DNA of 38,148 nucleotides from Candidatus Limnocylindrales bacterium (GTDB lineage: Bacteria; Chloroflexota; Limnocylindria; Limnocylindrales; CSP1-4). This document shows positions 1-38,148 of the stretch, piece by piece; within the stretch, counting starts at the first letter, position 1; each line of letters starts with the position of its first letter. A program made the position numbers and the translations under genes. Below the pieces are notes generated by a model. That model was not told the DNA's origin and searched no databases. It saw nothing but the letters and a program-made list of their open reading frames with translations. The stretch lies in contig DATAFZ010000158.1 of the NCBI GenBank assembly GCA_036257225.1, forward strand, positions 1 through 38,148, in the 5' to 3' direction.

Positions 1-3
1 CTG

Positions 4-543
4 ATGACCATCGATCCGCGTCGATCCCTGCTGCTCCCTGCCCTGCTGGCCGCAATCGGCATCGTGGCCGCGTGCTCGAGCGGTGGCGGGGCGACCGTCG
101 CCCCAGCTGCACCCTCCGCGGCGCCGTCCGAGGCACCGTCCACCGCGCCGTCTGAATCGGCGTCCGCCTCGGCACCGGCCGCGATGGCGGCCGAGATCAA
201 GCTCGCCGACAGCTCGCTCGGCCAGATCATCGTCGACGGTGCGGACAAGACGCTCTACATGTTCGTGCCCGACGAAGCCGGGACGCCGACCTGCTATGAC
301 GAGTGCGCGACGGCGTGGCCGCCACTCCTGGCCGACGACGCGGCGTCGGTCACGGCCGGTACCGGTCTGGATGCCTCGAAGATCACGGTCGTGGACCGGA
401 CCGACGGGGGCAAGCAGGTCAAATACGGGAATTGGCCGCTCTACTACTTCGCCAACGACGCGGCTGCAGGCGATGTGAACGGCCAGGGCCTCAACGAGGT
501 CTGGTACGTCGTCGGGGCCGACGGCGAACCGATCAAGAGCTAA
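4..543 (+). CDS. Secreted lipoprotein with a tandem Yx(F/W/Y)xxD-type repeat (COG4315 / Lipoprotein_15-like)
   Basis: The signal peptide carries a lipobox (LAAIGIVAAC-SSGGG) and is followed by an Ala/Pro/Ser linker. Two repeats are present (KTLYMFVPDE...CYDECATAWPP and WPLYYFANDAAAGDVNGQG..VWYVV). ATG is at 4 and TAA at 541-543. Confidence 0.8.
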   Translation: MTIDPRRSLLLPALLAAIGIVAACSSGGGATVAPAAPSAAPSEAPSTAPSESASASAPAAMAAEIKLADSSLGQIIVDGADKTLYMFVPDEAGTPTCYDECATAWPPLLADDAASVTAGTGLDASKITVVDRTDGGKQVKYGNWPLYYFANDAAAGDVNGQGLNEVWYVVGADGEPIKS

Positions 544-565
544 GACCACCTGGGTTCGGGGGCAC

Positions 566-604
566 GAGGCCGGCGGCGTGAGCCGTCGGCCTCTTGATTT
601 GTGG
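566..604. terminator. Hairpin plus T-rich tail between convergent genes (candidate intrinsic terminator)
   Basis: GAGGCCGGCGG (566-576), loop cgtgag, then CCGTCGGCCTC (583-593) with one G-T wobble, followed by TTGATTTGTGG. It lies between the lipoprotein stop (543) and the SagB-like stop (607). Confidence 0.5.
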
Positions 605-606
605 CG

Positions 607-1758
607 TCAGGCCGCCGCCACGTGTCCGGCCGCCAGCATGTAGACCGCAGCCTCCTCGACGCCGTCGACCCCGAGCATCTCGTTGATCGCATCGTCCATG
701 AACGCGCCGACGCCGCAGGCGCCGAGCCCCATCGAGGTCGCCGCCAGGTAGGCGTTCTCACCGAGGTGGCCCGCCTCGAGCAGCCCGTAGCGGTAGCTCC
801 GATCCTGGTACTTGGGTCGCATGCGCTGCATGATCATCGTCAGGAACAGGACGACGCCGCACTCGCCCAGGAAATCCTGGGAGATCGCCTGTTCGACGGT
901 ATGGGCGCGGAAGTCGCCGATCCGCACCTGCTCGAGGGCGTGCTCCCGATACGCGTAGTGGTAGACGCCGGGCTCGATCCCCTCGACGCGATGGACCACG
1001 GCATAGACCTCGATCGGATACAGCGCGCCCGATGACGGCGCGGTCCGCCTGGCGTTGCCGTACTTGTCGGCCGCGATCCCGCTCGTCAGGTACAGCAGCC
1101 GGGACAACTCCCCCGGGGTCATCGGCGTTGGCACGTAATCACGCGTCGAGCGACGGCGCGCGATGGCCGTCGCCGCCGGCAACCCACCGTTCAGGTCGGG
1201 CTCCGGCAGTTCGACGACCGGTGCGGCTGGGTAGCGCTTGTACAGGTCGACGGGCGGACCCCAATTGGCGACCGAGCCGAGCGCATCGATGATCCCGGGC
1301 TTGCTCCACTGGTGGTAGATGACGCCCACGTCGGAACCCGCCTCGATCGGCGGCGCAGGCCGGAGCCCGCGGCCGATGGCGAGGCCGGCGATACCGCCCA
1401 TCGTGAGCCCGAAGAGCCCGCGGCGCGACAGGACGGCACCGGCGAGCATCGATGCCGGCCGGACCGGCTCGACGTCCCCTTCCCGCACGGACCGTCGGAG
1501 TGGCACCGGCACTGGGGCGGGCGGCCTCGGTTGCCGAAGCGACCGCCACCGGAACCGCCCATAGGCGATCAAGCGGTCCTGGTTCAACACGACGTGGGCA
1601 GCGGCGAAGACGCCCATGGCATAGCCGGACACGGTGTGATACCAGAAGTCGTTGAGATCCCAGAGGTCGGCGATGACGCCGGTCAGGGCGGTGGCGACGA
1701 CCGTCACCAGGAGCGCTACGGTCGTCACGAAGTCGATGTCGTGGCGGAGTCTGTTCAT
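607..1758 (-). CDS. Membrane-anchored SagB/ThcOx-type nitroreductase-family dehydrogenase (N-terminal DUF4405-like 2-TM domain + Tat-like motif/TM3 + FMN nitroreductase fold)
   Basis: The C-terminal ~190 aa carry SagB-type signatures (RRRSTRDY, PSSGALYPIEVY, GVYHY, EAGHLGENAYLAA, GACGVGAF). The N-terminus has two TM helices with a His-rich motif (YHTVSGYAMGVFAAAHVVLN). A SRRGLFGLTMGGIAGLAIG segment follows. Confidence 0.85.
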   Translation of the reverse strand: MNRLRHDIDFVTTVALLVTVVATALTGVIADLWDLNDFWYHTVSGYAMGVFAAAHVVLNQDRLIAYGRFRWRSLRQPRPPAPVPVPLRRSVREGDVEPVRPASMLAGAVLSRRGLFGLTMGGIAGLAIGRGLRPAPPIEAGSDVGVIYHQWSKPGIIDALGSVANWGPPVDLYKRYPAAPVVELPEPDLNGGLPAATAIARRRSTRDYVPTPMTPGELSRLLYLTSGIAADKYGNARRTAPSSGALYPIEVYAVVHRVEGIEPGVYHYAYREHALEQVRIGDFRAHTVEQAISQDFLGECGVVLFLTMIMQRMRPKYQDRSYRYGLLEAGHLGENAYLAATSMGLGACGVGAFMDDAINEMLGVDGVEEAAVYMLAAGHVAAA

Positions 1759-1845
1759 GGCCGTGCACCGTGAAGACGGGCGGCGCGACCGACCCCTCGC
1801 GGGCCGTCGCGGCCCCGCGCCCCCGATTCTAGACCCGGATTGCGC

Positions 1846-3543
1846 TCAGGCCCTGGCGGCGACCTTCGCCTTGCTCCCCGTCCTCGCGCGATCCTTGAGG
1901 ATCTGCCCCGCGGCGAGCTTGCCCGGCGCACCCATCACGCAGCCGCCGGGATGCGTGCCCGACCCGCACTGGTAGTAGCCGTCGATCGGCGTGCGGTACT
2001 GCGACCAACCCGGGGCGGGCCGGAAGAAGAACATCTGCGGCGCGAAGAACTCGCCGGCGAAGATGTTGCCCTCCGACAGGCCGACCGTCCGCTCGATGTC
2101 GAGCGGCGTGACCACCTCGCGCTGGAGCACGAGATCACCGAAGCCCGGGAAGAACCGCTCGAGCGTCCGCTGGACGGTGTCGCCGAGGTTCTGCCTCTCC
2201 GTGTCCCAGTCGCTCTCGCGCAGCTTGTACGGCGTGTACTGGATGAAGCTCGACAGGACGTGCTTGCCTGGCGGCGCCATATCGGCATCGATGGTCGACT
2301 GGATCGCCATATCGATGTAGGGGTTCTCCGAGTACCAGCCGTACTTGGCGTCATCGAACGCGCGCTCGAGATAGTCGAGCGACGGGCCGATGTTGGTGAA
2401 GCCGCGAAACTGGTCGCCGCGATCGCCAAGGGTCGGGAATTTCGGCAGGCCGTCGAGCGCGAAGTTCACCTTCGACGACGTGCCCTGGAAGCGGTAGCGC
2501 TGGATGTTCTCGACGAGATCATCGGGCAGCTCGCGCGGGTTCACGAGCTCGAGGAACGTTCGCCGTGGATCGAGGGCGCTGACGACGACGTCGGCGTAGT
2601 ACTCGGTCCCGTCCCCCAGGGCGACGCCGGTAGCCCGACCGTCCTTGGTGATCACGGCGTCGACCGGCGACTCGAGGCGGATCTCCGCCCCGAACGACTC
2701 CGCGGCCCGTGCCAGCACCTGGGTGAACCCGCCGTTGCCCTTCTTGTGGAACGCCCACGATCCGAACTCGCCGTCGTGCTCGCCGATCGAGTGGTAGAGC
2801 AGCACGAGGCCGCTCCCCTGCGAGCGCGGCCCGACCTTGGTGCCGATGATGCTCGACGAGGCGAGGTAGCCCTTCAGCAGCTCCGACTCGAAGTAGTCGT
2901 CGAGGAAGTCGGCCGCGCTGCCGGTCAGTAGCCGGACCGCGTTGTGCAGCACGCGCTTGTCCATCTTCTTGAACCGGGATCCCAGGTTGGCGAGCGCGAT
3001 CAGCTCCTCGGGATCGTCGCTGAAGATGTCGGGCGGGACCATGTCCAGCAGCGGCTTGATGGCCTGGCAGACCATCTCCATGTCGTGGCTGTACTGGTCG
3101 TAGGCGTCGGCGTCGTGCTTCGAGTGCCGGGCGATCTCCTGCTGGTTCTGGGCGTGGTCCTGGGTGAACAGCAGGTAGTCGCCGTCGAGCCCCGGCGCGA
3201 AGGTCGTCGACATCAACAACGGCATGAAGCCGTGCTTGGTCAGCTCGAGGTCGTGGATGATCTCCGGGCGAAGCAGGCTGAGCGCGTACGAGAAGGTCGT
3301 GAACCAGAAGCCGGGTCGGAGCTCCTCGGTGATGGCGGCGCCGCCGACGACGTCCCGCCGCTCGAGGACGAGCGTCCTGAGACCGGCCTTCGCGAGGTAC
3401 GCGCCGTTGACGAGGCCGTTGTGGCCGCCACCGATGACGATCGCGTCGTACGTCCTGTCGCCGCGGCTGGTGGCCTTGGTCGACTTCGGACCACCGTTCT
3501 TGCGGGTCGTGGTCTTCGTGGGCTTGGGCACGGTGATCGTCAT
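1846..3543 (-). CDS. NAD(P)/FAD-dependent oxidoreductase, phytoene-desaturase (COG1233) family
   Basis: Rossmann dinucleotide motif YDAIVIGGGHNGLVNGAYLAKAGLRTLVLERRDVVGG. The C-terminal YQCGSGTHPGGCVMGAPG motif is typical of this family. I chose the ATG at 3543 (MTITVPKP), 1 nt from the stop of the upstream gene; the ORF-track start at 3588 would overlap that gene. Confidence 0.85.
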   Translation of the reverse strand: MTITVPKPTKTTTRKNGGPKSTKATSRGDRTYDAIVIGGGHNGLVNGAYLAKAGLRTLVLERRDVVGGAAITEELRPGFWFTTFSYALSLLRPEIIHDLELTKHGFMPLLMSTTFAPGLDGDYLLFTQDHAQNQQEIARHSKHDADAYDQYSHDMEMVCQAIKPLLDMVPPDIFSDDPEELIALANLGSRFKKMDKRVLHNAVRLLTGSAADFLDDYFESELLKGYLASSSIIGTKVGPRSQGSGLVLLYHSIGEHDGEFGSWAFHKKGNGGFTQVLARAAESFGAEIRLESPVDAVITKDGRATGVALGDGTEYYADVVVSALDPRRTFLELVNPRELPDDLVENIQRYRFQGTSSKVNFALDGLPKFPTLGDRGDQFRGFTNIGPSLDYLERAFDDAKYGWYSENPYIDMAIQSTIDADMAPPGKHVLSSFIQYTPYKLRESDWDTERQNLGDTVQRTLERFFPGFGDLVLQREVVTPLDIERTVGLSEGNIFAGEFFAPQMFFFRPAPGWSQYRTPIDGYYQCGSGTHPGGCVMGAPGKLAAGQILKDRARTGSKAKVAARA

Positions 3544-3544
3544 G

Positions 3545-4747
3545 TCAGGCCGTCTTTCGCTCCGGGTTGTAGAGCGGCAGCCGCGCAACGTGCGCCGCGA
3601 CCTGCTCGTAGTGATGGTCGACGGTGAACTCCAGGTTGACCTTCGTCCCGAACTTGGCGAAGTCGGGACGGACGCGGGCGATCGCGATGTGGCGCTGGAG
3701 CATCGGTGAGTACATGAAGCTCGTCGCGTAGCCGACTCGCTCGTAGTCGTCGTCGTAGAGCATCCAGTCCTCGACCACCGGGGCGTGGTCCTTCGGTGGG
3801 ATCAGTCCCGCCTCGTTGTAGACGCGATCGTAGTCCCGCCATTCCACGATGAGGCCGCGCAGCGCCCATCTGGAGGTCCTTTCCGCGATCTCCTTCTCGA
3901 GTGCCCTGCGGCCGATGAACGCGCGATCGTCGGACTTGAGGTCCTTGAACATCCAGCCCCAGCCGAGCTCGATCGGGGTCGACCGGTGGGCGTCGTTCCA
4001 GGCGAAGCGGCTCGAGTCGAAGTCGGCCTCCATGAGCAGCAGGCCGGCCTCGATGCGGAGCATGTACAGCGCCGCAAGGCCGAAGGGGAGCACGCCATGG
4101 CCCTCGACCGACTCCCAGAGGGTGTCCCAGACGTGCAGCGCATCGGGCGTGTCGATCCAGATCTCGTACCCGAGGTCGCCGCTGTAACCGGTCCGGCTGA
4201 CCGTCACGCCGGCACCGCCGATCTCGCCCTTGGCGACGCCGAAATAGGGGATGCGCTCCATCTGCGGGACGAGCTTCTTGAGCAGGTCGCGGCTCCGCGG
4301 CCCCTGGAGCGCGAGGGCACCGATGTCCTGGCTGACGTCCTCGATGCGGACGTCGTCGCGGCCGATCCGGTCGGCGAAGTAGGCGAAGTTCGGCTCGGCG
4401 CAAGTGAGGAGGTACTCGTCCTTGGACAGCCTGAGGATCACGCCGTCCTCGACCACGAAGCCGCGGTCGTCCAGCCAGCATGTGTACTGCGCCTGGCCCG
4501 GCTGGCAAGCCCGGATGTCGCGGGCGAGGACGCCGCTCAGGAAGCGCTCGGCGTCCGGTCCGCTGATCCGGTACTTGTACAGGGGACTGGTATCGAAGAT
4601 TCCGGCTGCGTTGCGGACGGCGAAGTACTCGAACTTGTCGGACATCTGGTAGCGATCGGCGGCCAGGTAGCCCGACCAGTGGCTCCACAGCTGCGTCTCG
4701 TTGAGCGCGCTGGTCCGCTCGTGGAACGGGGTGCCGCGGATCGCCAT
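3545..4747 (-). CDS. Aminomethyltransferase-family (GcvT-like, folate-dependent) protein
   Basis: The N-terminus MAIRGTPFHERT...AGIFDTSPLYKYRISGPDAERFL and internal GYSGDLGYEIW match the glycine-cleavage T-protein fold. It forms an operon with the downstream FAD oxidoreductase. Confidence 0.85.
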   Translation of the reverse strand: MAIRGTPFHERTSALNETQLWSHWSGYLAADRYQMSDKFEYFAVRNAAGIFDTSPLYKYRISGPDAERFLSGVLARDIRACQPGQAQYTCWLDDRGFVVEDGVILRLSKDEYLLTCAEPNFAYFADRIGRDDVRIEDVSQDIGALALQGPRSRDLLKKLVPQMERIPYFGVAKGEIGGAGVTVSRTGYSGDLGYEIWIDTPDALHVWDTLWESVEGHGVLPFGLAALYMLRIEAGLLLMEADFDSSRFAWNDAHRSTPIELGWGWMFKDLKSDDRAFIGRRALEKEIAERTSRWALRGLIVEWRDYDRVYNEAGLIPPKDHAPVVEDWMLYDDDYERVGYATSFMYSPMLQRHIAIARVRPDFAKFGTKVNLEFTVDHHYEQVAAHVARLPLYNPERKTA

Positions 4748-4753
4748 GGGTCC

Positions 4754-4798
4754 GGACGATACCGGCTATTGGACGTTTGCGCAATATCGTCCTACGCT
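4754..4798. promoter_or_regulatory. Divergent promoter/operator region between the GcvT-like operon and the TetR gene
   Basis: Inverted repeat GGACGATA (4754-4761) / TATCGTCC (4785-4792) encloses the 8-bp palindrome TTGCGCAA (4777-4784). On the plus strand, TTGGAC-18nt-TACGCT (4793-4798) ends 6 nt before GTG 4805. On the minus strand, TTGCGC-17nt-TATCGT ends 8 nt before ATG 4747. Confidence 0.35.
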
Positions 4799-4804
4799 GC
4801 GAGC

Positions 4805-5407
4805 GTGAAGCGGATGACGCCGGCGGAACGGCGCGAGGCGATCTTGGCGGCGGCGGTCGATGTCGCCCGGCGAAAGGGACTCGCCTCGACGACGGTCCGC
4901 GACGTCGCGGCCGAGATGGGAACGTCGTCCGGCCTGATCCACCACTACTTCACGTCGATGGACGAGGTGCTGGCGGCGGCGTTCGAGGTGGTGGCTCGGC
5001 AGGATCTGGAGCTGTCGGCGTGCCTGATGGCCGAGGCGTCGTCACCGGTGGACGCGCTCCGGGTGTTCTTCCGGACGTACACGCCGTCCGACAAGGACTG
5101 GGCCTTCCAGCTGTGGCTGGACGCATGGGCGGAAGCGGCGCGGCGGCCGGCCGTCCAGGCCACGTCCCGGCGGTTGAACCTCGAATGGCAGGGGTTACTC
5201 GAGCGGACGATCGCGGCCGGTGTGGCTGTGGGGGCGTTCCGTTGCACCGATCCGGGTGCCGCCGCGTGGCGGATCCTGTCGCTGCTCGATGGGCTGGCAC
5301 TGCAGGTCGTCGCGCACGGCACGACGATCAGCCGTGACGACGTCGTGGCCTGGTCGACGGCCGCGGCGGAACGGGAACTCGGGCTGACTGCGGGGACGCT
5401 GGGCTAG
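4805..5407 (+). CDS. TetR/AcrR-family transcriptional regulator
   Basis: HTH region ERREAILAAAVDVARRKGLASTTVRDVAAEMGTSSGLIHHYFTSMDEV. Only the last ~200 codons of the 540-aa track ORF are real; the rest is antisense to the GcvT-like gene. The start is GTG 4805 (leaderless-type geometry) or ATG 4814. Confidence 0.85.
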   Translation: MKRMTPAERREAILAAAVDVARRKGLASTTVRDVAAEMGTSSGLIHHYFTSMDEVLAAAFEVVARQDLELSACLMAEASSPVDALRVFFRTYTPSDKDWAFQLWLDAWAEAARRPAVQATSRRLNLEWQGLLERTIAAGVAVGAFRCTDPGAAAWRILSLLDGLALQVVAHGTTISRDDVVAWSTAAAERELGLTAGTLG

Positions 5408-5420
5408 GCCGGCCGATTCC

Positions 5421-5775
5421 GCCGAAACCGTCATCCGCTCCTCAGGCGGTCCTTCGTCAGCCGAAATCCGTCAACCGCTCCTGAGGCGGTCATCTGACCC
5501 GGATTCGAGCACCGTCTGCGCAATTTCGTGCACACGGTGTGCCGGATCCGTTTGACGAGTGCTCGCTTGGCGAGCATCTGCCGGAAATACGGCTTCCAGA
5601 CGGGCAGTTTTTGTCAATTGCTCGTGTTACAGGCCGCGGACCAGCGGTCCGGCCTGCTTCGGCCGGGATTCGGACTCATGGAGGCATGGATTCGTGCGTG
5701 GCACGGTCGGGCAACAGCGCCGGAATGGACCTCGACCGTGTTGCTGGCTCGCCTGGCGAGCATCTGACGAGAAAT
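5421..5775. repeat. Lower-GC non-coding region with direct repeats and hairpins (unclassified repeat family)
   Basis: A ~40-bp tandem direct repeat spans 5421-5452 / 5460-5492 (CCGAAA(T)CCGTCAWCCGCTCCTSAGGCGGTC). The hairpin+tail unit GCTCGCYTGGCGAGCATCTGMCGRGAAAT occurs at 5561-5588 and 5747-5775. Other elements are the palindrome GCACACgGTGTGC (5530-5542) and the hairpin CGGACCagcGGTCCG (5637-5651). Confidence 0.5.
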
Positions 5776-5804
5776 TCGACCCTCGCGGCCGGCAGCCGCC
5801 TCGT

Positions 5805-6851
5805 CTAGGCGCGGACCTCCTGGCGCATGAACAGCACGTAAGCCGCCGCGAAGCACGCCACCGTCAGGCCGACCAGTCCGACCACCTGTGGCCAGATCAG
5901 CAGGAAGCTCTGGTCCAGCGAGAACAGCGTGGCGATTCGTTCCTGGGCCTGGGCGAATCCTTCCAGGGTGGCCGGAGTCGAGACGGTCATCACCTGCGGG
6001 TTCAGGAGCGTCAGCGAAGCCTCCCGGTAGAGCGTGTCCGGGAGGAACCGCTGGATCGTTTCCCGGAACGCGATGCCGCTCAGCTGGTCCTCGGGTGTCC
6101 CGGCCACAGGTGCCACGAAACCGGCGATCAGCGAGACGATCAACGATCCGAAGAATGTCAGGAGCAGCCACGTCCCGAACCCGACCAGCGCGGACGTGGC
6201 AGCTCGACGGATCGCCACGGACAGCAGCAGGCCGAAGGCCAGCCATAGCGCCACGTACGTGATCGTGACGAGCAGCCAGATGAGCATCCGGAGGATCTCC
6301 GAGGGATCCGGCACGATCCCGAGCCGGATCAGCGCGAACGCCGTCACACCGGCGACCATGACCACCATCACCGTCGAGATCACCGCGAGGCCGGCGACGA
6401 ACTTGCCGTTGATCACGTCGTCGCGATGGATCGGCTGTGACAATAAGCGCGCAAGAGTTCCGCTCGCCCGCTCACCGTTGATCGCGTCGAACGCGAACGC
6501 GAGGCCGAGCAGCGGCCCGACGAGGGCAAGGAACCCGACGACCGAGGGCAGCTGCAGCTGGTCGTTGACCGACGGAGCGGCCCAGAACAGGCCGATGTAG
6601 AGGGCCGGGAACTGGTTGGCGGTCTCGGCCGCGCTCCTGATCTGCCCGGACAGGAAGAACAGCGGCACGCCAGCGGCGATGGCCATGATGATCGCCAGGA
6701 CAAGGAACCTCGACGACAACAGGTGGTCCCCGAACTCCTTGCTGGCGACGACCATCCAGCCGGCACCCGGGATCGACCGTTCGCGCACGGCCGGCTGTGC
6801 AGGCTGCTCGGCCGGGGCGGCTGTGGTCGGCTCGGCGGTCGCGCCGGTCAT
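5805..6851 (-). CDS. ABC-2 type transporter permease
   Basis: About 6 hydrophobic helices follow an N-terminal Ala/Pro-rich tail. ATG 6851 overlaps the ATPase stop as ATGA (6848-6851). The track ORF start at 7055 lies inside the ATPase gene. Confidence 0.8.
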   Translation of the reverse strand: MTGATAEPTTAAPAEQPAQPAVRERSIPGAGWMVVASKEFGDHLLSSRFLVLAIIMAIAAGVPLFFLSGQIRSAAETANQFPALYIGLFWAAPSVNDQLQLPSVVGFLALVGPLLGLAFAFDAINGERASGTLARLLSQPIHRDDVINGKFVAGLAVISTVMVVMVAGVTAFALIRLGIVPDPSEILRMLIWLLVTITYVALWLAFGLLLSVAIRRAATSALVGFGTWLLLTFFGSLIVSLIAGFVAPVAGTPEDQLSGIAFRETIQRFLPDTLYREASLTLLNPQVMTVSTPATLEGFAQAQERIATLFSLDQSFLLIWPQVVGLVGLTVACFAAAYVLFMRQEVRA

Positions 6852-7957
6852 GCGGGCACCTCTCGCGGCGCCCGCCGACCCGCGTCGGCGCGAACGGCCG
6901 ACCGTGGACCCGACACGGCTCTTCGGTAGATGTCCTCGAGCGACGGCACGATGGCCCGGATCGACGTGAGCGGCAGACCTTCCCGCGCGACCGCGGCCAG
7001 CACGGCGGACCGAACGACGGCCGGGTCGGCATTCGGAGCGATCGAGATGTGCCATGGATCGCCAGGACGGATGCTGTCGCTGAGCGCCGTGACCCCCGGG
7101 ACAGCCCGCAGGACCGACCTCGCCCGTTCGACATCTTCGGGCGAATGCACGTCGAGACCGATCTCGAGCTCCTGCTTGCCCTCACCGAACCGTTCGGCGA
7201 GCTGGTCCATGGTCCCCTGGCCGATCAGCCGTCCGCCGGCGAAGATGCCGATCCGGTCGCACACGGACTGGACCTGGTTGAGCAGGTGCGAGGACAGCAG
7301 GATCGCCATCCCGCGCTCCCGCACGAGGCGGCGCAGCAGCTCGAGGATCTCGCTGACACCGAGTGGGTCGATGGCCGTCGTCGGCTCATCGAGGATGAGC
7401 ACGTCCGGATCCTTGACGAGCGCGTCGGCGATGCCGAGGCGCTGGATCATGCCGCGCGAGTACTCCTCGACCGGGTCGTCGGCACGACTGGTCAGGCCGA
7501 CCTGCTCGAGCACGGCGTCGATCGTGGTCTCCGCCTCGTCCCGGTCGAGGCGGTTCAGCCGGGCGGTGTAGCGCAGGTTCTCGCGGCCCGTCAGGTCGCC
7601 GTAGAAACCCACGCTGTCGGGCAGGTAGCCGACGCGTCGCTTGACCTCGAGTGGACCGCGCGACGGATCGAGCCCGACCACCCGCGCGGCGCCTTCCGTG
7701 ATCTCGGTCAGGCCGAGCAGCATCAGGATCGTCGTGGTCTTGCCGGCGCCGTTCTGGCCGAGGAGTCCGAAGATCTCACCGGCACGAACGTCGAGATCCA
7801 GATGGTCGACTGCGACGAGGTCGTCGTAGCGCTTGGTCAGCCCGCGGGTCTTGATCCGGATCGGCCTCGCCGGCGCGGCCCCGTCGGCGGCCGGCGCGGC
7901 TGCCTCGCGCCTCCCCGAGCGACGCTTCGACGCGATCCGTCCCGGGCTCGTGCTCAT
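6848..7957 (-). CDS. ABC transporter ATP-binding protein
   Basis: Walker A GQNGAGKTTT, signature YSRGMIQRLG, Walker B VLILDEPT, and H-loop SSHLL. The start overlaps the stop of the upstream gene as ATGA (7954-7957). Confidence 0.9.
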   Translation of the reverse strand: MSTSPGRIASKRRSGRREAAAPAADGAAPARPIRIKTRGLTKRYDDLVAVDHLDLDVRAGEIFGLLGQNGAGKTTTILMLLGLTEITEGAARVVGLDPSRGPLEVKRRVGYLPDSVGFYGDLTGRENLRYTARLNRLDRDEAETTIDAVLEQVGLTSRADDPVEEYSRGMIQRLGIADALVKDPDVLILDEPTTAIDPLGVSEILELLRRLVRERGMAILLSSHLLNQVQSVCDRIGIFAGGRLIGQGTMDQLAERFGEGKQELEIGLDVHSPEDVERARSVLRAVPGVTALSDSIRPGDPWHISIAPNADPAVVRSAVLAAVAREGLPLTSIRAIVPSLEDIYRRAVSGPRSAVRADAGRRAPREVPA

Positions 7958-9129
7958 CGACGACCGTAGGTCCGGAAGACGTAGAAGAGGCCAGCAAGGA
8001 TGAGCACGATCAGGCCGATCCCGACGATCGCCCAGATCGGTGACGTCTCGACCGTGAAGCGGATCTGTGCCGTCTCGCCGGTCGTGTTCTCGGCCGACTT
8101 CGAGGTGAACGTCACGACGTAGTCACCGGCTACGGCCTGGGCCGACGGCGTGATGGTCGCCGTGATCTTGCCGGTAGCGCCGGGCTCGATCGCGGGAAGG
8201 CCCTCCTCCGGGTTGACGGTCACTTCCCAGCCCGTCGGGGGTGTGCCTTCGAGGACGACATTCGTGATCGGCGCAGTGCCGGTGTTCGTGATCTCGAAAT
8301 CCTGGGTCGTTGCCGAGCCGGCCGAACCGCGCGTCGACAGCACGTCGCCCGGCGTCGACAACCGCATCGAATAGGTGCCGGTCACGGCGATCGCCAGATC
8401 CGCCTGGACCGTCCGCTCGCCGGCCGTCGCCGTCACCTGGATCGGGTAGGTATCGGCAGGGGTGCCTTCGGCCGGCGTGACGGTCACGCTGATGTTCTGC
8501 GTCGCACCGGTCTCCACCACGGTCGAGGCCGCGTCGGTCGCCCCGACCAGCGCCGTGTCGATCGCCCAGCCGGCCGGGCCGGTGGCGGTCGCCGACACCG
8601 TCACATCCTGGGCCGTGTCGTTCTTCAGCTGCAGGTCGAACTTGAACTCCTTGTCGGAGGCGCCGGTCAGCTCAGGGGTATTGGTCGTCAGCGTCAGGGT
8701 CCCGGCCGCCTCGGCATTCACGCGGATCGTCACCGGCAGCGTGTCCGCGGCACCACCGCCGCGGGCCTGCACACGGATCGTCGAGGAGCCGGCCGACGCA
8801 TCGGCGGGGACGGTCACGTCGAGTCGTACCGCGCCGTTCGATCCCGGCCCGACGGCGACGGCGTCGACGACGAACCCGCCGCCCAGCAGGCTGGCCGTCC
8901 AGCCGCTCGGGACGCCGGCCAGCGACAGGGCGATGTCGGCCCGGCGCACGGAGCTGACCTCCAGGTCGAAGCTCACCTTGTTGCCGGGAGCGACGACGAC
9001 GGCGGGGTACTGGGTCGTGACCTCGAGACCGTCCGCCGCACCGACGATCGGTGCGAACGCGGTGAGGCCGAGTGACGAGATGACGAGCGCGGCCATGACG
9101 GGGTCACGCCGCGCGACCCTACTTCGCAA
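7954..9129 (-). CDS. Cell-surface protein with three NEW3/CARDB-like Ig-fold repeats and a C-terminal TM anchor (COG1470-like)
   Basis: Signal peptide (RSRVARRDPVMAALVISSLGLTAFAPIVGAADG). Three modules each contain PxGW (VPSGWTA, GPAGWAI, PPTGWEV). The C-terminal helix is IWAIVGIGLIVLILAGLFYVF, followed by RTYGRR. The preferred start is TTG 9129, 5 nt after AGGAGGG (9135-9141); ATG 9096 or the track start 9222 are alternatives. Confidence 0.75.
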   Translation of the reverse strand: MRSRVARRDPVMAALVISSLGLTAFAPIVGAADGLEVTTQYPAVVVAPGNKVSFDLEVSSVRRADIALSLAGVPSGWTASLLGGGFVVDAVAVGPGSNGAVRLDVTVPADASAGSSTIRVQARGGGAADTLPVTIRVNAEAAGTLTLTTNTPELTGASDKEFKFDLQLKNDTAQDVTVSATATGPAGWAIDTALVGATDAASTVVETGATQNISVTVTPAEGTPADTYPIQVTATAGERTVQADLAIAVTGTYSMRLSTPGDVLSTRGSAGSATTQDFEITNTGTAPITNVVLEGTPPTGWEVTVNPEEGLPAIEPGATGKITATITPSAQAVAGDYVVTFTSKSAENTTGETAQIRFTVETSPIWAIVGIGLIVLILAGLFYVFRTYGRR

Positions 9130-9308
9130 AGGTTCCCTCCTGGGTGTCGTGCGGTGGTCGGTCTGGACCGCCGACGAGTCTGCCAAAGTCGGCCGAGACG
9201 ATACAACCACGGAGCGATTCACGGTTGATTTCGATTATTGAATCATGAGAATACGGGTCCCGTCGCGTGGGGCGGGCCCCGAAAGGGGGCCCGCGTAGAC
9301 TTCTCGGG

Positions 9309-10178
9309 GTGAGCCTCTATTCGTTGGCCGGGCCGGGTAGCCCCGGCGAGCCCTCGGACCTCATCGCGCCGACGTTCGTGGCCGCATTCGACGGCTGGGT
9401 CGACGCCGGAAGCGCCGCGACGACGGCGCTCGAGAACCTGCTCGACGACGCGGTCGACGTGGCGACGTTCGACCCGGACGCGCTGTTCGACTACCGGGCT
9501 CGACGCCCGACCCTCCAGATCGTCGACGGCCGGCTGGCCGAGCTGACGTGGCCCGAGCTCGTGGTGCGACGCGTCCGCTTCGGGGAGCGCGACCTGCTGG
9601 TGCTGGCCGGGCCGGAGCCCGACGACCGCTGGCAGGCGTTCGCGGGGGCGGTCGTGGAACTCGCCCATCGACTTGGTGTGGTCGAGTGGGTGAGCCTTGG
9701 GGCTATCCCGGCCGCTGTCCCGCACACGCGCGACGTCCCGATCCTCGGCACGACGTCGGAACCCGGTCGGCTCCGTGGCGATATCCAGCCCGGGCCGGCG
9801 GGGCTGCTCCGCGTGCCGGCGGCCGCGATCAGCGTGCTCGAGATGGCCGTGGCCGAGGGCGGGATCCCGGCCGTCGGGTATTTCGCCCAGGTCCCGCACT
9901 ACGTCTCCGGGCCGTATCCGGCCGCGTCGCTGGCGCTGGTACAGGCCCTGGCGCGCCACGTGGGGATCGACCTGCCGACTGGCGACCTGGCCGACGAGGC
10001 GCGACAGCTGCGAACCCGGCTGGACACTGCGACCGCGCTCGAGGAAACGACGCGGACCTATGTGGAGCGGCTGGAATCCATGGTCGATGAGCAGCGGCTG
10101 CCGTCCGGGGACGACCTGATCGGCGAGATCGAGCGGTTCCTGCGCGAGGGCGGCACGGAGGGCCGGCCCCAGAGCTGA
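9309..10178 (+). CDS. PAC2 (proteasome assembly chaperone 2-like) family protein
   Basis: FVAAFDGWVDAGSAATTA..., DYRARRPTL, LLVLAGPEPDDRW and AIPAAVPHTR match the actinobacterial PAC2 family. The preferred start is GTG 9309 (VSLYSL...); ATG 9267 is also in frame. Confidence 0.8.
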   Translation: MSLYSLAGPGSPGEPSDLIAPTFVAAFDGWVDAGSAATTALENLLDDAVDVATFDPDALFDYRARRPTLQIVDGRLAELTWPELVVRRVRFGERDLLVLAGPEPDDRWQAFAGAVVELAHRLGVVEWVSLGAIPAAVPHTRDVPILGTTSEPGRLRGDIQPGPAGLLRVPAAAISVLEMAVAEGGIPAVGYFAQVPHYVSGPYPAASLALVQALARHVGIDLPTGDLADEARQLRTRLDTATALEETTRTYVERLESMVDEQRLPSGDDLIGEIERFLREGGTEGRPQS

Positions 10179-10213
10179 CTGGTCCGCGGCTCGGGGGCCC
10201 GACCGACGAATAC

Positions 10214-10245
10214 TTGACAGAACTTGTCAACTCTGGCGGTACACT
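10214..10245 (+). promoter_or_regulatory. Candidate autoregulated promoter of the WYL regulator (palindrome + -10, leaderless geometry)
   Basis: TTGACA-gaact-TGTCAA inverted repeat at 10214-10230. The TACACT hexamer (10240-10245) ends 6 nt before ATG 10252, and there is no Shine-Dalgarno sequence in between. Confidence 0.4.
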
Positions 10246-10251
10246 GTCCGG

Positions 10252-11241
10252 ATGCGAGCCAGCCGCCTCGTCAACCTCCTGCTGCTCCTGCAGAGTCGCG
10301 GCGGCATGACCGCCACGGAACTCGCCCGCGAGCTCGAGGTATCGGTCCGGACGATCCACCGCGATGTCGAGGAACTGAGCGCTGCCGGCGTCCCGATCTT
10401 CGCCGAGCGCGGTCCGCTCGGTGGGATCCGGCTGGTCGACGGCTACCGTACGCGGCTCACCGGCATGACGGCCGACGAGGCCGAGGCGCTGTTCCTGTCG
10501 GGCGTGGCTGGCCCTGCCGCCCAGCTCGGACTGGGTACCGTCGTCGCTGCCGCGCAACTCAAGGTGATGGCGGCACTGCCGCCTGAGCTCCGGTCTCGGG
10601 CGTCCCGCATCGTCCAGCGCTTCCACCTCGATGCCGCCGGCTGGTTCCAGGCGGATGAATCGGTCCCCCACCTCGCGACGCTATCGACCGGAGTCTGGGA
10701 AAGCCGGGCGCTGGCCGTCGACTACGACCGCGGCAACGAGGTGGTCGAGCGCGTGATCGGCCCGCTCGGGCTTGTCCTCAAGGGAGGTATCTGGTACGTG
10801 ATCGCGCTCGTAGAGGGCCAGATCCGGACGTACCGAGCGTCGCGGGTGGTCGAAGCGAGGCTTCTGGACGAACCGGTCGCGCGGCCTGACGATTTCGATC
10901 TCGCGGCGTACTGGACGGAATCCAGCGCCGCCTACGAGCGCGAGGCCCCCAGGGTCGACGTTGACGTGCGCGTCCGCGAAGATCAAGCGTGGCGGATCAA
11001 CCAGGTGTTCGGCCGCGGCACCGTCGCGGCGTCGCAACGGGTCGACGAGACGGACCATCCGGGCACGATCCGCTTGCGATTGCGCCTCAGCTACCCCGAC
11101 GAGGCGCCGGGGATGCTGCTCGCGGTCGGTCCGAACCTGGAGGTCATCGACCCGCCCGAGGTCCGCGACAAGCTCGTGCTGTTGGCGACGCGGATCGTGG
11201 ACCGCTACCGGCAGACCGCGGCGCCCGACGCGGGTCGCTGA
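10252..11241 (+). CDS. HTH + WYL-domain transcriptional regulator (YafY/PafBC-like architecture)
   Basis: N-terminal wHTH (RLVNLLLLLQSRGGMTATELARELEVSVRTIHRDVEELSAAGVPI). The central segment LGLVLKGGIWYVIALVEGQIRTYRASRV is WYL-like. A C-terminal WCX-like segment follows. Confidence 0.85.
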   Translation: MRASRLVNLLLLLQSRGGMTATELARELEVSVRTIHRDVEELSAAGVPIFAERGPLGGIRLVDGYRTRLTGMTADEAEALFLSGVAGPAAQLGLGTVVAAAQLKVMAALPPELRSRASRIVQRFHLDAAGWFQADESVPHLATLSTGVWESRALAVDYDRGNEVVERVIGPLGLVLKGGIWYVIALVEGQIRTYRASRVVEARLLDEPVARPDDFDLAAYWTESSAAYEREAPRVDVDVRVREDQAWRINQVFGRGTVAASQRVDETDHPGTIRLRLRLSYPDEAPGMLLAVGPNLEVIDPPEVRDKLVLLATRIVDRYRQTAAPDAGR

Positions 11242-11463
11242 AGACGTCCGACGGCCTTGGGAGCATCGCGGCCCGATTCGGTGGCCTCGACTGGCCGGAG
11301 CAGGCGGCGGATGCGGAGCTCCGCCTCGATGTCGCGCTCTCGATCGATCTGGAGGATGCGGGCGAGCTCGATGTTCATCATGTGCCGAGTCTGACGGTCA
11401 TACATGCCGGAACCCGTCATGTTTGATGGCAGACTGACCCTCAAGTCGCGGCTCTTCTCGTCT

Positions 11464-11582
11464 AGTCGCCAGGCGACTCGCCGTGGCCAATCTGCTTCAC
11501 ATCCAGTCGCGGGGCGACTGAGCGAGAAGCGATTCGCATGTTTTGGGCCCGCTCTGGCCATACCGTAGTCGGGTGGCGACTA
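11464..11582. repeat. Three short palindromic hairpins sharing an AGTCGC/GCGACT core
   Basis: AGTCGCC-a-GGCGACT (11464-11478), CAGTCGC-ggg-GCGACTG (11504-11520) and TAGTCG-ggtgg-CGACTA (11566-11582). An isolated half-site AGTCGCG lies at 11444-11450. Confidence 0.55.
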
Positions 11583-11839
11583 GGCATGAAGCGCGCGGAC
11601 GACCGCTTGGCCGCTCGACGTCCCCACGCGCGAGCGGCCAGCGGCGATTCGGTTGTTCTTCACTTGTGGCACGGCGGACCACCGTCCGGTCAGGGTTGCC
11701 GGCTCCGCCGTCACCCGGCATCCCGCCGGAGGATCGACGCGCCGCCGGTCGATGGTCTTGTTGTCCGGCGGTCCGTTCGTGCTTGACGCGACGATAGCCG
11801 CGCCGCTGCAAGACACCACTCGGCGTCCGACATGAACCG

Positions 11840-11859
11840 GTATGGACATATGTCCATAC
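11840..11859. promoter_or_regulatory. Perfect 20-bp palindrome (operator-like) abutting the DUF4112 start codon
   Basis: GTATGGACAT|ATGTCCATAC ends 7 nt before ATG 11867. Its right arm supplies a CATACT -10-like hexamer at leaderless distance. Confidence 0.55.
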
Positions 11860-11866
11860 TCGTGGC

Positions 11867-12355
11867 ATGGCAGTCCATGGGGACGTCGTCGGCCTGTCAC
11901 GGACCGAGCGATTCGCCGCCGCCGAGCGCCGCATCGGACGAGTGACCCATGTCCTCGACGAACTGGTCTCCGTTCCCGGAACGCCGATCAAGATCGGCCT
12001 CGACCCGGTCATCGGCGTCATCCCGATCGCAGGCGACGCGGTCGCTGCGCTGGTCGGTCTCTGGGTGATCCTCGAGGCCTCGCGTTTCGGCATCCCGCGA
12101 GTGGTCCTCGGGCGGATGATCGCCAACCTCGTCATCGACCTGGGGATCGGGGCGATCCCGCTGATCGGCGACGCGTACGACCTGCTGTTCCGGTCGAACA
12201 GCCGGAACCTCGCGTTGTTCCGGCGCCACGCCCTGGACCCGGGTACATCGACCCGCGGCGAGCAGGGCTTCTTCATCGGGCTGGTCGTGCTGGCGATCGG
12301 CCTGCTGTGGCTGGTCGCGACGGCGATCGGCTGGCTCGGTTCGACCCAGATCTGA
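11867..12355 (+). CDS. DUF4112-domain membrane protein
   Basis: LDELVSVPGTPIKIGLDPVIGVIPIAGDAVAALVGLWVI...IDLGIGAIPLIGDAYDLLFRSNSRN matches the DUF4112 signature from memory. There are 2-3 hydrophobic helices. Confidence 0.8.
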   Translation: MAVHGDVVGLSRTERFAAAERRIGRVTHVLDELVSVPGTPIKIGLDPVIGVIPIAGDAVAALVGLWVILEASRFGIPRVVLGRMIANLVIDLGIGAIPLIGDAYDLLFRSNSRNLALFRRHALDPGTSTRGEQGFFIGLVVLAIGLLWLVATAIGWLGSTQI

Positions 12356-12360
12356 GCCGG

Positions 12361-13350
12361 CTATCCGGCTGAGGCGATCCTCGACACGCCGGACGACGCG
12401 ACCTTCTCCTCGAACCGACGCGCCGCCTCGTCGAGCTTCGCGAGATGGGCCGCAAGTCTGCGCCGGGCCTCCTCTGCCGCGGCGTCGAGGCCCTGGAGCT
12501 CGAAGATCCGCCAGTGGCGCAGGATCGGCAGCAGCACGTCGTCGTGATGGACGCGCAGGTCGTAGATGCCGGCCTTCGCGATCTGCGCGGCCTTGCGGAT
12601 GAAGCCCGGGATCCCGGCCCCCGGCATCTCGAACGCAAGCACCTCGTCGACGATCGCGCGCACAGCGGCAGACGGCTGGACCTTGAGCGCGGCGCCGAGG
12701 ATGTCTCGATAGAACACCATGTGGAGGTTCTCGTCGGCGGCGATGCGGACCATGATCCTGTCCGCCACCGGGTCGGATGAGTAGCGCCCGGTGTTCCGAT
12801 GCGCGATCCGCGTGGCGAGCTCCTGGAACGCGACATAGGCAAGGCCACGCAACGTGCTCGGCGCGTCGTGGTCATAGCCCTGCTGGAGCTGCGTCATGCG
12901 GCCCCGTTCGAGGGCGACGGGGTCGATGTTCCGAGTGACGGTCAGGTAGTCGCGGAGCACGATCGCGTGCCGCCCTTCCTCGGCCGTCCAGCGGCCTACC
13001 CAGTTGATCCAGGCGCCGTCACCCTTGCCGAACATCCCATGGATGAGCCGGTGGTACGAGGGCAGGTTGTCCTCCGTGAGGAGGCCGATCTCGAACGCGG
13101 TCTGGGCGACGCCGGTCAGCCTCGGCTGGTCCGGGGTCCACGGTTCCTTGTCGAAATCCCGACCGAGCCGGTACGGGATGTACTCGTGCGGGAACCACTC
13201 CTGGGCGACCCTGGCGTGGCGATCGAACAGGCGACCGGCCTCGGGCTCGAGCTCGACGAGCAGCGCTCGGTCGGCCTCGAGGGCGTCGGCATGGTCGAGC
13301 GCCTGTCCCGGCTCGAGGCGGCGTTCCGTGTCGGTCACCCTGGTCTCCAT
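12361..13350 (-). CDS. Acyl-ACP desaturase (soluble di-iron, DesA-type)
   Basis: Di-iron ligand motifs TEDNLPSYH, WTAEEGRHA, QELATRIAHRN and AADENLHMVFY, typical of the stearoyl-ACP desaturase family. Confidence 0.9.
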   Translation of the reverse strand: METRVTDTERRLEPGQALDHADALEADRALLVELEPEAGRLFDRHARVAQEWFPHEYIPYRLGRDFDKEPWTPDQPRLTGVAQTAFEIGLLTEDNLPSYHRLIHGMFGKGDGAWINWVGRWTAEEGRHAIVLRDYLTVTRNIDPVALERGRMTQLQQGYDHDAPSTLRGLAYVAFQELATRIAHRNTGRYSSDPVADRIMVRIAADENLHMVFYRDILGAALKVQPSAAVRAIVDEVLAFEMPGAGIPGFIRKAAQIAKAGIYDLRVHHDDVLLPILRHWRIFELQGLDAAAEEARRRLAAHLAKLDEAARRFEEKVASSGVSRIASAG

Positions 13351-13456
13351 GCGATCGGTTCTGCGAGGTCAACCGGAGCGTACCCGCCGCGTGGCCCTCG
13401 ACCCCCGGGACCGATGCGCTCCTGCACACGACCGCGGGACGGTAGACTCCGGCGCG

Positions 13457-14242
13457 ATGCCCGAGCCCCGCCGCGTGACCGCGACCCGGTACGTGACACC
13501 GCTTCGCGAAGGCGGCTCGTTGCCGGGTCTCATGGAGGCCGATGACGACGGCCTCTACGTGGTGAAGTTCCATGGCGCCGGGCAGGGGCCGCGTGCGCTC
13601 GTCGCCGAGTGGCTGGTCGGCGAGATCGCTCGGGCGCTCGGACTCCTCGTTCCGGAGATCGTGCTGGTCGACGTGGATCCCGGCATGGGCGATGCCGAGC
13701 CGGACGAGGAGCTCCAGGACCTGGTCCATCGGAGTGGCGGCCTGAACCTCGGGCTCGATTTCCTCCCTGGCGCGCTGACCTTCAATCCCGCGGCGGCACC
13801 CGAGGTCGACCCGGCGCAGGCCGCCGACGTCGTCTGGCTCGACGCGTTGGCCACCAACCCCGACCGAAGCGTCGCGAACCCCAACCTCCTGCTCTGGCAC
13901 GGCCGGACATGGCTGATCGACCACGGCGCCGCGCTGTACATCCACCACACATGGCGCGAGCCGGCTGCGCATGCGCGCCGGCCGTTCGAGCGGATCCGGG
14001 ATCATGTGCTGCTGCCCTACGCCGAACCCGTCGCGTCTGCGGACGCCCGACTGGCCTCGCGCCTCGATCGAGACCTGTTCACGACCCTCGCCGCCGCCAT
14101 CCCCGACGCATGGCTTCCCGACGACGACCGGGTCGGCGATGCGGATTCGCAGCGGGCAGCCTACGTCGACTACCTCGAGGGCCGCCTGGCCGCCCGATCG
14201 AGCTTCGTAGAGGAGGCGGACCGTGCCCGACGAGCCGCGTAG
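13457..14242 (+). CDS. HipA-like serine/threonine kinase family protein (short form, no HipA N-domain)
   Basis: YVTPLREGGSLPGLMEADDDGLYVVKFHGAGQG is the P-loop-like region plus Lys. LDALATNPDRSVANPNLLLW is the catalytic loop, and LIDHGAAL corresponds to the DxG Mg site. ATG 13457 is preceded by TAGACT (13443-13448). The upstream part of the track ORF is antisense to the desaturase. Confidence 0.75.
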   Translation: MPEPRRVTATRYVTPLREGGSLPGLMEADDDGLYVVKFHGAGQGPRALVAEWLVGEIARALGLLVPEIVLVDVDPGMGDAEPDEELQDLVHRSGGLNLGLDFLPGALTFNPAAAPEVDPAQAADVVWLDALATNPDRSVANPNLLLWHGRTWLIDHGAALYIHHTWREPAAHARRPFERIRDHVLLPYAEPVASADARLASRLDRDLFTTLAAAIPDAWLPDDDRVGDADSQRAAYVDYLEGRLAARSSFVEEADRARRAA

Positions 14243-14612
14243 TCCCTACCAGTACGCGATCGTGCGTGTCGTTCCCCACGTCGAGCGCGGTGAGCGCTTC
14301 AATGCCGGTGTCGTGCTGTTGTGCCGATCACGTGGCTATATCGGCGCCGCAACCTTCCTGGATGAGGAGCGACTCCGCGCGCTCGCACCCGATGCGGATC
14401 CCGCCGCCATCCGCGCCCATCTCGACGCGATCGAACGGGTGGCGAGCGGAGATCCGGCTGGCGGGCCCATCGCTCGGTCGTCGATCGCCGAACGCTTCCA
14501 CTGGCTTGTGGCCCCGGCCAGCACGATCATCCAGCCGTCGGCCGTCCACACCGGTCTGACCGACGACCCGGGCGCGGAGCTCGAGCGGCTGGTCGCCGAC
14601 CTGGTCCGCTAG
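14223..14612 (+). CDS. DUF3037-domain protein
   Basis: YQYAIVRVVPHVERGERFNAGVVLLC matches the DUF3037 N-terminal signature from memory. GTG 14223 overlaps the last 20 nt of the kinase gene. Confidence 0.75.
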   Translation: MPDEPRSPYQYAIVRVVPHVERGERFNAGVVLLCRSRGYIGAATFLDEERLRALAPDADPAAIRAHLDAIERVASGDPAGGPIARSSIAERFHWLVAPASTIIQPSAVHTGLTDDPGAELERLVADLVR

Positions 14613-14615
14613 CCG

Positions 14616-15224
14616 TCAGGCGCCGACGGCGTCGAGCGCGGTCAGCAAGGCGTCGCGCAGCGTCTGCCCGACCGGCGGGCTCGCCGGGACGGCCAGGATC
14701 TCGGGCGCGGCACCCTGCGGACCCGTCACCTGCTCGTGGCAGGCGGCTCGGATGCGCTCGGCCAGCACGTCGGCCTCGCCCTCCTCGGTCTCCGGCAACA
14801 GGATATGGAACCGATCCGCCGCGGCACGTGTGACCCGGTCGGTCTCGCGGGCAAGCTCGCGGAGGATCTCGCCGACCCGAGCCGCGACCCGATCCGCCGA
14901 CCCTGGCCGCACGTTGTCGATGCGCACGACGAGCACCGACGCGGGTCGCGCGTAGCGTGCCATCCGCGCGTCCTCGTGGCGAAGCGCCGCGTCCCAGTCG
15001 GGTCGCGTGTCGAGGGGGATCGGCCGGCGGACGCTCCGGAGCGCCGGTCTACGAGGCGGTCGCGGCGCCCGACGAGCGGCGACGGGCGGCCCGTCGAGGA
15101 ACGCCTCGATGACCTCGCCGACACGCTCGTCGTGGTGCTCGGTAGGCAGGACGAAGCGCGGCCGCCGCCCCGTTCGGGGCGTGCGGCGTCGGGCGAGCGG
15201 CGGCTCATCGGGCAGCTCGGACAT
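14616..15224 (-). CDS. Hypothetical protein with a degenerate GGDEF-like C-terminal domain
   Basis: The pattern ARYARPASVLVVRIDN...RVGEILRELARETDRVTRAAADRFHILLPETEEGEADVLAERIRAA mirrors a diguanylate-cyclase core, but AADRF replaces GGDEF. The start is taken at ATG 15224 (MSELPDE); the longer track start would overlap the MocR gene. Confidence 0.5.
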   Translation of the reverse strand: MSELPDEPPLARRRTPRTGRRPRFVLPTEHHDERVGEVIEAFLDGPPVAARRAPRPPRRPALRSVRRPIPLDTRPDWDAALRHEDARMARYARPASVLVVRIDNVRPGSADRVAARVGEILRELARETDRVTRAAADRFHILLPETEEGEADVLAERIRAACHEQVTGPQGAAPEILAVPASPPVGQTLRDALLTALDAVGA

Positions 15225-15307
15225 CGGGGAAGGGCCAAGTCTAGCCGGGACGCTGGGAAGGGGCCGTGGACGTGCCGCGCGGCAGGCGTCGTGGGCTGCG
15301 CGGGCCG

Positions 15308-16813
15308 TCAGACGCTGACGGCGAGCGACGGCCGGCCGACTCGGCGGGACGAGGGTGCGTACTCCGTCCACGCTGCTGCCAGGCGATCCACACCTTCGAT
15401 GAGCCTGTCTGGGTCCGTGCCGTAGGCGATGCGGATGTGATCGCGGAAGCCACCGTCGGGTGATGCCAGCGGTCCGGGCCGGACGATCACGCCGTGCCGG
15501 GCCGCGAGCCTGCTGAACTGCACGGCGTCTGCGTCCGGCAGCTTGATCCAGAGCGACAGACCGCCCGGCGGCGTCACGAACGACCAGTCGGGGAGCCGCG
15601 CCTGCAAAGCGTCGGCGACGATCGAGCGACGCGTCGCGGCAGCCGCGGCGGATGCGGCGATGACGTCATCGATACGCTCGAGGACCCGCACGGCGATCGC
15701 CTGGGTGATGAGGCTGGTGGCGTGGTCCGCCACGATCTTGCCGGCCACGAGCCGGTCGATATCGGCTCGCGGGGCCCGGATCCAGCCGATCCGGAGGCCG
15801 CCCCATGCCAGCTTGCTGAGCGACCCGATGGTGATGACGCGGTCGCCCGGATCGAACGCCGCGATCGGCGGCGGCGCGCCGACCCCGAGCGTCCAGTCCG
15901 GCGTCAGATCCTCGACGACCTGGAAACCGAATTCGGCCGCAGCCCGCACAAGGTCACGCCGCCGCAGCTCCGGCATCGTGGCGCCGGTCGGGTTGTGGAA
16001 GGTAGGCACGACGTAGGCGAGCTGGACCGGTGCGCTCGCGGCGAGCAACCCGGCCATGTCGACGCGTGGCCCATCCGGATCGACGGGCATCGGCAGCAAA
16101 CGGTTGCCGGTCGTCCGGAACGCATCGATCGCGCCGATGTAGGTCGGGTTCTCGAGCACGACCGCACTGCCCGGGCCGCCGATCTGCGACGCGACCAGGT
16201 GGACGGCCTGCTGTGCGCCATTCGTCACGAGGATCTGGTCGGGGTCGGTGGGGACGCCCAACCGCTCGAGATAGGCGGCGATCGCCACGCGGAGCCGGGG
16301 CAAGCCGAATGGGTCGTAGCCCATCTCCGTCAGCAACGCGGGGACGTCATCGCGCAACGCGGTCTCGATGCAGCCGGCCACAGCCTGGCTGGCCGGCAGG
16401 GCTCCGATCGTGAACTGGATCGCGTCGACATCGTGGTGAACGAGCCAGTCCGGGGGCCCCGCCGCCCTCGCCGACGCGGGGCCGATGCGGAGCGGCGCCT
16501 CGGTGTCGGTGTCTTCGGGTCGGGTCGGCGCGAGCGAGAAGAGTCCCGGACGACGTGTGGCGACGCGCGTACCACTGCCCTGCCGGCTCCGTGCAAGACC
16601 AGCAAGGCGCAGCCGGTCGTAGGCCGCCACGATCGTCGTCCGGCTCAATGCAAGCTCCCGAGCCAACTCGCGCTCGGCGGGGAGCCTGGTCCCTGGCGGC
16701 AGCATGCCGACCTCGATCGCGCGAGTCAGCGCGTCGGCCAGCTGCTCATTCAGAGGATCAGCGCCATCAGCCCACGGCCCCAGCATGCTCACCAGCACGG
16801 ATGCCGAGACCAT
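15308..16813 (-). CDS. MocR/PdxR-family regulator (GntR wHTH fused to a class-I aminotransferase-like PLP domain)
   Basis: wHTH LPPGTRLPAERELARELALSRTTIVAAYDRLRLAGLARSRQGSGTRV. The aminotransferase fold shows VTNGAQQAV, YVVPTFHNPTG, and SLSKLAWGGLRIGW with the PLP Lys. The start is ATG 16813, or alternatively 16786. Confidence 0.85.
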   Translation of the reverse strand: MVSASVLVSMLGPWADGADPLNEQLADALTRAIEVGMLPPGTRLPAERELARELALSRTTIVAAYDRLRLAGLARSRQGSGTRVATRRPGLFSLAPTRPEDTDTEAPLRIGPASARAAGPPDWLVHHDVDAIQFTIGALPASQAVAGCIETALRDDVPALLTEMGYDPFGLPRLRVAIAAYLERLGVPTDPDQILVTNGAQQAVHLVASQIGGPGSAVVLENPTYIGAIDAFRTTGNRLLPMPVDPDGPRVDMAGLLAASAPVQLAYVVPTFHNPTGATMPELRRRDLVRAAAEFGFQVVEDLTPDWTLGVGAPPPIAAFDPGDRVITIGSLSKLAWGGLRIGWIRAPRADIDRLVAGKIVADHATSLITQAIAVRVLERIDDVIAASAAAAATRRSIVADALQARLPDWSFVTPPGGLSLWIKLPDADAVQFSRLAARHGVIVRPGPLASPDGGFRDHIRIAYGTDPDRLIEGVDRLAAAWTEYAPSSRRVGRPSLAVSV

Positions 16814-16825
16814 CGATTGCCTTTT

Positions 16826-16898
16826 CAGTCCACTTGGGCCGAATTGGCCCGTTGAATCATCGGTCATGGGATGCCAATATGCATCCATACCAGTCCAC
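16826..16898. promoter_or_regulatory. Direct repeats and an inverted repeat in the divergent region between MocR and the small peptide gene
   Basis: CAGTCCAC occurs at 16826-16833 and 16891-16898. GGATGC-caatat-GCATCC lies at 16869-16886. A possible promoter TTGAAT-17nt-CAATAT (16852-16880) faces the peptide gene. Confidence 0.3.
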
Positions 16899-16953
16899 AT
16901 GTCAACACCGAACATCGAAGCGGCGGACCGGACTGGATCGGAAGGGCGACCGA

Positions 16954-17103
16954 ATGACCATCGATCTCGCGATGGCTGCCCTGGTGGCGACCATCCTCAT
17001 CGGACCGTTCATCGCGTTGGCCGTAGCGGCCCTACGGTTCGGCGTCGACTCACGCCCCGGCATCGGCGACGCCGACCGACGGCCTTGGCTCGTCGGCCAC
17101 TGA
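16954..17103 (+). CDS. Small (49 aa) single-pass membrane peptide
   Basis: MTIDLAMAALVATILIGPFIALAVAALRFGVDSRPGIGDADRRPWLVGH. GAAGGG lies 7 nt upstream of the ATG, and a strong terminator follows. The hydrophobic helix followed by the G(V/A)DSRP motif recurs in small actinobacterial ORFs (from memory). Confidence 0.5.
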   Translation: MTIDLAMAALVATILIGPFIALAVAALRFGVDSRPGIGDADRRPWLVGH

Positions 17104-17123
17104 CCATCGACTCTCCGCGCAGG

Positions 17124-17160
17124 CGAACGACCCCGGTCCTCCACCGGGGTCGTTTCGTGT
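17124..17160 (+). terminator. Intrinsic terminator
   Basis: GACCCCGG (17129-17136), loop tcctcca, CCGGGGTC (17144-17151), with flanking pairs extending the stem, followed by GTTTCGTGT. Confidence 0.6.
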
Positions 17161-17170
17161 CCAGGATGGG

Positions 17171-17740
17171 TCAGCCCTTGGCGGCTCGCATCGCTGCCTT
17201 CTTGGCGCGCTTCCCGGCCTGATACGTGGCCAAGGCCTCCGGAGAATCGACATCGCCGAGCGTGGGGTGTCTCGGCATCACCTGGTCCATCGCCGGGAGC
17301 GCGACCCCGAGTCGTTTGCCCAGGATGGCGATGAGGCTTTTCGCTTTCATGTCGCCGATACCCGGTAGGCCGAGAAGGCGGCGCTCGAGATCTGGTCCGT
17401 CCACGGCCTCTGTCCAGATCCGGCTCGCGTCGTTGCCGTAGTCACGCGCCACGGCCTCGGCCAGCTGCTGGACCTTGCCGGCCATGGAGCCAGGGAAGCG
17501 ATGCAGCGCGGGCCGTTCACGGAACACCGCGTCGAGGGTCGAGGGATCGGTGGCAGCGATGCGGGCAGCATCGAGGTGGCCGAGCCGGCGCTGCAGCTCG
17601 GCCGGCCCCGAGAAGGCCTTCTGGACGGTGACTTGCTGGTCGAGCGCGAAACCGATGAGCAGGGCCAATGGGTTGGCGACGAGCAGGCGATCGGCCTCGT
17701 CGTCGCCGGTGAACGGCAGTCGATCGGTCGGCGCGGTCAT
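17171..17740 (-). CDS. HhH-GPD-type base-excision DNA repair family protein
   Basis: LLIGFALDQQVTVQKAF, LHRFPGSMAGKVQQLA, and the helix-hairpin-helix LLGLPGIGDMKAKSLIAILG. The start is ATG 17740 (MTAPTDRL). Confidence 0.8.
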   Translation of the reverse strand: MTAPTDRLPFTGDDEADRLLVANPLALLIGFALDQQVTVQKAFSGPAELQRRLGHLDAARIAATDPSTLDAVFRERPALHRFPGSMAGKVQQLAEAVARDYGNDASRIWTEAVDGPDLERRLLGLPGIGDMKAKSLIAILGKRLGVALPAMDQVMPRHPTLGDVDSPEALATYQAGKRAKKAAMRAAKG

Positions 17741-18006
17741 CCCCGCATGGTAGTGGCTCGAGGGACGCCCTAGCGAGAGCGCGCGAGCTCGAGCGGGGGC
17801 TCGCCGACCAGCCGCCGGCCCAGCGCGATGACGCGAAAGCCGAGTGCACGGCGGATCGTGGCTTGACGCGTCGGCGCATCGGCCCTCGTCATCTGTCCAC
17901 CCGCCACTCGCCACGGATGACAGCTGCGGTCGCGGGTATCGCCGCGCACCATGGCGCAAGCCCCGACCACCTCGGTCGGGCGACGACGTACGGAAGGAGC
18001 TCGGCG

Positions 18007-18123
18007 ATGGCCTCGACCCCGATGATCCGGGCGGATGCCTTCGGGCTGCTCCCGTCGTTGCTCATCCTGCTGCTGTTGGTCCTCGCGGTTCTCGGCATCG
18101 TGGCGCAGGCCGCGACCGCCTAG
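18007..18123 (+). CDS. Possible small (38 aa) membrane protein
   Basis: GGAAGGAG (17992-17999) lies 7 nt before ATG 18007. The product is MASTPMIRADAFGLLPSLLILLLLVLAVLGIVAQAATA. The only support is the RBS and the hydrophobic helix. Confidence 0.35.
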   Translation: MASTPMIRADAFGLLPSLLILLLLVLAVLGIVAQAATA

Positions 18124-18199
18124 CGCGGGGACCGCCCCGAGCGGATCCCATGGCCCCGGCGCGGACGTCCCCCCCGTCCCCGGGGCCACCTACAAACGA

Positions 18200-18223
18200 T
18201 GAGGCCCGGCGGATGCCGGGCCT
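18200..18223 (-). terminator. Perfect 10-bp stem hairpin downstream of the secreted-protein gene
   Basis: GAGGCCCGGC-ggat-GCCGGGCCTC. On the minus strand it is followed by ATCGTTTGTAGG. Confidence 0.55.
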
Positions 18224-18253
18224 CGTCAGTGCGTTCGAACGAGCGACGTGCGG

Positions 18254-19102
18254 TCAGCCGCCAAGCCGCCAGGTCGCGGCCGAGAGACCGAGGTTGCCGA
18301 TGGCCGAGCGCCAGTACTTCCCGGCCTGGGGCGGGTCGGAATGGGCCTTCGCCCAGTACGTGCGTGACGAGTTGAAATAGAAGTCGCGTGCGCCGCTCGC
18401 GGCCGGGTGCGACATCAGGATGGCGTTCATCGTCCTGTCGGTCGTGAACAGCGAGCGGATCTGATGCGACACGCTGTTGATCGCTTCGGCGAACACCACC
18501 CTGGCACCTGACCGCAGGAACCCGGCGCCGTAGTTGTCGATGCGCTTGATCGCGGTCGACTTGGTCGGGTTGGCCCAACCCCACTCCGAGTTGCCCGAGG
18601 CATAGCAGAGGCGGTTGAGGATCACGACCGCATTCCTGGCCATCTGGATGTCGCGGTCGATGTAGTACTCGCCCCAGTACTTGACATTGGAGTTGCCGTT
18701 GCCGGACGTGGCATTGAGCCCCATCCCGTCCTTCGTGTAGCGCTGGAAGGTGCCGTACGGGCTCGGGTAGCCATTGCCGTGACCGAGATAGATCAGGAGA
18801 TTCGCGCCCTGGGCCGCCGACTTGACCCGACTCCAGGTGGCATATGGGCTGTAGATCTCGGTGACGGTCGCTCCGTAGGAGCGGGCGAGGCTGGCGTAGA
18901 CCCTGGCGCTGTCACGGTACTTGGCCGTGCTCGTGCCGGCTGGCCCGACGACCACGACGACCTTGATGCTCGCTGCATGGGTCTCCTGGGGCGTGGCCAA
19001 GACGCCGAGGCTGGCGGCGAATGCAGCCAAGAGCGCCACGACGATCACACGACGTGACGTCGAGATGGACGCCCGCCGGGCGCCGTATGGGTGAACCGGC
19101 AA
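18254..19102 (-). CDS. Secreted protein of unknown function with a caspase/gingipain-like (clan CD) His-Cys dyad pattern
   Basis: TTG 19102 lies 8 nt after GGAGG. The signal peptide is RRVIVVALLAAFAASLGVLATPQETHA-AS. A beta-alpha-beta start (IKVVVVVGPAG) is followed by LLIYLGHGNG (His) and VVILNRLCYASGNSE (Cys). The upstream 128 codons of the track ORF are not coding-like. Confidence 0.65.
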   Translation of the reverse strand: MPVHPYGARRASISTSRRVIVVALLAAFAASLGVLATPQETHAASIKVVVVVGPAGTSTAKYRDSARVYASLARSYGATVTEIYSPYATWSRVKSAAQGANLLIYLGHGNGYPSPYGTFQRYTKDGMGLNATSGNGNSNVKYWGEYYIDRDIQMARNAVVILNRLCYASGNSEWGWANPTKSTAIKRIDNYGAGFLRSGARVVFAEAINSVSHQIRSLFTTDRTMNAILMSHPAASGARDFYFNSSRTYWAKAHSDPPQAGKYWRSAIGNLGLSAATWRLGG

Positions 19103-19652
19103 TGTCCTTGCCTCCTCTCTCCCGGAACATCGCGTGGGGGACGCGATGACGGTCGAAATGGGCCGCCGCCGGCAGTGGAGCGAGGTGTGCGGATAAGGCC
19201 GTGTGCGTCGGACCGCGGTGAGCGCGGGCCGAGGCGGTCCTCGGGCCGGGTGAGCCGGAGCGAGGGTGTCGAGTGCGGTACCCGACGAAGGACAGGGGTA
19301 CTGCCGTGGGGGGCGGCGAGTCTTCTGTTGGGCCTGTCTATCGGGATGGCGCTTGGGGGTCGCCCCGGAGTATGGCAGCGCCGAGCTCGAGCTGTCTGCA
19401 GCCAGAGGTCCTGTGCGGCCCCCGGACGGGCGTCCCCAGGGGGTTTTGCGGTGCCTGCGCGCACCGACGGTCGCGTGATCGGGCACGTCGTCCGCGACGG
19501 ATCGGAGCGCCGAAGCGCGGTAGTGGCGCCGTTTCCGCTATGCTCCGGGCGGCCGACGGGCGGCTGCGCGATCGCGCGCACGGCCGGCGCCGCCGTCGCG
19601 CTCCCGCGGAATCCGCCCCGCGACGGCACCGGATCATTCGCAGGAGCAACAT

Positions 19653-20954
19653 TTGACCTTCGACTCGCTCGGCCTGTCGGCCGATCTGCTCGCGACCGTC
19701 GCCGCCGAGGGCTACACCACCCCGACACCGGTCCAGGCAGCCGCCATCCCCATCGTCCTCCAGGGTCGCGACGTCCTCGCGGCCGCGCAGACCGGCACCG
19801 GCAAGACCGCCGCGTTCACGCTGCCGATCCTCGACCGCCTACGCGGCCACGCGAACGACTCGTTCTCACCGGCCCGTCACCCCGTCCGCGTCCTGATCCT
19901 CGTGCCGACGCGCGAGCTGGCCATGCAGGTGGACGCGGCCGTCGCTACCTACGGGCGGACCGTCCCGCTGCGGTCGGCCGTCGTGTACGGCGGCGTCCCC
20001 ATGGATCCGCAGATCAAGGCGCTGCGCGCCGGCGTCGAGATCCTGACCGCCACGCCCGGCCGGCTGCTCGATCTCGTCGGGCAGCGCGTGGCCAATCTCG
20101 GCCAGGTCGAGGTGCTCGTCCTCGACGAGGCCGATCGCATGCTCGACATGGGCTTCATGCCCGATATCCAGCGGATCCTGGAGCTGCTGCCCAAGCGCCG
20201 CCAGAACCTGATGTTCTCGGCCACGTTCTCGGAGGACATCCGGCGGTTGTCGGGGACGATCCTGCGGGATCCGGCAACGGTCGAGGTCATGCCGCGCAAT
20301 ACCGCCGCCGAGGCGGTCAAGCAACTCGTGTATCCGGTCGATCGCGACCGGAAGGAGGAGCTGCTGGCGCACCTGATCCGCGAGGACGACCTCCACCAGG
20401 TGCTGGTCTTCACCCGCACGAAGCTGGCGGCGTCACGCCTGGCCTCGCGACTCGATCGGGAGGGACTCGATGCGGTGGCGATCCATAGCGATCGCTCGCA
20501 GCCCGAGCGGACACGGGCGCTCGAGGGTTTCAAGTCCGGCGATATCCGGGTCCTCGTCGCCACGGACGTCGCGGCCCGGGGTCTCGATATCGAGGACTTG
20601 CCGGTCGTCGTCAACTTCGAGCTCCCGTGGAACCCGCAGGACTACATCCATCGGATCGGCCGGACCGGTCGGGCCGGTGCCTCGGGCGAGGCCATCAGCC
20701 TGGTGTGCATCGACGAGGTCGACCTGCTGCGGGGCATCCAGCGGATGCTCCGGCGGGCGATCCCATGGACCGTGGAGGACGGCTTCGTCCCGGATCGGTC
20801 GGCCGAGCCGCGGCCGCTTGGGATGCGCGCCGGCCACGCCCGGGTCGGACGCGATCACCACGCCCATCGAAAGCCCGTCCGCCGTCGGCCCGGCGGTGCA
20901 GGATCGCGCGAGGGACGGCGGCCCGAACGATCGGGCCGCGCGCGCGGGCGCTAA
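19653..20954 (+). CDS. DEAD-box ATP-dependent RNA helicase (RhlE-like) with a basic C-terminal tail
   Basis: Q motif TPTPVQ, motif I AQTGTGKTAAF, PTRELA, the DEAD box VLDEADRMLDMGF, SAT, and HRIGRTGRAG. The start TTG 19653 lies 6 nt after AGGAG. The tail is Arg-rich. Confidence 0.9.
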   Translation: MTFDSLGLSADLLATVAAEGYTTPTPVQAAAIPIVLQGRDVLAAAQTGTGKTAAFTLPILDRLRGHANDSFSPARHPVRVLILVPTRELAMQVDAAVATYGRTVPLRSAVVYGGVPMDPQIKALRAGVEILTATPGRLLDLVGQRVANLGQVEVLVLDEADRMLDMGFMPDIQRILELLPKRRQNLMFSATFSEDIRRLSGTILRDPATVEVMPRNTAAEAVKQLVYPVDRDRKEELLAHLIREDDLHQVLVFTRTKLAASRLASRLDREGLDAVAIHSDRSQPERTRALEGFKSGDIRVLVATDVAARGLDIEDLPVVVNFELPWNPQDYIHRIGRTGRAGASGEAISLVCIDEVDLLRGIQRMLRRAIPWTVEDGFVPDRSAEPRPLGMRAGHARVGRDHHAHRKPVRRRPGGAGSREGRRPERSGRARGR

Positions 20955-20955
20955 C

Positions 20956-21501
20956 TCAGACGGCGCCGGTCCCGGCGACGTCGGCCTCGGCGACGTCGGA
21001 CTGGATCATCCTCGCACCGGGGAAGAAGAACCCGAGCATCAGGTCGCAGGCCACGCTCTCCACACAGTAGCGATTGATCAGCGCGTGGTGGCCGACCGGG
21101 GTGAGCGGGGGCGGCGACGCGACGTCGGTCCGCAGGCCGATCGCGACGTCCTTGAGCAACACGAACTCGCCCGACGGACGGGTCAGCGCCCGACCGGGAT
21201 CGAACCCAGGCAGCGTCGGCATCTCGCCCTCGACGGTGTAGGGGCCCACGTCGACGCGGACGCTGTGCCATGAGGCATGGACCGGGATCATCGGGTCGTC
21301 ATCGGCGACCGCGATCAAGACGTCGTCGATCGGGATGGTCGTCGCGGACGCGGGGCGGGCTGGCCCGTCGAGCGGTTGCCACCGGACTTGTTCGAGCGCA
21401 AGGACGCCATCGTGTTCGAGCACGTCGCGCAGCGTCCCGGCGCGCGCGAGCACGCCGCTGGCCATACCCCCCGTCATATAGGCATCGACGCGGATGGACA
21501 T
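20956..21501 (-). CDS. Hypothetical protein (apparent internal duplication)
   Basis: Coding-like composition. Two similar halves are present (IRVDAYMTGG...VLALEQV...IPIDDVLIAV and VRVDVGPYTVEG...FVLLKDV...ALINRYCVESV). ATG 21501 is preceded by GGGGGA. I did not recognise a family. Confidence 0.55.
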   Translation of the reverse strand: MSIRVDAYMTGGMASGVLARAGTLRDVLEHDGVLALEQVRWQPLDGPARPASATTIPIDDVLIAVADDDPMIPVHASWHSVRVDVGPYTVEGEMPTLPGFDPGRALTRPSGEFVLLKDVAIGLRTDVASPPPLTPVGHHALINRYCVESVACDLMLGFFFPGARMIQSDVAEADVAGTGAV

Positions 21502-21604
21502 GCGTCCCCCGAGAACGTGGCCCAACCGTGGACTTCGCGCGCGCGCGCGGCAAGTAGTCCTTGGGTACCGGTCAGGTCGATCCGGTGGTCAGACGCCTTC
21601 TCGT

Positions 21605-23077
21605 TCAGCGGCGCACCCGACAGCGGCAGGGGTCATCGACCGGGGTGAGTGCGAGACGGAGCAGCGAGCGGACGATCGGGCCCGGGTCGGTCCGGCTCTG
21701 GTTGGTCAGGACGGCGATCGACACGCCCTGATCGGGCAGGTAGCGGACTGCGGATCGGAAACCCAGTAATCGCCCCGAATGGCCGACCGTCCGACGCCCA
21801 TCGATCTCGAGCACCTGCACACCGTAGCCGTACGGGATGGCCGACTCGACCGCGCTCGTGACCGCGACATCGGTCATTGCGGCCCGGTACTGCGGGTCGA
21901 GCACGTCACCGCCGTACAGCGCCTGGGCCCAGCGCGCCAGATCTCGGGCGTTGGCCGCGAACCCACCGGCGCCCCCGGCGGCGGTGACCACCGAGGTGAA
22001 CGGCACCAGCGGCGTCCCATCCGACAGGTCGATCGCGGGCGCGGCCTTGGCCGTCGACGCGAAGCGGTAGCCGTGCGCGACGTCGGTGGGCGCGTCCTCC
22101 TCGGGCTGGTACCACGTGTGCTCGAGGCCAAGCGGTTCGAGGAAGCGGGTCCTGACCTGGTCGGCGAGCGATGCCTTGCCGACCTTCTCGGCGAGCATCC
22201 CGAGCACGAGGTAGTTCGTGTTCGAGTACGCCCAGCCCTTGCCGGCCTCGAAGTACGACTTGCCGACGTACTTCAGAGCTGCCGCCGCGCTCCAGCGCCG
22301 GTCGGGTCGAGTGAGCAGCAGCCTGTCGATGGAAGGGTGGAAGAAGTAGTCGCGCAATCCGCTCGTGTGATCGAGCAGGTGGCGGACCTTCACCTTGGCT
22401 GAGACCTTCTTCACATCGGGCAGGTACTGCCGGACTGGCGCGTCGAGCGCGATCAGCCCGTCCTCGGCGAGGGCCAGGATCAAGGCGGCGGTGAACGTCT
22501 TGCTAACGCTGGCGATCGCGAACGAGGTCGAGCGGGTGACCGGCGTTTCCGCCGCGACGTCGGCCATCCCACTGACGCCGGACCAAGTCGCGCCGTCCGG
22601 CAGCACGATCGCCACCGAGATACCCGGGATCGCGAAGCGCTCCCGGAGCCGATCGAGCCTGGCCTGCAGCGCCAGCCTGGTCGCCGGGGCAAGGCGCGGT
22701 CGGGTGATCGGTCGGGGCGGCTCGACCAGCGGCGGTGTGCCCGCCTCCGGCGCGGGAACCGGGACGAGAGCCGGCGTCGTGGACGCGGCCGGCGACGGCG
22801 AAGGCGACGACGATGCGGTGCTCGACGGGGTCGAGCTCGACGGAGCCGAGCGCGACGGTGTCACCGCCATGGCCGTGGGAGACGCGGTCGTCGGGTCGGG
22901 CGTGGGAGACGCGGTCGTAACCGGGAACGCCGGTGTCACTGCGCCGAGCGGCCCAAGCGGGGGCGGCACGGACAGGATCGGCCCCAGGGTGACGGTGCCG
23001 ATGGCTGCTGCGACGGCGACCGGGACGATCAGGAGGGTCTGCCGGGCCCCCGCCCGGCGCGACCGGGACGCGGCCAT
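21605..23077 (-). CDS. Serine hydrolase, beta-lactamase/transpeptidase-like (class C/PBP4-type) with a signal/anchor and a Pro/Ser/Thr-rich linker
   Basis: S-x-x-K motif FAIASVSKTF, YSNTNY (YxN), and a C-terminal HSG triad (VGHSGRLLGF). The N-terminal TM/signal segment is LLIVPVAVAAAIGTV. The start is ATG 23077, or alternatively 23116. Confidence 0.85.
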   Translation of the reverse strand: MAASRSRRAGARQTLLIVPVAVAAAIGTVTLGPILSVPPPLGPLGAVTPAFPVTTASPTPDPTTASPTAMAVTPSRSAPSSSTPSSTASSSPSPSPAASTTPALVPVPAPEAGTPPLVEPPRPITRPRLAPATRLALQARLDRLRERFAIPGISVAIVLPDGATWSGVSGMADVAAETPVTRSTSFAIASVSKTFTAALILALAEDGLIALDAPVRQYLPDVKKVSAKVKVRHLLDHTSGLRDYFFHPSIDRLLLTRPDRRWSAAAALKYVGKSYFEAGKGWAYSNTNYLVLGMLAEKVGKASLADQVRTRFLEPLGLEHTWYQPEEDAPTDVAHGYRFASTAKAAPAIDLSDGTPLVPFTSVVTAAGGAGGFAANARDLARWAQALYGGDVLDPQYRAAMTDVAVTSAVESAIPYGYGVQVLEIDGRRTVGHSGRLLGFRSAVRYLPDQGVSIAVLTNQSRTDPGPIVRSLLRLALTPVDDPCRCRVRR

Positions 23078-23122
23078 GCAGCGGGCACCATACCGCGGAG
23101 CCTCGACCGGTACCATCCCCGG

Positions 23123-24328
23123 GTGTCACGCTCGCCCGATCCTCCGCCGATGAACGCAGCCGAGCTGCTGCGCGAGGTCGGGCTGCTCCCCGATGGGCCG
23201 GTCGTCTGGGGCCGCCCGGTCCCTGCGCGGTCGCCCGGTGTGTTCGTGGTCGAGCTGCCGGTGCCACGGCCACGGGCCCCGATCGAGCTGACCCGGGTCG
23301 GCAAGTGGGTGGAGCGAGTGCCGACGCTGACGCTCGACGGCCAGCGACCGACATCCCGGGCGGTCGCGGCACGGCTGGCGGCGTTCTGGTTGCCGTCGCA
23401 GGTCGTGCTCTATGTCGGCGCGGCGACGACGTCGATCGGTGGCCGGATCGCGGCGCAGCAACAGACCGCGCTCGGTGATCGGCGACCGCACCCCGGCGGT
23501 CAGTGGCTCCACGCCTTCGACCCGTCCGTGACGATGCGGGTGTGGTGGAGCGAGACCGACGCGCCCGAGGAGTACGAAGACGCGCTGCTCGGCGCGTTCG
23601 CGGCGAGCGTCCCGCCCGACGAGGCTGCGGGGCTCCCCGATACGGCCGTCGTACTGCCCTTCGCGAACCTGCGCCGGCCCACCGGTGAGCGGCGGGCCAC
23701 CGGCCTGGCCGGCTCGTTATTGCCCGACACGCGCCCGCCGGTGCCGCAGCCGACCCGGGTGGTCGTCATGCCGGACGGTGATGCCGAGGGCGCCCGAGCC
23801 GAGCCGCCGGAACGGCAGAGCCGCACCGCTCGGCCCCGGAAGGCGGCGCCCACGACGACGGCCACGACATCGCCGGGGGTCACGCTGACCGCTGACGGTG
23901 CTGCGCGCCTTCGCGCTGAGCTTGACGAGCTGACCGGCGTGCGACGTCCCGAGGTGGTCGGTCGGATCAGGGCGGCCAAGGAGCTCGGTGACTTGAAGGA
24001 GAACGCCGATTACACCTCTGCCCGCGAGGAACAGTCGTTCCTGGAGGGCCGGATCCAGGCCCTCGAGGCGCGGCTTCGCGAAGCGGTGATCGCCGAAGTC
24101 CCGGGCGCCGGGGCGGGCGCGGATGTGGGCTCGCGCGTGACGGTCGAGATCGACGGCTCGGAGATCACCTACACGCTGGTGGGATCGGCCGAGTCGGATC
24201 CGGGTGCCGGTCGACTGTCGATCGCGTCACCGGTAGGTCGCGCGCTGGTCGGGGCGAAAGCCGGCGATACCGTGCCGGTCGAGACGCCGCGCGGGGCCGT
24301 CACGTACCAGGTGACCGCGGTCGAGTAA
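23123..24328 (+). CDS. GreA-family transcript-cleavage factor fused to a ~250 aa uncharacterised N-terminal region (~205-aa folded domain plus a low-complexity linker)
   Basis: C-terminal residues ~252-401 show the GreA coiled coil (LTADGAARLRAELDEL...AKELGDLKENADYTSAREEQSFLEGRIQALEARL) and the FKBP-like globular domain (SIASPVGRALVGAKAGDTV). There is no in-frame stop between the N-domain, the Pro/Thr linker and the Gre part. Confidence 0.75.
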   Translation: MSRSPDPPPMNAAELLREVGLLPDGPVVWGRPVPARSPGVFVVELPVPRPRAPIELTRVGKWVERVPTLTLDGQRPTSRAVAARLAAFWLPSQVVLYVGAATTSIGGRIAAQQQTALGDRRPHPGGQWLHAFDPSVTMRVWWSETDAPEEYEDALLGAFAASVPPDEAAGLPDTAVVLPFANLRRPTGERRATGLAGSLLPDTRPPVPQPTRVVVMPDGDAEGARAEPPERQSRTARPRKAAPTTTATTSPGVTLTADGAARLRAELDELTGVRRPEVVGRIRAAKELGDLKENADYTSAREEQSFLEGRIQALEARLREAVIAEVPGAGAGADVGSRVTVEIDGSEITYTLVGSAESDPGAGRLSIASPVGRALVGAKAGDTVPVETPRGAVTYQVTAVE

Positions 24329-24536
24329 CGGCTGGGAAACCGGCAGACGACCCCGAGGCGGGCACTCGTCACCGATTCTCAGGCGGATGTCCGCTGGACG
24401 AGCAGTTGACACGAGTTACGGCAGCGGCCGTGCGGGGGCGCTCCCAGCTGTCGCTCCTCAGAGATGACCAATGCTCGCGTGACGGTCATCTGCCGGATCT
24501 CGCCGATGGGCGGGCTGAACCTATCCCTCCGCGCCG

Positions 24537-25256
24537 TTAGACCAGCTTGTGCTCGACCGCGTAGAGCGCGGCCTGGGTCCGCGACGCCAAGCCGAGCTTG
24601 CCCAGGATGTTCGACACGTAGGTGCGCGCGGTCCGCTCGGTGATGAACAGCTCGGTGCCGATCTCCTTGTTGCTCATCCCCTGCCCCAGCAGGCGGAGGA
24701 CGTCCTTCTCGCGTTCGGTGAGCGGCTCGGCCAGCTCGTCCTGGGGGGACTTCTTGGCGCGCATCCGCTGGGCGAGGAGCCGCGCGACCGCCGGATCGAG
24801 GTGGACCTCGCCGGCGAAGGCGGCACGAACCGCGGCGGCGACCTCCTCGGCCTCGGCGTCCTTGAGGACATAGCCAGACGCCCCGGCTTCGAGCGCGGAG
24901 GTGACCTTCTCTTCCTCGATGAACGAGGTCATCGTCACGATCTCGGTCTCGGGTCGCTCGGCCTTGATGCGGCCGATAGCGGTCACCCCGTCCATGTTCG
25001 GCATCAGCAGGTCCATCAGCACGACGTCGGGCTCGAGCCGGCGGGCCATCGCGACACCCTCGGACCCATCGGCGGCCTCGCCGACGACCTCGATGTCCGA
25101 CTGCAGGTCGAAGAACATCTTCAGTCCCATGCGCACGACCGCGTGGTCGTCCACGATCAGGACGCGGATCGGGGCGGGATCGGTCACGTCGGCTCCTGGC
25201 GCCGCATCGGCGCTGGTCGAGGCAAGGGTCGCGGGGAGCGTCGTCGAGTCTAGCAA
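24537..25256 (-). CDS. NarL/FixJ (LuxR-type HTH) response regulator
   Basis: REC domain (IRVLIVDDH, VLMDLLMPNMDG, SGYVLKD) plus LuxR HTH (LTEREKDVLRLLGQGMSNKEIGTELFITERTARTYVSNILGKLG). The start TTG 25256 lies 8 nt after GGAGG; GTG 25187 is an alternative. Confidence 0.9.
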   Translation of the reverse strand: MLDSTTLPATLASTSADAAPGADVTDPAPIRVLIVDDHAVVRMGLKMFFDLQSDIEVVGEAADGSEGVAMARRLEPDVVLMDLLMPNMDGVTAIGRIKAERPETEIVTMTSFIEEEKVTSALEAGASGYVLKDAEAEEVAAAVRAAFAGEVHLDPAVARLLAQRMRAKKSPQDELAEPLTEREKDVLRLLGQGMSNKEIGTELFITERTARTYVSNILGKLGLASRTQAALYAVEHKLV

Positions 25257-25282
25257 AGGACCAACCTCCGGCTTCGAGTCGG

Positions 25283-25696
25283 TCAGGCGGTTTCGGACGC
25301 GTGCTGCGGCGTGCCGGCCGCAAGCACCGCCGCGACGAGCTCGCTCGGTCGGAACGTCTTGCGCACGAACCCATCGGCACCGCTCTGGAGCACGGCTGCC
25401 TCGAGCGTGTCCGACCAGCTCATCGCGAGGATGCGGACGTCGGGCAGATCCGCCCGTAGTCGGGCGATGAGCGCCATCCCGCCGTCGACCTCGGGCAGTC
25501 GGGGATCGACGATCACGACGTCGGGTCGGTGGTCGATCGCGAGATCGAGGGCCGGACCGACCTGGCCGGCGCTGGCAATGACGATGCACCGCCCGCCGAT
25601 GGCGAGGAGACCGGTGAGACTCTCTCGCACCCGGTCATCGGCATCGACGACCAGGACACGGAGCGGGCCGTCGAACCTTGGACTGGGTGACTTCAT
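25283..25696 (-). CDS. Single-domain (CheY-like) receiver protein
   Basis: LRVLVVDADD, the phospho-acceptor context DVVIVDPRLPEVDG, and GADGFVRKTF with the conserved Lys. There is no output domain. Confidence 0.85.
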   Translation of the reverse strand: MKSPSPRFDGPLRVLVVDADDRVRESLTGLLAIGGRCIVIASAGQVGPALDLAIDHRPDVVIVDPRLPEVDGGMALIARLRADLPDVRILAMSWSDTLEAAVLQSGADGFVRKTFRPSELVAAVLAAGTPQHASETA

Positions 25697-25782
25697 TCCC
25701 CCATGGTGGGGCGTTATCGGTGGCGGGCGGAAGGGACCTTCGCCGAGGCCCCGGCTCGGCGGAACGACGACGAGCGACTACG

Positions 25783-28700
25783 TCATCCGTCGCGGATCGA
25801 GGTCACCTCGTCGTGGCTGGGCACGCGCGGAGCACTGGTCGACGCGGCCAGCCGCTCGAGCACCGACTGGTCCATCGTGACCTCGATCGTCGTGCCCGAA
25901 CCGGACTCGCTCGTGCAGACGAACTGCGCGCCGACGCGCTCCGCGCGAGCCCGCATCCCGGCCAGACCGAGGTGGCCCTCGGGTACACGCGTTTGATCGA
26001 AACCCCTGCCGTCGTCCTCGACGCGGAGGCGTACGCCACCGTCCAGCCGACGGACCTCGACGCGCACCCGGTGCGCCGCGGCGTGCTTCACGACGTTGTG
26101 GAGCGCCTCCTGCGCGATGCGGTAGAGGACCTCCTCGGCGGGCAGCGGCAGCCGGTCCGGAAGCTCGCTGTCCACGACGATGGGCAGACCGAGCCGACCT
26201 TGGAGCGCCGCAGCATGGGTCTTGAGCGCGCGCGAGAGGCCCTCTTGCTCGAGGTTGCCCGGGCGCAGCTCGAAGATCAGCGCGCGCATCTCGGCCAGCG
26301 CCTCGCGCTGGAGCTCGCGCAGCTGCGACAGCTGCTCACGCGCGGCATCGGGGTCACGCTCGAGGAGCATCTCGACCGATCGCGAGACGAGCGTCATCGA
26401 GAACAGCGCCTGCGTGACCGAGTCGTGCAGCTCGCGCGCAAGGTGGGCACGTTCCTCGCCAGCGGCGAGCTCGCCGGCCTGTCGCCGCAGCTCGTTCTCG
26501 AGGCGGACCTGGTCGCTGACGTCACGTGTCGCGCCCTGGATCCCGGCGAAGGCGTCGCCGTCCGTGATGCCGATCGCCCGGACGTCGACCGGCACGCGCC
26601 GGCCGTCGACGCCCCGCAGCACGAGCGCCGCCTGCTGTTCGCGGTCGGGGTGCGCTACCAGCTCCGCCCAACGGTTGCCGGCGACCGGGATCGTCGTCTG
26701 GTCGATGATCACCGAGAAGTGCTGACCGATGACATCGTCGGCGCGGTGGCCGGTGACCCGCTCGATGGCGTCGGAAAGGAACGTGAACCGACCCTCCGCG
26801 TCGGTGGAGAACACGATGTCCGGCGAGTTCTGCACCAGGAACCGGAACCGCTCCTCGGACTGGCTCAGCTCGCGCTCGAGGCGCAGCCGCTCCGAGATAT
26901 CGCGTGCGACGCCGTTGATCCCGACGAGGACCCCGTCCTCGACCTTACCAAGGACGTTGATCTCGAGCGCGCGCGCTGCGCCAGCGCCGTCGAGGAAGTC
27001 GATGCGGACCGAGTGGACGCTCGTCGGGTGGGCGAGGACGGCCTCATAGCTGGCCGCTGCCGCGGCCTCCCAGCCCGGCGCGATGAAGTCCATGAACGGT
27101 CGCCCGAGGCTGCGCTCGAGATCCCAGCCGAGCATGGTGGAGGCGCGGTCGGAGAGGAACGTGTACCGACCCTCGGCATCGGTCGCGAAGACCATGTCCG
27201 GTGAGGATGAGGCGAGGTTCCGGTAGCGATCCTCCGAGGCTCGCAGGTCCCGCTCGAGGCGATCGTGGTCGCGCATGTCGCGGACCGAGCCGTTCGCGCC
27301 GGCGAACCGACCGGCATCGTCGAGCGTCGCGAGCGCGATGAACTCGGCCGGCACGGCGGAGCCGTCGCGGTGGCGCAGGTTGAGCCGGCCACGGACCTCC
27401 TGCGACGGGCGGACGAGGGCCGCGGTCCAGTCGATCTCGGCGACCTCGCTCGACGACTCATGGACGAGCGCGCCGAAATGCTGCCCGAGCAGCTCCTCGG
27501 GCCGGAAGCCGGTGAGGCGCTCGACGGCGGCCGACAGGAACGTCAGGCGCGCGTCCGGCCCGATCGACCAGATCAGGTCCGGGGCGTTCTGGACGAGGTA
27601 CCGGTAGCGCTCCTCCGACGCGCGCAGCTCACGTTCGAGACGGGCGCGCTCTGACACGTCGCGAACGGTGCCCTGGGCACCGACCCAGCGGCCGTCCTCG
27701 AAGACGCCCGCGGTCGTCACCTCCGCAGCGAAGGACGAGCCATCCTGGCGGACGAGCGTGAGGGGCACGCGTTCGACCAGATCGGGGTCGCGGCTGACGG
27801 CTTCGTACGCGACGAGCGCCGTCGGCATCGAATCGGGCTCGGTCAGGAAGCCGAAGTGTTCGCCGATGATCCGGTCGACGGGCCACCCGAAGAGCGCCTC
27901 CCCAGAGTCGGCCATGAACGTGAACACGCCTTCGGTGTCGGCCCGCCAGATGACGTCGGGCGTTGTCTGGACGAGACCGCGGAATCGCGCTTCTTCCTGG
28001 GTCACGCGCCACAACAGATTCGAGTTCGTCAGCGCGATGGCGGCCTGGTCGGCCAGGCCCTGGAGCAGGTCCAGGTCGTCGGCCTCGAAGGCACGTGGCT
28101 GCGCGGTCGAGATCGCGAGCGTCCCGATGACCTCACCGCCCGGAGCGCGCAGCGGTGCCGCGGCCATGCCGACCAGGCCCATCCGGCGGGCGACCTGCTG
28201 GTCGTCGGGTTCGTGCGGGATGCGCGGGTCGGTCAGGTACTCGGATGTCCAGACCGGCACGCCGCTCTGGGCGGCCAGCCCGTTGATCCCGCCACCGAGG
28301 GGGAAGCGCATGCCCAGCAGCCAGTCGCGGGCCTCGGGCCCGACGCCCCCGGCCACGACCACCGGGATGAGGTAGTCGCCGGCCGGTGCCATGCGCGTCA
28401 GATGCGCCCCATCGCTCTCGAGCAGACGCTTGGCGTCTTCGACCACCCGCTCGAGGACTTCATCCGGGTCCCGCAGCGCGGCGATCCGCGCCGTGATGTC
28501 GCGCAGCGACCGCTCCGTCTCGGCCCGGCGCGCGAGCGCGAGCTGAGAGCGCTTCAGCTCGTCGATCAACCGGGCGTTCGTGATCGCGATCGCCGCCTGC
28601 TCCGCGAGGCCGCCGAGCACCGCCGCATCCAGCTCGTCGAAGGCGTTCGGCTCGTGACTGATGACCTCGATCGCGCCGAGCGGGCCGGCCTCGCCGAGGA

Positions 28701-31344
28701 TCGGGACCGCGATCAGGTCACGCACCCGGGCGAGCTCGGCGAGCGAATCGGTCAGGTCGTCGTGCTCGAACTCCGCGGAGCTGTAGTCGCCTACGTGGAC
28801 CGGGCGGCGCTCCGCGACCGCCTTGCCGGCCACCCCCTTGCCGACGCGCAGGCTGTTGCGCTTGAGCGCCTCGCGCTGTGCCTCCGGGAGGCCCGCGTCA
28901 TACGCCCACAGCAGGGCCTCGCGCTGGGGGTCGTACTGGTCGATGACCGCGCCATCGGCGCGCAGCAGCCGGCGGGCTTCGTCGACCACGTCCTGGAGCA
29001 CTTCGTCGGGCTCGCGGAGCGCGTTGATACGGGCCGCGATCTGGCGCAGGCTGCGCTCGGCCTCGGCACGGCGTTCGATGTCGGACTGGGAGCGTGCCAG
29101 TGCCTCCATCAGGTTGGCGTTGACGATCGCGATCGAGGCATGGGTCGCGAGGGCGGTCAGGGTCTCCACGTGCGAGTCGCTGTAGGCGCCGAGCTCGCGG
29201 GATACGACCGACAGCACGCCGAGCGGGCGCGCGTCCTCCCCGGTCAGCGGCACCGCGATGACCGCGCGGATCCCGGCGTCCCGGATGAACCGCTCGATGC
29301 CTGGCGTGGTCTGGAAACGATCGTCGGCCAGGAGATCGGCCGTCATCTGCGGACGCTGCTCGGCGAATGCCAGGCCGGCGACGGCCTGGCCGGGCTTGAT
29401 GCCGCCGCTGCGCCCCCAGTCTGGGACGTCGCGCATCGCGTCCCCTGCCGAGTACGCCCACATGAGCGAGCCCGACTCTTCGTCCCACAGGTCGATGCGC
29501 GAGCCATCCGACTCGAGCAGGCGGGCGGCCTCCACGACGATCCGATCGAGCACCTCGGTCGGATCGAGGATCGACGAGACCCGGACGGCGATCTCGCGAA
29601 GCGTGCGCTCGGCATCGGCGCGCCGCGCGTTCTCTTCCCGCGATCGCTCGAGATCGGCGATCAGCCGCACATTGGCGATGGCGACCGCGGCCTGGCCGGC
29701 CAGGCCCGCGAGTACCGCGCCATCCTGCTCATCGAAGCCGTCCGGCCGCTCGCTGTAGACGGTCACTGCTCCGATGACCTCGCCGCGGCGCAGCAGCGGC
29801 GCCGCCATGACCGACTTGATGCCGCCGGCCAGCACGAAGGCATCCCGTTCCGGGGTGTGCTCGAAGCGCCGGTCGGCCAGATAGTCGCCGCTCGACTCGA
29901 CCTTGCCGGTGCGCAGCGTCAGCCCCGAGACGCCGGCGTCGGGCGTGAGCTGGACCTCAGTCAGGAACTTCTCGTCGTACTCGAGACGGTTGTCCGTGTG
30001 GCGAGACGCGCCGCCGGCGGCATCGGTCGGATCGATCAGGTCGATCATCGCCCCGCTGGATCGGAGCAGACGCGTGGCCGCCTCGACCACCGCCTGCAGG
30101 ATCTCGTCCTTGTCGCGCATCGCGGTGACACTCGCCGCGATCTCACGCAGCGTGCGCTCCGCTTCGGCCGTGCGCTCGAGCGCGGCGCGCGATTCGGCGA
30201 GCTCGGCGATGAGCCGCGCGTTGGTGATCGCGATGGCGGCCTGCCCGGCGAGGGCCCGGATGAGTGCCGCGTCCGCTTCGTCGAATGCATCCGGCCGGAC
30301 GGCGTAGACCTCGATCACGCCGAGCGGGCCGTGCTCCCCGGTGATGGGCGCGGCGATCATCGAGCGGAACCCGGTCCGTGCGTAGAACTCGGTGTTCTCG
30401 GGGCCGGGCGGGAAGAGCGATGCCAGATCGTCCCCGGCGACGACGACGCGGTCCTCGGCGACGGCCACACCCGTGGCTCCCTCGCCGACCGAGATCCACA
30501 ACTTCGCCCGCTCCTCCGCTGAGAACCAGCGGCGCAAGCCATCGTCATAGGCCCAGCGCAGATCGCCCGTGTCGGGGTCGAGAAGGTCGAGGATCGCGCC
30601 CTCACCGCCTACCAGGCGGCTGGCAAGCTCAACGACCTCTTGCAGGATCTCGGCCGGGTCGCGGAGTGCCGTGATGCGCGCCGCGAGCTCGCGCAATGCC
30701 TGGTCCGCGGCCGCGCGCCGGGCTAGGTGATTGCGCGACCGATCGAGCTCCTGGCGGGACCGATCCAGTTCCTCGATGAGCCGCGTGTTGGCCATCGCGC
30801 TCGCGGCGTGCTCGGCGAGCGACCGGACCAGCGCGATCTGGGCAGCGTCGAAGGCATCCTGGCGCTTGGAGAAAGCCCCGAGCGCGCCGAACACCTCGTC
30901 GCCCGCAGCGAGCGGGGCCACGACCATCGATCTGATCCCGAGATCGTCGACCACGCGGTCCGCGCTGGCCGCGTGGCGGAAGGACGCGTCGGCCCGGTAG
31001 TCGGTCGTCGTCACCACCGCCCGATCGGCGACGGCCCGCCCGAACATCCCGACGCCCGGCGCGAGCTGGATGGCGCGGATCCACTCGCGCGTGCGTGCCT
31101 TCTTGATGCCCGCGTCGTGGGCGAAGCGCAGGTTGCCGGTGGCCGGATCGACGAGGTAGACCATCGCGCCGTCCGCGTCGAGCAGGCGCGCGGTCTCATC
31201 GACCGCCGCGATCAGCAGGCCGTGGAGGACCCCGGCACCGCCATCCGGGTCGCCACGACGGCGGGGCGGCGTGCTGGCCGGGGCGGACGAGGCGGCTCGG
31301 GGCTTGCGCGTGGGACGAGGGCGGGACGGTGCGGTCATCGGCAT
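25783..31344 (-). CDS. Giant cytoplasmic sensor histidine kinase: 6 tandem GAF + 4 tandem PAS + HisKA_3 + HATPase_c
   Basis: H-box ERAHLARELHDSVTQALF (His codon about 26425-26427), N-box EALHNVVKHA, G1 VEDDGRGF, and G2 GLAGMRARAERVGA. The ten sensor modules are described in the repeat features. The start is taken at ATG 31344 (MPMTAPSRP); the track start is 31518. No TM helix is visible. Confidence 0.9.
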   Translation of the reverse strand: MPMTAPSRPRPTRKPRAASSAPASTPPRRRGDPDGGAGVLHGLLIAAVDETARLLDADGAMVYLVDPATGNLRFAHDAGIKKARTREWIRAIQLAPGVGMFGRAVADRAVVTTTDYRADASFRHAASADRVVDDLGIRSMVVAPLAAGDEVFGALGAFSKRQDAFDAAQIALVRSLAEHAASAMANTRLIEELDRSRQELDRSRNHLARRAAADQALRELAARITALRDPAEILQEVVELASRLVGGEGAILDLLDPDTGDLRWAYDDGLRRWFSAEERAKLWISVGEGATGVAVAEDRVVVAGDDLASLFPPGPENTEFYARTGFRSMIAAPITGEHGPLGVIEVYAVRPDAFDEADAALIRALAGQAAIAITNARLIAELAESRAALERTAEAERTLREIAASVTAMRDKDEILQAVVEAATRLLRSSGAMIDLIDPTDAAGGASRHTDNRLEYDEKFLTEVQLTPDAGVSGLTLRTGKVESSGDYLADRRFEHTPERDAFVLAGGIKSVMAAPLLRRGEVIGAVTVYSERPDGFDEQDGAVLAGLAGQAAVAIANVRLIADLERSREENARRADAERTLREIAVRVSSILDPTEVLDRIVVEAARLLESDGSRIDLWDEESGSLMWAYSAGDAMRDVPDWGRSGGIKPGQAVAGLAFAEQRPQMTADLLADDRFQTTPGIERFIRDAGIRAVIAVPLTGEDARPLGVLSVVSRELGAYSDSHVETLTALATHASIAIVNANLMEALARSQSDIERRAEAERSLRQIAARINALREPDEVLQDVVDEARRLLRADGAVIDQYDPQREALLWAYDAGLPEAQREALKRNSLRVGKGVAGKAVAERRPVHVGDYSSAEFEHDDLTDSLAELARVRDLIAVPILGEAGPLGAIEVISHEPNAFDELDAAVLGGLAEQAAIAITNARLIDELKRSQLALARRAETERSLRDITARIAALRDPDEVLERVVEDAKRLLESDGAHLTRMAPAGDYLIPVVVAGGVGPEARDWLLGMRFPLGGGINGLAAQSGVPVWTSEYLTDPRIPHEPDDQQVARRMGLVGMAAAPLRAPGGEVIGTLAISTAQPRAFEADDLDLLQGLADQAAIALTNSNLLWRVTQEEARFRGLVQTTPDVIWRADTEGVFTFMADSGEALFGWPVDRIIGEHFGFLTEPDSMPTALVAYEAVSRDPDLVERVPLTLVRQDGSSFAAEVTTAGVFEDGRWVGAQGTVRDVSERARLERELRASEERYRYLVQNAPDLIWSIGPDARLTFLSAAVERLTGFRPEELLGQHFGALVHESSSEVAEIDWTAALVRPSQEVRGRLNLRHRDGSAVPAEFIALATLDDAGRFAGANGSVRDMRDHDRLERDLRASEDRYRNLASSSPDMVFATDAEGRYTFLSDRASTMLGWDLERSLGRPFMDFIAPGWEAAAAASYEAVLAHPTSVHSVRIDFLDGAGAARALEINVLGKVEDGVLVGINGVARDISERLRLERELSQSEERFRFLVQNSPDIVFSTDAEGRFTFLSDAIERVTGHRADDVIGQHFSVIIDQTTIPVAGNRWAELVAHPDREQQAALVLRGVDGRRVPVDVRAIGITDGDAFAGIQGATRDVSDQVRLENELRRQAGELAAGEERAHLARELHDSVTQALFSMTLVSRSVEMLLERDPDAAREQLSQLRELQREALAEMRALIFELRPGNLEQEGLSRALKTHAAALQGRLGLPIVVDSELPDRLPLPAEEVLYRIAQEALHNVVKHAAAHRVRVEVRRLDGGVRLRVEDDGRGFDQTRVPEGHLGLAGMRARAERVGAQFVCTSESGSGTTIEVTMDQSVLERLAASTSAPRVPSHDEVTSIRDG
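26515..27993 (-). repeat. Intragenic array of four PAS modules
   Basis: The entry motifs are EEARFRGLVQTTPDVIWRADTEGVFTF, SEERYRYLVQNAPDLIWSIGPDARLTFLS, SEDRYRNLASSSPDMVFATDAEGRYTFLS and SEERFRFLVQNSPDIVFSTDAEGRFTFLS. Each module ends in G..RD(V/I/M)S(E/D) + RLE(R/N)(E/D)L. Approximate bounds are 27649-27993, 27274-27618, 26884-27237 and 26515-26862. Confidence 0.7.
28015..31230 (-). repeat. Intragenic array of six GAF-domain modules (~165-180 aa each) joined by coiled-coil linkers
   Basis: The recurring linker/entry signature is RLIxEL..SR..L.RRAxAERxLRxIA...L(R)DP.E(I/V)L. Examples are ADQALRELAARITALRDPAEIL, AEAERTLREIAASVTAMRDKDEIL, ADAERTLREIAVRVSSILDPTEVL, AEAERSLRQIAARINALREPDEVL and AETERSLRDITARIAALRDPDEVL. 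Approximate module bounds are 30784-31230, 30214-30696, 29659-30156, 29104-29610, 28564-29055 and 28015-28515. Confidence 0.7.
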
Positions 31345-31571
31345 CCGAGGATACGCCGGGCCGTCGAACACGTGGCATCGCCGTTCGGCCGAGCCGTCTA
31401 CGTCATCCGGCCGATACCGGGCTGGACATCGAGCGATGATCGACCGAGGGCGAGCGTCGGCTCCGATCGCGGTCCCTTGCCGGGCGTCAGGGCGGGGCAG
31501 CGGGCCGAGCATGGCCACATCACCGACCGGACTGATCCGGCGCCACCCATAGACGAGGTCCCGACACCGAG

Positions 31572-32000
31572 ATGTTCGCCACCCGAACGCCGCTCCGCCT
31601 TTCCGACGTCGTGATCCGCGCCGCGATCGTCGGTCTCGCCGTCGCCACGGGGTACATCCATCTGACCCTGGGCGGCCTCCTCTTCACGCTGAATGCGACC
31701 GGCTACTTCGTCGCTGCCGCGGCGATGATCGTCCCCTTGGCGCTGGCGGTCCGCTTCCGCTGGTTCATCCGCCTCGGCCTGATGGGCTACGCGGTCACGA
31801 CCATCGTCGCCTGGGCGATCCAGGGTCCGTACTTCCAGACGGCGTACATCGCCAAGGCCATCGAGGTCGCGTTGATCGCAGTCCTGGTGATCGACTTCGC
31901 CCGCATGGACGGCAACCCGGTCGCGGTCGTCAAGCGCGAGCTTGGCGCCCTGACCACGTTCGTCACGTCCCGCGGCCGCTCGGCAGGTGCGGAGGCGTAA
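31572..32000 (+). CDS. Integral membrane protein (4 predicted TM helices), unknown function
   Basis: Hydrophobic helices IRAAIVGLAVATGYIHL, LLFTLNATGYFVAAAAMIVPLAL, LGLMGYAVTTIVAWAI and AIEVALIAVLVIDF. It lies immediately upstream of a cupredoxin gene. Confidence 0.7.
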   Translation: MFATRTPLRLSDVVIRAAIVGLAVATGYIHLTLGGLLFTLNATGYFVAAAAMIVPLALAVRFRWFIRLGLMGYAVTTIVAWAIQGPYFQTAYIAKAIEVALIAVLVIDFARMDGNPVAVVKRELGALTTFVTSRGRSAGAEA

Positions 32001-32103
32001 GGGATCCGCGATCCGCGTTACCGTTAGCACTTCACTGCCGACACAACGGATCGAGCCGCGTCCGCGGGACGCGGCTCGTTCCACGTTCGAAGGAGCCCCA
32101 CGC

Positions 32104-32508
32104 ATGCATCGTTTCCTCCAAGGCCTCGCGATCGCCGGCATCGCCGTCCTCACGATCGCCTGCTCCAGTGGCGGCGGCGCCACCTCGGCACCAGCCTCAG
32201 TCGCCCCGAGCAGCCCCGCCGCCTCGGCGCCAGCCAGCGGCGGTGCCGTGGTCGTGGCTAAAGACCTCGCGTTCCAGCCGACGTCGTTGACGATCGCGGC
32301 CGATACGCCGACCGACATCGTCCTGGACAACCAGGAGAACGTGCCACACAACATCGCCATCAAGGACACCGCCGGCGCGACAGTGCTCAAGGGTGAGATC
32401 GTGACGTCCGCCCAGGTGACCAACGCGGTGCCGGCACTGCCCGCGGGTCAGTACACGTTCTGGTGCGAGGTCCATCCCAACATGACGGGAACGCTCACCG
32501 CCGAGTAA
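32104..32508 (+). CDS. Blue-copper (cupredoxin, plastocyanin/amicyanin-like) lipoprotein
   Basis: Lipobox AVLTIAC-SSGGG. The type-1 Cu ligand pattern is H (NVPHN) ... C-x2-H-x3-M (FWCEVHPNM). GAAGGAG lies upstream of ATG 32104. Confidence 0.85.
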   Translation: MHRFLQGLAIAGIAVLTIACSSGGGATSAPASVAPSSPAASAPASGGAVVVAKDLAFQPTSLTIAADTPTDIVLDNQENVPHNIAIKDTAGATVLKGEIVTSAQVTNAVPALPAGQYTFWCEVHPNMTGTLTAE

Positions 32509-32535
32509 GGCGGCGCGCTTCTCGCGATCGAGTCC

Positions 32536-32575
32536 GACCCCGGGTCCCGCGAAGGATCCGGGGTCGTTCGTTTGG
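32536..32575 (+). terminator. Strong intrinsic terminator after the cupredoxin gene
   Basis: A 12-bp stem GACCCCGGGTCC / GGATCCGGGGTC with loop cgcgaa, followed by GTTCGTTTGG. Confidence 0.7.
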
Positions 32576-32590
32576 CGGGGGGATCCGTGC

Positions 32591-32731
32591 GTGGACTCAC
32601 AGACCACAACAGTGGCCTGGAGAGCCCCACCGGGCGCCCTCGCCGACGTTGCGTGGTCCCAGCGTCCACGATCCCGCTCGAGGAGCAGCAACCTCGACGC
32701 CTCGACATTCTCGCGTGGACTGCCAGTCCAC
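32591..32731. repeat. Three 17-bp palindromic sites (GTGGWC-N5-GWCCAC) spaced exactly 62 bp apart
   Basis: GTGGACtcacaGACCAC (32591-32607), GTGGTCccagcGTCCAC (32653-32669) and GTGGACtgccaGTCCAC (32715-32731). Each is preceded by GC. A half-site GTCCAC lies at 32786-32791. Confidence 0.55.
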
Positions 32732-32878
32732 CCCTCGACCCGCCGAGCGCACCGGGCGCGCCCCACAGGCACGTTTTCAGGCCGAGTCCACGGATCCAGG
32801 CTTCCTCGAAGCGATCCCGCGTCTGTCAGTCGCGAGATTGCGCCGAGCAGACCAATCGGTCACGCTTCGCCGCCAAAA

Positions 32879-32895
32879 CGTGACGCTCAGTCACG
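32879..32895. promoter_or_regulatory. 17-bp palindrome (operator-like) ~40 nt upstream of the ABC transporter start
   Basis: CGTGAC-gctca-GTCACG, with an additional GTCACG at 32859-32864. It has the same 6-N5-6 architecture as the upstream sites. Confidence 0.4.
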
Positions 32896-32933
32896 TGCCG
32901 CCCGAACGAGACGGACGATCCCAACGGAGACCG

Positions 32934-33857
32934 ATGCTCGAGATCGATGACCTCGCCAAGCGCTACGGGAACGTCGTGGCGCTCGACGGCGCCACGTTCA
33001 CGGCGCGGCCGGGCCGCGTCGTCGGCTTCCTCGGACCCAACGGCGCCGGGAAGACGACCACGATGCGCTGCATCTTCGGGCTGGCGCGTCCCGATCGCGG
33101 TACGGTCCGCTGGAAGGGCCAGCCGGTCGACCGCGATGCGCGCCTGCGGTTCGGCTATATGCCGGAGCAGCGCGGACTCTATCCGCGGATGCGCGTCGGT
33201 GAGCAGATGAGCTATTTCGCGCAACAGCACGGCTTGCGCGCTCGCGATGCGGAAGCGGCCTCCGCCCGGTGGCTCGACCGGATGGGGCTCGCCGATCGGG
33301 CGAAGTCGAAGCTCGAGGAGCTGTCCCACGGCAACCAGCAAAGGATCCAGCTCGCCGTCGCCCTGGCGCATGACCCGGAGCTGCTGGTCCTGGATGAGCC
33401 GTTCTCCGGGTTGGACCCGATCGGGATCGCGACGATGACCGAGGTCGTGCATGAGCGCGCGGCCGCCGGCGTCGGGGTCCTGTTCTCGAGCCATCAGCTC
33501 GATCTCGTCGAGGATGTCTGTGAGGACGTCGTCATCATCGCCCGCGGCCGGATCGTCGCCGCAGGCGCGATCGAGGAGCTCAAGGCGCGCTCCGGGCGCC
33601 GTCACCTGGAGGTCGAGGTGGTCGGCTCGGGTGGCGCGTGGCTGGACGGCGACGGATCGCTGACCGTCCTGGAGCGCTCGGGCGATCGCGTCAAGCTGCT
33701 CGTAGCCGACGATGTCGATCTCGACGGGATGCTGGCGCGCGCCCGTGCGGCCGGTGAGGTGCGCATGTTCGCGTACGAGCCCCCGAAGCTGTCTGAGCTG
33801 TTCATGGAGGCGGTCACACCGACGTCGCCCGGACCGGACCTGGAGGCGTCTCGATGA
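32934..33857 (+). CDS. ABC transporter ATP-binding protein (ABC-2/NatA-like, with a C-terminal accessory domain)
   Basis: Walker A GPNGAGKTTT, Q-loop, signature LSHGNQQRIQLA, Walker B LLVLDEPFSGLD, and H-loop SSHQL. GGAGA lies upstream of ATG 32934. The first 157 codons of the track ORF are non-coding. Confidence 0.9.
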   Translation: MLEIDDLAKRYGNVVALDGATFTARPGRVVGFLGPNGAGKTTTMRCIFGLARPDRGTVRWKGQPVDRDARLRFGYMPEQRGLYPRMRVGEQMSYFAQQHGLRARDAEAASARWLDRMGLADRAKSKLEELSHGNQQRIQLAVALAHDPELLVLDEPFSGLDPIGIATMTEVVHERAAAGVGVLFSSHQLDLVEDVCEDVVIIARGRIVAAGAIEELKARSGRRHLEVEVVGSGGAWLDGDGSLTVLERSGDRVKLLVADDVDLDGMLARARAAGEVRMFAYEPPKLSELFMEAVTPTSPGPDLEASR

Positions 33858-35050
33858 GTCGCTGGCGAAGCGTGTGGCTGGTCGCCAAGCGCGAGATCCT
33901 CGAGCGCGGCCGGAGTCGCGGGTTCATCTTCTCGGTGGTGTTCACGACGCTCCTCGTGATCGGCTCGTTCGTCCTGCCGACCGTCTTGTTCGGCGACGAC
34001 CAGGCGGCCCGCATCGGCATCGTCCGCCCGACACCGCCCGGTCTCGAAGGGGCGATCACCGCCACCGCCGCGCAGCTCGACCAGCCGGTCGAGATCGTGC
34101 CCTTCGACGATCCGGCGGCTGCGGATGCTGCCCTCGCGTCAGACAACGTCGACGTCGTCGCCGAGGTCCCAAGCGATCTGTCGTCGCCCGGGGCGATCCG
34201 CTTCGCCAGTGACGCGGACCAGGTCGTCTCCCAGATCATCTCGGCCGCCGTCGTCGCGCTGCGTTTCCAGGACATCGTGGCCGACGCCGGTGTCGATCCC
34301 GGCGTGCTCCTTGCCGCGCAACAGCCACCGAGCGTCGATTCGCTCGACCCGGAGACCGAGGCCGATCAGTCGCGCTTCCTGTTCGCCAACATCGGCGCGG
34401 TGCTGATCCTGGTCGGTATCTTCAGCTTCGGGTTCACGGTGCTCACGGGCGTAGTCGAAGAGAAGCAGAGCCGTGTGGTCGAGGTCGTGCTCGCCACGGT
34501 CCGCGCCCGCGACCTGCTGATGGGCAAGGTGCTCGGGATCGGCATCCTCGGTGTCGTCCAGCTCGTGGTGTTCGTGGTCGCCGCGCTGGGAGCGGCGATG
34601 TGGACCGATCGGTTCGTGCTGCCCGAGGCCACGCCAAGCGCGGTCGCCCTGTTGGTGGTCTGGTTCGTGCTCGGCTACGCGCTGTATTCGACCGCGCTGG
34701 GGTTCCTCGGCGCCCTGGCCTCGCGGCTGGAGGAGGCGTCGAACGCGTCGACGCCGGTGACGATGATCGCGATGATCAGCTACTTCGTCGCCATCTTCGC
34801 CGTCATCAACGACCCGTCTGGGCTCGTGGCGCAGGTGGCCACGTACATCCCGGCATCAGCGCCGTTCGTGGTGCCGTTGCGGGCGGCGTTCGACGCCATC
34901 TCCGGCGTGGAAGTCGCGATCTCGATCGTCGTTACCGTCGCTGCGATCTGGGTCCTGTTCGCGATCGGGGCGCGGGTATACGCCGGCGCCGTGCTCCAGA
35001 CGGCCGGCAGGATGAAGATCCGCGACGCTTGGCGGTCGGCCGGGGAGTGA
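33854..35050 (+). CDS. ABC-2 family transporter permease (NatB-like, large extracytoplasmic loop after TM1)
   Basis: ATGA start/stop overlap at 33854-33857. TM1 (FIFSVVFTTLLVIGSFVL) is followed by a ~130-aa loop and then five further hydrophobic helices. Confidence 0.85.
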   Translation: MSRWRSVWLVAKREILERGRSRGFIFSVVFTTLLVIGSFVLPTVLFGDDQAARIGIVRPTPPGLEGAITATAAQLDQPVEIVPFDDPAAADAALASDNVDVVAEVPSDLSSPGAIRFASDADQVVSQIISAAVVALRFQDIVADAGVDPGVLLAAQQPPSVDSLDPETEADQSRFLFANIGAVLILVGIFSFGFTVLTGVVEEKQSRVVEVVLATVRARDLLMGKVLGIGILGVVQLVVFVVAALGAAMWTDRFVLPEATPSAVALLVVWFVLGYALYSTALGFLGALASRLEEASNASTPVTMIAMISYFVAIFAVINDPSGLVAQVATYIPASAPFVVPLRAAFDAISGVEVAISIVVTVAAIWVLFAIGARVYAGAVLQTAGRMKIRDAWRSAGE

Positions 35051-35064
35051 CCTTCGCGGCGATC

Positions 35065-36009
35065 TCAGTCGAGTGGTTCGAACAGGCCGGGTAGCCCGCC
35101 TGCGTGCCAGAACACGATCCGCTCGCCGTCCCAGGCGCTCGACCTGACACCGGCCACCAGCCCAGCCAGCGCCTTAGCGGTGTAGATCGGGTCGACGAGG
35201 ATCGCCTCGGTCCGCGCCAGCAGCGCGGCCGCCTCCTCGGCCGCCGCCGTCCGTCGGCCGTAGCCGTCGCCGAGCTGGGACTCGTCGAGGTCGATGACGG
35301 ACGGCTCGACGACGCTGCCGAGGGCGTCGACCATCGCGGCGATCACGGGCCGGAGCTCGGCCGCCGACCGGGCGACCACGACGCCCGTGACGGCCATCGA
35401 CTCCGGGCGACCCGCGAGCAGCCCCGCGTGGGTCCCACCGGTCGCGGTCGGCAGGACGATCCGGTCGAGGCCGAGCCCGATCGCGGCTGCTTGCTCGAGG
35501 ATCTCCCCCATCGCCAGCAGCTGGCCGTGCGCGCCGATCGCACCGGAGCCGCCGACACCAATGACGTACGGGCGACCGCCGGCCGCTTCGACTTCTGCGG
35601 CCACCCGCTCGACGGTCGCCTCGCGCTCGGCTCGGTCGGCGGTCGGCAGCAGATGGAGGGTCGCGCCGAAGGAGCTGGAGAGCCGGATCGCCGGGCCGGG
35701 CGGGTCGACCTGTGGACCGGACAGCACGAGATGGACGCGGAGCCCGGCCCGAGCGCCGGCCGCTGCCGTGAGTCGCGCGTGGTTCGACCATCGCCGACCG
35801 CTGGTGATGACCGTGTCGGCGCCCCGCGCCAGCGCCTCGCCGATCAGGAACTCCAGGTTCCGCAGCTTGTTGCCGCCGAATGCGAGCGGGAGGAGATCCT
35901 CACGTTTGGCCCACAGGTCCACACGGCCACCGAGCGCTTCGCAGAAGCGAGGCAGGGCATGGAGCGGTGAGGGCGCGTCGATGAGCGGGAACCTGGGCGG
36001 GGACGCCAT
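35065..36009 (-). CDS. PLP-dependent ACC deaminase / D-cysteine desulfhydrase family enzyme
   Basis: LWAKREDLLPLAFGGNKLRNLEFLIGEAL contains the PLP Lys in GGNK. SNHARLTAAA and GGTHAGL are also typical of this fold-type II family. Confidence 0.85.
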   Translation of the reverse strand: MASPPRFPLIDAPSPLHALPRFCEALGGRVDLWAKREDLLPLAFGGNKLRNLEFLIGEALARGADTVITSGRRWSNHARLTAAAGARAGLRVHLVLSGPQVDPPGPAIRLSSSFGATLHLLPTADRAEREATVERVAAEVEAAGGRPYVIGVGGSGAIGAHGQLLAMGEILEQAAAIGLGLDRIVLPTATGGTHAGLLAGRPESMAVTGVVVARSAAELRPVIAAMVDALGSVVEPSVIDLDESQLGDGYGRRTAAAEEAAALLARTEAILVDPIYTAKALAGLVAGVRSSAWDGERIVFWHAGGLPGLFEPLD

Positions 36010-36012
36010 CGG

Positions 36013-36038
36013 GCCGATGGTAGCGACCTATCATCGGC
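36013..36038. promoter_or_regulatory. Inverted repeat inside a 31-bp divergent intergenic region
   Basis: GCCGATG (36013-36019) / CATCGGC (36032-36038). TATCAT (36029-36034) lies 6 nt before ATG 36041. On the minus strand, TACCAT lies 7 nt before ATG 36009. There is no room for Shine-Dalgarno sequences. Confidence 0.3.
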
Positions 36039-36040
36039 AT

Positions 36041-36499
36041 ATGCCCGAACCCGCCGAGCCCACGACGCATATGGGCATGCCCGCGTGGGGATTCGCGTTC
36101 CCTGGGCCGCTGCGCGACGAGCTCACGGCACTCGCGCTCGATGGGACGAAGACCGCGACGGCCAGCCTCGCCGTGGACTTCGTGGTCGAGGGCGCCACGC
36201 CGCCGCGAGCTGGCGACCGCGAAATCATGCTCGATTCGGAGGGTCGACCGGTGGCGATCGTGGAGATCACCAAGGTCGAGCTCTCGACGATCAAGCTGGT
36301 GGGCGACGAGTTCGCCAGGGCCGAGGGCGAGGGTTTCGCCGACGCGCATGACTGGCGGGTCGCGCATGAGCGGTTCTGGAACGGTTACATCGACGACCTT
36401 CGTGCTGGGTTACGGGACCCCGGCTTCCAGCTCGACGATTCCACCGTGGTCGTCTGCGAATGGTTCCGGGTGGTCGAGCGGCTGGATCGGCCGGCCTGA
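36041..36499 (+). CDS. ASCH-domain protein
   Basis: LRDELTALALDGTKTATASL...PRAGDREIMLDSEGRPVAIVEITKVE...FARAEGEGF matches the ASCH beta-barrel pattern. An alternative start is ATG 36071. Confidence 0.8.
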   Translation: MPEPAEPTTHMGMPAWGFAFPGPLRDELTALALDGTKTATASLAVDFVVEGATPPRAGDREIMLDSEGRPVAIVEITKVELSTIKLVGDEFARAEGEGFADAHDWRVAHERFWNGYIDDLRAGLRDPGFQLDDSTVVVCEWFRVVERLDRPA

Positions 36500-36915
36500 T
36501 GGCCTCGCGGATCACGCCCGACGACCGGGTCACGACCGTCGGCCAGCACGCTGGCATGCAGCGTTCGATCGCGATCTCGCGGCCCACGGTCGGAGCGGAG
36601 CGACTGTACTCATCGATCGTGTCGACGGCGCCCGGCGACAAGACCCGCATCCACCATCACGGCGATTGCGAGACGTCGATCTACATCGTGTCGGGGCGGG
36701 CTCGGTATACGTGGGGCCCGACCGGTCTGGAGGAGGAGATGCACGCGGAGGCCGGCGACTTCGTCTACATCCCGGCCGGCGAGATCCATGTCGAGGAGAA
36801 CGCCAGCGCGAGCGAGCCGCTCGTCGTGGTCCTGACGCGAAACTGCCCCGATTCCCACGTGGTGTACGTCGACGGCGGCCCGGATGGCGCCGACGACGTC
36901 CCGGCGCCCTGCTGA
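36499..36915 (+). CDS. Cupin-domain protein
   Basis: Cupin motifs G(D)KTRIHHHGDCETSIYIVSG and GDFVYIPAGEIHVEEN. ATG 36499 overlaps the ASCH stop (TGATG). Confidence 0.8.
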   Translation: MASRITPDDRVTTVGQHAGMQRSIAISRPTVGAERLYSSIVSTAPGDKTRIHHHGDCETSIYIVSGRARYTWGPTGLEEEMHAEAGDFVYIPAGEIHVEENASASEPLVVVLTRNCPDSHVVYVDGGPDGADDVPAPC

Positions 36916-36925
36916 GCGCCGGCAG

Positions 36926-38038
36926 GTGACCGCCACTTGGCGCGACCGGACCCTGCTCGAGCTGCTGACCGAGTTCGGGCTCGAGTTGCTCCCCGAACAC
37001 GACTTTCCTACCGACGGCTGGTCCGGGGCGACCTTCAGCAGCCTGCTCGATGGCTACGGTCGGCGGTTCGTCCTCAAACGGACGTCCCTCGCGGTCGACT
37101 GGATCGCCCGGGCGACGTTCGATCACGACCTGCGCGAGGGCTGGATGGCGGCGATCGGGGCCCGCGAGGTCGGTTGGGCGCGCGCGGACTTCGTCCCCTA
37201 TCTCGGCGCGGCGGCCGACGGCGACGGTGTCGCGATCCTCACGCCGGATCTGTCGAATGAGCTGATCGCCTGGGAGCGGCCCGGTCACGACCCGACGATC
37301 GATGACGAGACGCTCCTGCGTGTGGTCCAGGCGATGGCGCGGCTCCATGCGGTCCCGTGGAGCCGGAGCTTGGAGGCCGCGCTGGAGCGGGAATCGCAAG
37401 CACCGCCTCCGTGGTGCCCCCTCCCGGAACGCCTGACCCTGCTTGCTCCGCAGGCGGCGGCGCGGTACCAGGCCGACGGCAACCCCGTCGGCGCCCGGTT
37501 CATCGCGGGCTGGGAAGCGTTCGAGCGCGCCGCGCCCCACCAGGCATGGGACCTCGTCGAGCGACTCGGCGAGGACCCTTCGCCGCTCGTGCTCGCGCTC
37601 GAGGTGCTTCCGTGGGTCGGGCTGCACGGGGATCTGAAGCTCGCGAACGTCGCTCTGCTCCCTGATCGCCACGTCGCCTTCATCGACTGGCAGATGACCA
37701 TGCGAAGCCCCGTCGCTGTCGAGCTCGGTTGGTTCCTGGTATCGAACAGCGGCTCGCTCCCCGTCGGCCCCGACGAGGTCCTGCGGACCTACCGCGACGC
37801 GCTCGACTGGGACAGCGGCCGCTGGGGGTTCGGCACCGAGCCGCACGACTTCGCCGGCCTTGCCGGCGACTGGGATCTGCAGCGCGACCTCACATGGATC
37901 ATCGGGCTGCTGCTCCGCGGGTGGCGGAAGGGTCTCGACGCCGAGGCGGGAGAGATGCTGCCCTCGGGGGTGAGCGCCGCAGAGGACTTGGCCTGGTGGT
38001 CCGAGCGCGCGTTGGAGGCGGCGGCGCGGCGGCTGTGA
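36926..38038 (+). CDS. Phosphotransferase (APH/choline-kinase-like) family protein
   Basis: Brenner/catalytic motif LHGDLKLANVAL followed by AFIDWQ. The N-terminal lobe contains FVLKRT (Lys). The preferred start is GTG 36926, 10 nt after the cupin stop; the track start 36884 overlaps the cupin gene. Confidence 0.8.
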   Translation: MTATWRDRTLLELLTEFGLELLPEHDFPTDGWSGATFSSLLDGYGRRFVLKRTSLAVDWIARATFDHDLREGWMAAIGAREVGWARADFVPYLGAAADGDGVAILTPDLSNELIAWERPGHDPTIDDETLLRVVQAMARLHAVPWSRSLEAALERESQAPPPWCPLPERLTLLAPQAAARYQADGNPVGARFIAGWEAFERAAPHQAWDLVERLGEDPSPLVLALEVLPWVGLHGDLKLANVALLPDRHVAFIDWQMTMRSPVAVELGWFLVSNSGSLPVGPDEVLRTYRDALDWDSGRWGFGTEPHDFAGLAGDWDLQRDLTWIIGLLLRGWRKGLDAEAGEMLPSGVSAAEDLAWWSERALEAAARRL

Positions 38039-38148
38039 CGTCCGCGCTCCGGACCGTCCAGATGTTGCAAGTGGGTCCCGAGGGCCTGCGCACCGCCGCT
38101 GCAGGCTAGGCCGGCGCCGCGAGGTCGCGGCGCGGGAACACGATAAGC

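Follow-up and report, generated by a model that had tools for sequence, protein, structure and literature searches.

Gene layout and translational coupling

The window, a stretch of 38,148 nucleotides from a Candidatus Limnocylindrales bacterium, carries on its plus strand a kinase gene followed by an overlapping gene for a DUF3037 protein. The features of the locus are as follows.

12361-13350, minus strand: fatty-acid desaturase gene, divergent from the kinase gene and separated from it by a 106-nt spacer
13443-13448, plus strand: TAGACT, a -10-like hexamer, 8 nt 5' of the kinase ATG
13457-14242, plus strand: kinase gene, ATG at 13457 and TAG at 14240-14242, 261 aa
14210-14216, plus strand: Shine-Dalgarno sequence GAGGAGG, inside the kinase ORF close to its 3' end, 6 nt 5' of GTG 14223
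14223-14242, plus strand: overlap of the kinase 3' end with the start of the DUF3037 gene, 20 nt, +1 frame
14223-14612, plus strand: DUF3037 gene, GTG at 14223 and TAG at 14610-14612, 129 aa
ending at 14616, minus strand: gene 3' of DUF3037, convergent with it across a 3-nt gap

Gene calls from JGI and NCBI give identical starts for both genes, and NCBI names the products 'HipA family kinase' and 'DUF3037 domain-containing protein'. The original prediction had placed the start of a 129-residue DUF3037 protein at GTG 14223, 20 nt into the kinase ORF; this assignment is confirmed, and the start is strongly backed by the GAGGAGG element 6 nt upstream. The coordinates also agree with its description of a pair divergent from the desaturase gene and convergent with the next gene at a 3-nt gap. 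The GC content of the pair equals that of the flanking DNA, and the nearest gene for a helix-turn-helix (HTH) protein, of the WYL type, lies ~2 kb away with two genes in between.

Homologous loci were compared in 80 species genomes belonging to Chloroflexota, Actinomycetota and, in one case, Myxococcota. The two genes overlap by 4-23 nt in 71 of the 80 (20 nt, n=27; 14 nt, n=13; 4 nt, n=9; 17 nt, n=7; 11 nt, n=6; 8 nt, n=5; 23 nt, n=4) and are separated by a 1-nt gap in only three. Almost every one of the 80 loci has an SD-like motif in front of the DUF3037 start that was chosen. Translational coupling, which had been proposed from the overlap in the window, is supported by this retention of the overlap across genomes.

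The start of the kinase gene appears to be organized differently. The TAGACT hexamer 8 nt before the ATG had been described as leaderless-type geometry, and the comparison bears this out: a TANNNT box starting 12-14 nt 5' of the kinase start is present at 42 of the 71 loci, compared with an expectation of 0.2, which supports the leaderless reading. As no Shine-Dalgarno sequence follows TAGACT, the kinase mRNA is probably leaderless; among the 71 homologous loci, only one has an SD-like motif 5' of the kinase start. This comparative analysis was used in place of a scan for E. coli-type sigma-70 promoters and intrinsic terminators, which found none, the expected outcome for such an organism. A search of the 106-nt promoter region for an operator-like palindrome returned only imperfect inverted repeats (70-83%), which are unremarkable in DNA of 70% GC.

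The kinase and its DUF3037 partner

The kinase matches Pfam HipA_2 (PF20613) over residues 16-226 of 261 (E 1.2e-18, 67.7 bits), the PADLOC model PDC-M66A (E 8.9e-23) and phrog_3162 of the PHROGs collection. Its motifs are the following.

R17-E18-G19-G20-S21: Gly-rich loop, REGGS
K37 and E51: key residues
N134-D136-R137...N141-N143: catalytic loop
I154-D155-H156-G157: metal-binding motif

K37, E51, D136, N141, N143, D155 and the REGGS loop are invariant among 80 homologues of 48-90% identity, so that the earlier claim of a 261-residue kinase with every catalytic residue, K37, D136 and D155 among them, stands. In an AlphaFold2 model, the protein adopts a kinase fold (pLDDT 86.3) with a flexible Gly-rich loop (pLDDT <50 at residues 16-21). 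Judged by these residues, it is an intact, catalytically competent member of the HipA_2 family of atypical Ser/Thr kinases.

The label 'HipA-like' holds in part. It is justified by the HipA_2 match that the proposed profile-HMM search returned, but no other Pfam domain was found in the kinase at E <= 0.1, HipA_C (PF07804) being absent, and the nearest solved fold is not HipA. Best among PDB folds were CtkA of H. pylori (PDB 3AKK; E 7.6e-5, TMq 0.55) and then the type II PI4 kinase PI4KIIalpha (E 7.8e-3), both ahead of Shewanella HipA, a weak match (E 0.02, TMq 0.32). At ~14% identity, the likeness to CtkA and PI4K type II is one of fold only, seen between the model and solved structures. Sequence and profile searches of the PDB with the kinase gave nothing meaningful, and no HipA chain appeared among the profile matches at E <= 10.

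This ranking of folds raises the alternative that the protein phosphorylates a lipid or small molecule, with DUF3037 as a subunit that assists it or presents its substrate, and that a metabolic pair has been mislabelled 'HipA-like'. The missing HipA_C match would fit, as would the fatty-acid desaturase gene that adjoins the kinase gene in Limnocylindria. However, that linkage is lineage-specific and not retained in other phyla, CtkA itself was deposited as a protein ('proinflammatory') kinase, and the homologues discussed below are growth-arresting toxins that need the kinase Asp. We therefore consider a metabolic kinase very unlikely.

The same domain analysis bears on a canonical HipBA persistence module, whose toxin HipA has an aminoacyl-tRNA synthetase as its phosphorylation target and is neutralized by DNA-binding HipB. 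Resemblance to HipBA and HipBST would lie in the use of a growth-arresting atypical Ser/Thr kinase held in check by a co-encoded protein; the window kinase belongs to the same Pfam clan, and the conserved S21 in its flexible Gly-rich loop is reminiscent of the loop serines that become autophosphorylated in HipA and HipT. Only the Pfam name HipA_2, within the HipA_C clan, and the weak Shewanella HipA fold match speak for the canonical module itself. The kinase belongs to PF20613 rather than PF07804; at 261 aa, it lacks the N-terminal HipA subdomains (HipA_N and Couple_hipA) in the Pfam search, its match beginning at residue 16; and the locus has no detected equivalent of HipS. No HipB HTH gene lies upstream in the operon, that position being taken by the divergent desaturase gene, and the partner is instead encoded downstream of the toxin gene, is not an HTH protein and has a fold unrelated to the HipBA and HipBST antitoxins. 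Pfam and neighbourhood thus agree with the original description of a kinase without HipA N-terminal domain or HipB-like partner. Membership of the canonical HipBA system is refuted by these domain and neighbourhood tests, and we give it hardly any credence.

The partner covers the whole of Pfam DUF3037 (PF11236; profile positions 1-118 of 118, E 8.2e-43, 145.8 bits against a cut-off of 22.6), again as the proposed profile search had anticipated. By contrast with this full-length match, it aligns with PADLOC PDC-M66B over profile positions 4-128 of 281 only (E 1.6e-7) and with phrog_5137 over positions 3-129 of 279. Conserved residues are Y11, R15, P18, R22, E24, N27, G29, R91, F92, S100, Q104 and H109, and within them R15, E24, N27, R91, S100, Q104 and H109 form an invariant polar set of the kind seen in enzymes. 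AlphaFold2 predicts an alpha/beta fold with high confidence (pLDDT 93.7). Foldseek found no match to this model in the PDB (best E 1.0, TM <= 0.27), so the fold offers no lead to function, and the PDB search likewise found no chain with the DUF3037 fold. Weak PDB sequence matches to MarR, armadillo-repeat and Runx proteins were rejected as low-complexity or chance similarity. A search of BFVD with the model matched a small number of viral proteins without names, 125-287 aa in length, which may be DUF3037 proteins encoded by phages. Longer DUF3037 proteins among near relatives form a mixed set of isolated clusters in which a Fic, NUDIX, PNPOx or NMO domain is attached, probably through gene-call or assembly fusions, and do not amount to a systematic long form of the kind represented by HipD.

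Pairing, inheritance and mobility

In all 80 species genomes with DUF3037-anchored loci, the kinase gene lies directly upstream of DUF3037 on the same strand. The neighbourhood survey suggested by the original prediction thus finds that the two families co-occur throughout and mostly overlap. Approached from the desaturase side, DUF3037 was also present in all eight loci that had a complete kinase gene and contig beyond its end. Homologues preserve the sizes of 261 aa for the kinase and 129 aa for DUF3037, and a search for a third gene conserved across lineages found none beyond lineage-specific synteny. Relatives of the 129-residue partner occur in at least 596 species genomes. The pairing of kinase and then DUF3037 is far above chance, and the two genes act as one module. 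The two proteins co-evolve: their pairwise identities are correlated (r = 0.78), and their evolutionary rates are equal. Antitoxins usually evolve faster than toxins.

The surroundings of the pair are those of a resident chromosomal locus. Synteny with the WYL, DUF4112 and desaturase genes is found in ~17 species genomes of Candidatus Limnocylindrales or uncultured Chloroflexia and holds across 64-90% identity, the pair diverging as fast as these neighbours. Neighbourhoods in Chloroflexota, Actinomycetota, Myxococcota and Bacteroidota are housekeeping rather than defence islands, and no integrase or defence genes were seen among the scanned neighbours of the pair. Kinases of the window type gave no match in 50,697 phage records and only 10 in plasmid records, nine of them on non-mobilisable plasmids, and the DUF3037 profile produced two weak matches among 2.9 million viral contigs. 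From its conserved context, the locus is judged to be chromosomal and vertically inherited amid housekeeping genes in Limnocylindria. An empty-site comparison anchored on the desaturase gene was discarded: metagenome contigs with enough upstream sequence had the kinase in 10 cases and lacked it in 44, but desaturases conserved at 80-89% also occur in many unrelated settings. As almost none of the 44 share another window neighbour, this comparison is silent on whether the pair is core or accessory.

These features favour a second explanation, in which the genes are not a toxin-antitoxin system but serve housekeeping signalling: the kinase would regulate physiology, and DUF3037 would be devoted to it as substrate, activator or sensor subunit. 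In one possible variant, the conserved S100/T101 would be a putative site of phospho-acceptance, as in partner-switching modules. Loss of either gene would then alter regulation without killing the cell. Consistent with this explanation are the vertical inheritance at the pace of the neighbours, the housekeeping surroundings in four phyla, the absence from phages and near-absence from mobilisable plasmids, the matched GC content, and a partner that is as conserved as the kinase and keeps its invariant polar set. Against it, E. coli experiments show homologues of the two proteins working as a toxin and its antitoxin (PMC12548924; PMC13092281), and these systems likewise place the kinase strictly first, with overlap and coupling. 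On this balance, we regard a pure signalling pair as somewhat unlikely.

Relation to HipAD and interpretation of the module

Sequence and profile comparisons indicate that the pair is a remote homologue of HipAD (DS-6) from an E. coli prophage and belongs with the family of the Retron-Sda1-adjacent pair. The description 'uncharacterised' had therefore to be given up: the pair is catalogued as the PADLOC phage-defence candidate PDC-M66, both of whose models, A and B, are matched by the window proteins, NCBI names both genes, and the record of the E. coli prophage PhiR5_1 labels the homologues 'HipA toxin / HipD antitoxin'. HipAD is the DefensePredictor system DS-6 (Brenes & Laub 2025, DeWeirdt et al. 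2026), as given in PMC13092281 and in the GenBank annotation of PhiR5_1. In hhalign, the kinase aligns with DS-6A at a probability of 98.3% (E 1.9e-14), and DUF3037 with residues 3-127 of the 275 in DS-6B at 96.6% (E 5.3e-10), although identity to the DS-6 proteins is only 24-26%. D136 of the kinase aligns with D139 of DS-6A (NADRT versus NPDRS), and the conserved S21 of the REGGS loop corresponds to Thr at the aligned DS-6A position.

Both HipAD and the window pair consist of a ~250-residue HipA_2 kinase encoded first, followed by an overlapping same-strand DUF3037 protein, and neither has HipB or the N-terminal HipA domains; the kinase-first arrangement is common to the window pair, DS-6, PhiR5_1 and Pseudomonas plasmids. 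The differences lie in the partner and in the genomic setting. HipD/DS-6B has 275 aa and ends in a DUF1829-like domain predicted to bind DNA, and the PDC-M66 B model likewise extends to 281 positions, of which only 4-128 are covered here; the 129-residue window partner is DUF3037 alone. At the position of His109, which is invariant in the window subfamily, DS-6B has Arg. The genes overlap by 4 nt in HipAD and by 20 nt in the window pair. Furthermore, HipAD belongs to the immunity region of a lambdoid prophage, with relatives on conjugative or mobilisable plasmids, whereas the window locus is chromosomal and syntenic.

Experiments on the homologues provide the functional anchor. In DS-6/HipAD, the kinase substitution D139A abolishes defence, and AlphaFold3 predicts an interaction of A with B (ipTM 0.76-0.79) (PMC13092281). 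For the Retron-Sda1-adjacent pair, the HipA-like kinase is required for defence and deletion of DUF3037 is toxic; the same study described a strong association of DUF3037 with HipA-like proteins (PMC12548924), which the present analysis reproduces. That pair resembles the window pair as a two-gene stand-alone module, but its DUF3037 protein carries a C-terminal region like the DNA-binding proteins of type III-A1 retrons and is encoded beside a retron reverse transcriptase and ncRNA (PMC12548924); the window locus has neither reverse transcriptase nor ncRNA nor extra domain. The earlier suggestion of a toxin-antitoxin-like or conflict module, with DUF3037 as antitoxin, is thus backed by experiments in homologues (PMC12548924; PMC13092281), and it is in those homologues that partner-less toxicity and kinase-dependent defence have been demonstrated.

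The interpretation that we favour, and hold to be probably correct, is that the locus represents the HipA_2-kinase/DUF3037 family (HipAD, DS-6, PDC-M66) in a minimal form fixed in the chromosome, with a DUF3037 antitoxin restraining a kinase toxin. The operon would be transcribed from a -10-only promoter into a leaderless mRNA. Ribosomes that finish the kinase would re-initiate at the GTG behind the internal GAGGAGG, and DUF3037 would therefore be made whenever the kinase is made. The DUF3037 protein would bind the catalytically competent kinase and keep it inactive, as an antitoxin. Were this hold lost, because the partner disappears or because infection, stress or a similar trigger intervenes, the kinase would phosphorylate an essential cellular protein and growth would stop. 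Direct binding within this pair, the target and the trigger are inferred.

Kinase toxin and DUF3037 antitoxin are likely assignments. Specialization for anti-phage defence in this organism is only possible, and on the doubtful side, since the DUF1829/DNA-binding half at the C terminus is missing from the partner and the locus is passed on vertically among housekeeping genes. Several observations weigh against the toxin-antitoxin interpretation as a whole. The tested partners are of ~275 aa with a C-terminal domain that the window partner is without; identity to DS-6 is low and His109 is replaced by Arg in DS-6B; the pair is absent from phages, nearly absent from mobilisable plasmids and embedded in conserved synteny among housekeeping genes; and the partner equals the kinase in conservation and carries enzyme-like invariant polar residues.

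A more speculative proposal, which we think unlikely, is that the DUF3037-only form is a 'domesticated', vertically transmitted version of the module. DUF3037 would here do more than block the kinase passively: as a sensor, enzyme or phospho-acceptor, it would place a growth-arresting kinase under the control of an endogenous signal. The pair would then be a physiological switch for growth or stress in Chloroflexota, Actinomycetota, Myxococcota and Bacteroidota, from which the mobile anti-phage systems with long HipD would have branched off by acquiring a DNA-binding tail.

The pairing itself is already known; what differs here is its DUF3037-only, vertically inherited and non-mobile form, and for annotation, the pair is better labelled HipAD-like or PDC-M66-like. 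Validation of kinase/DUF3037 pairs as toxin-antitoxin-like systems against phage is confined to the mobile form with the long partner. The window locus represents a much more widespread form, in which the partner is the DUF3037 domain alone and the module is stable in the core chromosome. Since it comprises only two small proteins, neither with a DNA-binding domain, and its fold is modelled with high confidence, it is the simplest system available for studying how DUF3037 acts on the kinase, and it bears on the question of whether such pairs are always defence systems or may become fixed as cellular regulators.

Gene structure and conservation of the operon

The two genes were laid out as in the original prediction, which the window sequence matched exactly in ORFs, spacing and neighbours. 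For both ORFs, the coordinates also agree with those called by JGI and NCBI on identical contigs. The features read from the sequence are:

12361-13350, - strand: fatty-acid desaturase gene, upstream of the kinase and divergent
13443-13448, + strand: TAGACT hexamer, 8 nt 5' of the kinase ATG
13457-14242, + strand: kinase ORF, ATG 13457 to TAG 14240-14242, 261 aa
14210-14216, + strand: perfect Shine-Dalgarno sequence GAGGAGG, 6 nt 5' of the DUF3037 GTG
14223-14612, + strand: DUF3037 ORF, GTG 14223 to TAG 14610-14612, 129 aa
14616-15371, - strand: convergent neighbour, matching GGDEF weakly and over part of the profile only (29 bits, positions 54-109 of 161)

The ORFs overlap by 20 nt, and the convergent gene terminates 3 nt past the DUF3037 stop. 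Because GAGGAGG, absent from the original prediction, precedes GTG 14223 by 6 nt, the DUF3037 start is settled there; a Pfam match that runs from residue 11 onward rules out a downstream start. Inspection of the sequence between TAGACT and the kinase ATG revealed no Shine-Dalgarno motif. The convergent neighbour is probably degenerate, and lies outside the module because it is missing from the equivalent position in a related genome (L005).

When each species was represented by a single genome, a relative of the DUF3037 protein turned up in at least 596 of them, and the best 80 were analysed; these belong to Chloroflexota, Actinomycetota (Solirubrobacterales, Thermoleophilia, Acidimicrobiia, Gaiellaceae and Streptomyces) and one Polyangia. 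A kinase homologue lies immediately 5' of DUF3037 on the same strand in 80/80 of this best set. The predicted overlap is 20 nt in 27 of these genomes, 14 nt in 13, 4 nt in 9, 17 nt in 7, 11 nt in 6, 8 nt in 5 and 23 nt in 4, with a 1-nt gap in 3; the partner measures 125-149 aa in almost all. A small set of contigs, retrieved with the desaturase and so independent of kinase and DUF3037 as anchors, agrees: wherever a complete kinase had contig beyond its end, DUF3037 followed (8/8 loci). The two proteins co-evolve, with pairwise identities correlated across 78 loci (r = 0.78) and equal means (0.594 for the kinase, 0.584 for DUF3037), and no third gene conserved between lineages was found around them. 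The pair is thus a self-contained, co-inherited two-gene module, and the translational coupling originally proposed is conserved across homologous loci. The leaderless reading also held up when loci were compared: a TANNNT box begins 12-14 nt 5' of the kinase start at 42/71 loci (0.2 expected from background), and an SD-like motif is present at only 1/71.

The kinase and its DUF3037 partner

Profile-HMM searches against Pfam assigned the kinase to HipA_2 (PF20613; E 1.2e-18), with no second match at E <= 0.1. Eighty homologues (48-90% identity) carry the canonical kinase residues without exception, namely R17-E18-G19-G20-S21-x-P23 in the Gly-rich loop, K37, Glu E51 of helix C, N134-x-D136-R137...N141-x-N143 in the catalytic loop and I154-D155-H156-G157 at the metal-binding site; the Lys, the catalytic loop and the metal site had already been read as intact in the original prediction. 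In the AlphaFold2 model (pLDDT 86.3, pTM 0.87), pLDDT falls below 50 only at residues 16-21 of the Gly-rich loop. Ser21, a conserved residue of this flexible loop, may be comparable to the loop serines that HipA and HipT autophosphorylate. No PDB chain was detectably related by sequence or profile search; by fold, the closest match is H. pylori CtkA (E 7.6e-5, TMq 0.55), followed by PI4K type II alpha (E 7.8e-3), with Shewanella HipA only third (E 0.02, TMq 0.32). The invariant residues, model and fold matches together therefore identify an atypical kinase that is intact, shares the CtkA/PI4K/HipA fold class and belongs to another family than HipA proper. The order of these fold matches is the only point in favour of a lipid or small-molecule kinase, which we consider improbable. 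A canonical HipBA system is harder still to credit: Pfam gave neither a HipA_C core (E <= 0.1) nor N-terminal HipA subdomains, and the gene upstream is the divergent desaturase instead of a HipB HTH gene.

The partner is a full-length DUF3037 protein (145.8 bits, profile 1-118 of 118) with no other domain in Pfam. Its structure was modelled with very high confidence (pLDDT 93.7), and a search of the PDB with this model gave no similar fold (best E 1.0). Conserved positions are mostly polar (Y11, R15, P18, R22, E24, N27, G29, R91, F92, S100, Q104 and H109). Clustered at 50%, the family comprises 1,647 representatives (E <= 1e-3), the closest being mostly 125-140 aa. Fusions of DUF3037 to PNPOx, NUDIX, nitronate monooxygenase or Fic domains occur as single metagenome clusters (P0315, P0331, P0349, P0361) and may be gene-call or assembly joins to the gene downstream, or else genuine but rare. 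Four unnamed viral proteins of 125-287 aa in BFVD (A0A6G5YJM1, A0A516KZK0, A0A516KTX2, A0A6J5NRF1), one of them a short form of 125 aa, match the DUF3037 model in fold (E 9.5e-5 to 6.4e-3, TMq ~0.58) and may be phage-encoded proteins resembling HipD, the long DUF3037 antitoxin.

Known relatives, mobility and genomic surroundings

The description of the pair as uncharacterised did not stand: its family, gene order and toxin-antitoxin or defence behaviour are already published, and both genes are already named in databases. The window kinase and partner match PADLOC PDC-M66 A (E 8.9e-23) and B (E 1.6e-7), as well as two PHROG families with no function assigned there, and the protein cluster 100% identical to the kinase bears the NCBI name 'HipA family kinase'. 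DUF3037 is strongly associated with HipA-like kinases, the pair being named PDC-M66 in PADLOC (PMC12548924). For a pair adjoining Retron-Sda1, deletion of the kinase abolished defence against phage Bas51 and deletion of DUF3037 was toxic, from which the authors concluded that a stand-alone kinase toxin is paired with a DUF3037 antitoxin (PMC12548924). DS-6 of an E. coli prophage was likewise validated and renamed HipAD; DS-6A is the kinase, DS-6B combines DUF3037 with DUF1829, and the catalytic-residue mutant D139A lost defence (PMC13092281). AlphaFold3 predicted that A and B interact (ipTM 0.76-0.79) and that B binds DNA more weakly (PMC13092281); the proteins measure 249 and 275 aa, and their genes overlap by 4 nt (PMC13092281 supplement sequences). 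Genes identical to DS-6 lie between cI and kil in Escherichia phage PhiR5_1, annotated in GenBank as 'HipA toxin' and 'HipD antitoxin'.

Profile comparison confirmed homology of the window kinase to DS-6A (98.3% probability, E 1.9e-14, 26% identity), D136 of the former pairing with D139 of the latter, and of the partner to DS-6B (96.6% probability, E 5.3e-10, 24% identity), here over DS-6B residues 3-127 only. Whereas the partners in the tested systems carry a C-terminal half, the window partner lacks the whole of it, and position 109 is an invariant His in the window subfamily but Arg in DS-6B. Mobility signatures are also opposite. DS-6A was found in 3 temperate phages and 25 plasmid records, 15 of them mobilisable or conjugative and one adjoining IS91 copies. 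The window kinase, by contrast, was found in 0/50,697 phage records and in 10 plasmid records, 9 of them non-mobilisable and mostly megaplasmid-sized or chromosome-sized. The DUF3037 profile had only 2 matches, both weak, among 2.9 million viral contigs.

The window consists of ordinary chromosomal genes, those identified including TetR, ABC transporters, PAC2 and DUF4112, regulators of the WYL and MocR types, the desaturase, GreA, a beta-lactamase-family protein and a 1,911-aa GAF/PAS histidine kinase; several further ORFs lack a Pfam match. It has no supported tRNA and no GC anomaly, and the scanned neighbours of the pair include no integrase or defence domain. The order WYL/DUF4112/desaturase-kinase-DUF3037 is kept in about 17 species genomes whose records are titled Candidatus Limnocylindrales or uncultured Chloroflexia, where the pair is 64-90% identical, in step with the genes around it. 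Housekeeping genes also surround the short pair, overlapping in every case, in Vitiosangium, Capillimicrobium, Roseiflexaceae and Bacteroides finegoldii. Further upstream, separated from the pair by two genes, lies:

9267-11241, + strand: PAC2 (proteasome assembly chaperone-like) gene, then a WYL/WCX HTH regulator (PafBC-like)

This PAC2-WYL synteny is common to related Limnocylindria genomes (L001, L002, L005, L006), and its link to the kinase pair is not kept beyond that lineage. The desaturase is a poor synteny anchor because homologues of 80-89% identity occur in many unrelated contexts; close homologues form tandem duplicates in some metagenome contigs (L101, L106).

Other observations in the window concern these features:

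12911-12978, + strand: Rfam ASdes (RF01781) match, 58.4 bits against a gathering score of 40, antisense to the desaturase gene
23123-24328, + strand: GreA ORF of 401 aa, its GreA N- and C-terminal domains confined to residues 254-401
25783-31518, - strand: the 1,911-aa sensor histidine kinase, in which HisKA_3 and HATPase_c follow about six GAF and four PAS domains
27581-27653, + strand: ARAGORN tRNA-Arg(CCG) call, antisense within the histidine kinase ORF

ASdes is an M. tuberculosis sRNA antisense to desA, and the match may come from the conserved desaturase coding sequence and not from a genuine sRNA of this Chloroflexota genome. The tRNA call, for which the Rfam gathering scan had no tRNA, is probably a false positive. 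The GreA ORF has either a true start far downstream or a long N-terminal extension.

A proposed role for the pair

The pair is most likely a minimal chromosomal HipAD-type module. The operon would yield a leaderless mRNA, and DUF3037 protein would be made by translation coupled to that of the kinase, then bind the active kinase directly and neutralise it; kinase released from this complex would phosphorylate an essential protein and arrest growth. For the window pair, the analysis establishes how the genes are arranged and coupled, that the catalytic residues are intact, that the two proteins co-occur and co-evolve, and that they are homologous to the tested systems. Toxicity, rescue and defence have been demonstrated in homologues only; direct binding within this pair, a kinase target and a trigger are what we infer. 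A form that is stable, reduced in domains and embedded among housekeeping genes is a poor fit to a classical mobile defence system. We therefore favour a toxin-antitoxin, one of the options in the original prediction, with modest confidence, and regard a dedicated anti-phage role as doubtful, if worth serious consideration. The main rival, a signalling pair that has become domesticated and uses DUF3037 as substrate or sensor, we hold to be unlikely.

What is new compared with the published family is modest: a predicted DUF3037 fold without a solved relative, a leaderless, coupled operon design that is conserved, and a DUF3037-only, vertically inherited, non-mobile subtype as the common form in several phyla.
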